DNA from: Selaginella moellendorffii
Lineage: Eukaryota > Plantae > Lycopodiophyta
NCBI RefSeq assembly: GCF_000143415.4
Contig: NW_003314369.1
Coordinates: 372,001-436,000, forward strand
DNA: 64,000 nucleotides
Reading direction: 5' to 3'
Below, in pieces: positions 1 through 64,000 of the stretch. Positions within the stretch are counted from its first letter, which is position 1. Every line of letters starts with the position of its first letter. The notes below the pieces were generated by a model. The model was not told the DNA's origin. It saw only the letters and a program-made list of their open reading frames with translations, and made no database searches. The position numbers and the translations under genes were made by a program.

Positions 1-280
1 GGATTGGTTCCAGGATTTGAATCTAGAGCTTCCAATGTAGCATGACAAATTGTTGGACAAGCTGAAAGTCCTGGGCTAGATTTGGGAACCATCTTGGGAG
101 AGGCCCCAAGTCGTCATCTGGATTTTGGTGGCAGAATGGAATTACAGGCAGCTGTCAGGGTTGCAATGGCAAGAATGTGAAAATCTGAATAACCCAGAGT
201 ATGATTGAGAGAATGACCACCTGAAGCTTCAAGAGTGGTTGTAGAAATTGAAGCATTGTGGGGATACTAAGAATGTGGAC

Positions 281-406
281 AAGGTGCCATTCGCCTCAAT
301 CTTTCTCAAAGATCTGGCATTGGAGTGGTTTCATAACTTGGAACCCAGAATCTTTCCAGACTGGGAGCAGTTCAAAACAATGATCACAGACACATTCACG
401 GTTTAG
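281..406 (+). mobile_element. Retrotransposon gag (capsid-like) remnant
   Basis: Manual translation KVPFASIFLKDLALEWFHNLEPRIFPDWEQFKTMITDTF matches the Ty3/gypsy gag pattern (L..A..W......W..FK......F); interrupted by stops. Confidence 0.45.
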
Positions 407-1433
407 AATTTCCCTTCAACAAACTTTGTGATCTTTGTTATGACTGTCAACGTCAAACTCTCTAAGCTTTTTAACACCTTGTGGTTGCAAGCTCGGTATG
501 AGGTGGTGGGTGTTAGTCAATGTTATGGAGCAGCATTGCCATCAACCATGGCTGGAGATGTGCTCAAACAAAGCAGCTATGGTAGCAGACCTTGGTGGGA
601 GAGTACATTTCTGTGGATATGGACTCAATCTCAAACAATGAGGAGATCTTGGCTTGAGAAGCTAGAGGAATGTCTTCCAGATCAGACTCTTTGACGGATG
701 ATCTCATTACTTTGACATGGATTTAATCTGCCAAGTGTTCATGAAACGTTTTTTAAAAACTTTGGCCATGCAAAGCTGATATATTTAAACTTGGTGGTTG
801 TCCCTGATTCGAGCACATGGAAATCTCTACTAACCATGAAAGATTTGCTTGGCCTAGCATTAGCTCAAGTACACTTGCTCTTTTATCCTCTTTGTAGCCA
901 CTTCTGGCCTGTTCCCAGTGGTCTTATGCTTCCAGATGGGAGCAAACAAACCCCCAAAACATGTATTATTATTGTTTGAGTGCAAGTAAAATCACAGCTA
1001 TGGAACAAACGAAAGTGGTGGTAGGCTTAACATTTCTTCTGTTTAGGTTTGAGCTGAAGTATGTAATAGGATGGTGTGAGTGTCAGAAGTTTCACATGCT
1101 AAAATTTGAACGTTCACTGCCACAAAATCTCATTATCATAAACTTCCCTTTTGTTGGACTCTTCTTATATATATATACACCTTTATCACCTACAATCAAG
1201 CAGTGTTGTATTTCCACCCTAAAAAGGGCCGGGCCACTGCTACTGGGAGTGACGCGCATTTCCTTGTCCTCCTGCCACTGGGGAACCCTAGCCCCGACCC
1301 AGAAAGAAGAGAGCTTCAGAGACGCCCTAGCCACTGGAGACGATGCGGACTCCAAAGCTTTTGTTGGATCACGTTGAATGCGCCTTCCGGATCCCAGGCA
1401 CTTATCCACCGAGGGTTAGGGTTGCTCAACACC

Positions 1434-3665
1434 ATGGGGAGACGAACGAGGCAGATCTTCGAGGCTGCACAGGGTTTCACCTTGCCAGTTGCGGAAGACT
1501 TCCGGAGCCAACGCGGTGTTTGTAGGTGGGTGAATCGATTTGTATTCGGCGAAGATGCCGCCGCCGCGGCCTTGCGGGTGGGAGCTTGGCCCGAGCGACA
1601 TCGACTGGCAGAATGTAGAGATAAGGAGGAGTTCATGGCTGTTGTGGAATCCATTGAGGAGAGCGACCAAAGTGACGATGACACGACTGACATGAGAGGC
1701 GCAGTAGCAGTTGAAAAGGTGGCTGGCCAGGACGCAGCGCGAGCAGCCTTCTTCGAGTATCCTCTTGAGGACGAGGACGTACTGGAAGAGCTTTGGTCCA
1801 AAATCAAAAGGGATTATTGGACCTGGGCGCTCGGCAACGCTTACGTGGCACCGTTGTTTGCTATTGTGCAGAGTAGCGGCTGGGGTAAGTCAAGGCTGGC
1901 TTTTGAGCTCCACCGGAAGGGCTTGTACATCATCTACATTTCGTGCATGAAGGCCAGCCACTCCGGATTTCCCGGCCGGACTCCACACTTAGCTGCATGG
2001 ATTACTCAAGGCAAGCAGGTAACAGTACTGCGGGTGGCCGCGCTTTTGCTCGCCAGCATTGAGGCCCTCGCGGGTTATGTCAAAGGAGGTGGCGATCCTC
2101 ATGGCTGGATCCTCGACCAGACGGATCCCACCCGTGGCTTTCCTGTAGCAAACGACATAGCAAGTCGACTCCAAGCCTGTACGAGGCGTCTTGAAGCATC
2201 TGCAGCTGCAAAGGCTGCTGCTTTGCCCAGGACGTTTGAAAGACGCACGAGTAGAGAGTCTCACACATACAATGCCGTTGGGGAAGCATTAAAGACTGCT
2301 CTCCGAGACTTTCCTTTGGATGGTATTGCTTCCGATGGTATTACGCAACGACCGGATCAACGCCTCAAGGTGCTGTTTTGTTTTGACGAGGCTAGCGAGC
2401 TGGCGGAGCTGGAACTGGAGGGTGGCATGGATACGGCATTTACACTGCTGAGGCGGGTCCTGGGTAAAGCAGAGTTTGGTCTGTGGGCTCTAGTGCTTGG
2501 TACCAATTCGCGACTATTGGACTTCGTGCCATCCAAGGCGATGGATCCCACCAGAAAGGTGCGGGCTCGAGACTATAAACTGTTCAAGCCGTTTTGGTTA
2601 ACGGCCACTGCTGCTGTGCCTGGGGATCTCTCTTCCGGATCCCCAGAAAGCGTCTTCTGCCTAGGAAGACCCCTGTGGCGAGCTTTTATGGACAAAGGGT
2701 ACACTTTCAAGGGCTTACGTTTACTTGCAGTGGACAAGCTCAACTGTTCTGGCGAAGTAACAGATGCAACGGTGATTGCTGTTCTCGGCTGTACCATCGG
2801 CCTGGATGTTGCGTCATGGTCCGAAGCAGCGGAGACGAGTGTGGCTTCTCACATGATGACAGCTTGCTGGATTTCTGACGACCGGCGACGGCTTCATGTC
2901 TCGAATGCCGCAGAACCTGTTCTTGCGGCGGCCGCAGCAGGGTTTTTGCTTCAAGAGGTGACACTAAACAAAGTCCTCGGCGAGCTCTCCAAGATGTGCA
3001 AGGAAGGAGTGGTAACAGGGGGCCCCGGGGAAATTGTCACCAGGTTACTGCTGCTACTGGCGATGCTAGCGTGTCGCAGGGACGCGGGCGATCCCACGTT
3101 CACGGGAGAGATAAAGCTGGGAGCATTCCTGTCAAAACTGCTGGGAAAAGTTCCTCACGGTCTAGCCGGCACAGTGGACCTTGATGCGGGGCTCAACTTC
3201 AACGGCTTCTCGCCAACTTGTAGGAACTTGGAGCGCGGCATAATCAACGAGTGCTTGCAGCACATTCGAGCGTTGACGTGCAAGCCTGGACAGGAAGCCG
3301 TGGACAACGTTGTCCCGAGCACTGGCGGTCCAATTGGGATTCAGGCGAAGCGCTGGGAAAGCAACAACTCCACAAAGATGAGGAGAGCGGTTGGAAAGCT
3401 CGAGGCTGGTGTTGGTGGAGTGAACTTTATGCTCGGTATCATTTTACAGCTCGGCTCCCCTGAGCATCGTATCGTTGTTGAAGGTGCTGCCAACCGGACC
3501 ATAGTCGTGTATGGGCTATCTTCCGAGTTGTTTCCGTTTCTCACCCAAGCCACTGCCGACAAACTGCTAGATGTGTTGAAAGTCGGGAGTGCTGAATACT
3601 TGCTCCACATGACCGATGGGGAGCAGCGCATTGTGAGACGCATGCTTCCGCTGACTTATCTGTAG
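1434..3665 (+). CDS. Intronless Crinkler/RHS-like P-loop NTPase with C-terminal PD-(D/E)xK-type nuclease (family A)
   Basis: Within ORF 1203..3665; first in-frame ATG at 1434 (ACCATGG). Walker A AIVQSSGWGKSR, Walker B LFCFDEA, GRPLW, AEPVLAAAA, GGPGEIVTRLLLL, nuclease-like GQEAVDNVVP...IGIQAK. Confidence 0.75.
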   Translation: MGRRTRQIFEAAQGFTLPVAEDFRSQRGVCRWVNRFVFGEDAAAAALRVGAWPERHRLAECRDKEEFMAVVESIEESDQSDDDTTDMRGAVAVEKVAGQDAARAAFFEYPLEDEDVLEELWSKIKRDYWTWALGNAYVAPLFAIVQSSGWGKSRLAFELHRKGLYIIYISCMKASHSGFPGRTPHLAAWITQGKQVTVLRVAALLLASIEALAGYVKGGGDPHGWILDQTDPTRGFPVANDIASRLQACTRRLEASAAAKAAALPRTFERRTSRESHTYNAVGEALKTALRDFPLDGIASDGITQRPDQRLKVLFCFDEASELAELELEGGMDTAFTLLRRVLGKAEFGLWALVLGTNSRLLDFVPSKAMDPTRKVRARDYKLFKPFWLTATAAVPGDLSSGSPESVFCLGRPLWRAFMDKGYTFKGLRLLAVDKLNCSGEVTDATVIAVLGCTIGLDVASWSEAAETSVASHMMTACWISDDRRRLHVSNAAEPVLAAAAAGFLLQEVTLNKVLGELSKMCKEGVVTGGPGEIVTRLLLLLAMLACRRDAGDPTFTGEIKLGAFLSKLLGKVPHGLAGTVDLDAGLNFNGFSPTCRNLERGIINECLQHIRALTCKPGQEAVDNVVPSTGGPIGIQAKRWESNNSTKMRRAVGKLEAGVGGVNFMLGIILQLGSPEHRIVVEGAANRTIVVYGLSSELFPFLTQATADKLLDVLKVGSAEYLLHMTDGEQRIVRRMLPLTYL

Positions 3666-3879
3666 TTTTGTTGGCGGAGACAGATTACTCATGGAACGCT
3701 TTCGTCAATAACAAGTGCAATATATGAGATGAAATTGTTGGATAGCGTCTTTGTGTCCTCCACACCATGGGATTGATTGATTTGTTCCTTCATTGGGACT
3801 AACGGTACGGCACGTACCAATGATCACGTGATTGTCCGGATCCGAACTTCCGATCTGGATACAGGGTTTATAGTACAGA

Positions 3880-4720
3880 CCGCGTGACGGCGAGCTTGCC
3901 CTCGAGTTCATGGAGGATGCCGAGCCGCGCGACAATGTGAGTCGAGTCCGCATTCTTGGTCTGGGACAGAGATTACCCGAAGTTCGGGGCACTGGTCTCC
4001 GCCGTCTTGTGCATGGAAGGTGGATTCCCTTGGCCAATTGGATCATTGGGGAGGAAACTGCAAATGGCTGCTCGCCTCAGAGATTATCTCAACCCCTAGC
4101 TAGATCTTTGCAACAGCACGGAATGCATTGAGACAATCTTTGAGTCTATTCGGCATGCTACAGGGATCTGTCTGGTAGGAAGCCTTAGGGACTGCTATCC
4201 GGCGCTTGCCTTTGGATGGTGTTGCTGGTGATCGCCTCAAGGTGTTGTTTTGCTTTGACAAGCTGGCGGAGTTTAAACCGCATGGTGGCCTTCAGGATTT
4301 ACGCTGCTGAGGCGAGTTCTTGGAAGAGCAACTTCTGGTGTGTGGGCTCTGGTGCTTGGTACCAATCCATCTTCGACTATTGCACCACCAAAGGAATCGC
4401 TGTCGCAAACAGGGACTTGCACTGTGCCTCCCCCAGTTTGTCGGCCTGATCCGGCCTTCTTTTTCTGCCTTGGAAGACCATTGTGGCGAGCTTTGGGAGC
4501 AGCGGCCTTGCATTTGAACTGTTATGGCGGTCTGAACAGATGCAAACGTGATCGTGGCCCTGGGCCTACCATCATGGTCCCGAGCAGCAGAGAATTAGAG
4601 TATGGAGCACATGATGACAACATCATTTGTAGTCGCAGTCAAAGTCCACGCTCATGCTGCGTCAGCTCCAGGGTAGACGCAGCCATGACCTATTGCACTC
4701 TTGATGAGCATCTCAACTTC
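3880..4720 (+). pseudogene. Decayed tandem copy of the family A NTPase-nuclease gene
   Basis: Collinear matches to 1890-3200 (e.g. cgcctcaaggtgttgttttgctttgac; tgtgggctctggtgcttggtaccaat; FCLGRPLWRA) with many deletions and frameshifts. Confidence 0.75.
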
Positions 4721-6289
4721 TCTATCATGGTATCAGATTTTTAGTCGCTCCCAGTGATCTTCATACTTTGATCAACTATAAGTGATTCCTATGGAGATAC
4801 GGTGAGCCACGCTGCGTCTTCTATCTTGGAGCAGCATCTCATCCCTTTCTACAACAGAGATTTCTCTCATAACTATTGTGTCAGGAACTAAACTAGAACC
4901 AGCTGCTGGATCTGCAGAACTCCCTGACTGGCAAATCAGAAACAAGTATCTATCCACAATTGGAATTGGCCTGGGCGAGCAGTACATTTATCTCTTAGAC
5001 AACTCAAATGATGGAACGGGGCAATTTTTTACACTTCGTTACAATTAAAGACATCCATTATTTTGAAAAGCCATCCAAAATATGTGTCAACTTAAGTTCA
5101 AATTTACCCTATTTGCCCATGTGTCTACAAAAATATCCTAAATCCACCCAACTCACTTGTTAAACTAACTAGTTAAGCTAATTGTTTGTTAAGAGGAATC
5201 CCACAAAAGAGGATGATAAAGTGTGTTTGGGAGGATGATGTGTGTTTCCACTAGTCCAAATGCAAGCCACCTTAGAATTGGCAGAATAGGGGCTTTAAAG
5301 CACCAAATAAGGTGCAATTGCCCCCTGTGAATTCTAGCATTGGAGTTGCAAATTCTCCACCTACCTTAACAATGATCTTATGCAGGCATTAGTGATAGCC
5401 AAGAGACTGCTGATGTCCACCATGATCTCCACCGCAATCAATTAAATCATCCAGTTACCTAAGAGAAAATATTGGAAGCAAGTCCACTCCAAAACATTAG
5501 GGATTGCAATACCTCTTCCAAGTAGCGACTAGTGTTGGTGTGTTAGCTCCACTCCAAACTCTATTGCTATGTGTGCAATGGCATTAAAGGTAGCGATGAT
5601 GTGGATGCCCATGTGGCACTTGAATATAGAAAGTTCTTCCTCCTCATGTGTGCATTTCTCCACTGTTTTCATGGTATCTCTTCAACCTTTTCCTTCAACA
5701 ATAGTAATTGGCTCCTTGATCTTGGGCATGGCACTTGCTGGTGAGGAGGCCAGTGACGAGGACAAAGATGAGCTTCTTGATTGCAATCCCTTTTTGCCAT
5801 ACTTGAAGGTTTTGTTAGATGCATGGATGCTTTAAAGCCGTAGCAGTAAGAAAGATAATGGGAGATTGAGAGATTTTAACAATCTATATCAAGAATTGGG
5901 TCAAAATTCAAAAATATTGTATAACAATGCTTTGTAGGTGTTTATGGAGATTAAGTGCTTGGTAGCAGCAAGAAACCAAGACCATATACTTATGGCAAAA
6001 TTGAAGCCTTAACAAGGAGCAAGAGTGTGTGTAAACAAGGCCAAGACCAAAAACTAAATTTTGGGTATTTGATTGATGAATTTTTCATATGTTTTTCTTA
6101 TCAGCTCTTCAACATCTTAGACTAAGTAAGCACAATTATTCAAGCTTGAGTGTTAGAGGTAGAGATGATGAATGCCAAAGTGGCAGTAGTTTCCATGTAT
6201 ATATACCATCCATATATAGTACATCATTTTGTGATTTTGTTTGCCAAAGCCTCTCTAGCTTTTTGTGGCTATGGCCGAGTACTGACAAG

Positions 6290-6571
6290 TCTATATTTCT
6301 GTTTCAGCAACCCAGCAGTGATAACACTTCAAGCTAGGTAAGCACTTGCTTTTGTCTGTCTAGCTTGCTAATGAGTTCTTTTTGGATCAGGTTGTGTTGT
6401 AGTGTCCAAGTTGCTGGATGTATATGGACAAAAACTGCAGCACACAAGGTGTTTTCACCGGACGCCGGTGCCAACCTGCAAGTTGCCTCTTCTGGACAAT
6501 GGTGGTTTATGTACGGACTTGGGAGAATATTTTACTTTGGTCGGAAGGGAGGAGACGATTCAGCATCTGAT
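6290..6571 (+). pseudogene. Fragment (exon 2, intron 2, start of exon 3) of the family B coiled-coil/NTPase/nuclease gene
   Basis: Encodes PAVITLQA / SKLLDVYGQKLQHTRCFHR..CKLPLLDNGGLCTDLGEYFTLVGREETIQHLM, near-identical to ~7915-8190, then homology ends abruptly. Confidence 0.8.
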
Positions 6572-6825
6572 GGATGTATATGGAGATTCTTATCTTTCTT
6601 ATATAAAGTTAATCTTTAATAGTTATTATTTTACTTCTATATATAGTTCATGACTCTATATACAAAAAATATTTGTAAATATTGACAGGCTGACAGCCTT
6701 CCGCAAACGGCCCAGCTTGGTCAACATGTGAGATTTATCTAAGCCCAGCTCATATTCCTTATTGACAAGTGAACAATCCAACATTTAGTGAATTATGCTT
6801 CACATTTGCCAAGATAATAGGCAAA

Positions 6826-9800
6826 ATCCATGAAGGAGTTGAATATATTTATTGTTAAGAGAAGAAGGTTGCAAAATGATATCATAACCCGTGTACAAGT
6901 CCCACACTGAATCAAAACCATGAAAGAAGAAGTGCACGGGAGCAAAACAATGGGTAAGGATGACTTTAAGGATAGTCAAATATAATGTCATAACCAAATA
7001 TACATGATCAAGAGAGATGCCTCTAGCCTACACTTCGATCAATGAAGTAGCATTATTGCCACCTAGGATCAAGAGCATATACCTCAACAAACCACTCTTA
7101 ACATCCAATCCCCCTCCAGTCTTAAGAGCCAGGTCAGAGCAGGAGACCCACTCAAGCTCCTGTCTCGCAGCTTGTCCCGCACTAGATGCTCCGTGACAAA
7201 GCTGGCAAATGTCCATTGCCACCACTCAATCCAGATACAAGATCTGTTGCTTAACCGGAGGTGGATCCTCATGGTGGAGCTTGATGTGGAACATGCGGGA
7301 CGAAGCCAACCTGCCTAGAACGGCCCAAAGAACCACAGGTGCAACTTCATCCGTGCCATAGTCCATTGTCCCAGAGTGTACCTTTGGGTCGCCAACCTCA
7401 ACGGAACGAAAGGAGCTATGCTCGGTCGCTGCTAATCGCTGATATATAGTTTACAGGGGCGTCACTACCTTTCCCTCAAGCACAGTACGCTCCAGGTCGA
7501 CCGCCACACTATCAAGAGCAACAGCATCCTTCAGGTGGGGAAGGGCATATTTTAGAAGTTTTATGGGCCCGCAGAGCCCATTTGGCGACTAGGGTTAACA
7601 ATGTCTGCATCCATTGCGAGGCAAATTGAAGCACTCGAGGACAAGATCGAAGCACTCAAGCAGCAAATCGAAGCACTCAAGAAGCTAATCGAAGAGGCAA
7701 AAGATCCATGGGAGAGGGAGGAGCTGCGGGACGAGAGGCAGCAGCTGCAGGACGAGAGGGAGCAGCTGCAGGATAGACAGCAGCAGCTGTGGGATGCCTT
7801 GTTAAACCAGAGTAAGTGGTCTATCTCGTTTCGTGGTTTTGTTGCCCTTCGTGGCTGGCCTCCTCTATGTTTGCCTGTTTCCTCGTTTTGTGGCTAAGTA
7901 TTTGCTTATTTGTTATATTTCTATTTCAGCGACCCCGGCGGCGATAACACTTCAAGCTGCGCCAGGTAAGCACTCGCTAAAGAGTTCGTTTTGGATCGGT
8001 TTGTGTTGTAGTGTCCAAGTTGCTGGATGTATACGGAGAACAACTGCAGCGCGCAAGGTGTTTTCACCGGATGCCTGAGACGAGGGTGCCAACCTGCAAG
8101 TTGCCTCTTCTGGACAACGGTGGTTTATGTACGGACTTGGGAGAATATTTTACTTTGGTCGGAAGGGAGGAGACGATTCAGCATCTGATGGCAGCCGCTG
8201 CAAGGGTGTTTGGAACTTTCATGAACACGACGGCCAATGCCTCGGATATTGAACAAAGAGAGTTCTTGTTGATGCTCATCGGATTTCCCGGCGCAGGTAA
8301 AACAACTGTCGGGACATGCCTCTCAGCTCTTCTCAGAGAAGCGTGGGAGAGGGACACAAAAACAGGGGATATAGATGGCCTTGTAGAGGATCAGCTAGGC
8401 GACAAAGGGCTTGTGAAGCAGTTCAAAGAAATGGTGAACAACGTGTTGGAGACCGGCAGAGATCTTACAATGTATCATTCGATTGAAACTACGAGGGCAG
8501 GGGATGTAACTCTCCTGGAGAACGGCCTGGCAGCAGAACAGGTTTTGGCCCTTCGGTGCTTTCATGCAGCTCTTTGTCCAGTGCATACTACTGGTTATGG
8601 CGGCTTTCTCAGGCAGTTGGATGACAAATTTCCAGGCCTGAGGAATGTGCTGACTTTCGGAGATGTGATCGACTTCATTCGAACTGGTCTTAAGGTTCCT
8701 GCAGATAAGCGAATTTTCCTATCTTGGTTTTTTGATGATGTCAACAAGGCCCGGCCTCAGCACGGCCGCCCACCCGCATCGTCCTGGATTCATGATGCTT
8801 TCTCGGCCTATGTTCAACATATCAAAGACAACCGAGGTGGCCTGACGTTTCCTATACTTACAGCAGCAACGACCGAATTTGCCGGGGCCACAATGCGCTA
8901 CACATCAACGGAGAAGGCTCTGAGTATTTTTATACCTATCAGGCCTTTGAAAGAGCAGGAGGTGGTCAGAGTTACGAAAATCTTCCTTACAAGACTAGGT
9001 AATACTCTGGACATGGAGAAACCATTTGAGCTGAAGGACGGACTAAGGAACCTGATAAAGTTATCAGGAGGGAATCCTCGCATGCTTGTTCACCTTTTGA
9101 GAGGGTTGATGCCTGACCTGGATGTTTCGAAGTTCTATGAAAAGGTTTCCTTGTCTTTTATCTTGATGTGATGAGAAAATTTTCTATGTTTGTTACAGGT
9201 GAATCAAGATCTCACTCAAATCGATCTCCATAACACAATAACGACCGCCTGGGGTAATATCAAACGTGGTTTTTATTATCGGTACCTCAAGGACGAGAAG
9301 TATTTGTTGGTGTTACGAGCTTTTTATGTTGCGCTGCTGGGGACCCTGATCAGTCGGGAAGAACTAGTCTGGCCAGGTAGCAGATACGAAGATAACTGGG
9401 GGTCCTTAGAGTCTTGCGGTTTAGTTGGACTCTTACACAACGAGGTACTATTTTGATATCTCAGAGTTTATGTCAGAACTTATGGTTGTCAATTACAGGA
9501 GCTGCCATCTAACAAGAAGATTAAATTATCAAGAGATGAAGATGCTGCGTTCTCCATCGTGTTCTCTCCACTCCTCATTTACCATCTCGTCGAGAACTTA
9601 CATGTGGCGGAGCTCCAGGATTTGTGTCCACCTAAACTAATTTCTAATCCCAAAAACAAGGAGGTATCTGATCTAATGTCCATTGTGTTGATGATCTATA
9701 TGTTGCGGCTTTTTCATGATCGTGAGGGGAAAGGAACAGTGTTTGAGTTTAAACTCGAAGAGATTCTTCCCTCCAATTTCCACATTCCTGCAAGTATGCA

Positions 9801-10850
9801 AGCTTTGAAGTTCCGGCTGCCAACTGGTGCAAAGTTTGGACGTCCGACACATCAGCCTCATCAGATACATACAGCAGACGTATTTCAGGCCTTCCTAAGA
9901 GACAACAGTCAGCAGTGTTATTGGGTTGGTGCTGGCAACCACGGACCTGATAGCTTCATCCATCTGCAGCTGATGGATGCTGAGAACAAGCTGCAAGATT
10001 TCTTTTTATTTATTGAGAGCAAACACAGGTATAAAAAACCTTTATAAAGCTCAATGTAATGTACTGTATAACAGGGATGTTTATGAAGGGCAGCAAGCCA
10101 ACTGGGAAGAAAACTTTGAGAAAAAAATATGGACAATAAAGCATTGGATGAATGAAGGTATTTATTTTCTAGTTGTGGGAGGTTAATTGTGTTTATTTTC
10201 AGGTGAGAATTACGCCATGGTCTTTATGACCGATCAAGCATTGGGTAACTTGATTTCCAAAGTCACAAAATCTGAAAGGATGGTGGTGCTTGTGCCAAAG
10301 GTTCATGAATGTTTGTATGGGTATCCAGCACAGAGTCCATTTGGTAAGTTATTTTAATGCTTTTATTATTAGTCTTTTATGTTTTATTTGTAGGTTTATT
10401 AGGTGCTGTGTGTTTTGATCTCGTCTACAAACCTAGTAATGAGCAAAATGACAGTTTTGATGAAGAGCCCAGCACGAAGAGGAGTCGTTGGTGTTTTTAA
10501 AATGCTGTTACCACATTTACTCATTTACCAATAATATTAAATTTGTAACACTATGTGACGATTTAGTTCACAAATCTTTGAAATTGTGAAATGTTAGATG
10601 TGAATTAACATATGTGTGTGTGTATAAACTATAATGCTTGAGTATGCATAAACACCCCATGCGTGCAAAGATTTGTGCTATATTGATGCTATGAAGGAAA
10701 ATTTGTGTAGTTCTTGTTGCGATGTCCAAGGAACAGATTAATCGGCCTTTTGTGTGATGACACACAATTTTAAGTAATCGCTAATAAGCTCCCATACCAA
10801 GCATTGCCCAGTTGGGCAACAATGTTTAGCACTGGTCTATAGTCCTTTTT
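6826..10850. repeat. Left arm of ~4-kb inverted repeat (pairs with 13565..17563)
   Basis: atccatgaaggagttgaatata at 6826 is the reverse complement of the sequence ending at 17563; gttgggcaacaatgtttagcact at ~10811 pairs with ~13582-13604; paired ORFs are near-identical. Confidence 0.9.
7601..10500 (+). CDS. Coiled-coil + STAND/Crinkler-like P-loop NTPase + PD-(D/E)xK nuclease + NLS (family B, copy 1), 8 exons, 828 aa
   Basis: Exons 7601-7811, 7930-7965, 8012-9144, 9199-9444, 9499-10028, 10075-10157, 10203-10343, 10394-10500; all GT-AG and in frame (2487 nt). Motifs LIGFPGAGKTT, WFFDD, SGGNPRML, NHGPDSF...FLFIESKH, C-terminal PSTKRSR. Confidence 0.8.
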
Positions 10851-10937
10851 TGGTTTGCTTAAGCATAGGGGGATTGGGATGGTAGTGAATATACCTAAAA
10901 TATGCTTGGATATTCTAGGATATTCTACCATCTAACA

Positions 10938-11312
10938 GTTGGTATTCATTTAGATTAATTTGGTATTTATAATTTATAAACATGTTTATAATTTATAAAC
11001 TTTCCTAAACCCTTTCTAGTATATTATTTTTATTCTATTATCTAATGGTTGATATGCAATAAGATTAATCTTGTGTTTATAAATTACTAACATGCTTATG
11101 ATTATAAACTTTATTTGATCAATTCGGTTGGTATTCATTTAGATTAATCTGGTATTTATAATTTATAAACATGTTTATAATTTATAAACTTTCCTAAACC
11201 CTTTCTAGTATATTATTTTTATTCTATTATCTAATGGTTGATATGCAATAAGATTAATCTTGTGTTTATAAATTACTAACATGCTTATGATTATAAACTT
11301 TATTTGATCAAT
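10938..11312. repeat. AT-rich tandem direct duplication, 189-bp period, with internal palindromes
   Basis: gttggtattcatttagattaat... starts at 10938 and 11127; each unit contains the perfect palindrome ttataaacatgtttataa. Confidence 0.85.
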
Positions 11313-11453
11313 TAGATTAATAAGTAATAATAAAACTACCATTAAGCAAACCAAGCGTTGCTACATGCAATGCGTAGCAATTTATTTAATCTATATGTTT
11401 AAATACCTCGTACGGACGAGGTACGGTAATAGGGATTAGCATAGATCTTGAGA

Positions 11454-13546
11454 ATGTGGCAGCGCCATCGCAAAGCGGCGAAGCAGCACAAGAGTGACGC
11501 CGTGGATCCGGAATGGAAGCTCCTGCTGTTCTTGCTCTTGGCCGCCGGATTGTGTGGATATCGCATCGGAGGCGTGAGCGAGGAAGCGGCATGGACGATC
11601 GACCTCTTCTCGGTGAGGGATTTAGGGGATTTTTTCTTCTTCTCGGTCGGCTGAGGCTACATTCTGCGCCAGGAATATGATCCTCCTCGCTTTCAGTACC
11701 GCGATCTCGTGGAATCCTTCCGGAAAGAAGAGGTATGGCTGCCTCTCGGGTGTTCCTTCGTTTCCCCAGATGAAAATATTCTTACAGGGTAGATTGGAGC
11801 GTCCGGGGTTGTGGGATAGGCCCTCAGACAATGGCTGGAAGCGGTGCCCCGAGGATTTTGATCGTTTCTCACGTAAGTTCTTTGTGACGAGAAATTCGAC
11901 TCTTTACAGCTTTATCAGGTGTGTAGTGACGACATGGGATCGATCTCGCTACTTTCAAGTTCTTTGCGGAGGAGGCTTGTTTCAGCTACATATTTGTGTA
12001 AGAAATGGTTTTGCCTTTTTCTTTGACGAATCTCTAGTGGCTGGTTTCAGGTCTGCAATGCTGTTGCTGTAGCAAGGCTTCTCAATGCTACGCTTGTCAT
12101 TCCATACTTCAAGCACCATCCGTTCTGGAACGATCCAAGGTCTTTGGTTCTACACTTGTTCTTCGATTTGCTTCTTGGTGAATTTACTTGTTTCTGTGTA
12201 TGTTTCAGCCAGTTTGAAGATATTTACGACTTGAACCATTTCATGTCAACCTTGAAAGGCGATGTGAAAGTCGTCACAGAGTTGCCTGCAATGTATAGTT
12301 GGAGCACGCCGAGTTTCTACTGGGGACGTTGCTTGGATAGGCCGAATTGTATGACGTTTCTTCCAAAGCACACTACCCCCAAATGGTTCTTCCAGCACAT
12401 TCTCCCGATTATGGAAAGGTAAACGGGATCACTGTTTTTTCGTTTGCATGTTTGTTAACGGTTATTCCAAAACAGATATGAAGTCGCAGCTGTCGATGGT
12501 TTTGAGCACAAACTTACCTTTGAAGGTCTCCCTGCGAGTATCAGCAAGCTGCGATGCAAGGTGAACTTCTACGCCCTGCGCTTTGTGAAGCCGATCCGGG
12601 ATCTTGGAGATGCATTGACGCTGCGGATGAGAACCAAAACATTATCAGGCGATCCACTGCGTAACCAGGAAAATTCGACAAAAAAGTACATCGGTCTTCA
12701 CGTGAGATTCGAAAGAGACATGCTTGCATATTCTAGTTGTGACTTTGGTGGAGGTCAGGCCGAGCAGAAAGCTCTTGCGTCATTTCGATACCAAGTTTGG
12801 AGGTATGCATCAGCTTAACATTCCTAACTGCGAAATACTACTTTCTGCTTTTCTGTGTTCCAGTAACCGAGTCATCAAAGCGCTGAAGAGGCCTTCTGAT
12901 CTTCGGCGAAATGGAAGCTGTCCTCTAACTCCAGAAGAGGTCGGCCTCCTCCTTGCCGCATTCGGCTTTACCGCCACTACGCCCCTCTATATTGCTGGAA
13001 AGGTACACGAACTCCTTGTTCTTTCGTTTTTCGCCGCTAGACTCGTCTCTAAAACAGGCAGTTTATGGGGGACCTCGGAGAATGGAGCCGCTGAAAAGTC
13101 TGTTCCCTCTTGTCGAAAACAAGCACTCGCTCGCCACGAGACAGGAGCTGGCGCCTTTCCGGAACTTCGCTCACAAGCTGACGGCCTTGGACTTCAGGGT
13201 GCTCTTCAACAGCGACGTCTATATGTCCAATGCCGCTGGAAATCTTCCAAACGTCCTGGTGAGCAAGTCAGATCGATCTGGGATTAGTGATTCCTTTCTT
13301 CCTCCCTTGCAGACGGGACATAGAAGCTACTTTGGGCCTTACGCATCGGTTCATCCCGACAAAGCTCGCTTAGCAACGCTTCTTTCGGACGAGAGACACG
13401 CGACGAACTGGACGAGCTTTGCGGAGCGGGCTTTCGCGGCGCACGAGTCGCGAATGGGAGCGATCGAGCCGAGGAAATCGAGGTACTCCGTTTTCAGGTG
13501 TCCAGCGCCGGATTGTATGTGTTTGCGATCCAATTCGCGAGATTAG
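11454..13546 (+). CDS. O-fucosyltransferase family (GT106/O-FucT) type II membrane glycosyltransferase, multi-exon
   Basis: N-terminal TM (KLLLFLLLAAGLCG), GGLFQLHIC/VCNAVAVARLLNATLVIP, FEDIYDLNHF, RCKVNFYALRF, YIGLHVRFERDMLAYSSCDFGGG, RRNGSCPLTPEEVG, ALDFRV, GHRSYFG. Confidence 0.9.
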
Positions 13547-13564
13547 ATCTTTCTAAAGTTCCCA

Positions 13565-16500
13565 AACTGCAAAATGACTATAGTGCTAAACATTGTTGCC
13601 CAACCTTTGTATGGGAGCCTATTACATCTGTAGCGATTACTTAAAATTGTGTGTCCTCACACAAAAGACCGATTAATCTGTTCCTTGGACATCCCAACAA
13701 GAACTACACAAATTTTCCTTCATAGCGTCAATATAGCACAAATCTTTGCACGCATGGGATGTTTATGCATACTCAAGCATACATCAGTTCTCTAGCCATG
13801 ACCACATTAATTTCAAAAGATTTGTGAGCTTTAGCGGGATAAATCGTCACAACAAACGTTTAATATTATTGGTAAATGAGTAAATGTGGTAACAGCATTT
13901 TAAAAACACCACCGACTCCTCTTCGTGCTGGGCTCTTCATCAAAACTGTCATCTTGCTCATTACTAGGTTTGTAGACGAGATCAAAACACACAGCACCTA
14001 ATAAACCTACAAATAAAACATAAAAAACTAATAATAAAAGAATTAAAATAACTTACCAAATGGACTCTGTGCTGGATACCCATACAAACATTCATGAACC
14101 TTTGGCACAAGCACCACCATCCTTTCAGATTTTTTGACTTTGGAAATCAAGTTACCCAATGCTTGATCGGTCATAAAGACTATGGCATAATTCTCACCTG
14201 AAAATACACACAATTAACCTCCCACAACTAGAAAATGAATACCTTCATTCATCCAATGCTTTATTGTCCATATTCTTTTCTCAAAGTTTTCTTCCCAGTT
14301 GGCTTGCTGCCCTTCATAAACATCCCTGTTATACAGTACATTACATTGAGCTTTATAAAGGTTTTTTATACCTGTGTTTGCTCTCAATAAATAAAAAGAA
14401 ATCTTGCAGCTTGTTTTCAGCATCCACCAGCTGCAGATGGATGAAGCTATCAGGTTCGTGGTTGCTAACACCAACCCAATAAAACTGCTGACTGTTGTCT
14501 CTTAGGAAGGCCTGAAATACATCTGCTGTATGTATCTGATGAGGCTGATGTGTCGGACGTCCAAACTTTGCACCAGCTGGCACCCGGAACTTCAAAGCTT
14601 GCATACTTGCAGGAATGCAGAAATTGGAGGGAAGAATTTCTTCGAGTCTAAACTTGAATACTGTTCCCTTCCCCTCACGATCATGAAAAAGCCGCAACAT
14701 ATAGATCATCAACACAATGGACATCAGATCAGATACCTCCTTGTTTTTGGGATTAGAGATTAGTTTAGATGGACACAAATCCTGGAGCTCCACCACATGT
14801 AGGTTCTCGACGAGATGGTAAATGAGGAGTGGAGAGAACATGATGGAGAAAGTAGCATCTTCATCTCTTGATAATTTAATCTTCTTGTTAGATGATAGCT
14901 CCTGTAATTGACAACCGCAGAAGTTCTGACATAAACTCTGAAATATCAAAATAGTACCTCGTTGCGTAAGAGTCCAACTAAACCGCAAGACTCTAAAGAC
15001 CCCCAGTTATCTTCGTATCTGCTACCTGGCCAGACTAGTTCTTCCCGACTGATCAGGGTCCCCAGCAGTGCAACATAAAAAGCTCGTAACACCAACAAAT
15101 ACTTCTCGTCCTTAAGGTACCGATAATAAAACCCACGTTTGATATTACCCCAGGCGGTCGTTATTGTGTTACGGAGATCGATTTGAGTGAGATCTTGATT
15201 CACCTGTAACAAACATAGAAATTTTCTCATCACATCAAGATAAAAGACAAGGAAACCTTTTCATAGAACTTCGAAGCATCCAGGTCAGGCATCAACCCTC
15301 TCAAAAGGTGATCAAGCATGCGAGGATTCCCTCCTGATAACTTTATCAGGTTCCTTAGTCCGTCCTTGAGCTCAAATGGTTTCTCCATGTCCAGAGTATT
15401 TCCTAGTCTTGTAAGGAAGATTTTCGTAACTCTGACCACCTCCTGCTCTTTCAAAGGCCTGATAGGTATAAAAATACTTAGAGCCTTCTCCGTTGATGTG
15501 TAGCGCATTGTGGCCCCGGCAAATTGGGTCGTTGCTGCTGTAAGTATAGGAAACGTCAGGCCACCTCGGTTATCTTTGATATGTTGAACGTAGGCCGAGA
15601 AAGCATCATGAATCCAGGACGATGCTGGTGGGCGACCGTGCTGAGGCCGGGCCTTGTTGACGTCATCAAAAAACCAAGATAGGAAAATTCGCTTATCTGC
15701 AGGAACCTTAAGACCAGTTCGAATGAAGTCGATCACATCTCCGAAAGTCAGCACATTCCTCAGGCCTGGAAATTTGTCATCCAACTGCCTGAGAAAGCCG
15801 CCATAACCAGTAGTATTCACTGGACAAAGAGCTGCATGAAAGCACCGAAGGGCCAAAACCTGTTCTGCTGCCAGGCCGTTCTCCAGGGGAGTTACATGCC
15901 CTGCCCTCGTAGTTTCAACCGCATGATACATTGTAAGATCTCTGCCGGTCTCCAACACGTTGTTCACCATTTCTTTGAACTGCTTCACAAGGCCTTTGTC
16001 GCCTAGCTGATCCTCTACAAGGCCATCTATATCCCCTGTTTTTGTGTCCCTCTCCCACGCTTCTCTGAGAAGAGCTGAGAGGCATGTCCCGACAGTTGTT
16101 TTACCTGCGCCGGGAAATCCGATGAGCATCAACAAGAACTCTCTTTGTTCAATATCCGAGGCATTGGCCGTCGTGTTCATGAAAGTTCCAAACACCCTTG
16201 CAGCGGCTGCCATCAGATGCTGAATCGTCTCCTCCCTTCCGACCAAAGTAAAATAATCTCCCAAGTCCGTACATAAACCACCGTTGTCCAGAAGAGGAAA
16301 CTTGCAGGTTGGCACCCTCGTCTCAGGCATCCGGTGAAAACACCTTGCGCGCTGCAGTTGTTCTCCGTATACATCCAGCAACTTGGACACTACAACACAA
16401 ACCGATCCAAAACGAACTCTTTAGCAAGCCAGACAGACAAGAGCGAGTGCTTACCTGGCGCAGCTTGAAGTGTTATCGCCGCCGTGGTGGCTGAAACAGA

Positions 16501-17563
16501 AATGTAACAAATAGGCAAATACATAGCCACAAAACGAGGAAACAGGCGCGCAGCCAAACATAGAGGAGGCCAGCCCACAACAAACAAAACCACGAAACGA
16601 GATAGACAACTTACGGTTCAACAAGGCATCCCACAGCTGCTGCTTTCTATCCCGCAGCTGCTCCCTCTCGTCCTGCAGCTGCTGCCTCTCGTCCCACAGC
16701 TCCTCCCTCTCCTCTGGATCTTTTGCCTCTTCGATTAGCTTCTTGACTGCTTCCATTTGCTGCTCGAGTGCTTCGATTTTCTCCACGAGTGCTTCAATTT
16801 GCCTCGCAATGGATGCAGACATTGTTAACCCTAGTCGCCAAATGGGCTCTGAAAAACTTATATAATTGACAAAGCACTCTGATACGCTTGTAGTCCTAAA
16901 ATATGCCTTTCCCCAAGTCTCGACTTAAGCTGCCTGAAGGAACGAAAGGATGCTGTTGCTCTTGATACTGTGGTGGTCGACTTGGAGCTTAGCGTGCTTG
17001 AGGGAAAGATGGTGACGCACCTGTAAACTATATATCAGTGATTAGCAGCGACCGAGCATAGCTCCTTCCGTTCCGTTGAGGTTGGCGAACCCGTTTCCAG
17101 CCCCAAAGGTACACTCTACCTGTGGCTCTTTGGGCCGTTCTAGGGAGGTTACAGGCTTCCAGCTTCGTCCCGCATGTTCCACATCAAGCTCCATAAGGAG
17201 CCACCTCCGGTTAAGCAACAGCTCGTCACGGAGCATCTAGTGCGGAACAAGCTGCGAGACAGCAGCTTGAGTGGGTCTCCCGCTCTGACCTGGCTCTTAA
17301 GACTGGAGGGGGATTGGATGTTAAGAGTGGTTTGTTGAGGTATACGCTCTCTATGACATGATCCTAAGTGGCAGTAGTACCACTTCATTGATTGTATATT
17401 TGGTTATGACATTGTATTCGACTATCTTTGGAGTCATTGTTTTGCTTCCGTGCACTTCTTCTTTCATGGTTTTGATTCAGTGTGGGACTTGTACACATGG
17501 GTTATGACATCATTTTGCAACCTTCTTCTCTTGACAATAGATATATTCAACTCCTTCATGGAT
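13565..17563. repeat. Right arm of ~4-kb inverted repeat (pairs with 6826..10850)
   Basis: Reverse complement of the left arm, with more indels outside the coding exons. Confidence 0.9.
13900..16822 (-). CDS. Coiled-coil + NTPase + PD-(D/E)xK nuclease + NLS (family B, copy 2)
   Basis: Same exon structure as copy 1 (ORFs 16451-16822, 15230-16390, 14946-15233, 14353-14988, 14214-14474); stop TAA at 13900-13902; Walker A/B, GNPR and PD..ExK motifs intact. Confidence 0.8.
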
Positions 17564-17679
17564 CGTGCTCGGGCATTGCCAAAAACAAGCTCTTGACCTG
17601 GTCGATATGGTTGGGCATAGAACGCTAGGATAAAAAACGATAAGTATGGAAAACGCAGTGCGCAACAAAGTTTAGGCAA

Positions 17680-19900
17680 ATAGAAACTTTACCTCATCGG
17701 CCAGATGAATCGAACAGACCCTTGGCCTCCGTAATCCAAGAGCATTCCTGGACATTATCGAGTTTAGAGAAGAAGGGCATTCCATGTCACGAGATCTCTC
17801 GATGGTGCAGATTTGATACAGCCACTCATGCCATCCGTATTGAATATGATTCTTAAATGCTGTGACCAATATGCCAATGTGTTCGACGTCATCTTTCGTG
17901 TTTGCTGTTGGTTTCAGCCACCTCTAAAGGAGTTGCTAGCACGGCATTACATGTAGTAAGATTTCGCTGGATGCCGGAGAGGAGCTTGATCTCTTGGACA
18001 TTGAAGCTGGCGGCGGCCAGGCAAATTTCTTACACGATGCCCGAGTCTCGCGCAGCAATGGTTCACGCAGCACGGAGATCCGCAGGAAGCATCTCGCCCA
18101 GCACGGCGGCGACCTCAATCAAGCAGCTCTTCCATTCCCCGTTCACTACCTTGCGTGTATGCTCCTCGCACTTGAGCGGAATGATTTTTAAAGCCGAGCA
18201 AGTAAACCAACTGGATCAGCCGGGTCAACCCCCATACTCACTGAAGAAAGAACCCCAAATGTCATTTCTGTGCACACTGTATTACAAATGGATTGCATAT
18301 TTTTACACAGGAGACACATTAAAGAGAGGATGAAATCTCAATTTCATCCTCTGCACAAGGTTCTTGTATGTAATGAAATGCATAGTACTCACCAGACGTC
18401 GTGGAAGAGGATCTTGCTTCCTGCCATTCACTGGAGAAATCCATAGTGAGCAACCAGATGTAAAAAGAAAAAACCTAGACATACCGTATGGTAACAAGAA
18501 GCGTAGAGGATCGCCGATGACGCGATCCTCCGGGTCATCTGCGAAAGAACAGGTCAGATTAGTTACCTTGCTTGTAAGCCTTACCAATGTCTTGCCATTC
18601 CGTGTTCAAGAGCTCCTCCAACATAGAGTCATCGAGCCGAGGACGCTTAACGCTACCGTTCGTGAGCGTGTTTTTGAAGCGTGATTACTATAAGGATTTT
18701 GCTTCGGTCCTTGAATGGTCCAACTATAGATTTACACGCCTCATTCAGGCCCTGCAAACGAAGCATTTGGATGGAGCACTGTTCAAAACAAAGTATGCAC
18801 CTCAACATCTATGCGGCTCTGCAGGATCGGTAGCATGTAGTCCGTCTCCCGAATGTAGGTCCATATTTGCTTGGAGCCAATCACTAGATACTGATCTGCG
18901 GTTTGTAGACGTTCCTTGACACACAAAAGTGTGAGAAAGAGACTCGCACTGTGCACATAAGACATCACCTGATGAAAATAGAACAAGATGGCTCATCACT
19001 TCCATAGTTAGGAAGCTCTTCCTTATCCATTACTGGTGATAGCCTGTGGTAAAATAAAAGGGCTCCAACTTCCTGGCAAGGATTATATGCGCGTCCGAAT
19101 CCCCAGCAGTGTACACCCATCTTTCATGAACGATAACCACCACACTGTTGAACTTCGTCGCCAGAAACACTGCAGGCCCGTGGAAGTCTAGCTCCTCAGC
19201 CAGGCCTTTTACTTGCTCGTCCATCCTGAAACAGCGATTAGCAACTAAGGTATAAGTAAAATGAAGCTCACTTCTGGAAGGCAGCTTCCAGAGCAGGCTT
19301 GATGTCCTCTGCTAAAGGCTTTGTACCCAGAGCCTCTAGTATATATCTGACGAGGAACTTGACTCGCAAGTTGAATAACTTGTGCACTGAATCTCTATCA
19401 GAAACACTCAGAACCATTTGTGTCATATTTGGAGTGAACTTTCTGTGTTGCTTGTTTTCTTGCCTCCTCACGAGAAAATCCATCAATCTTATTAGTGAGG
19501 TTCAAGATATCATTTTCCACCCAGTTCTGAAAAACAAAACAAATCAAAACAAATATCATAAAGTGGTTTAACACTTACTGGAAACATCTTCGCAATACGT
19601 CAAATCGCTGTGTATGTTCATCCAGAACCTCCATTTACGCCAGAAACCTAATTGAAAATGTTCAAATAAACCTATTCTTCATTAATCTTATTTTAGTTAA
19701 AAGGAAAGAGCAGGTACTAGGAACTTGACTCGTAAGTTGAGTAACTTGTGCACTGAATCTAGAAACACTCAGAACCATCGACCAGTACCCTCTCCATCCA
19801 TTCCCACATATACATCATGAAGTGCAGCGATCGTGACGTCGCCAGCCACATCCTTGTGCACGTTGAATCTCTGTGTGTCGAACCGCACAATTAGCGCCAG
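17680..19900 (-). pseudogene. Degenerate multi-exon gene of unknown family
   Basis: Coding-like segments flanked by GT/AG sites (19268-19486, 19030-19224, 18802-19005) with in-frame stops; ~60-bp internal duplication at ~19354 and ~19720. Confidence 0.35.
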
Positions 19901-20450
19901 AAATCCTAATTTCTTGGTAATTTTCTTTCTAACTGCCAAATTTTTTTTAGGTTCGGGTGTTGCTGGAGAATCAACTGCCAGTGGATCTGGAAGAGGAGTT
20001 CAAAGTGTACTTCAAAGGCAACTACGATGAAATGCTAGTACTGCCGTTCATTGATCGACATATATTGACACAGTTTGCTAGGCATGAAAGTGAGGAACTC
20101 GGTAACAGCCTTGTTTGCTTGCTTTGTTTTTTCCTTGCAAGGGAATTCTGATCGACCGACCTGATTCCACGGAAGAGATCTATGAGTTCTATGATTCACT
20201 TTGGTTCTGCCAGAGAGTAGGTTGATGTTGCAGAAGCACACGCTTGGGATGAGTATATAAATTTGCGCACATTACTTTCAAAACAAAGTTTTTCTGATTT
20301 AAGACGATGCTTTACTCCGGGCCCTTTGTTTGTGTCTCGAGATTCTACCTGAGGTCGAGAGTTCGAGCCTCTCTCACCCCATTTTTTCTCCCAATAAGTT
20401 TGCGATTTTATTTAAATCATAGGACAATTCATTTTGTGCCTCCAATTTGG

Positions 20451-20768
20451 TTAGTTCTTGATGCAGTGGTCCTTGCTCCATTTCCAGCCAAACTGGCATT
20501 GGTGGCACTTGTTGTTGTACCAGTACCAGTTGCTCGGGCAACTCACGCATTTGCTTCCACTCCACTTCCATCCGGAGAGGCATCGGTGGCAATCGCTGCT
20601 ATACCAGAACCAACCTTTGGGACACTGAATGCACTTGTGGCCATCCCAGTTCCATCCAGATTTGCATCGCTGCTGGGCTGCTGCGTTTGCGATGCCACCG
20701 AAGTCCACTCCAACCAGGAGGATTGTCACAAACATGGCCAGAAGCATCAGTTGGGACTTGCTCGCCAT
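20451..20768 (-). CDS. Small secreted Cys/Trp-rich repeat peptide (105 aa; five C-x3-W-x-W-x4-C-x2 units)
   Basis: Hydrophobic signal peptide ending ANAAA, then CKSGWNWDGHKCIQ CPKGWFWYSSDCHR CLSGWKWSGSKCVS CPSNWYWYNNKCHQ CQFGWKWSKDHCIK; conserved in paralogue. Confidence 0.85.
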   Translation of the reverse strand: MASKSQLMLLAMFVTILLVGVDFGGIANAAAQQRCKSGWNWDGHKCIQCPKGWFWYSSDCHRCLSGWKWSGSKCVSCPSNWYWYNNKCHQCQFGWKWSKDHCIKN

Positions 20769-21333
20769 TGTATCGTCAATCTAGAAATGTAAACTAATTG
20801 CTTTTCTTGTATCTCTTCTTTCTCTTGATTAACTGCTTTGCTGGGTTCTGCCAATGTGTACCAATTTATATGGAGGAGTTGAGGCTGAGTCCAAGTAAGA
20901 CAGCTATGCACACGGTTTTTACTGCGTCTCTGGCAAGACATGTCGTGTTTGTGCTCGATTGACGGGGTCAATCCAAATGAAACAGTCTCAAGATTCCTAT
21001 TTAAGTCCATGAAATCATCAAAAGTTACGAGTTATGCATTAAATATGATAATATTTTTAAAGGTAAATAGGCAAGAAATTTACGAACCGTTAGAAACAAA
21101 AGACACCCAATTTCTTGTTGGAAGGAGAGAAATGTAGATTAGAGTCTGGGCACAAGTACGAGTGGACTTTAAATACCTTGTATATCCTGAATGAAATCTC
21201 AGAGTAAAAGTGAAACTGGCAGCTGGTGCACACTTTTTCTACCTCTTGTTACTTGCCAAAAGAACATAGAAAACGGCAAAAAAAAAAAGAAATTCCCAAG
21301 AAAAAAGTGGGTAAGGGATGGCACCAAATGAGT

Positions 21334-21438
<105 letters not shown>

Positions 21439-21666
21439 AAAGAAAACACTTGATTTGTAATGCAAATAAGATGTGCATAAACTCAATCAAAAGTAATTTT
21501 CTCTACAACCAAGTATTTATACTACATGCCTCCAACCCTTCTATAGAATTTGTATGCTTCAGTAGCAAGTGTCTTGTTAAGCAGACTCTGCATGAGCTTT
21601 AAAATGGGATGTCATGGAAAGAAAAGCACACACATTTTATTCACCCAAAGGTTACAATGATCATTG

Positions 21667-21960
21667 TCATTGACATCCTATATGAACTTGGATCTCGATG
21701 GGCAACTTCACATACCAGTACCAGTTGGTCGGGCAGCGGTGGCAAGAACCCGAATACCAGTACCAATTGTGCGGGCATTAATATCGCTGGCAAGAATTGT
21801 TGTACCAGTACCAGCGGAGCGGGCAAGAGACGCACTTCTTCGCATCCCAGGGCCATCCCGGCTTGCATCGCCTCTGGGCGCTCGCACTTGCAATTCCTCC
21901 AATGTCAACTCCCACCAGGAGCACCATAAACATCGCCAGCAGCATCTTGTTGCTCACCAT
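21667..21960 (-). pseudogene. Third Cys/Trp repeat peptide gene, stopped after two units (60-aa ORF 21778..21960)
   Basis: Signal peptide + CKPGWPWDAKKCVS CPLRWYWYNNSCQR, then TAT TAA, then in-frame CPHNWYWYSGSCHR CPTNWYWY... Confidence 0.7.
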
Positions 21961-22331
21961 CTTTAGAACTTTCCTAGACTTGCGTAGAGAAACTAACTTT
22001 GATGTGCTTGAGTGCGGGATTGACCGCGTCTTATAAGGATAAACACGTTCAGTTCCGGATGACTCGTTGACTTTCTCAACGTTAAAAAGTCAAATGTTAT
22101 GTGAAACTGCGAAACAATGAGGTGACAGAAGGATGGAAATCAATTGACTTGAATTACCTCAAACAATGGCCGGCCTTGTCCATCCATAGCATTTTCAAAA
22201 CAAAGTTTTTATGATTTATGAGGTTGAGAGTTCGAACCTCTCTCACCCCATTTTTTCTCCCAATAAGTTTGCAATTTTATTTAAATCAGATTTAAAATCA
22301 TAGAACAATTCATTTTGTGCCTCCAATTTGG

Positions 22332-22649
22332 TTAGTTCTTGATGCAGTGGCCCTTGCTCCATTTCCAGCCAAATTGGCATTGGTGGCACTTGTTGTTGTA
22401 CCAGTACCAGTTGCTCGGGCAACTCACGCATTTGCTTTCACTCCACTTCCATCCGGAGAGGCATCGGTGGCAATCGCTGCTATACCAGCACCAGCCTTTG
22501 GGACACTGGATGCACTTATGGCCGTCCCAGTTCCATCCAGATTTGCATTGCCGCTGGGCTGCTGCGCTTTTGATTCCGCCAACGTCCACTCCAACCAGGA
22601 GGATTGTCACAAACATGGCCAGAAGCATCAGCTGGGACTTGCTCGCCAT
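22332..22649 (-). CDS. Small secreted Cys/Trp-rich repeat peptide, paralogue of 20451..20768
   Basis: 105 aa with the same five repeats; flanks ~22190-22985 duplicate ~20275-21060. Confidence 0.85.
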   Translation of the reverse strand: MASKSQLMLLAMFVTILLVGVDVGGIKSAAAQRQCKSGWNWDGHKCIQCPKGWCWYSSDCHRCLSGWKWSESKCVSCPSNWYWYNNKCHQCQFGWKWSKGHCIKN

Positions 22650-24521
22650 TGTATCATCAATCTACAAATGTAACTAATTGCTTTTCTTGTATCCCTTCTT
22701 TGCTTTGCTGTGCCAGAGTCGTGCCAATTTATATGGAGGATTTGAGGCTGCTATGTACACGGTTTTGACTGCTTCTCGGGCACGATATGTCGTGTTTGTG
22801 CTTCATTGACGGGGTCAATAAACAAGTGTAGGACTTTATCCAAATGAAACAACCTCGAGTTTCGTTGTGAAATTATCAAAAATATCCCGGTGACTAAATT
22901 GCGACCCATCACTATTTTATATGAATATAAATTGAGTTGCTAACTGGCTCATATGCATTAAAAAATATGATAATGTTTTTAAAAGTGAACGCACTTATTG
23001 AGTGACATGTATGTGGTGGAGAAAAGGCCTCAAGCTTCTAAACATTCCTAAAAAACTTTATGAAATATTAGAAAATGAAACTCAAGCAGCAAGGCAGGAT
23101 GAAATCTCTTCTAATCTGCGACTCCAAAGTCATTCCTGTGGCCAGGGAGTTTGTGGAGAATGCCCGAAACTTCGATCAGTGGGGCTGCTGGGGATGCCAA
23201 AGAAAAATCAACCATAAGAATCGATCTCATCTGCATTGGGTTGGTTTGGACCTGGTCACAGATGAATGTCGCAGGTACGGAGTCACCCCAGACGTGTTGT
23301 GGTTTGGGGACGAAGAGCTCATTGGCAAAGGTGACTGGATTGCTCGTCGGACACACTTAACTTGGAAGCTACTCAGAGCATTGTTGTGGTGGCTATGGAT
23401 TCCATTGCTGCCATGAGGAACGTTTTGAGGAAGGTGGTGGAGGCTAGGATTGAACACCTGCATTCTGGGCTCGAGTATGAAGGGAGATGATGAAGTCTAA
23501 TCCTTCCAAGAAGGTGAGGAAGAAGGCAAGGGTTGGAGTTATGTTGCCAGGCTGGAGGCTGTGCGAGATCCGGGTGGAAGAATTCAGCTGCCAAGCTCAA
23601 GGATCTTGAACAAGTTGGCTCTGCAAGTTCACCATTTTACTGGTAAAAGTCCAGGATAAACATTCAAAGTTGGGCAAAAATGTGCAGCTTGAGAGCAACA
23701 GGATCATCAAGTCCAAGAGATTCCTTTGATGATTGATTTTTCTTTTCTCTTTGTTTATAGTTTGCACAGCACATATGGTGGTCATCAAAATGCCTTTTCT
23801 GCGCATCTTCATGTCATTTTGTATCTTGGGAAAACACAAACATCCCTTAGATTCGCTTTCCTTGCGGACCTTGTGCTTTGAAAATGGTTGCTTGCTTCCA
23901 GTCCCTCTACACATAAAACTACAAAGGCTGTTTGGTTAGATTTTTTGAGCTCATGAGCAATAGCATCGAATGCTATAAACACGTATGTATATTTCAAGTT
24001 AATACTGTTATGAACTTTTATTGATCACGTTGACTTATATTGAACAAGTTGACTCTTAATTGACTTAGCTCGTCAGCTCAAAAGCGGTTCGGCCAGCTGC
24101 TGGGCTTGGAATCTTTATGACAAATGAGCAAGAAAGGCTCTGATTGAGTATGAGTGGAATGCGTAACTTTACACTGGATTAGCATGGGATAAACTGCCAC
24201 GTCGGAAAGCCAAAAATGACGTGGCTTCATGAGAGGCTGCCACGTCGTGCCCTAATCAGGGTTCCGGGATCGGTCAGTTAATTTCGTGGTGAGATTCCAC
24301 CGGCCGGCTGAAGCCCTAGGAGATCTCACTGTGGCTGCGAGCTTGCAATCGCGAAGAAAAATGCGACACGCCCAGATTTGCTAGCTTTCACCATAGTTGA
24401 TCGGGCAGGGTTCTTCTAGCTCGAGCACCACGGAAGGAAGGAAGAGAAATTTTGTAAGAAAATGTGGTGGTGGCAAGCCTGGATTGTGGATGCGCATGAA
24501 TAACAGCAGTGGCTCAAAGGC

Positions 24522-37612: not shown

Positions 37613-39262
37613 ATGGGAGCTTCGTCCCAAATCTCTGCTAGGAGCAAGGCGAGAATGGAGAAATCCGGCATGGGGAGGCCCAATCGCTGCCTCTTGATCC
37701 TCGGCTTCGTGGTCTTCTGGTGGGTGATCTTCTTCTTCAACTTCCTCTCCATCGCCACTCCCAGCGAAGATGGGGCTTCCAGTTCCAGATCCATCCACAT
37801 TCCATTCTTTAGCTCGCGGCGGGAGCCTCTCAAGAGCAGTTACCCCAGTCCTGGCAAGCTCTCGCCATCGCCAGTGAGAAGGGTCGAATTCACGCCTCTC
37901 AACGAGCATCTATGGAAGCCGCTCAAGATGTTTGGAGCCAGAGACGATCGATGCGCTGGGCGATACGTCTACGTGCATCGATTGCCCAGAGATCTCAACG
38001 AAGGAATGCTGGACGACTGCCAGCATCTAAGCTTGTGGACCAACATGTGTAAGTTCACAGGCAATGCCGGGCTTGGGCCTCCTCTGGAAGACAAGGACAA
38101 CGCTTTCTCCGACCGTGGGTGGTACGCTACGAACCAGTTTGCCGTGGAGGTGATCTTTCACAACCGGATGAAGCAGTACGATTGCCTTACGAACGACTCC
38201 TCCATCGCTGCTGCCATCTTTGTGCCTTACTACGCCGGCCTCGACATCTCGAGATACTTGTGGGGTGTCAACGTTTCGACGAGGGATTCTGGAGCTCTCC
38301 GGATGGTAGACTGGCTCGTGAGGCAGCCCGAGTGGAGGAGGATGGGTGGACGCGACCACTTCATGGTCGCGGGCAGGATAACTTGGGACTTTAGACGAAA
38401 GACCGAGAAGGAGGACGACTGGGGGAACAAGCTGTTCATCATTCCCGAAGTGAAGAACATCACTTCGCTGGTGATCGAGGCCAGTCCGTGGCACTTCAAC
38501 GACTTCGCCATCCCGTATCCAACTTACTTTCATCCGACCCAGGACTCGGATGTTGTGGACTGGCAAGTTAGAATGCGGGGGATGGAGCGGCCGGCTTTGT
38601 TTTCCTTCGCTGGAGCACCCAGGCAGCAGTTGAGAAAGTCGATCCGTGAGCGGATCATGGACCAGTGCCGGGAGTCGCCGCAGTGCAAGCTCCTCGAGTG
38701 TGACTTCGGCGAGAGCAAGTGTCACGTTCCCAGTGCCGTGATGAAGCTGTTCGAGGAGTCGGTCTTCTGCCTACAGCCGCAGGGAGATTCGTTCACCCGG
38801 CGTTCCATCTTCGACTCGATGCTAGCCGGGTGCATACCGGTCTTCTTCCACCCGGACTCGGCTTACTCACAGTTTGTGTGGCACCTCCCACGAAACCACC
38901 GCAAGTACTCGGTTTTCATCTCCGAGATCGACATCCGAAGAGGAAACGTGAGCATCGAGAGCGTGCTCCGACAGATCCCCGCCGATGAAGTCCTCAGGAT
39001 GAGAGAGGAGGTGATCCAGCTGATCCCGAGGCTGCTCTACGCGGATCCACGGCAGCGTCTGGAATCCATGCAAGACGCCTTCGACGTTGCGGTGGAGGCT
39101 GTTATTGACAAGAACGCAAACTTGCGAACGACTCTCTTGCAAGGCAAGGATGACGACGAGCTGAGGAAGCTCCACAAGCCCGAAGGGGCGGAGACTGACG
39201 AGCTTGATGGTTCGGAGGAATCAATCCGACGTTGGCAGTCTCAGGCGGGAAGAAAGAAGTAG
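37613..39262 (+). CDS. MUR3: GT47 exostosin-family xyloglucan galactosyltransferase, MUR3/KATAMARI1-like, intronless
   Basis: TM anchor, [72 protein letters not shown]. Confidence 0.85.
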   Translation: MGASSQISARSKARMEKSGMGRPNRCLLILGFVVFWWVIFFFNFLSIATPSEDGASSSRSIHIPFFSSRREPLKSSYPSPGKLSPSPVRRVEFTPLNEHLWKPLKMFGARDDRCAGRYVYVHRLPRDLNEGMLDDCQHLSLWTNMCKFTGNAGLGPPLEDKDNAFSDRGWYATNQFAVEVIFHNRMKQYDCLTNDSSIAAAIFVPYYAGLDISRYLWGVNVSTRDSGALRMVDWLVRQPEWRRMGGRDHFMVAGRITWDFRRKTEKEDDWGNKLFIIPEVKNITSLVIEASPWHFNDFAIPYPTYFHPTQDSDVVDWQVRMRGMERPALFSFAGAPRQQLRKSIRERIMDQCRESPQCKLLECDFGESKCHVPSAVMKLFEESVFCLQPQGDSFTRRSIFDSMLAGCIPVFFHPDSAYSQFVWHLPRNHRKYSVFISEIDIRRGNVSIESVLRQIPADEVLRMREEVIQLIPRLLYADPRQRLESMQDAFDVAVEAVIDKNANLRTTLLQGKDDDELRKLHKPEGAETDELDGSEESIRRWQSQAGRKK

Positions 39263-40529
39263 AGATTGGTGGCAGGCAAAGCCCCGCCGCTCCTACGTCG
39301 ACGATATGTAGATTTCGTAGAGAGAATGTTTCGATATGGATGTGGAAGGAGGCTTCAAGTGTTTTAAAAGTTCCAGAGTTTCAGGTGTGCAATAAGAGAA
39401 ATGGAGCGCGGATTCTTTTGAGAACTCGGCTTTAAAAGAGGTTCTTACCTTTCGTTTCTCATTTACTTCGAAAGTTCTTCAACAACTAAATGAATTCCAT
39501 TGCAGGCTTTTCTCTTTTCCTTTTCAGTGGGAGACACAGAAGCACCGACTTTGAATACGGGAACCAACCCGGTTGAATGCTGGTAATGAAAGTTTCGTAT
39601 CTAGTAGTAGTAACGCTTCCTCTGTCTGATGATTCCTCTTTTTCTTGTTTTTCTTCTTATAGATCCATGGTTGCTGTCATTCAATCCAGATTCCTCGGTC
39701 ACCATTCATGGCGGCTTCTTCTTTTCCTTAAACGTGACACTGGCACTGCGCCGAACGAGTTAAGGCACTGTTCCTCGCCTGGAATTGTGTGGCGACGTTT
39801 GCGACAGACAATATGCCTGCATGTGGTGAATAGTTTTTTCCTTGGAAGGTACTCCTGACTTGACTTGGTTTAATCTGCTGCTATCTACTTTAACCTTTCT
39901 TTGTTAGTGCAGTGCAGCGCAGCAGCAAAACGGGAAGTCCACCCTCGGAAACGACCGAGGATGCACGAGGGCTTGTTGGTTTTGGAGCTGCAGTTGTGGC
40001 TGCTGAATGGTGGTCTCAGTGATGGCTACATGGTGCCTCGTGTTGCTGCTGGATTCTAGACTGAAATCCACCGCATGAAAGAGAAGATAGCATCAGTAAA
40101 CTCTGAAGAACGCAAACAAATCTGTGATTGTAAAAGCTTAAGGTTTAGATCTTAGAAATTTTATTCAAGAGGCCCGACACTTTGACAAGGTTGCATCTCG
40201 AAAGGCCGTTCCTTAGCGAAGCCACTCTGGTTAGGCCGCTTTTCTTCTCGAGATCCTCCTTGGATTGTCTAACGGGCCGAAAGTGTTATAGACACATTAG
40301 CCTGAGAGCGCTTGTACCAAAAATTCCGAGTCGTTTCACAGATGACAACACAGGTATTTCATTTCAAGGCTGGTCGAGATGAGTTTGACGACGTTATTGC
40401 AACATCTGCTCTCCCTTTGTTCCAGTCGTTGATAGACTCCACTGAGCATAGTGGAACTACTTTTGTGGCTAAGTTGGCTGGAGTACGTTGAAGCTAAACA
40501 TCAGCAGCCTTTAGCTCGCGGCACTTGAT

Positions 40530-41025
40530 AAAGTCGATTCGTGAGCGGATCATGGACCAGTGCCGGGAATCGCCGCAGTCAGTGCCGTGATGAAGCTGTT
40601 CGGTCTTTTGCCTACAACTGCAGGGAGATTCTTTCACCCGGCGTTCCATCTTCGACGCCGGGTGCATGCCGGTCTTCTTCCACCCGGACTCGGCTTACTC
40701 ACAGTTTGTGTGGCACCTCCCACGCAAGTACATCTCCGAGATCGACGTCCGAAGAGGAAACGTGAGCATCGAGAGTGTGCTCCGACAGATCCCCACCGAT
40801 GAAGTCCTCGGGATGAGAGAGGAGGTGATCCAGGATCCACGGCAGCGGCTGGAATCCATGCAAGACTCCTTCAACGTTGCGGTGGAGGCTGTTATTGACA
40901 TGCGAACGGCTCTCTTGCAAGGCAAGGATGACGACGAGCTGAAGGGGGGGAGACTGACGAGCTCAATGGTCCGGAGGATTCAATTCGGGTGTTGGCAGTC
41001 TCAGGCGGGAAGAAAGAAGCAGTGA
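40530..41025 (+). pseudogene. Deleted 3' fragment of the MUR3-like gene, part of a local duplication (~38635-40060 copied at ~40530-41780)
   Basis: [19 protein letters not shown]...WQSQAGRKK with many internal deletions; downstream intergenic DNA also duplicated. Confidence 0.85.
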
Positions 41026-41676
41026 ATGGTGGCAGGCAAAGCCCCGCCGCTCCTACGCCGACGATTGTCAATTTCGTAGAGAAAATGTTTCGCTATGGAT
41101 GTGGAAGGAGGCTTAAGTGATTTCTTCGTGCTTAAAGTTCCAGAGTTTCAGGTGAGGAATGGAGCGTGGATTCTTTTGAAACTCGACTTTACAAGAGGTT
41201 CTTACTTCTTACCGTCATTTACTTCAAAAGTTCTTTCAAAATAAATTCCAATGCAGGCTTTTTTCTTCTCTTTTTCAGTGGGAGAGAGACAGACAGACAG
41301 AAGCACCGACTTTGAATACTGGAACCAACTGTTGGTAATGAAAGTTTCGTATCTAGTAGTAGTAACGCTTCCTCTATCTGATGATTCCTCTTTTTTGTTT
41401 TTCTTCTTATAGATCCATGGTTGCTGGCATTCAATCCAGATTCCTTGCCTGGCTTGTCGCCATTCATAGCGGCTCCTTCTTTTCTTTAAACGTGACACTG
41501 GCACTGCTCCGAACGAGTTAAGGCAGCTTGGAATTGTGTGGCGACGTTTGCGACAGACAACAGGCTTGCATGTGGTGAATGCTTTTTTCCTTGGAAGGTA
41601 CTGACTTTTAGAGAATTTTTAACCTTTCTTTGTTAGTGCAGCAAAACGGGAAGTCCACCCTCGGAAACGACTGAGG

Positions 41677-43188
41677 ATGCCGATGGCTTCTTGGCTTTGG
41701 AGCTGCAGTTGTGGCTGCTGGATGGTGGTCACGGTGATGGCTTCATGGTGCCTCGTGTTGCTGCTGGTTTCTGAGTACTGGATCGCATTGGACAAGGCTG
41801 CCGAGACTGAGATTGTTGCAGCCGCCGCGTCATACATCATTTCTACCAGAGAAACACCGAGCTCGAGGCTTCTTGAGAGGCGTTTGACAGCAGAGAATCC
41901 TCAAACAGGAGGGGTGCGAGCAGAGAAGAGGAAAACACGCTGCCGTGGAAGGTACGTCTATATGTACACGCTCCCTGCAAGCTTCAACCGGGGATTGCTG
42001 GAGCAGTGTGACAGGCTCAGCGTTTGGACGAATATGTGCCCCCACATAGCAAATGCAGGACTCGGGCAGCCTCTCAACGATGTCGCTCTGGACCTCACGT
42101 CTCGAGCGGGGTGGTATGCGACAAACCAGTTCTCGGCGGAAGTCATCTTTCACGAGAGCATGAAGGGGTACGAGTGCCTCACCAGTGACTGGAAGCGAGC
42201 AACGGCGATTTACGTTCCGTTCTACGCAGGATTCGAGATGTCGAGGCACGTCGGGCAGAAGAATGTGAGCGTGAGAGACGAGGCCGGGAAGAGACTGGGG
42301 AAGTGGCTGCAGAGACAGGAACAGTGGAAAGCTTCCGGTGGCAGGGATCATTTCATGGTGTCAGGCAGGATCACTTGGGACTTTATCCGGAGCTCGAACA
42401 GTCCGGAGTCCTGGGGAAACAATCTTCTGCTGCTGCCTTGGACGAGAAACATGTCGGTTTTGCTGATCGAGGCTCGTCCCTGGCTGCCCAACGAGCACGG
42501 GATCCCGTATCCGACGTACTTTCATCCATCGACAGCGTCTCAGCTCCAAAGCTGGCAGCAAAGGCTGAGGCACTCTTTTAGAAGAAGGAGGAGGGAGTTG
42601 ATCGGGTTTGTGGGAGCTGTGAAGGCCAAGAACTTGGTCCGGGACAGGGTTTTTGATCAGTGCCGGAAGTCATCGCAGCACTGCCGGATGCTGGATTGCC
42701 AGGGAGAGAGCGGTGGAGAGTGTCACGATCCTCACAGGGTGATGGAGCTGTTCTTGAGCTCGACGTTTTGCCTCCAGCCTCGGGGAGACTCTTTCACTCG
42801 GCGTTCCACTTTTGATTCGCTGCTTGCCGGATGCATCCCGGTGTTCTTCAGCGAGCACTCGGCTTACAGCCAGTATGCGTGGAACCTCCCGGCGGACAGC
42901 AGCAGCTATTCGGTCTTGATACCGGAGTCCGAGCTGGTGATGGATGGAGTGATCGAAACAAGGCTTTTGTCGATCGAAGTGGAGGAGATCCAGCGCATGC
43001 AAGAGAAGATTGTGGAGATGGTGCCGGAGTTGAGCTATGCCGACCCGCGCTTCCAGGGAAGAACAGAATTTGTCGATGCGTTTGGAGCTGTGGTACGAGG
43101 CGTCACGAGGCTGGTAGGAGAGAAAAAGAAAAACGTCTCATTGAGGACGAAACGTAAAATTCTTCCGAGATTTACGGAAGAACCCTAA
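41677..43188 (+). CDS. Second GT47-A xyloglucan glycosyltransferase-like gene, intronless
   Basis: [61 protein letters not shown]. Confidence 0.9.
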   Translation: MPMASWLWSCSCGCWMVVTVMASWCLVLLLVSEYWIALDKAAETEIVAAAASYIISTRETPSSRLLERRLTAENPQTGGVRAEKRKTRCRGRYVYMYTLPASFNRGLLEQCDRLSVWTNMCPHIANAGLGQPLNDVALDLTSRAGWYATNQFSAEVIFHESMKGYECLTSDWKRATAIYVPFYAGFEMSRHVGQKNVSVRDEAGKRLGKWLQRQEQWKASGGRDHFMVSGRITWDFIRSSNSPESWGNNLLLLPWTRNMSVLLIEARPWLPNEHGIPYPTYFHPSTASQLQSWQQRLRHSFRRRRRELIGFVGAVKAKNLVRDRVFDQCRKSSQHCRMLDCQGESGGECHDPHRVMELFLSSTFCLQPRGDSFTRRSTFDSLLAGCIPVFFSEHSAYSQYAWNLPADSSSYSVLIPESELVMDGVIETRLLSIEVEEIQRMQEKIVEMVPELSYADPRFQGRTEFVDAFGAVVRGVTRLVGEKKKNVSLRTKRKILPRFTEEP

Positions 43189-43287
43189 ATATCAACTGTC
43201 ATGTTCAGCTGACTATCCTTTCTTTTGTCTTTGATGATCCTCCAGAGCGACTACTTTGGAGTGGAGAGGACTTCCCAGGTCCGGGCC

Positions 43288-45456
43288 ATGCCCAGATCAG
43301 GAGCTCCAGAGCAATCGAGATCGCTACTCATGACAGTGTGCCGGCAGAAGCTGGAGATTCCCAAATCGGAGGACGCGATGGAGCACTCGGCCAAATTTGC
43401 CGCGCGAGACAAGCCTCGCAAGCTCCGGGATCAGCATTCTTGCAGCTCGACCACTATCGGCAGCGCCGGCGGCCTTGATTCCTTGCGATGCGACGTCCGG
43501 AGGCTGGAAGATCGATCAAACCCATCGTCTTTGGATGTGGAGGCGTGTGGAGTGCTGCTGAGAAGGTGCGCTCTCCACAGGGCTCTCGAGGAGGGCAAGC
43601 GCCTCCACCGGCAAATCGTCGCGAGCCGCGAGAGTTGCAACACTTTCCTCGTGAATCTCGTCGTGCTCATGTATGGCAGCTGCGGCAGGATACACGATGC
43701 GCTCCAGGCCTTCCACTCGATCGATCCTCGCAATGCCCACTCGTGGAACATCATGATTGCGGCATTTTCCCAGAATGGGCATCCGCGCGAGGCGCTGGAT
43801 CTCTACTGGAAGATGGACCCGGGGCTGAGTCGATCGAGCGTGAGCTACTGTGCGGCGCTGGGGCTGTGCGCCAAGCTGGGCGCCATCGCCGACGGGAGGA
43901 AGATCCACGAGAGCGTGCGAGGGACGGTGTTTGAGAGCTATGGCGGTGCTGGAAGCGTGGGGATCGCGCTCGTCAACATGTATGGCAAGTGCGCGTGCCC
44001 GGACGACGCCAGGATCGTCTTCGACAAGCTCCGCCACCGATCAAACGTCTGCTGGAACGCGATGATCTCAGCCTACGCGCAGAACCAGCGGGGATCCCAA
44101 GCGATCGATCTCTTCCGGCGTATGGATCACGAGGGGATGGACTTCACCGCCATCACCTTTGTTAGCGTCATCGATGCCTGCGCGAAGGAGAAGCTCTCCG
44201 CAAGCCGCGAGCTCCTGGCGCGGCAGATCCACGCTCGCGCTGCGCAGCGCGGGCTCCTTCCTGGCGACGTGATCGTCGGCAGCGCGCTCGTCAACATGTA
44301 TGGCAAGTGGGGGATGATCCGCGACGCGCAAGCGCTCTTCGACTCGATGGAGCGGAGAAACTGCTTCACCTGGTCGGGGATGATCGCGGCCTACGCTCAG
44401 ATCGGCCAGCCCCGGCGCGCGCTGGAGCTCTTTCGATCCATGGACGTGAGACCCAACAACGTGACGCTCATCAGCGTGCTAGACGCATGCACGCAGCTGG
44501 GCGACGCTGCCACTGCCAAGATCGTCCGCGAGCTCTTCGATCGATCACGAGAAGAGGGCGTCGATCGGGATGGTACCGGCGCCATCACTCTCGGCAACGC
44601 GCTCATCAACTTCTACGCCAAGGTTGGCGACTGGGAGCTCGCGCGCGAGATCTTCGAGAGGATGCCGCGCAAGAGCGTCGTCACCTGGACATCGATGCTC
44701 TCGGCCTACGCGCGCAATGGCCACTCCGCGCAAGCGCTCGAGCTCTTCCACCGCATGGAAGGATTCGAGCTGCAGTCACACCCGGTGACGATCATCAGCG
44801 CGCTCGACGCCTGCGCGGACGGAGCCGGATCACTCAAGGAGGGGCGGCGGATCCACCAGCAGCTCCTCCAGAGCGGGATCAAGCCCGACGGCGCGGTCGC
44901 CAACGCTGTGATCAGCATGTATGGCAAGAGCGGCAGTGTAAGCGAGGCCTGGGAGGTGTTCGCGGCCATGACTGATCGAAGCGTAGTCTCGTGGACGTCC
45001 ATCTTGGCTGCGTTTGCCGAGCACCAATCCATCGACGAGGCATTCGCGATCCAGAGGATGATGTGCCAGGAGGGGATGGATCCCGACGATGTCACCTTCA
45101 TAAGCCTGCTCTTCGCTTGCAGCCACGCCGGGAAGCTCGAGCAAGGCCGCGAGGTGTTCTTGGCGATGGTGGCGGACTTTGACACGAGGCCGATGGTGGA
45201 GCACTACCGGTGCATGGTGGACTTGCTGGCCAGGACGGGGAGGTTGGCGGAGGCGGAGGAGCTGGTGCGGAGGATGCCCGGCGGCGCTGACCTCGTGTGC
45301 TGGTCAACGCTGCTCAACGGGTGTAAGCTCCATGACAACGAGGAGCACGCCAAGAGGGCCGCGGATGGCCTGTCGGTTGCCACGCCCGGCAGCTCCGGGG
45401 CTTTTGTGCTGCTGGCCCAGAGCCTGTGCGCCAAGGAATCTTCCAAGGCCCGTTGA
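43288..45456 (+). CDS. PLS-class pentatricopeptide repeat protein with E domain and no DYW
   Basis: Repeated ALVNMYGK..DA..FD.M....W.AMI.AYAQ units, HYRCMVDLLARTGRLAEAEEL, WSTLLNGCKLH; start codon uncertain (43288 or 43378). Confidence 0.9.
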   Translation: MPRSGAPEQSRSLLMTVCRQKLEIPKSEDAMEHSAKFAARDKPRKLRDQHSCSSTTIGSAGGLDSLRCDVRRLEDRSNPSSLDVEACGVLLRRCALHRALEEGKRLHRQIVASRESCNTFLVNLVVLMYGSCGRIHDALQAFHSIDPRNAHSWNIMIAAFSQNGHPREALDLYWKMDPGLSRSSVSYCAALGLCAKLGAIADGRKIHESVRGTVFESYGGAGSVGIALVNMYGKCACPDDARIVFDKLRHRSNVCWNAMISAYAQNQRGSQAIDLFRRMDHEGMDFTAITFVSVIDACAKEKLSASRELLARQIHARAAQRGLLPGDVIVGSALVNMYGKWGMIRDAQALFDSMERRNCFTWSGMIAAYAQIGQPRRALELFRSMDVRPNNVTLISVLDACTQLGDAATAKIVRELFDRSREEGVDRDGTGAITLGNALINFYAKVGDWELAREIFERMPRKSVVTWTSMLSAYARNGHSAQALELFHRMEGFELQSHPVTIISALDACADGAGSLKEGRRIHQQLLQSGIKPDGAVANAVISMYGKSGSVSEAWEVFAAMTDRSVVSWTSILAAFAEHQSIDEAFAIQRMMCQEGMDPDDVTFISLLFACSHAGKLEQGREVFLAMVADFDTRPMVEHYRCMVDLLARTGRLAEAEELVRRMPGGADLVCWSTLLNGCKLHDNEEHAKRAADGLSVATPGSSGAFVLLAQSLCAKESSKAR

Positions 45457-45861
45457 CCACATTGGACTTTTGCCTTTGTATATGGGCTTTTCAAACAGTC
45501 AACTTAATCGAGAGCAGCTGAGATTGCTTTGCTTGTTAAGTGGAGCATGAATTACTTGAATTTTTTTTCCTTGGCCGTCTTGATCAGGTCAAATTTTGTT
45601 TGCAGTTGCTTGGCCGCTCCTCGTTGGCTTCCTTCTGTGTGGGCTTCCAGTGCTTCTAAGTTGTAGCTTTGCTCTTGCCTTTGTTTCTTTGTCTTAACTT
45701 GACTCTTTCGACACAACTTTAATTGAACCTCCTTAGTTGTATTTGATAGAACTCATCAAACTTGGGTCGCCATTTGAAGTTGCCAATAATTCTAAGCATA
45801 ATTTTCTCGTCATCACAAAGGTTTGAAACTTCATTAAAGAATTGAGCGAGGCCAAAAAATC

Positions 45862-48428
45862 TCATCTCGCAGACACAGTGTCGGTGTCCAAGAAGAAGCT
45901 CTTGAAAGTAGCGGTAGAGGAGGAGAGGCCACTGTTGAGGTCGAGGCGAAGCTCCCCTTTGGACGCGAAGAACAGGCCTTCGACGGGGACTTTGCTGTCC
46001 ACGGTCGAGGAGCCTTCGAGCATTTGGACAACGCTGCCCATGGACGGCCTCGCGCTCGCATTCTCTTGCAGGCACAGGAAAGCGATCCTGATGACTCTCA
46101 CGACTTCCCCCTCGTCCGCCTGGCTAGAGATCCTGGGATCGACCACGTCCATGTCCCTGCCTTGCTGGACCAGCTCCAAGCAAAAGCTTGGTAGATAAAA
46201 CTTCTCCGTCTCCGAGACCCGCGAGAAGCACTTCCGCCCGCTGATCACCTCCAGCAGCACCACTCCAAAGCTGTAAACGTCGCTCTTCTCGGTGATGGAA
46301 GCCTCGAGCAGCCACTCCGGAGCTAGGTATCCTGGAGTCCCTCGCATCGTCGTCATCACGTAGCTTTGGTCGCGAGACATGAGCCTGGAGAGTCCAAAGT
46401 CCGCGACTTTAGCCACGAAAGACTTGTCCAGGAGTATGTTCTGCGGCTTGATGTCGAGATGATCCTTTGCATGCATTCTTCGTGAAGGTACGCAAGGCCT
46501 CTCGCCATCCCCAGCACGATCTCTATGCGTTGCTTCCAGCATAGCACCATCAAGTTCTTCTCGGAGTCCTGGTAAATCCACTTGTCCAGCGATCCATTCG
46601 TCATGTGCTCGTAGACGAGGAGCCTGTTTGATCCCTCCGAGCAAAACCCGAGCAGCTTTACCAGGTTCCAGTGATGGAGACTTCCCAGCACTGCCACCTC
46701 TGCGTAGAATTCCTTCTTTCCCTGTCCCGTGCCTTCGAGCTTCTTCACCGCCACCGTTCTACCATCTGGAAGAGTTCCCTCGTACACACCACCAAAGCCT
46801 CCAGTGCCGAGGAGCTTGCTAAAGTTGCCGGTGATCCGCCCCAGAGCCGAGAGGGAGAAACGCATCGGCCTCAAGTTCTCGATCGACTCGAGGAAGTTGT
46901 CACTGTCGTAGTCCACGGCTGCTTTAATGCTCGTCCGCCGTCTCCTGATCCAGAGAAACACCAGGACGACGAGCGAGAGGGCTCCAAGAACCGAGACGAC
47001 GATCCCGGCAATGACTCCAGCCGAGAGCTTGGAGCTTGTTGTCCCTGCTCTTCTCGTCGCCTTGATATAACCAACGTGAGATTGAGTGGAAACTCGCTGG
47101 AGGGTGCTCGTATTGTCGACCGTGAAGCACGAGTTGGATTCTTCCCAGAAGAAAAATGCCGAGCACGAGCAGTTCCTCAAGCACCTGTCGCGGCACTCGT
47201 CGATGGTGACTTGCGAACCATTTACATACTTGCTGGAGAAGTGTTCCACTCCAGGAACTGGAACGAACTCGAGAGATTCGATGTCGCTGCAAGACTCCAC
47301 TGCCGGAGCGGAACAAGTGTCTGTCCAGCCAGCCGTGGTTCCGTCCGAGTTCAAGCACCCGACACAAGCGCTGCTCGAGCAAATTCCAAAAGGCTGGCAC
47401 CGCTGAGGCAGCAAGCACGAGTCATTCCTCGCGAGAAGATTGTAACTATCCGACCATATGAGCAAGTTCTCCAGAGTATACGCGTGAAGATCCCCCTCAA
47501 ACTCAAGCCGGATGAACGACTGGTTACGTGGAGTGTTTGCCGATGATCTCGTGAGCAGAAGACCTCCCGTTGCATTCAAGCCACACAGAGCTTGAGACCT
47601 CGTTCCGGACGGAGCCGTGTCGTTGCTAAGCATCATGTTGAGCACTAGATTCAAACCATCTCCATTGAGAACCGCCGCTGCGAGCGAGTCACAAGCCTGT
47701 CGAGCAGCTGTCAGAGTGTCAACTCCATGGTATCCTCGAATCCAGTAAGGCTCTTGACGAGTCCCCGAGAAGTTGGAGTAGAGAACCAGACCACCGGGTT
47801 CCATAACTAGAGAGTAGAATCCTGGAGAGGGATCGGTCCTGCTCCTCCGGCTCTGGAGCCTCATTCCCGGTCGAAGGACTTGGCCAGCCATCAAAGTATC
47901 TGTGGGACGATCGAAGCTTTGCCACAAGATGGTGTTGTTGCGAAACACCACCAAGTTCCCAGTCTCTCGCACAACTTCCACCCGGGTAGCTCCCCTGTTT
48001 GCTGTTCCAGTCGACCACACCAGCCTCCCGTCGCGATCTCTCAGCACGAGATCACCGTCCGAGGCGAGAGAGAGCGTGGCGTTGAGTCCGACTGGATCTT
48101 CCCGGTTTGCCTCCCAGATGATCCTCTGCGTGGTTGGAAAACCCGAGTCGACGTTCATGAGCACTGCGAGTGTGTAGCGATCTGGAGTAGAGTTGACAAA
48201 GCCAAGGTTGTAGACGCCACTAAAGAAACCTGTCATTCTCGTGGTAGCGCCGTAAACGTCCTGGTTCTCAGAGTTTTGGGTAGCTCGAGCCGGATCATTG
48301 AAGAAAATATAGCCAGTGCCAGTGGGCACATCGAAGGCCAGGGCCGGCACTGCTACAAATGCTAACAGCACCAATGGCGCTGCAAGGAACAGGAGAGTGG
48401 TACCTTGTTTGCTGCGCGCCGAATCCAT
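45862..48428 (-). pseudogene. G-type lectin (bulb lectin/PAN) S-domain receptor-like kinase with a frameshift in the catalytic loop
   Basis: Signal peptide, IWEANR, GDLVLRD, WQSFDRPTDTL, PAN cysteines, TM, GTGGFGGVY, VAVKKL; ECMQRII and LDIKPQN...DFG...APE are in different frames, break at ~46460. Confidence 0.85.
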
Positions 48429-50220
48429 ACTATCATCAGAACCAATCGATGTGCTCTTCCTCCTCTTCTCCGCCTTGAAAATGGATGAGCGCGCTGGCTA
48501 GATTGATCAACGCGCCTTTGACCCTGCACTGTATATGAAAAAGTAGTCGGCAGTCGTACAATACGTATAAAATAATATTGGGCTTGGCATTACCTTCGCA
48601 TTATCCCCCTCTTTGCGAGCCAACGAAGATCTGAGAACGTACACTGACAATCTGGAAAACCAACAAACGAAAATACAAAGATTGGAGAAAACTTGGCGTG
48701 AAACATATACATGAAACCTTACACTCACCTGTAGTTACAGTGAATCTCGAATCGGTCATAATTCTCATGACCGAGATCTCGGAGGGCCTTCTCCAGAAGC
48801 ACGATCGTCACGAGGATGGATTCATCGGTCTTGAAGTAACTGCCGGACTCTGAAAAGAGAAGCAAGTTTTAAGAACCGAACAAGCGGAGGCGAACAGGAA
48901 AAGTAAAGACGTGCCTGAAAGCTTTACCAGAGTCCTTGTCGGTTAGAAAAAAGTAAGGAAAAGAAAAAGAGAAAAGCTCACACCTATGAGCTTTTCTCAT
49001 AGCTCATCTATGTGGTGCTCTTTTTTCACGTCCGAATAGATAGCGATTGATCAGAAGTTTCATAGCGCAGGCTTTGTGATCCTCCACTGGTATTCTCCAG
49101 CAGCAGGATCGTGGACAGCATCCCAATCCATCGTGAGAGTACCGAATTCCGAGTAGCATCTGTCTTGAACTGTGGAAACAGCCAAACATCGCTTGAGTCT
49201 GAAAAGATAAAAATGTTATCTTTTCAGAAAACGATGGAAGAACAAAGACGTACCAGGATTTTGCCGCGACAGATTTTCCAACAACCTATCGAATCGAAGA
49301 ACCAATAGAAAGGAGCTTGCCACGATGCGTTTATCCTCGCAAGGTACACGAGATCTGGCCATGATATCGAACAGCAGAGAAGAAGCGATCTACTCACCGA
49401 GGCGCAGGCGCTCGAAATCCGGTAGCGCATTCACAAGGCGCTCAACCCCGCCGGTGCTGCTGCGAGAAAGATCCATAAACCCTAGCTCGTGCCCCGGCAT
49501 ATTCTCTTTTTTGAAATGATTCTTAGAATATTCAATTTTAACCGTTAATCCTTTAATTTTCTGGTAAGCTCACGGATTTATTCGATTCCATGGTATAAAA
49601 TGGCATGATTTCAAGAAATTCAAGCTTGTACATGAGGAAGTGTCCTTCGACATCATCGGATCAAAAACAGTGCCATACATCTGTGTTCTAGGCGAGGAAT
49701 TATGGAAATATGAAACAACACGGATGGATCGCGAGAAAAAAGCCAAAGATTCAATAACAAAAGGATATTCTCTTCAAGCTTTCAGGGCATCACACAACAA
49801 TATGTAGACAGCAATTTCTACCAGATTACTTATTTGATTTAGTAGCACTATGCTGCTGAGGGCGCTTGCTATCTTTGCAAGTTTCATGCCCCCAACCAGC
49901 AATACTGCTTGTCTCCTGGCATAAGTTTTCCGACCAGAACACAGCAAATGCCGCGACCAGGCACCTGCGACCTTAGGTCTGATTTGTAGTGTGAGAATGA
50001 CAGGGGATTATTTGTATCCTAGCAAGAGAAATAGCTATTGAGCTACTTTCATAAAATGGGCAAAAATGAGTACACAACCTCATCTCCTACATACAATGTG
50101 GTTTTGGGCACATGCCACGTGGTGGCACTGGATAAGTAGAAGTTCTTGTACATAGAGAAAAGAGAATTTTCTTTATAGCCATTTTTTGAGAAAGTATAGT
50201 TATAAATGAAAACTATAAAT

Positions 50221-50361
50221 AGAGCTTCATGTGGATCTATTTGTGTATTGTGCTACTTTAAAATCCACAAATTCATGTGGATCTATTTGTGGATTTTAAA
50301 GTTATATATCACATATTGTTGTAGAAATATTTCCATGTCAATTGCATCTACATGAAGCTCT
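50221..50361. repeat. Nested inverted repeats (fold-back element)
   Basis: Perfect 18-bp arms actttaaaatccacaaat (50255-50272) and atttgtggattttaaagt (50285-50302); outer arms agagcttcatgtggat / atctacatgaagctct. Confidence 0.65.
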
Positions 50362-51249
50362 TTTGTTTTGCCATAACATTAGGCAATACAAGCATTTATA
50401 AAATTTATTATAATATGTCCAAACTTATTGGCAATAGTGAATTTTTCATTGAGCCCTATCACTATTTTTGAATGTGATCAATACTTCTTAGTAGTTGAAC
50501 AATCATAACTGTTGAATGCCATAACTGTATTTCTCACAAAATACACAAAGCTACACTAAAAAGGATTAGGTTGAAAGCTTAGGGATAAGAAATTCAATTT
50601 TTATTTTTTCTTAAGGAAGGTAAACTAGCTCATGAGCAATTATAATGTAGGAGATCCAAATTGTTATTGTCATAACCAGTCCACATCATAACCTTTTTAA
50701 TATTGGTTAAGTTTACCCCAACAATCAACAATGTGAGACACATAGTTTCCCACAAAAAATATAATGTCCCAAATTTTCAATTCAAAAAGGGGAAATGAAT
50801 ATACCCATCTAAGAGAAAAAAGTTCAGGGACAGCAACATTCAAATTGAAAGACATTGCGGGAATCCATACTCAAACAATCCAAGATCAACCAGAGCGGAG
50901 AACAACCAAGCTGAGAGGTCAGAACCCGTGCAAGCGAGCATTAAATGAAAAGGAAACTCACTGGAGCAGAATTCCCCAAAGCCCACGAAAGCCAAACAAA
51001 TCAATGCCCCCTGAATGTCTCAGGATCTCTGAAGAACAAGACAAAGGAAAAGAATGTTTTCACTTGAATGGAAATGCGAAGAAAATAAAAACTTTCTCAC
51101 CTCATGATCATCAAAGATAGAGCGATACTTCGGCGAATTCACAATCCTCCAGATTGGAATAACATACGAGAAGGATGCATTCATCACAACTGGTACTGAA
51201 AAAAAACTGGGCAAGAGTCATGAGCCATTGACAAAGAGAAGCGTTTGGA

Positions 51250-52352
51250 TCGAGAGATTCGATGCCGCTGCAAGACTCCACTGCCGGAGCGGAGCAAGTG
51301 TCTGTCCAGCCAGCCGTGGTTCCGTCCGAGTCCAAGCACCCGACACAACCGTTGCTCGAGCAAATTCCAAAAGGCTGGCACCGCTGAGGCAGCAAGCACG
51401 AGTCATTCCTCGCGAGAAGATTGTAACTATCCGACCATATGAGCAAGTTCTCCAGGGTATACGCGTGAAGATCCCCGTCAAACTCAAGCTGGATGAACGA
51501 CTGGTTACGTGGAGTGTTTGCCGATGATCTCGTGAGCAGCAAACCTCCAGCCACACAGAGCTTGAGACCTCGTTCCGGACTGAGCCGTGTCGTCGCTAAG
51601 CATCATGTTGAGCACTAGATTCAAACCATCTCCATTGAGAACCGCCGCTGCGAGCGAGTCACAAGATTGTCGAGCAGCTGCTAGAGTGTCAACTCCATGG
51701 TATCCTCGAATCCTGTAAGGCTCTTGACGAGTTCCCAAGAAGTTGGAGTAGAGAACCAGACCACCAGAGAGTAGAATCCTAGAGAAAAATCGCTCCTGCT
51801 CTGGAGCCTCATTCCCGGTCGAAGGACTTGGCCAGCCATCAAAGTATCTGTGGGACTTGCCACAAGATGGTGTTGTTGCGAAGCACCACCAAGTTCCCAG
51901 TCTCTCGCAGAACTTCCACCCGGGTAGCTCCCCTGTTTGCTGTTCCAGTCGACCACACCAGCCTCCCGTCGCGACCTCTCAGCACGAGATCACCGTCCGA
52001 GGCGAGCGAGAGCGTGGCGTTGAGTCCGACTGGATCTTCCCGGTTTGCCTCCCAGATGATCCTCTGCGTGGTTAGAAAACCCGAGTCGACGTTCATGAGC
52101 ACTGCGAGTGTGCGATCTGGAGTAGAGTTGACAAAGCCAAGGTTGTAGACGCCACAAAAGAAACCTGTCATTCTCGTGGTAGCACCGTAACGTCCTTTTT
52201 CTCTGAGTTTTGGGTAGCTCGCGCCGGATCAATGAAGAACCTGTAGCCAGTGGAGTTGATTCGTGGCACATCGAAGCCCAGGGACCTAACAGCACCAATG
52301 GCGCTGCAAGGAACAGGAGAGTGGTACTTCGTTTGTTGCACGCTGAATCCAT
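51250..52352 (-). pseudogene. Truncated, frameshifted copy of the G-lectin receptor kinase ectodomain
   Basis: Near-identical to 47270-48428 with deletions; lacks PAN, TM and kinase; upstream DNA ~52355-53360 duplicates ~48430-49635. Confidence 0.88.
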
Positions 52353-53378
52353 ACTATCATCAGGACCAATCGATGTGCTCCTCCGCCTTGAAAATGGATG
52401 AGCGCGCTGGCTAGATTGACTGCGTGAATGACTGGATCAACGCACTCCTTTGACGCACTGTAGATGAAAAAGTAGTGGGCAATCATAAAACAATTATTAC
52501 ACTGACAATCTGGGAAATCAACAAAAGGAAAATACAAAGATTGGAGAAAACTTGGCAATAAGCATATACAACCTGTAGTTGTTCACGTTACAGTGAATCT
52601 CGACCGATCCAAATCGGTCAGTATTCTCACGACTAAGATCTAGACTCCAGAAGCACGATCGTCACGAGGATGGATTCATCGGTCTTGAATTAACCGCCGG
52701 ACTCTGAAAAGAAGAAGCAACTGTTAAAAACCGAACAACCGAAGAACAGGAAAAACAAAGAGAAGCTCACATCTTTGTGCTCTGCTAGCAGCTTTTCACG
52801 TCCGAGTAGATAGCGATCAATCAAAAGTTTCATAGCGCAGGCTTTGTGATCCTCCACTGGTGTCCTCCGACAGCAGGATCGTGGACAGCATCCTGATCCA
52901 TCGAGACAGTACTGAATTCCGAGTGGCATCTGTCTGAACTGTGAATTGTGAAAACAAAAATGAAAAAAGATTTTGCCTTCCAATGACCTATCGAATCGAA
53001 GAAAGAATAGAAAGGAAAGATCGTAGCTTGCCAAGATGCGTTTATCCTCACAATGTACATGAGATCTGGCCATGGATATTTTGATCGATATCGAACAGCA
53101 GAGAAGAAGCGATAGGCGCTGTTGCGAAAACTTTGCTGGAGAAAAACCCATGAACCCCGTGCCCGGAAGATTCTTGGAAGATTCAATTTTAGGCGTGACA
53201 TGCTTTTCTCATCCTTTAATTTTCTGGTTAGCTTCTTGGTATGAAAAGCATTCATGCGCACTGCATGCTCTCACCTTCGAAATTCTTTGTATGACACGGA
53301 TTTAGTCGATTCCATGGTATAAAATGGCACGATTGCAAGAAATCCAAGCTCGTACGTGAGGTACCTCTCTTTGTCGCC

Positions 53379-55413
53379 ATGTCGGTGGCGGCCAGTTTGA
53401 TCCTCCTCCTCTTCTTGTCCTCTCGAGTTTCTCCATCAAATTCTACTCCAATTAACGCTACTGCTGCTTCATCGATCACTCAAGCCCAAGATCAAGCTCC
53501 ATGGCTGCACCGGGACGATGAGTTTTGCCTCAATCTCACAGCCTCCCCAGATCTCGAGAAGTTCGTGGACGCGCTCCCAACAATGCGGGTGATCTCCCTG
53601 TCCAGGAACCCCAGGATCACAATCGGAGCCTACAAAATCACTCAGGTTTGACTTTGGCCACCATTGACTACACCGTTGACAATTCGCTGACTTGGTTGAC
53701 CTGTCCCAGAAACTCCACAGGGACCTCCCACCCACGACGCTCTACGCCTTTGGCACCAGCCAGTCAACGGCCACGTACCCCGGCCCAACGCTGGTTGCCC
53801 AGCAGGGTCAAACCGCGTGGGTTCGCTGGGAGAACCACATCCCCGACGTGGAGCCCATGCTGCCGTTGGATCGGAGCCTAGACTGGGCGAATCCACGGCT
53901 GGGCGGCGTGCCGCACGTTGTCCACAACCACGGTCAAGAGGACCCGCCCTGGTCGGACGGTCACCCCCAGGCGTGGTTCACCCCACTTGGGGAGCACGGC
54001 CCCAGTTACGTCTCTCAGGACTACGTCTACCCGAACGAGCAGCTCCCGACCACGCTGTGGTACCACGACCATACGTACGGGATCACGCGGCTCAACATCG
54101 CCGCGGGGCTCGTGGGGGTATATCTGGTGGAATCTTCCGCGTTGACTCCTTCGTGGGTTCCTCGCGAGTACCATACATTGCTCATCCAAGACAAGGCGTT
54201 CTTTGCAGATGGAGGGATTAAGTATCCCAGCGTGGGGATCAACCCCAGCGTCCACCCGGTGTGGTGCCCGGATTACTTTGGCGATGTGGTGCTGGTTAAT
54301 GGCAAGGCCTGGCCGTATCTCAATGTTTATCCCAGGATCTATAGGTTCCGGCTCGTCAACGCTGCCAATTCCAAGTAAGTTGGATCTATTCTTCCAATTT
54401 TGCTTTTGTTAGGGGTTCCATTTGATAATTTCTAACCTTTACCACCTTTTGTCGTCAGGTTTTTCGTTCTCACGCTGAGCGACGATTCCTTGCGTTTTAT
54501 CAAGATTGGATCCGACAGTACTTTCCTGCGAGCTCCAATCTCGCAAAGCACCATGCGAATCGCACCAGCCGAGCGCTGGGACTTTGTCATTGACTTCTCC
54601 CGCGTTCATCCCGGACGCACGATCGAGATGCGCAACATCGGCGCCACTCCATTCCCAGCCGGACCCCCAGCAAACCAGAGCGTCATGCTCTTCCGGGTCG
54701 TCCATGAGCCCGAACGGAAGAACCCACCAGGATCATCGCCCAGCAACTTCCCAGCTCCAATCCCCGTGGAAAATCTCTTGCAGATGCCTCCATCTCGCGT
54801 GATGGAGGAGACCACTGGCTTGAAACTCACAGACTCGGAGTGGTACCGCCTCTACAATCGCCCATTTGTGACAAACGCCCAGTTCGACTCGGGTATGGGT
54901 CTCACCGGGCTTTTCCTCCAGGATCACCTCCACTTTAACGATCCGGCTACTGAGGTTATGAAGCTCTACTCCGACGAAGTTTGGGTTTTCATCAATGTCC
55001 TCCAGACCAGCCATCCAATTCATCTCCACCTCGTCAACTTTCTCATAGTCGCTAGCCAAACTTTCAACGTTACAAGATTTCTGGAGAACTCGTGTTCTTT
55101 CCACTTCGGCTACCCGGATCCCAGGAGCTGCTACACGGCTCCACTCCAAGGGCCCGACCAGGATCAACTCGGCCTCAAGGACACGGGCGTGATCGCTGCT
55201 GGCACGGTTACGTGGTTTTACGTGACAGCGTCGCCAAACTATGGCACCCGGTATTCGTTTGATCCCACCGCTTCTCCTCACTACATTTGGCACTGCCACC
55301 TTTTGGAGCACGAAGACAACGAGATGATGCGACCATTTGTCATGTCTGATACTCGGGCTTTGATGGTTAATGAGTCGTTCCCTCCAGTGGATATCATGAG
55401 GCAGTATGGCTAA
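53379..55413 (+). CDS. Secreted multicopper oxidase, LPR1/CotA-like, 3 exons
   Basis: Signal peptide, LEKFVDALP, KLHRDLPPT, VHNHG, WYHDH, HPIHLH, WHCHLLEHEDNEMMRP; introns 53646-53709 and 54375-54458. Confidence 0.9.
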
Positions 55414-56189
55414 GGGAAGAGGCAGTGCAAATGCTAAGCGATTTGACAATAAATTGAATATTACACATAAAATTTAATAAAGGTAACATTGATTTAAGAT
55501 GAGAAGTGGATCTCCACTCGTGATGACTCATTAGTCCTCGCTTTCTTTCGGAGTCGAGCAACTAATGGAGGAGAGTGCTTTCAAATAGTTTTTGCATTTT
55601 ATTATCCTCCAAAGGTGGTAGAGAGTCAAACGAATACTGTGCGAAGTGCTTTTTGGATCACGAGCCCTCCAAAGAACTTATCACGTTGAAATCCTCAAGC
55701 CAAATTAACAGTGTACTGACAGAAAAGTAGTCTAGCTTTGGAAACCATTGGATGAAAACTTCTGTGGGAATTCGATAGCTCATACTCGCGGAGAAAGTAT
55801 ACGGTTTCATGGGTCAAGTTGAATATTGTCAACGAATCTAAGCAGAGAGAAGTTAATAAGCAGACAAAAAAGTATTTTCTAGGTGTAGAGTGGTGTTGAT
55901 AAGTTTCAAGTCCAGATGGAGATGACTATAAATTAACAAATGAGCCACATGTCAAAAAAGGATCATGAAGAAAAAAACCTTGACAAATGTACACTACCAT
56001 CGAGTGACATATAATATACCTATCGCTTTGGAGACTGATTTTCTGCGTTTTTTTTAAAACATCAGAAGGTGGCGGCCGTTTTCAATAGGAGGATCAATAA
56101 AAAATATGACTTATGAGAACCTGAGAACCAATGCCGCCAAAGCCTTGTCCAACAGGTTTCTGGCACAGTGAGAGTTTGCAATGTTTCAT

Positions 56190-56935
56190 GTGTTATTGCA
56201 AAAAATCCAGGATTATGTATTTATGTGAGACGGATCAAAAGATGCGAATCTATGTGAGACGTCTCTTCTTCTATGCGCCAGAAACTAAGATCACCTCAAA
56301 TCGTCCCTGGCTGAGGTGTTGGATTCACATGAATTTTGGGGCGGAATGCTGAGATTCAATGAAAAATGGGAGTTGGAGGTCGACTGTAGCAATCAAGGAA
56401 CTTTCTTCATTCTGATCTTGGCATGGACCAACTGACAGCTGATGACTTGGATGATTTTTTCTCTTTCGACGATGACAAGATTAAAACCTCCATTGTTCCA
56501 TTGTTCCATCTTCCATTGTTGAGGATCCAGGTATGCCACAAAACTCACATAAGTTTGTTAAAAAGCTTTTCTCCATAGGTGGGTTGATGCAGCATCCATT
56601 ATCAATTTTTCTGTTCAACCTTGCATCGATCAACCAGGCGATGGTATCTATATGGCCACAAATGGCAAGCTCAAGCAAGTTGTTAGACAAAGGACCTTTG
56701 AGTTGCACCACTTTTGAGGCTCTGGCAGCTTTGATATGGCGAACGCACGCTCGATCATCCCAGGCAAATCTAGCAATGATGTTCTTCACCTTGAAATTTG
56801 GTGTGACAAAAGACACATCCTGGATCCACCCTTATCCTTGCGTTCTATCTGGCCCATGCTGACACTTATGGATATCCGCAAGCTTCTACTCGCTCGTTGC
56901 TTGAGTGCAAAAGAAAATGAATGACAAATGAATAG
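56190..56935 (+). pseudogene. Decayed BAHD acyltransferase, paralogous to 26162..27539
   Basis: YVRRLFFYAPE, FLFNLASIN, CTTFEALAALIWRTHARS with frameshifts; ends at the LTR. Confidence 0.75.
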
Positions 56936-56944
56936 ATTTTCTCC

Positions 56945-59900
56945 ATACTCCTCTTCACTAGAAATCTATTGCTAGTGAGAAAACAAAAGAGAAAAGGGCC
57001 TGATTTCCAAGGGCTGAGAAGAAGGATGAGTGAAAGAATGTTATGTATTGATAAGAAAATGATGAATGGAGATAGGGATCCATAATTCAAATTCCTCCCG
57101 TTGAAAGGTTGGCGATTCTACCTGCCAGCATATGCTAATGAATGGTATATGCTATGCATGATCCAATCTATAGCTCTAATGCAGCCTTGGGTTCAAGGTT
57201 GGAGTCCTTTAAGCCTTGGTTTTTAGTTGATACACTCTACTCCCCTAATAGAACTAGACACCATCCTTGGTGCGAATGTAGTCAATTTCCATCGCTTGTC
57301 GTTGCTGCTACTCAAGTTGATAGAGGCAGTGGACCAAGTCTTGGCAGACCTCCTTGGTTTTGAAGTTGAGGTTGCCATGGTCAGTTGTTGTAGTTGCCTT
57401 GGTAGCCCTGGTCTTGATAACCTTGGCCTTGGTATCTTCGGTTTTGGTATCTTGGGTATTGTTGGTATCCTTGGTTGTAGTTGTCTCGGTTTGCCAGGTA
57501 GTTCCAGTTCAGCAGGTATTGTCGATCGTTGTAGTTGTAATTGTTGTTGTAGTCATTATTGTAGTTGTTGTAGCGAGGTGGATCATTCCATTGTCGATTC
57601 TGTTGTTCGAAGCTATTTCTCAGCGGTCTCCAGTTTGTCAGAGGTGGTGCTAGCTAGTTGTCGAAGTATTGATTTGGATATGGTTGTTGAAACTGCTGTC
57701 GGGGATAGTTCAAGATTTGTTGAACTTCCGGAGAATTTTGAAATCTACAGGTCTTGGCGTCATGACCTTCTTTGGCACAGATCTAGCATTTGGAGATTTG
57801 GAGCTTGCAGTCACTTGCCAAATGTCCTTCGTTCTTGCACTTAGTACACCAAATTCCAGATTGAAATTCTTTGATGTCAGCTTTGGCTTTTCCCTTGAGC
57901 GTGTCGATTGTTTTCCTGAGTTTTTGAAGTTTTGGGCGCTCTCTCCAAGTTCATCGTCGGAGTTGTTGTCGGAACTGCTGTCAGAATCTGAGTTGTCCGT
58001 ATCGTCAACTTGTGCTGTCATTCGTCGAGCTTGAACATCTTGAAGGGCTCTTGCTAGTTCGAGGTAAGTGGCGACGTTGATGTGTGTTGCCACTCCTCGG
58101 AGGGATCGCAAGAGGCCTTGCATGTACCATTGGTAAAGTAAAGTTTTGGTGGCACTGTTGCCGCATTTGCTGGCATGTCAAGTGAAGGTTTGAGTGTAGT
58201 CGTCGATGGATTGACTGGACTTCTACTTGAGTTTTTGGATCTTGTGAAGTCATTGGCTTTGAGTGAGGGAAGACTTGAATCAGTCTATAAGCTTGAGTGC
58301 AAGGTCATCAAAACTTGTATTTTGAGGAAGCGTTTGAGCCCATTTGTTAGCTCTCTTTCGAAGGGTACATCGGAAGTAGTATGGGAGTTCGGTCATCTGG
58401 CCGTTGATGCAGATTGCTTCTCGGAACTGTTCAACATGTTTCTTGGCATCTTCTGACTTCAGACCATGAAATAGTGGATAGGAGACATGTATTCCGACAG
58501 GTATGTTAGCAACGGCGGTAGTGACTGCCATTTGTTGTCGGTAGTAATGTCGGTATTGTCGAGGTTGTTTCTCACTGTGGAGTCTAAAGGTGATTTGGAG
58601 CAAGGGGTTGTCGGGGTCGAAAGCAAAGTCAGTGTAGGAGGAAGGTGGTGAATTGTTGTTGTTGTTTAGTGGACTCTCCTCTGCTTTTTCTTCTATGTTG
58701 GGACTCTTTTCAGGTGTGTTGTTGGCGTCAACGTCAACATCAGGTTGCTTGCCAGTGTTGATTTCCAGAAGATGCTGCTCGAACTTGTTGTCAACGTACT
58801 TGTCAATGTTATGTTGTGTTGGTTGTGGTTGTTCTTCTAAATTGTCAAAGAGTTCTTCGAACGTATAGTTGTGTGATGATTGTGGTTGCTGTGGAAGATT
58901 GTTGTTGTTGATGATTGGTTTGTCAATCTTATTGTTGTTGGATGATTGTAGCTGTTCGGCAGCTCTGTGTGAGTTGTTGACTTGTTTGTCGAATGCTTGA
59001 CTATTGGACAATTTGGGTTGTTTATCTTTACCGCTGTTGACTGGGTATATTGGAGTGCGACTGTAGTGGGTGAAGTCGAGTTGTTGTCTTGTCAGTGCGT
59101 TGAAGTCGAAAGCGTGTTCAAAAGTTCTTGCTGATAGCGGGCTTCAATAGATGTTGGATGCAAATGTGGGATATATTGGTGTTGTAAAGATCGGTCGGTA
59201 TGGTGAAAATGGTGTTGGTTTGGTGAAGTCTGTGAAGTCGAGTGGGAAACTTGGTAGTTTGTCATCACCGTAGATGGGGTTGGTGAATGTACCTTTGAAG
59301 TGGTTGTATGCTGCTTGAAAAATGTTTTGTTGCTCAGGCGTAGTCTATGTTGACTGCTTGAATGTTTGGTCAGGCTCGGACACTTCAGTGGGTGCCATTG
59401 AGGGTGTTGGTTCAGGCTCGGGCACTTTGGTGGGTGCCATCGAGGGTGTGTCCGGTGGTGTTGTATAGTCATTGTATTCTTCGCGGATGTCTAATACTGG
59501 TTTATCAAAGTTAGCTCACAGTAACAATTCGTGTCAGATGTAATTCTCTCTCTTGGAGGGTTGGATAACTTGATTCAACTTCTCTTGGTCTTTCTTTCTT
59601 TTTGTTTCTAAATTCTTCAAATCTCTATCTAAACATCAGATAAGCCATTGTCAGTCTTCTTCCGACTTGCTGGATATTCTTCTTGGTTTTGGATATATGC
59701 ATTCTTCTACTTGTTGTTGGTGTCAGATTTGTGTCCGCAGTTGGTCATGCAGTTCTAGAAGAACTTTGGGAAGACTGTCGGCGGGTCAATTATCGATAAA
59801 GTTGTCGTGAGCTTGTTCTTTCTTTTCGGTGCAAATGTCAACAATGGTGAGTGTTGGGTTGGGTTGTGTTCAGTCGAGTTATGTCGGGTTGAGTTTTCTG

Positions 59901-61184
59901 GTGCAGTATGCAGACTGGTCTTCCACTTGCTGGTGCCAAGATGGAGTTCAATGAAGAGTTTTGGATACTCAGGTTGGGTACTTCTCCAATGCCATTCTCA
60001 CTTTTGATTCCCGTTGTCTACTTGTTGCAGCACCTGTTCAAATACATACTGTGGGCCGAGGAGTTTGTGTTTTTAATAATTTCTTCAATAATGTCATTGA
60101 GTTGTTCGAGTCCGGATCGGGCGATGGCGTGATTGGCGAGAGTTGTTGTGGCAAACATGTTGACTTTGAACCGAGTTCGGACTGTTGTTTTGGTGCTGAG
60201 CTGCTGACTCTGTTGGAGGGATTGTCAAAAAATTGGTGGTGCGTTCGCAAGTTGTCCCTCGACAAGTTCTTCGATACCGGGTAACAGAGTGATGGGTTCG
60301 TTGTTGGTGTAGTTTCTGAGGATATGCTTCGGTATTGGGAGTGGGTGCGGGAACTGGAATCGCGTCAGAGCACTAGGATTGCCAGGTCGACGACTGTGTG
60401 GAAGAGGGATTCGTTTCGGCAGTAGTGTCGGTTCGTGTCGAGCGCGCTGGTTGAGTTCTCAAGCTTGGAGTGTGTGTTCTTGTGCTCGGAGTTGGAGTTG
60501 GCCAATGAAGTTGTGGAGGGCGTCTGCTAATGAAGGTGCTGGGCGACTGGAGTTTCTTGTCGAAAAGGTTATTGGTGTTCTTTGTTGGTGATTGGACTCA
60601 TAGATCTTGAGAGAGAGCTTTTAGATTCTTCAAAGATCTCCTTTGGGAAGCGTCTGCCTCTACTACATTGGGCGGTGATTGCTTGGACGCCATTGATCCA
60701 TGTTGGTGGTGGCATTTGCTTGTTGAATTTGGGCAAATTTATGAATTTGGGTGTAATTTGGGCGAATTTGGGCAAGGTGGGTAGATTTCGTAATCTTTCT
60801 TACTACTTGTACATAGAGAATGGAGAAAGAACTAAAGAATTTGTGAATCTGAAGGGGAATTCAAAAGCTGTGGTTGCCAAATGAAGAGGTGTGGATACTC
60901 CTCTTCGCTGGAAATCTATTGCTAGTGAGAAAACAAAAGAGAAAAAGGCCCTATCTTCAAGGGTTGAGAAGAAGGATGAGTGACAAAATGTTGTGTATTG
61001 ATAAAAAAATGATGAATGGAGATGGGGATCCACAATTCAGATTCCCCCCTTTGAAAGGCTAGCGGTTCTAACTGCTAGCATATGCTAATGAATGGTATAT
61101 ACTATGCATGATCCAATCTATGGCTCCAATGTAGCCCTGGGTTCAAGGTCGGAGTCCCCTGAGCCTGGGTTTTTGGTTAATACA
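56945..61184 (-). mobile_element. Non-autonomous gypsy-like LTR retroelement (gag remnant, no recognisable pol)
   Basis: Direct repeats 56945-57234 and 60882-61184 (TG...CA on the complete one); PBS-like TGGCAACCACAG just inside the 5' LTR; purine tract AGGGGAGTAGAG abutting the 3' LTR; gag-like FHGLKSEDAKKHVEQF...RANKW...SFDDL at 58280-58480. Confidence 0.82.
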
Positions 61185-61931
61185 CCATCTCAATCTTAAT
61201 TGCACCGATGGTATGACATGGTGATCAAAGCGTGGCCCTGACTGATGCAAAAGCTCCTGGTTGGGGTAAACCTTCACAAGTAATTCCTTGGATCTATCAC
61301 GTTTCCTAGGGGTATCTTTATTCCAGAATATTTTACCTGCTAACATATATTTAAGGGAAAAATAAATAAAATAAAATAAAATAATTAAATTGATTGCTGA
61401 CAAGTCCATGAAATATGTCTAACTTCATGGCATTGTCTATAATGACAAGCTACTTTCTTTCAACCAATGTTTTCTGTTTATACATGAAGGTTCTTTAAAC
61501 GACTAAGAGGATTTTATACTCGTGTCCAAATCAAAAGGATAGATAACATATATCCCATAGTAAAACTTAATTGAGTAACAATGTAAGATTGCATATGTCC
61601 TTCCAAAATATAATAGCTATAATTGCATGAATACATGGAATATTAATTTTATGTCAACTGAAGAAAGAAGAAGAAAAGTCATTAGATCAAAATTGGTATG
61701 GCTTCCATTAATTTAATGGATATTGCTAAGACTCAAATTTGTGAAGCATGCATTTATACTTATTATTATAATGTTTGTTTGGTTGGTATTACAGTATTCA
61801 AGAGTTACTCAAAACAAAACATCATATTGGAGTTGTGAGGGTTGCCAAAACAAAACATCAAACAAAATGGCTTGAGAAATGGTTTATTAATTTGATAATA
61901 GGATAAGATTTAAATATACTTTAAAACTTTT

Positions 61932-62058
61932 AAGGGATAAATAGGGATGGGATGAGATTTAAATATAACTGTGGATCTTTAGAAATTTAAGGGATAAATA
62001 GGGATGGGATGAGATTTAAATATAATTGTGGATCTTTAAAACTTTAAGGGATAAATGG
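61932..62058. repeat. ~57-bp AT-rich tandem repeat, a little over two copies
   Basis: taagggataaatagggatgggatgagatttaaatataa.tgtggatcttta repeated. Confidence 0.75.
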
Positions 62059-64000
62059 ATAAAATAACTATTGATTGAGCAAGAATAGAACTATATTTTG
62101 CTAAATTTAGCTATGTTTTCTATTACTCAATCATGGCCAATTAAGAAGAACAAGACTTTATTTCCATAGAAGTGATAGAAAAAATGTTTCACTTTTTTTG
62201 GATGCCATGAGTTCTAATCCACAAACTTGGGCTCTCTCTACAATGATTCCCACTAAACTCTAGACCACTTATAAATGTCCTCAAGTGAATGATCTGGCTA
62301 TCAATGGCCTCCCATCTCCACCTAGACAGCTTTGTCAATCTCATTTAACGTTAAAAGCTTTCTAAAGAACTCATGTAACCAGATACCAGCAGCTACACAA
62401 CTCCATTCTTGGCTAGGATTAACTTGGCCAAAGATATGGGCATGATTGCCACCAGCACTATTATTTATATGATGACTGTGCCCATGGTCATGTGGTCACT
62501 TGTCTACTTGTTTGATTCCACCACATCTCCTTAATATACTACATTTGGCATTGCCTCCTTTTGAACATGAAGCTGATATGGCTTCTTGTTATGTTTCATA
62601 GGCAAGAGTTAAGGAAGTTGAAGATTTATAAAGCTGGAGAAGCTCTTTAGACATAATACAGTGTGACTGCATATGAGATGTAACATGGTATCAAAAGTTC
62701 ATTTTGCTTAGCATCATTTATTAGGATTATATTTTTTGGGTGGTGGAGCATTTCTTGGTATGTCAAGAAATGAATCAGATTATCTAGGATTGATGCTAGA
62801 GTAGTCTAGAATAGAAATGGGAAAAGAAGATTCATCTAGCACTAAGTTGCATGAGAATACTTTCCAATGGTTATTTGGAGTTGTCACAAGACAAGAACAC
62901 GCTCCAACTTGATGCCACTAGAGGATGTGGCAAGAATGGCACTGGTGTAGCAGCATACATAACAAAGGAGGCATGAGGAGAAGGACATCTATGCTAAAGC
63001 TATGCTAGAGTGTGTTACAAGGATGTTTTGAAGGTCAGGAATTCTCCCACTGCCTTCAAAGCATGCAAACAATCTGGGTAATGGAGATGAACAATAGGTA
63101 AATGGTGAATTGTCAAGAAAGAGCAAAAGAGAGAGCAGAACTTTGACATAGTTTGGACCAAATGAGCAAATATCCACCACTTGTCTTACCATATGTATTC
63201 CTTGTGTTCTGAAGATGTCATTCAAGCTTGCATCATCAACTTCCATTAGAACAGGACCATCACCTATAGGAAGTAGAGCTAAAAGACGTGCAATGAGAGG
63301 TGGAAGAGGCGACGCCTTTTCACATAAGCAACCAAGGACAATTGTTGAATGAAATTTGGTGGAACAAGCTCATACCAGATGCAACAAGTGCTGTGGTTTT
63401 GGCCACCTTATTGCAACTTTCCCAGCTCGAGAGGAAACAGAAATTGGAAGGGACAAATTGCAAATGCTATGACGATTGACAACAATGAATTAAATAGTAG
63501 CTTTTTACTATTGAACTCATCTTTGGTATTTGCATGCTGAGTCAGGAAAATTAAAATTTGAGCTAGCTTTTGGATAGTAGCACCACCCATCACATGATGT
63601 CAAATTGATCAGCTTTTCAGCAAATCAATTAGTGTTTCTGTAAGTACAACAAGTGGTGAGACATTAAGAATAATAGCTTTTTGAAAGATTTTTTTCCTGC
63701 TTTACATCAAGAGATCACTAAAGTTTTATTTATTCTGAAGCTTTCCAAAAATTTGTTATCCATTTCTTAACTATCCATTTCTAAGAATGGGATTTACACT
63801 TTCCATCACAGACTTCATCTTTGGACAGAAACACCTCTCACAAGCAATACCAAAGAATGGACTTTATTTTCTTTCTATGATCTCTATCATTGCTAATGTT
63901 ATCTCAGTCTTCAAAGATTTGAATTTACAGCTTTAGCATCAAAGATTGCTGCATGCAAGCTATTGACGGGTTAAGGATGTTACTCTAATTGCTCATACTC

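What the first reader, a model, noticed from the sequence alone, without database searches (positions are those of the whole stretch)
6826..17563. 10.7-kb palindrome: two intact coiled-coil/NTPase/nuclease genes convergently bracketing an O-fucosyltransferase gene
Seen: ~4-kb inverted arms, each carrying a complete 8-exon gene plus ~750 bp upstream, around a ~2.7-kb spacer with a full glycosyltransferase gene. Established: NTPase + restriction-endonuclease-fold proteins of the Crinkler/RHS class are linked to mobile elements and inter-organism conflict. Inference: this is either a composite-transposon-like unit carrying a passenger gene, or an inverted duplication of an immune nuclease maintained by selection or arm-to-arm gene conversion. 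I see no target-site duplication at the outer ends.
Basis: partly seen in the sequence, partly recalled or inferred. Interest (0 to 1): 0.85.

Follow-up and report, generated by a model that had tools for sequence, protein, structure and literature searches.

The report
Inverted gene pair in spikemoss
A real 10.7-kb inverted duplication in the spikemoss Selaginella moellendorffii holds two intact, transcribed copies of an uncharacterised ATPase-plus-nuclease gene around an ordinary sugar-transferase gene; it is an old local duplication partly kept alike by gene conversion, not a transposon.

Summary
The window is Selaginella moellendorffii GL377673.1:372001-436000.

- **Structure.** The arms are 6826-10843 and 13580-17563. 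They flank a 2,736-bp spacer.
- **Arm genes.** Each arm carries an intact 8-exon gene of 828 or 827 aa.
- **Spacer gene.** The spacer holds an expressed O-fucosyltransferase gene.
- **Not an assembly artefact.** The arms differ by 3-8% and by indels. The second copy of the locus in the assembly (GL377649.1) has the same structure, with both genes open.
- **Age and gene conversion.** At the arm ends, all 25 informative sites group left with left and right with right across the two scaffolds. The duplication is therefore older than that split. In the gene body (7930-10541) this signal is lost: 7 sites fit it, 8 group the arms within a scaffold, and 4 are crossed, where about 61 fitting sites were expected. 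That pattern needs gene conversion.
- **Paralogues.** Copies on other scaffolds share only this gene body, at about 94.7% identity.
- **Not a mobile unit.** I found no target-site duplication, no transposase and no second copy of the whole unit.
- **Protein.** It has a coiled coil, an ORC/Cdc6- or TnsC-like AAA+ ATPase, a winged helix and a probable PD-(D/E)xK nuclease. This resembles Crinkler C-terminal modules in layout only. Sequence relatives are confined to green plants and algae.

The scan noted a similar inverted pair on other DNA of this genome (s1-334462). I did not test that note.

The parts
6826..10843 (+). Left arm of the inverted duplication
   Evidence: Self-BLAST and MAFFT alignment of the arms; inner end read from the sequence.
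13580..17563 (-). Right arm of the inverted duplication
   Evidence: The outer end begins at the same ATCCATGAAGG... motif as the left arm.
7601..10500 (+). Left-arm gene. It has 8 exons (7601-7811, 7930-7965, 8012-9144, 9199-9444, 9499-10028, 10075-10157, 10203-10343, 10394-10500) and encodes 828 aa: coiled coil, AAA+ ATPase, winged helix, putative PD-(D/E)xK nuclease and a basic C-terminal tail.
   Evidence: Gene model. GT..AG joints at introns 1, 2, 3, 5 and 6 in RNA-like contigs, and one contig identical to this copy across exons 1-3. Folds.
13900..16822 (-). Right-arm gene with the same 8-exon structure (16822-16615, 16490-16455, 16389-15257, 15203-14958, 14901-14372, 14325-14243, 14197-14057, 14006-13900), 827 aa
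   Evidence: Mapped through the arm alignment. The frame is intact and all splice sites are GT-AG. There are 41 amino-acid differences from the left copy.
7930..10541 (+). Homogenised core of the left arm, from exon 2 to 41 bp past the stop. This is the only part shared with paralogous loci.
   Evidence: Arm-to-arm identity is 96-98% here against 91-94% at both arm ends. Site patterns are mixed. Paralogues L001, L002 and L005 match 7983-10541 at about 94.7%, but exon 1 at only 76%.
13858..16490 (-). Homogenised core of the right arm
   Evidence: Counterpart of 7930-10541 in the arm alignment.
10844..13579 (.). Spacer between the arms
11442..13583 (+). O-fucosyltransferase family gene. The CDS runs from the ATG at 11454 to the stop at 13546, with at least 10 introns, and encodes a type II membrane protein.
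   Evidence: Pfam PF10250 on three exons. Annotated as a 524-aa product with PF10250 on both scaffolds. Spliced contigs in three runs start at 11442-11446 and end at 13570-13583, which is at the inner end of the right arm.
10850..11354 (.). MITE-like, AT-rich insertion in the spacer, upstream of the O-FucT gene. It has 13-nt perfect terminal inverted repeats and an internal 189-bp tandem duplication, and it is absent from the other scaffold.
   Evidence: Terminal repeats and tandem copies. Absent in L003. A DNA contig skips it, and its word depth is 7,000-14,000 against 18 for the neighbouring single-copy DNA. Related copies lie near the paralogues.
6292..6623 (+). Decayed fragment of a third copy (exon 2 to early exon 3), in direct orientation just outside the left arm
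   Evidence: 88-90% DNA identity to 7914-8191. tblastn matches aa 71-159 at 55% identity.

Best explanation
This is an old local inverted segmental duplication of one member of a fast-evolving gene family confined to green plants and algae. It is not a mobile unit.

History of the locus. A roughly 4-kb piece holding the whole gene and its promoter was copied in inverted orientation on the far side of a resident O-fucosyltransferase gene. This happened well before the two copies of the locus in the assembly diverged. Those two copies are allelic haplotypes or very recent homeologues. Afterwards, gene conversion overwrote the gene body from exon 2 to just past the stop, both between the arms and with paralogues on other scaffolds. 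The promoter/exon-1 end and the 3' end of each arm went on diverging. All four copies stay open and at least two are transcribed, under moderate purifying selection.

A consequence of the arrangement (inferred). A crossover between inverted arms can only flip the spacer. It cannot delete either gene. The arrangement therefore allows exchange between the arms without loss of a copy.

The protein (inferred, not shown). It is most likely an ATP-switched DNA nuclease. The coiled coil would serve for self-association. The ORC/Cdc6- or TnsC-like AAA+ module and the winged helix would serve for nucleotide-dependent DNA engagement. The PD-(D/E)xK domain would be the catalytic end, and the basic tail would direct nuclear import. 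Its patchy distribution, copy-number turnover and rapid change fit a role in genetic conflict or immunity.
For: Real structure, assembled twice. The window is identical to GL377673.1. GL377649.1 (L003) carries the same left gene, O-FucT gene and right gene in the same order and orientation. The arms differ by 3-8% and by indels, so they cannot be one copy assembled twice.

Age. All 25 informative sites in 6826-7929 and 10542-10843 group left with left and right with right across the two scaffolds.

Conversion. The core has 7 such sites, 8 'concerted' and 4 crossed, against about 61 expected of the first kind (Fisher p = 2.4e-6). Polarised with a paralogue, most variable core sites are private to one copy, which gives a star-like tree. 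Introns are as alike as exons, so constraint on coding sequence does not explain the similarity.

Exchange between loci. Paralogues match 7983-10541 at 94.7%, but exon 1 at only 76%.

Selection. Four open frames carry only in-frame indels. dN/dS is 0.34-0.46.

Expression. There are spliced contigs at 5 of the 7 introns. One contig is identical to the left copy. Another carries the private variants of the other scaffold's right copy.

Protein. The AAA+ model has pLDDT 88 and its best matches are ORC/Cdc6, TnsC, MuB and RuvBL. The Walker A motif, a conserved Walker-B-like aspartate and a GGNPR sensor-2-like motif are conserved. The winged helix matches with Z 4-6. The family conserves an E...D...(E/Q)SK motif. 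The weak fold matches are dominated by PD-(D/E)xK families.
Against: - Arm-to-arm conversion cannot be cleanly separated from conversion of both arms by an unsampled third copy. Since the scaffold split, 'concerted' sites (8) do not outnumber 'orthologous' ones (7), so ongoing exchange between the arms is not shown.
- I had no long reads or optical maps. The support for the structure is two Sanger-era scaffolds.
- Whether the second scaffold is an allele or a recent homeologue is not settled. One paper proposes a duplication 13-15 million years ago (PMC7801247).
- The nuclease fold rests on a mediocre model (pLDDT 64, and below 50 after residue 259) and on TM-scores of 0.26-0.37.
- No activity, localisation or phenotype is known.
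Confidence: 0.75

Rival explanations
1. Composite-transposon-like or otherwise mobile unit: the two arms act as terminal elements that move the O-FucT gene as a passenger.
For: The arms are inverted and bracket a gene. The AAA+ domain's structural neighbours include the transposition ATPases TnsC and MuB. The family exists in several copies.
Against: - There is no TSD at the outer ends.
- There is no transposase or integrase domain.
- The arm ends (6826-7900 and 10542-10843) have no other copy in the window or in the paralogous loci.
- Paralogues share only the spliced gene body.
- The genes have 7 spliceosomal introns and are normal expressed host genes.
- The unit sits at the same site on both scaffolds, with arms 7-9% diverged at their ends.
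Confidence: 0.03
2. Assembly artefact: one copy wrongly assembled as an inverted pair.
For: The genome is an older Sanger whole-genome assembly that mixes two haplotypes (PMC7801247). Short-read contigs are fragmented over the arms.
Against: - The arms differ at 104 mismatches and 27 gap openings over 3.2 kb, with 41 amino-acid differences.
- The same structure is assembled independently on a second scaffold, with its own private differences.
- Transcripts match copy-specific variants.
Confidence: 0.02
3. No gene conversion: the gene body is more alike than the arm ends only because it is under stronger constraint.
For: dN/dS below 1 shows constraint. The introns are short (45-54 bp) and may be partly constrained. 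Synonymous divergence (about 0.05) is not far below arm-end divergence (0.07-0.09).
Against: Constraint lowers the number of changes but does not change which copies group together. The core has 12 of 19 informative sites in conflict with the tree seen at both arm ends, where chance parallel change should give fewer than one. The paralogues jump from 76% identity in exon 1 to 94.7% from intron 2 onward.
Confidence: 0.08
4. The inverted, convergent arrangement is itself selected. It might produce double-stranded RNA that restrains a dangerous nuclease, or act as a device to shuffle variation between two immune-type genes.
For: Another inverted pair of ATPase-nuclease genes was noted elsewhere in this genome (s1-334462; not tested by me). 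The closest paralogue also occurs as two inverted copies on GL377653.1.
Against: - A related clade is duplicated in tandem, not inverted.
- No RNA contig crosses from the left gene into the spacer (zero depth at 10601-11400 in the three RNA-like runs), so read-through hairpin RNA is not seen.
- One of the GL377653.1 copies lies at a scaffold end and may be a mis-join.
Confidence: 0.1

Closest known systems
Palindromic segmental duplications with arm-to-arm gene conversion (for example the sex-chromosome palindromes of primates, PMC6790999)
   Same: Inverted arms lie around a unique spacer and carry genes. Arm similarity is higher than the age of the duplication predicts. There is phylogenetic evidence of exchange between copies.
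   Different: This one is much smaller: 4-kb arms against tens of kb to Mb. It is autosomal and in a plant. Only the gene body is homogenised, and paralogues on other scaffolds take part. Arm identity is 95-98%, not above 99.9%.
C-terminal 'NTPase + HTH + REase' modules of Crinkler (CRN/CR) effectors, as summarised in PMC5289972 from Zhang et al. 2016
   Same: The order of domains is the same: P-loop NTPase, a helix-turn-helix type domain, and a restriction-endonuclease-fold domain. The review states that such proteins also occur in land plants and free-living eukaryotes and are tied to conflict.
   Different: There is no Crinkler header (ubiquitin-like domain with its motifs) and no secretion signal. 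A coiled coil stands in that place. No Crinkler or RHS protein is among the 17 sequence relatives in 1.84 billion representatives. The only link is a weak feature-based lead to Pfam RHSP.
ORC/Cdc6-type and transposition AAA+ ATPases (TnsC of Tn7, MuB)
   Same: These are the best structural matches for the ATPase domain (Foldseek E 5e-5 to 1e-3). A winged helix follows the ATPase, as in Cdc6/ORC. There is a GGNPR motif where Cdc6/ORC have their sensor-2 arginine; that placement is from my own knowledge.
   Different: TM-scores are only 0.3-0.4 and sequence identity 11-16%. The Pfam ORC-CDC6-like match is far below threshold. The protein is fused to a nuclease-like domain and a coiled coil, which none of these ATPases have.
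Plant NLR immune receptors (CC-NB-ARC-LRR)
   Same: There is an N-terminal coiled coil and a central switch-type NTPase followed by a winged helix. The best structural match of that winged helix is the one in an Arabidopsis NLR (Z 6.2). The family is multicopy and fast-evolving.
   Different: There is no NB-ARC Pfam match and there are no LRRs. The ATPase is closer to ORC/Cdc6 and TnsC than to STAND proteins in the fold search. The C-terminus is a nuclease-like domain, not a sensor repeat.

Membership tests
Palindromic segmental duplication with gene conversion | Two arms in inverted orientation around a unique spacer | tested here: met
   Arms at 6826-10843 and 13580-17563 with a 2,736-bp spacer. 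The same structure is present on a second scaffold.
Palindromic segmental duplication with gene conversion | Exchange between copies shown by trees that disagree along the arm | tested here: met
   At the arm ends, 25 of 25 informative sites are 'orthologous'. In the core, 7 are orthologous, 8 concerted and 4 crossed (Fisher p = 2.4e-6). The donor may be the other arm or a third copy; that is not resolved.
Composite transposon / mobile unit | Target-site duplication at the outer ends | tested here: not met
   The flanks outside 6826 and 17563 share no direct repeat.
Composite transposon / mobile unit | Terminal elements encode a transposase and occur elsewhere with the same ends | tested here: not met
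   No transposase domain. The arm ends are unique among the fetched DNA, and only the gene body recurs. The whole genome could not be searched.
Crinkler/CR effectors | N-terminal CR header (ubiquitin-like fold with LxLFLAK/HVLVxxP-type motifs) and a secretion signal | tested here: not met
   Residues 1-70 are a heptad coiled coil and give only coiled-coil Pfam noise. No Crinkler header family was reported. The N-terminus is hydrophilic by inspection.
Crinkler/CR effectors | C-terminal NTPase + HTH + REase module homologous to CR toxin modules | tested here: inconclusive
   The same domain order is supported by the folds. No CR protein is among the sequence relatives. There is only a weak RHSP lead. 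The original classification paper was not available.
PD-(D/E)xK (restriction endonuclease fold) nucleases | alpha-beta-beta-beta-alpha-beta core with acidic residues and lysine: E ... (P)D ... (D/E/Q)xK | tested here: inconclusive
   The family conserves KE.SD, G.DS and F.L..(E/Q)SK. The model puts these on a helix and two adjacent strands. The weak matches are enriched in PDDEXK_4, PDDEXK_7, Mrr_cat, MUS81, NucS and Can2. TM-scores are 0.37 or less, and the second half of the domain is poorly modelled.
AAA+ ATPases, ORC/Cdc6-TnsC-like | Walker A, Walker B and sensor-2 arginine in a helical lid, with the AAA+ fold | tested here: met
   P-G-x-G-K is invariant, as is an aspartate in the Walker-B-like FFDD stretch (my assignment), and GGNPR is conserved. 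The model has pLDDT 88 and 28 Foldseek matches at E <= 1e-3, all AAA+. Assignment to a clade within AAA+ is tentative.
Plant NLR (NB-ARC STAND) | NB-ARC domain and C-terminal LRRs | tested here: not met
   No PF00931 or LRR match in any family member.
GDP-fucose protein O-fucosyltransferase family (Pfam PF10250), for the spacer gene | Match to PF10250 above threshold | tested here: met
   Single exons score 54.2 and 38.9 bits against a cut-off of 31.5. The annotated 524-aa product carries PF10250.

The most novel reading that the evidence does not exclude
Inverted pairing may be a recurrent, selected way of organising these plant ATPase-nuclease genes. At least three loci in this genome may show it. 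It would let two copies of a potentially self-harmful, immune-type nuclease exchange variation by gene conversion without risk of deletion. It might also restrain them through double-stranded RNA. On this reading the family would be a previously unrecognised, NLR-like plant defence nuclease with a coiled-coil head.
Probability: 0.1. Interest if true: 0.7.

Novelty: new member of a known kind. Interest (0 to 1): 0.4.

Why it matters
The locus is a compact, well-resolved plant example of a gene-bearing palindrome. The footprint of gene conversion can be read directly here, because two diverged versions of the whole structure are available.

It also marks an uncharacterised, expressed gene family with no Pfam model and a distribution restricted to green plants and algae. 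The family's layout is coiled coil, ORC/TnsC-like AAA+ ATPase, winged helix and a probable nuclease. That layout recalls both Crinkler toxin modules and immune switch proteins. If the protein proves to be an ATP-gated nuclease used in defence or genome conflict, lycophytes would have an immune-type protein class absent from seed plants.

As a structural feature of the genome, however, the palindrome itself is ordinary.

Tried and rejected
- **Pfam.** Scans of the exons and of nine relatives gave no family for the arm gene.
- **Solved structures by sequence.** Profile searches gave only generic P-loop hits for the ATPase and nothing for the C-terminal part.
- **Wider homologue search.** A word-indexed search with a full-length family alignment returned only Selaginella paralogues.
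- **Neighbouring ORF.** BLASTP and hhalign of the family against the neighbouring intronless ORF (1434-3662) found no relationship beyond a Walker-B-like stretch.
- **Primary paper.** The Crinkler classification paper (Zhang et al. 2016) is not held. I used a review that summarises it.
- **Literature on this locus.** A search for Selaginella palindromes found nothing specific.
- **Reads.** The listed runs are all kept as short-read contigs, and the four I laid cannot span an arm. I had no long reads.
- **AT-rich spacer repeat.** I considered that it was part of the duplicated gene unit, because related copies lie near the paralogues. I rejected this. It is a very high-copy MITE-like element that is absent from the other scaffold.
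- **Empty-site test.** I could not look for the O-FucT orthologue in other Selaginella species. The spliced protein has no reference that I could hand to the search tools, and the genome collections on hand hold no plants.


Full report
**Source and observation**

The window is identical to GL377673.1:372001-436000 of the Selaginella moellendorffii assembly GCA_000143415.2. A scan for inverted repeats and a self-BLAST confirm the palindrome. A global alignment of the arms and inspection of the inner ends place the left arm at 6826-10843 and the right arm at 13580-17563. The spacer between them is 2,736 bp.

Identity is uneven along the arms. It is about 93% with many indels over the outer 750 bp. 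It is 94% over exon 1 and intron 1. It is 96-98% from exon 2 to 41 bp past the stop codon. It falls to about 91% over the inner 300 bp. The sequences just outside the outer ends share no direct repeat.

**The arm genes**

Each arm holds a complete 8-exon gene with GT-AG at every intron. The left gene is 828 aa and the right gene 827 aa, with 41 amino-acid differences between them. Exons (97.1% identical) and introns (95.9%) are about equally alike.

NCBI annotates these genes as uncharacterised LOCs, with models of varying completeness: P0026 here, and P0027 and P0024 on the other scaffold.

Contigs from three runs that look like RNA carry GT..AG joints exactly at my introns 1, 2, 3, 5 and 6. 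One 677-nt contig is identical to the left copy from exon 1 into exon 3, with intron 2 retained. Another contig carries the private variants of the right copy on the other scaffold. At least two of the four copies are therefore transcribed. The kind of these runs is a guess by the tool. The splice joints are what argue for RNA.

**The spacer**

The spacer gene matches Pfam O-FucT PF10250. It is spliced at 10 or more introns in all three RNA-like runs. Its transcripts end at 13570-13583, at the inner edge of the right arm.

Upstream of it, the window haplotype carries a 505-bp AT-rich element at 10850-11354. This element has 13-nt perfect terminal inverted repeats and an internal 189-bp tandem duplication. 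It is missing from the other scaffold. A DNA contig skips it, and its word depth is several hundred times that of the neighbouring DNA. I read it as a MITE-like insertion polymorphism, unrelated to the palindrome.

**Not an artefact, and older than the scaffold split**

The published assembly holds two haplotypes of about 106 Mb each (PMC7801247). That paper also proposes a duplication 13-15 million years ago, so I leave open whether the second scaffold is an allele or a recent homeologue.

GL377649.1 (L003) is collinear with the window. Identity is 96-98% to the right of the palindrome and 86-89% to the left. It carries the same left gene, O-FucT gene and right gene in the same order and orientation.

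I aligned the four arms and classed the informative sites.
- In 6826-7929 and 10542-10843, all 25 informative sites group window-left with scaffold-2-left and window-right with scaffold-2-right.
- The inverted duplication therefore predates the split of the two scaffolds. Its arms are about 7-9% diverged at their ends, against about 2% between scaffolds at the inner ends.
- Two independently assembled, mutually diverged versions rule out a mis-assembly of one copy.

**Gene conversion in the gene body**

In 7930-10541, the same density of 'orthologous' sites would give about 61 of them. I observed 7, alongside 8 that group the two arms of one scaffold and 4 crossed (Fisher p = 2.4e-6).

Polarising with a paralogue shows that most variable sites are private to a single copy: 28, 16, 38 and 22 for the four copies. 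This gives a star-like tree. Chance parallel change should yield fewer than one conflicting site. Constraint cannot reorder a tree. The gene body must therefore have been overwritten after the duplication, at about or before the time the two scaffolds split.

The same block is what paralogous loci share. L001, L002 and L005 match 7983-10541 at about 94.7%, but exon 1 at only 76%, and nothing of the arm ends. Exchange is thus family-wide and not only between the arms. I cannot tell whether the last event was arm-to-arm or came from an unsampled copy.

A cluster of 12 private changes lies in the left copy at 9549-9823. It may be a small tract from such a copy.

**Selection**

All four copies keep open frames. 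Their only length differences are in-frame: 3 and 12 nt on the other scaffold's left copy, 12 nt on its right copy, and 3 nt in the window's right copy. Pairwise dN/dS is 0.34-0.46.

In contrast, the paralogues L001, L002 and L005 carry a 4-nt deletion in exon 7. This was also seen in one RNA contig. They are annotated as ending after exon 5.

**Not a mobile unit**

- There is no target-site duplication.
- There is no transposase or integrase domain.
- There is no second copy of the arm ends in the fetched DNA.
- The genes are intron-rich, expressed host genes.
- A related clade of the family is duplicated in tandem, 24 kb apart on GL377585.1. The family therefore spreads by ordinary segmental duplication in either orientation.
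- Just outside the left arm, 6292-6623 is a decayed fragment of a third copy in direct orientation. This points to repeated local duplication and decay.

**The protein**

An exhaustive profile-free search of 1.84 billion representative proteins found only 17 relatives. All the named ones are from green plants and algae: many Selaginella paralogues, the fern Adiantum, Klebsormidium, Chlorokybus, Coccomyxa and Myrmecia. No Pfam family covers the protein.

| Part of the protein | Evidence |
|---|---|
| Residues 1-70 | Heptad coiled coil |
| Exon 3 | Confident model (pLDDT 88) of an AAA+ ATPase. Nearest solved structures are ORC/Cdc6, TnsC, MuB, RuvBL and Trip13. TM-scores are only 0.3-0.4. |
| ATPase motifs | Walker A and a Walker-B-like aspartate are invariant, and a GGNPR motif is conserved |
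| Next ~110 residues | Winged helix. Best matches are the winged helices of plant NLRs (Z 6.2), Cdc6/ORC and MarR/ArsR repressors. |
| Remainder | Family-wide motif KE.SD ... G.DS ... F.L..(E/Q)SK on a helix and two strands. Weak structural matches are dominated by PD-(D/E)xK nuclease families. The model is mediocre. |
| C-terminus | Ends in a short basic patch |

I call the nuclease fold probable, not shown.

This order of NTPase, HTH and REase is the commonest layout of Crinkler C-termini according to a review of Zhang et al. 2016. That review also says such proteins occur in land plants (PMC5289972). The Crinkler header is absent here, and no Crinkler or RHS protein is a detectable sequence relative. 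The resemblance is one of design, and membership is not established. An NLR reading fails on NB-ARC and LRRs.

**Earlier scan notes**

- A first-stage note on 7601-10500 (s1-363785) reads the gene as NLR-like without LRRs. My folds partly agree on layout, but not on a STAND assignment.
- A follow-up on another piece of this genome (s1-334462) reports a 14.5-kb inverted pair of ATPase-nuclease genes kept alike by gene conversion. I did not test it, and it is not independent support.
- The neighbouring intronless ORF (s1-363843) is unrelated to the arm gene at the sensitivity I had.

**Verdict**

The palindrome is an ordinary kind of structure. The uncharacterised gene family it carries is the more interesting part.

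Noticed in passing
window 1203-3665 (+), with a decayed partial copy at 4179-4667: An intronless 743-820-aa ORF lies 3 kb upstream of the left arm. It has a GWGKS P-loop-like motif and a C-terminal IQAK motif. It is annotated as a 743-aa protein with no Pfam match. It shows no detectable similarity to the arm gene (BLASTP, hhalign). Another scan note reads it as a Crinkler-type NTPase-nuclease.
   Followed up: partly
window 10850-11354: A MITE-like AT-rich element with 13-nt perfect terminal inverted repeats and an internal 189-bp tandem duplication sits in the O-FucT promoter region. It is absent from the other scaffold and very high-copy in a DNA run. Related copies lie just downstream of the paralogous genes in L001, L002 and L005.
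   Followed up: partly
window 18748-19282 versus L003 7163-7684: A segment of about 535 bp, 1.2 kb outside the right arm, is inverted between the two scaffolds at 95.7% identity. This is a small inversion polymorphism next to the palindrome.
   Followed up: no
L002 (GL377653.1:713472-736073) and L005 (GL377653.1:791844-814213, reversed): The closest paralogue and at least 20 kb around it occur twice on one scaffold in inverted, convergent orientation. The genes are about 76 kb apart, with 97.5-99.7% identity. One copy reaches the scaffold end, so a mis-join cannot be excluded. L001 on GL377604.1 is a third copy of the same segment.
   Followed up: partly
L001 about 12700, L002 and L005 equivalents (counterpart of window exon 7, 10203-10343): The three paralogous copies carry a 4-nt deletion in exon 7 that shifts the frame of the last part of the nuclease-like domain. 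An RNA contig with the same 4-nt gap was laid at window 10233, so these truncated copies appear to be transcribed.
   Followed up: partly
L006 and L007 (GL377585.1:2241290-2244740 and 2265314-2268764): Two genes of a 72%-identical clade encode the identical 921-aa protein. They lie in tandem, 24,024 bp apart. This is either a very recent direct duplication or one homogenised by conversion.
   Followed up: no
window 9549-9823 (left-arm exon 5): Twelve of the 28 changes private to the window's left copy cluster in 275 bp, where about 3 would be expected. This may be a short conversion tract from an unsampled paralogue, or local diversifying selection.
   Followed up: no
P0006 (Klebsormidium nitens, 1913 aa), residues 666-729: A distant family member has a ubiquitin-like domain (Pfam E 1.2e-4, below threshold) upstream of the ATPase. 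This recalls the ubiquitin-like header of Crinkler proteins.
   Followed up: no
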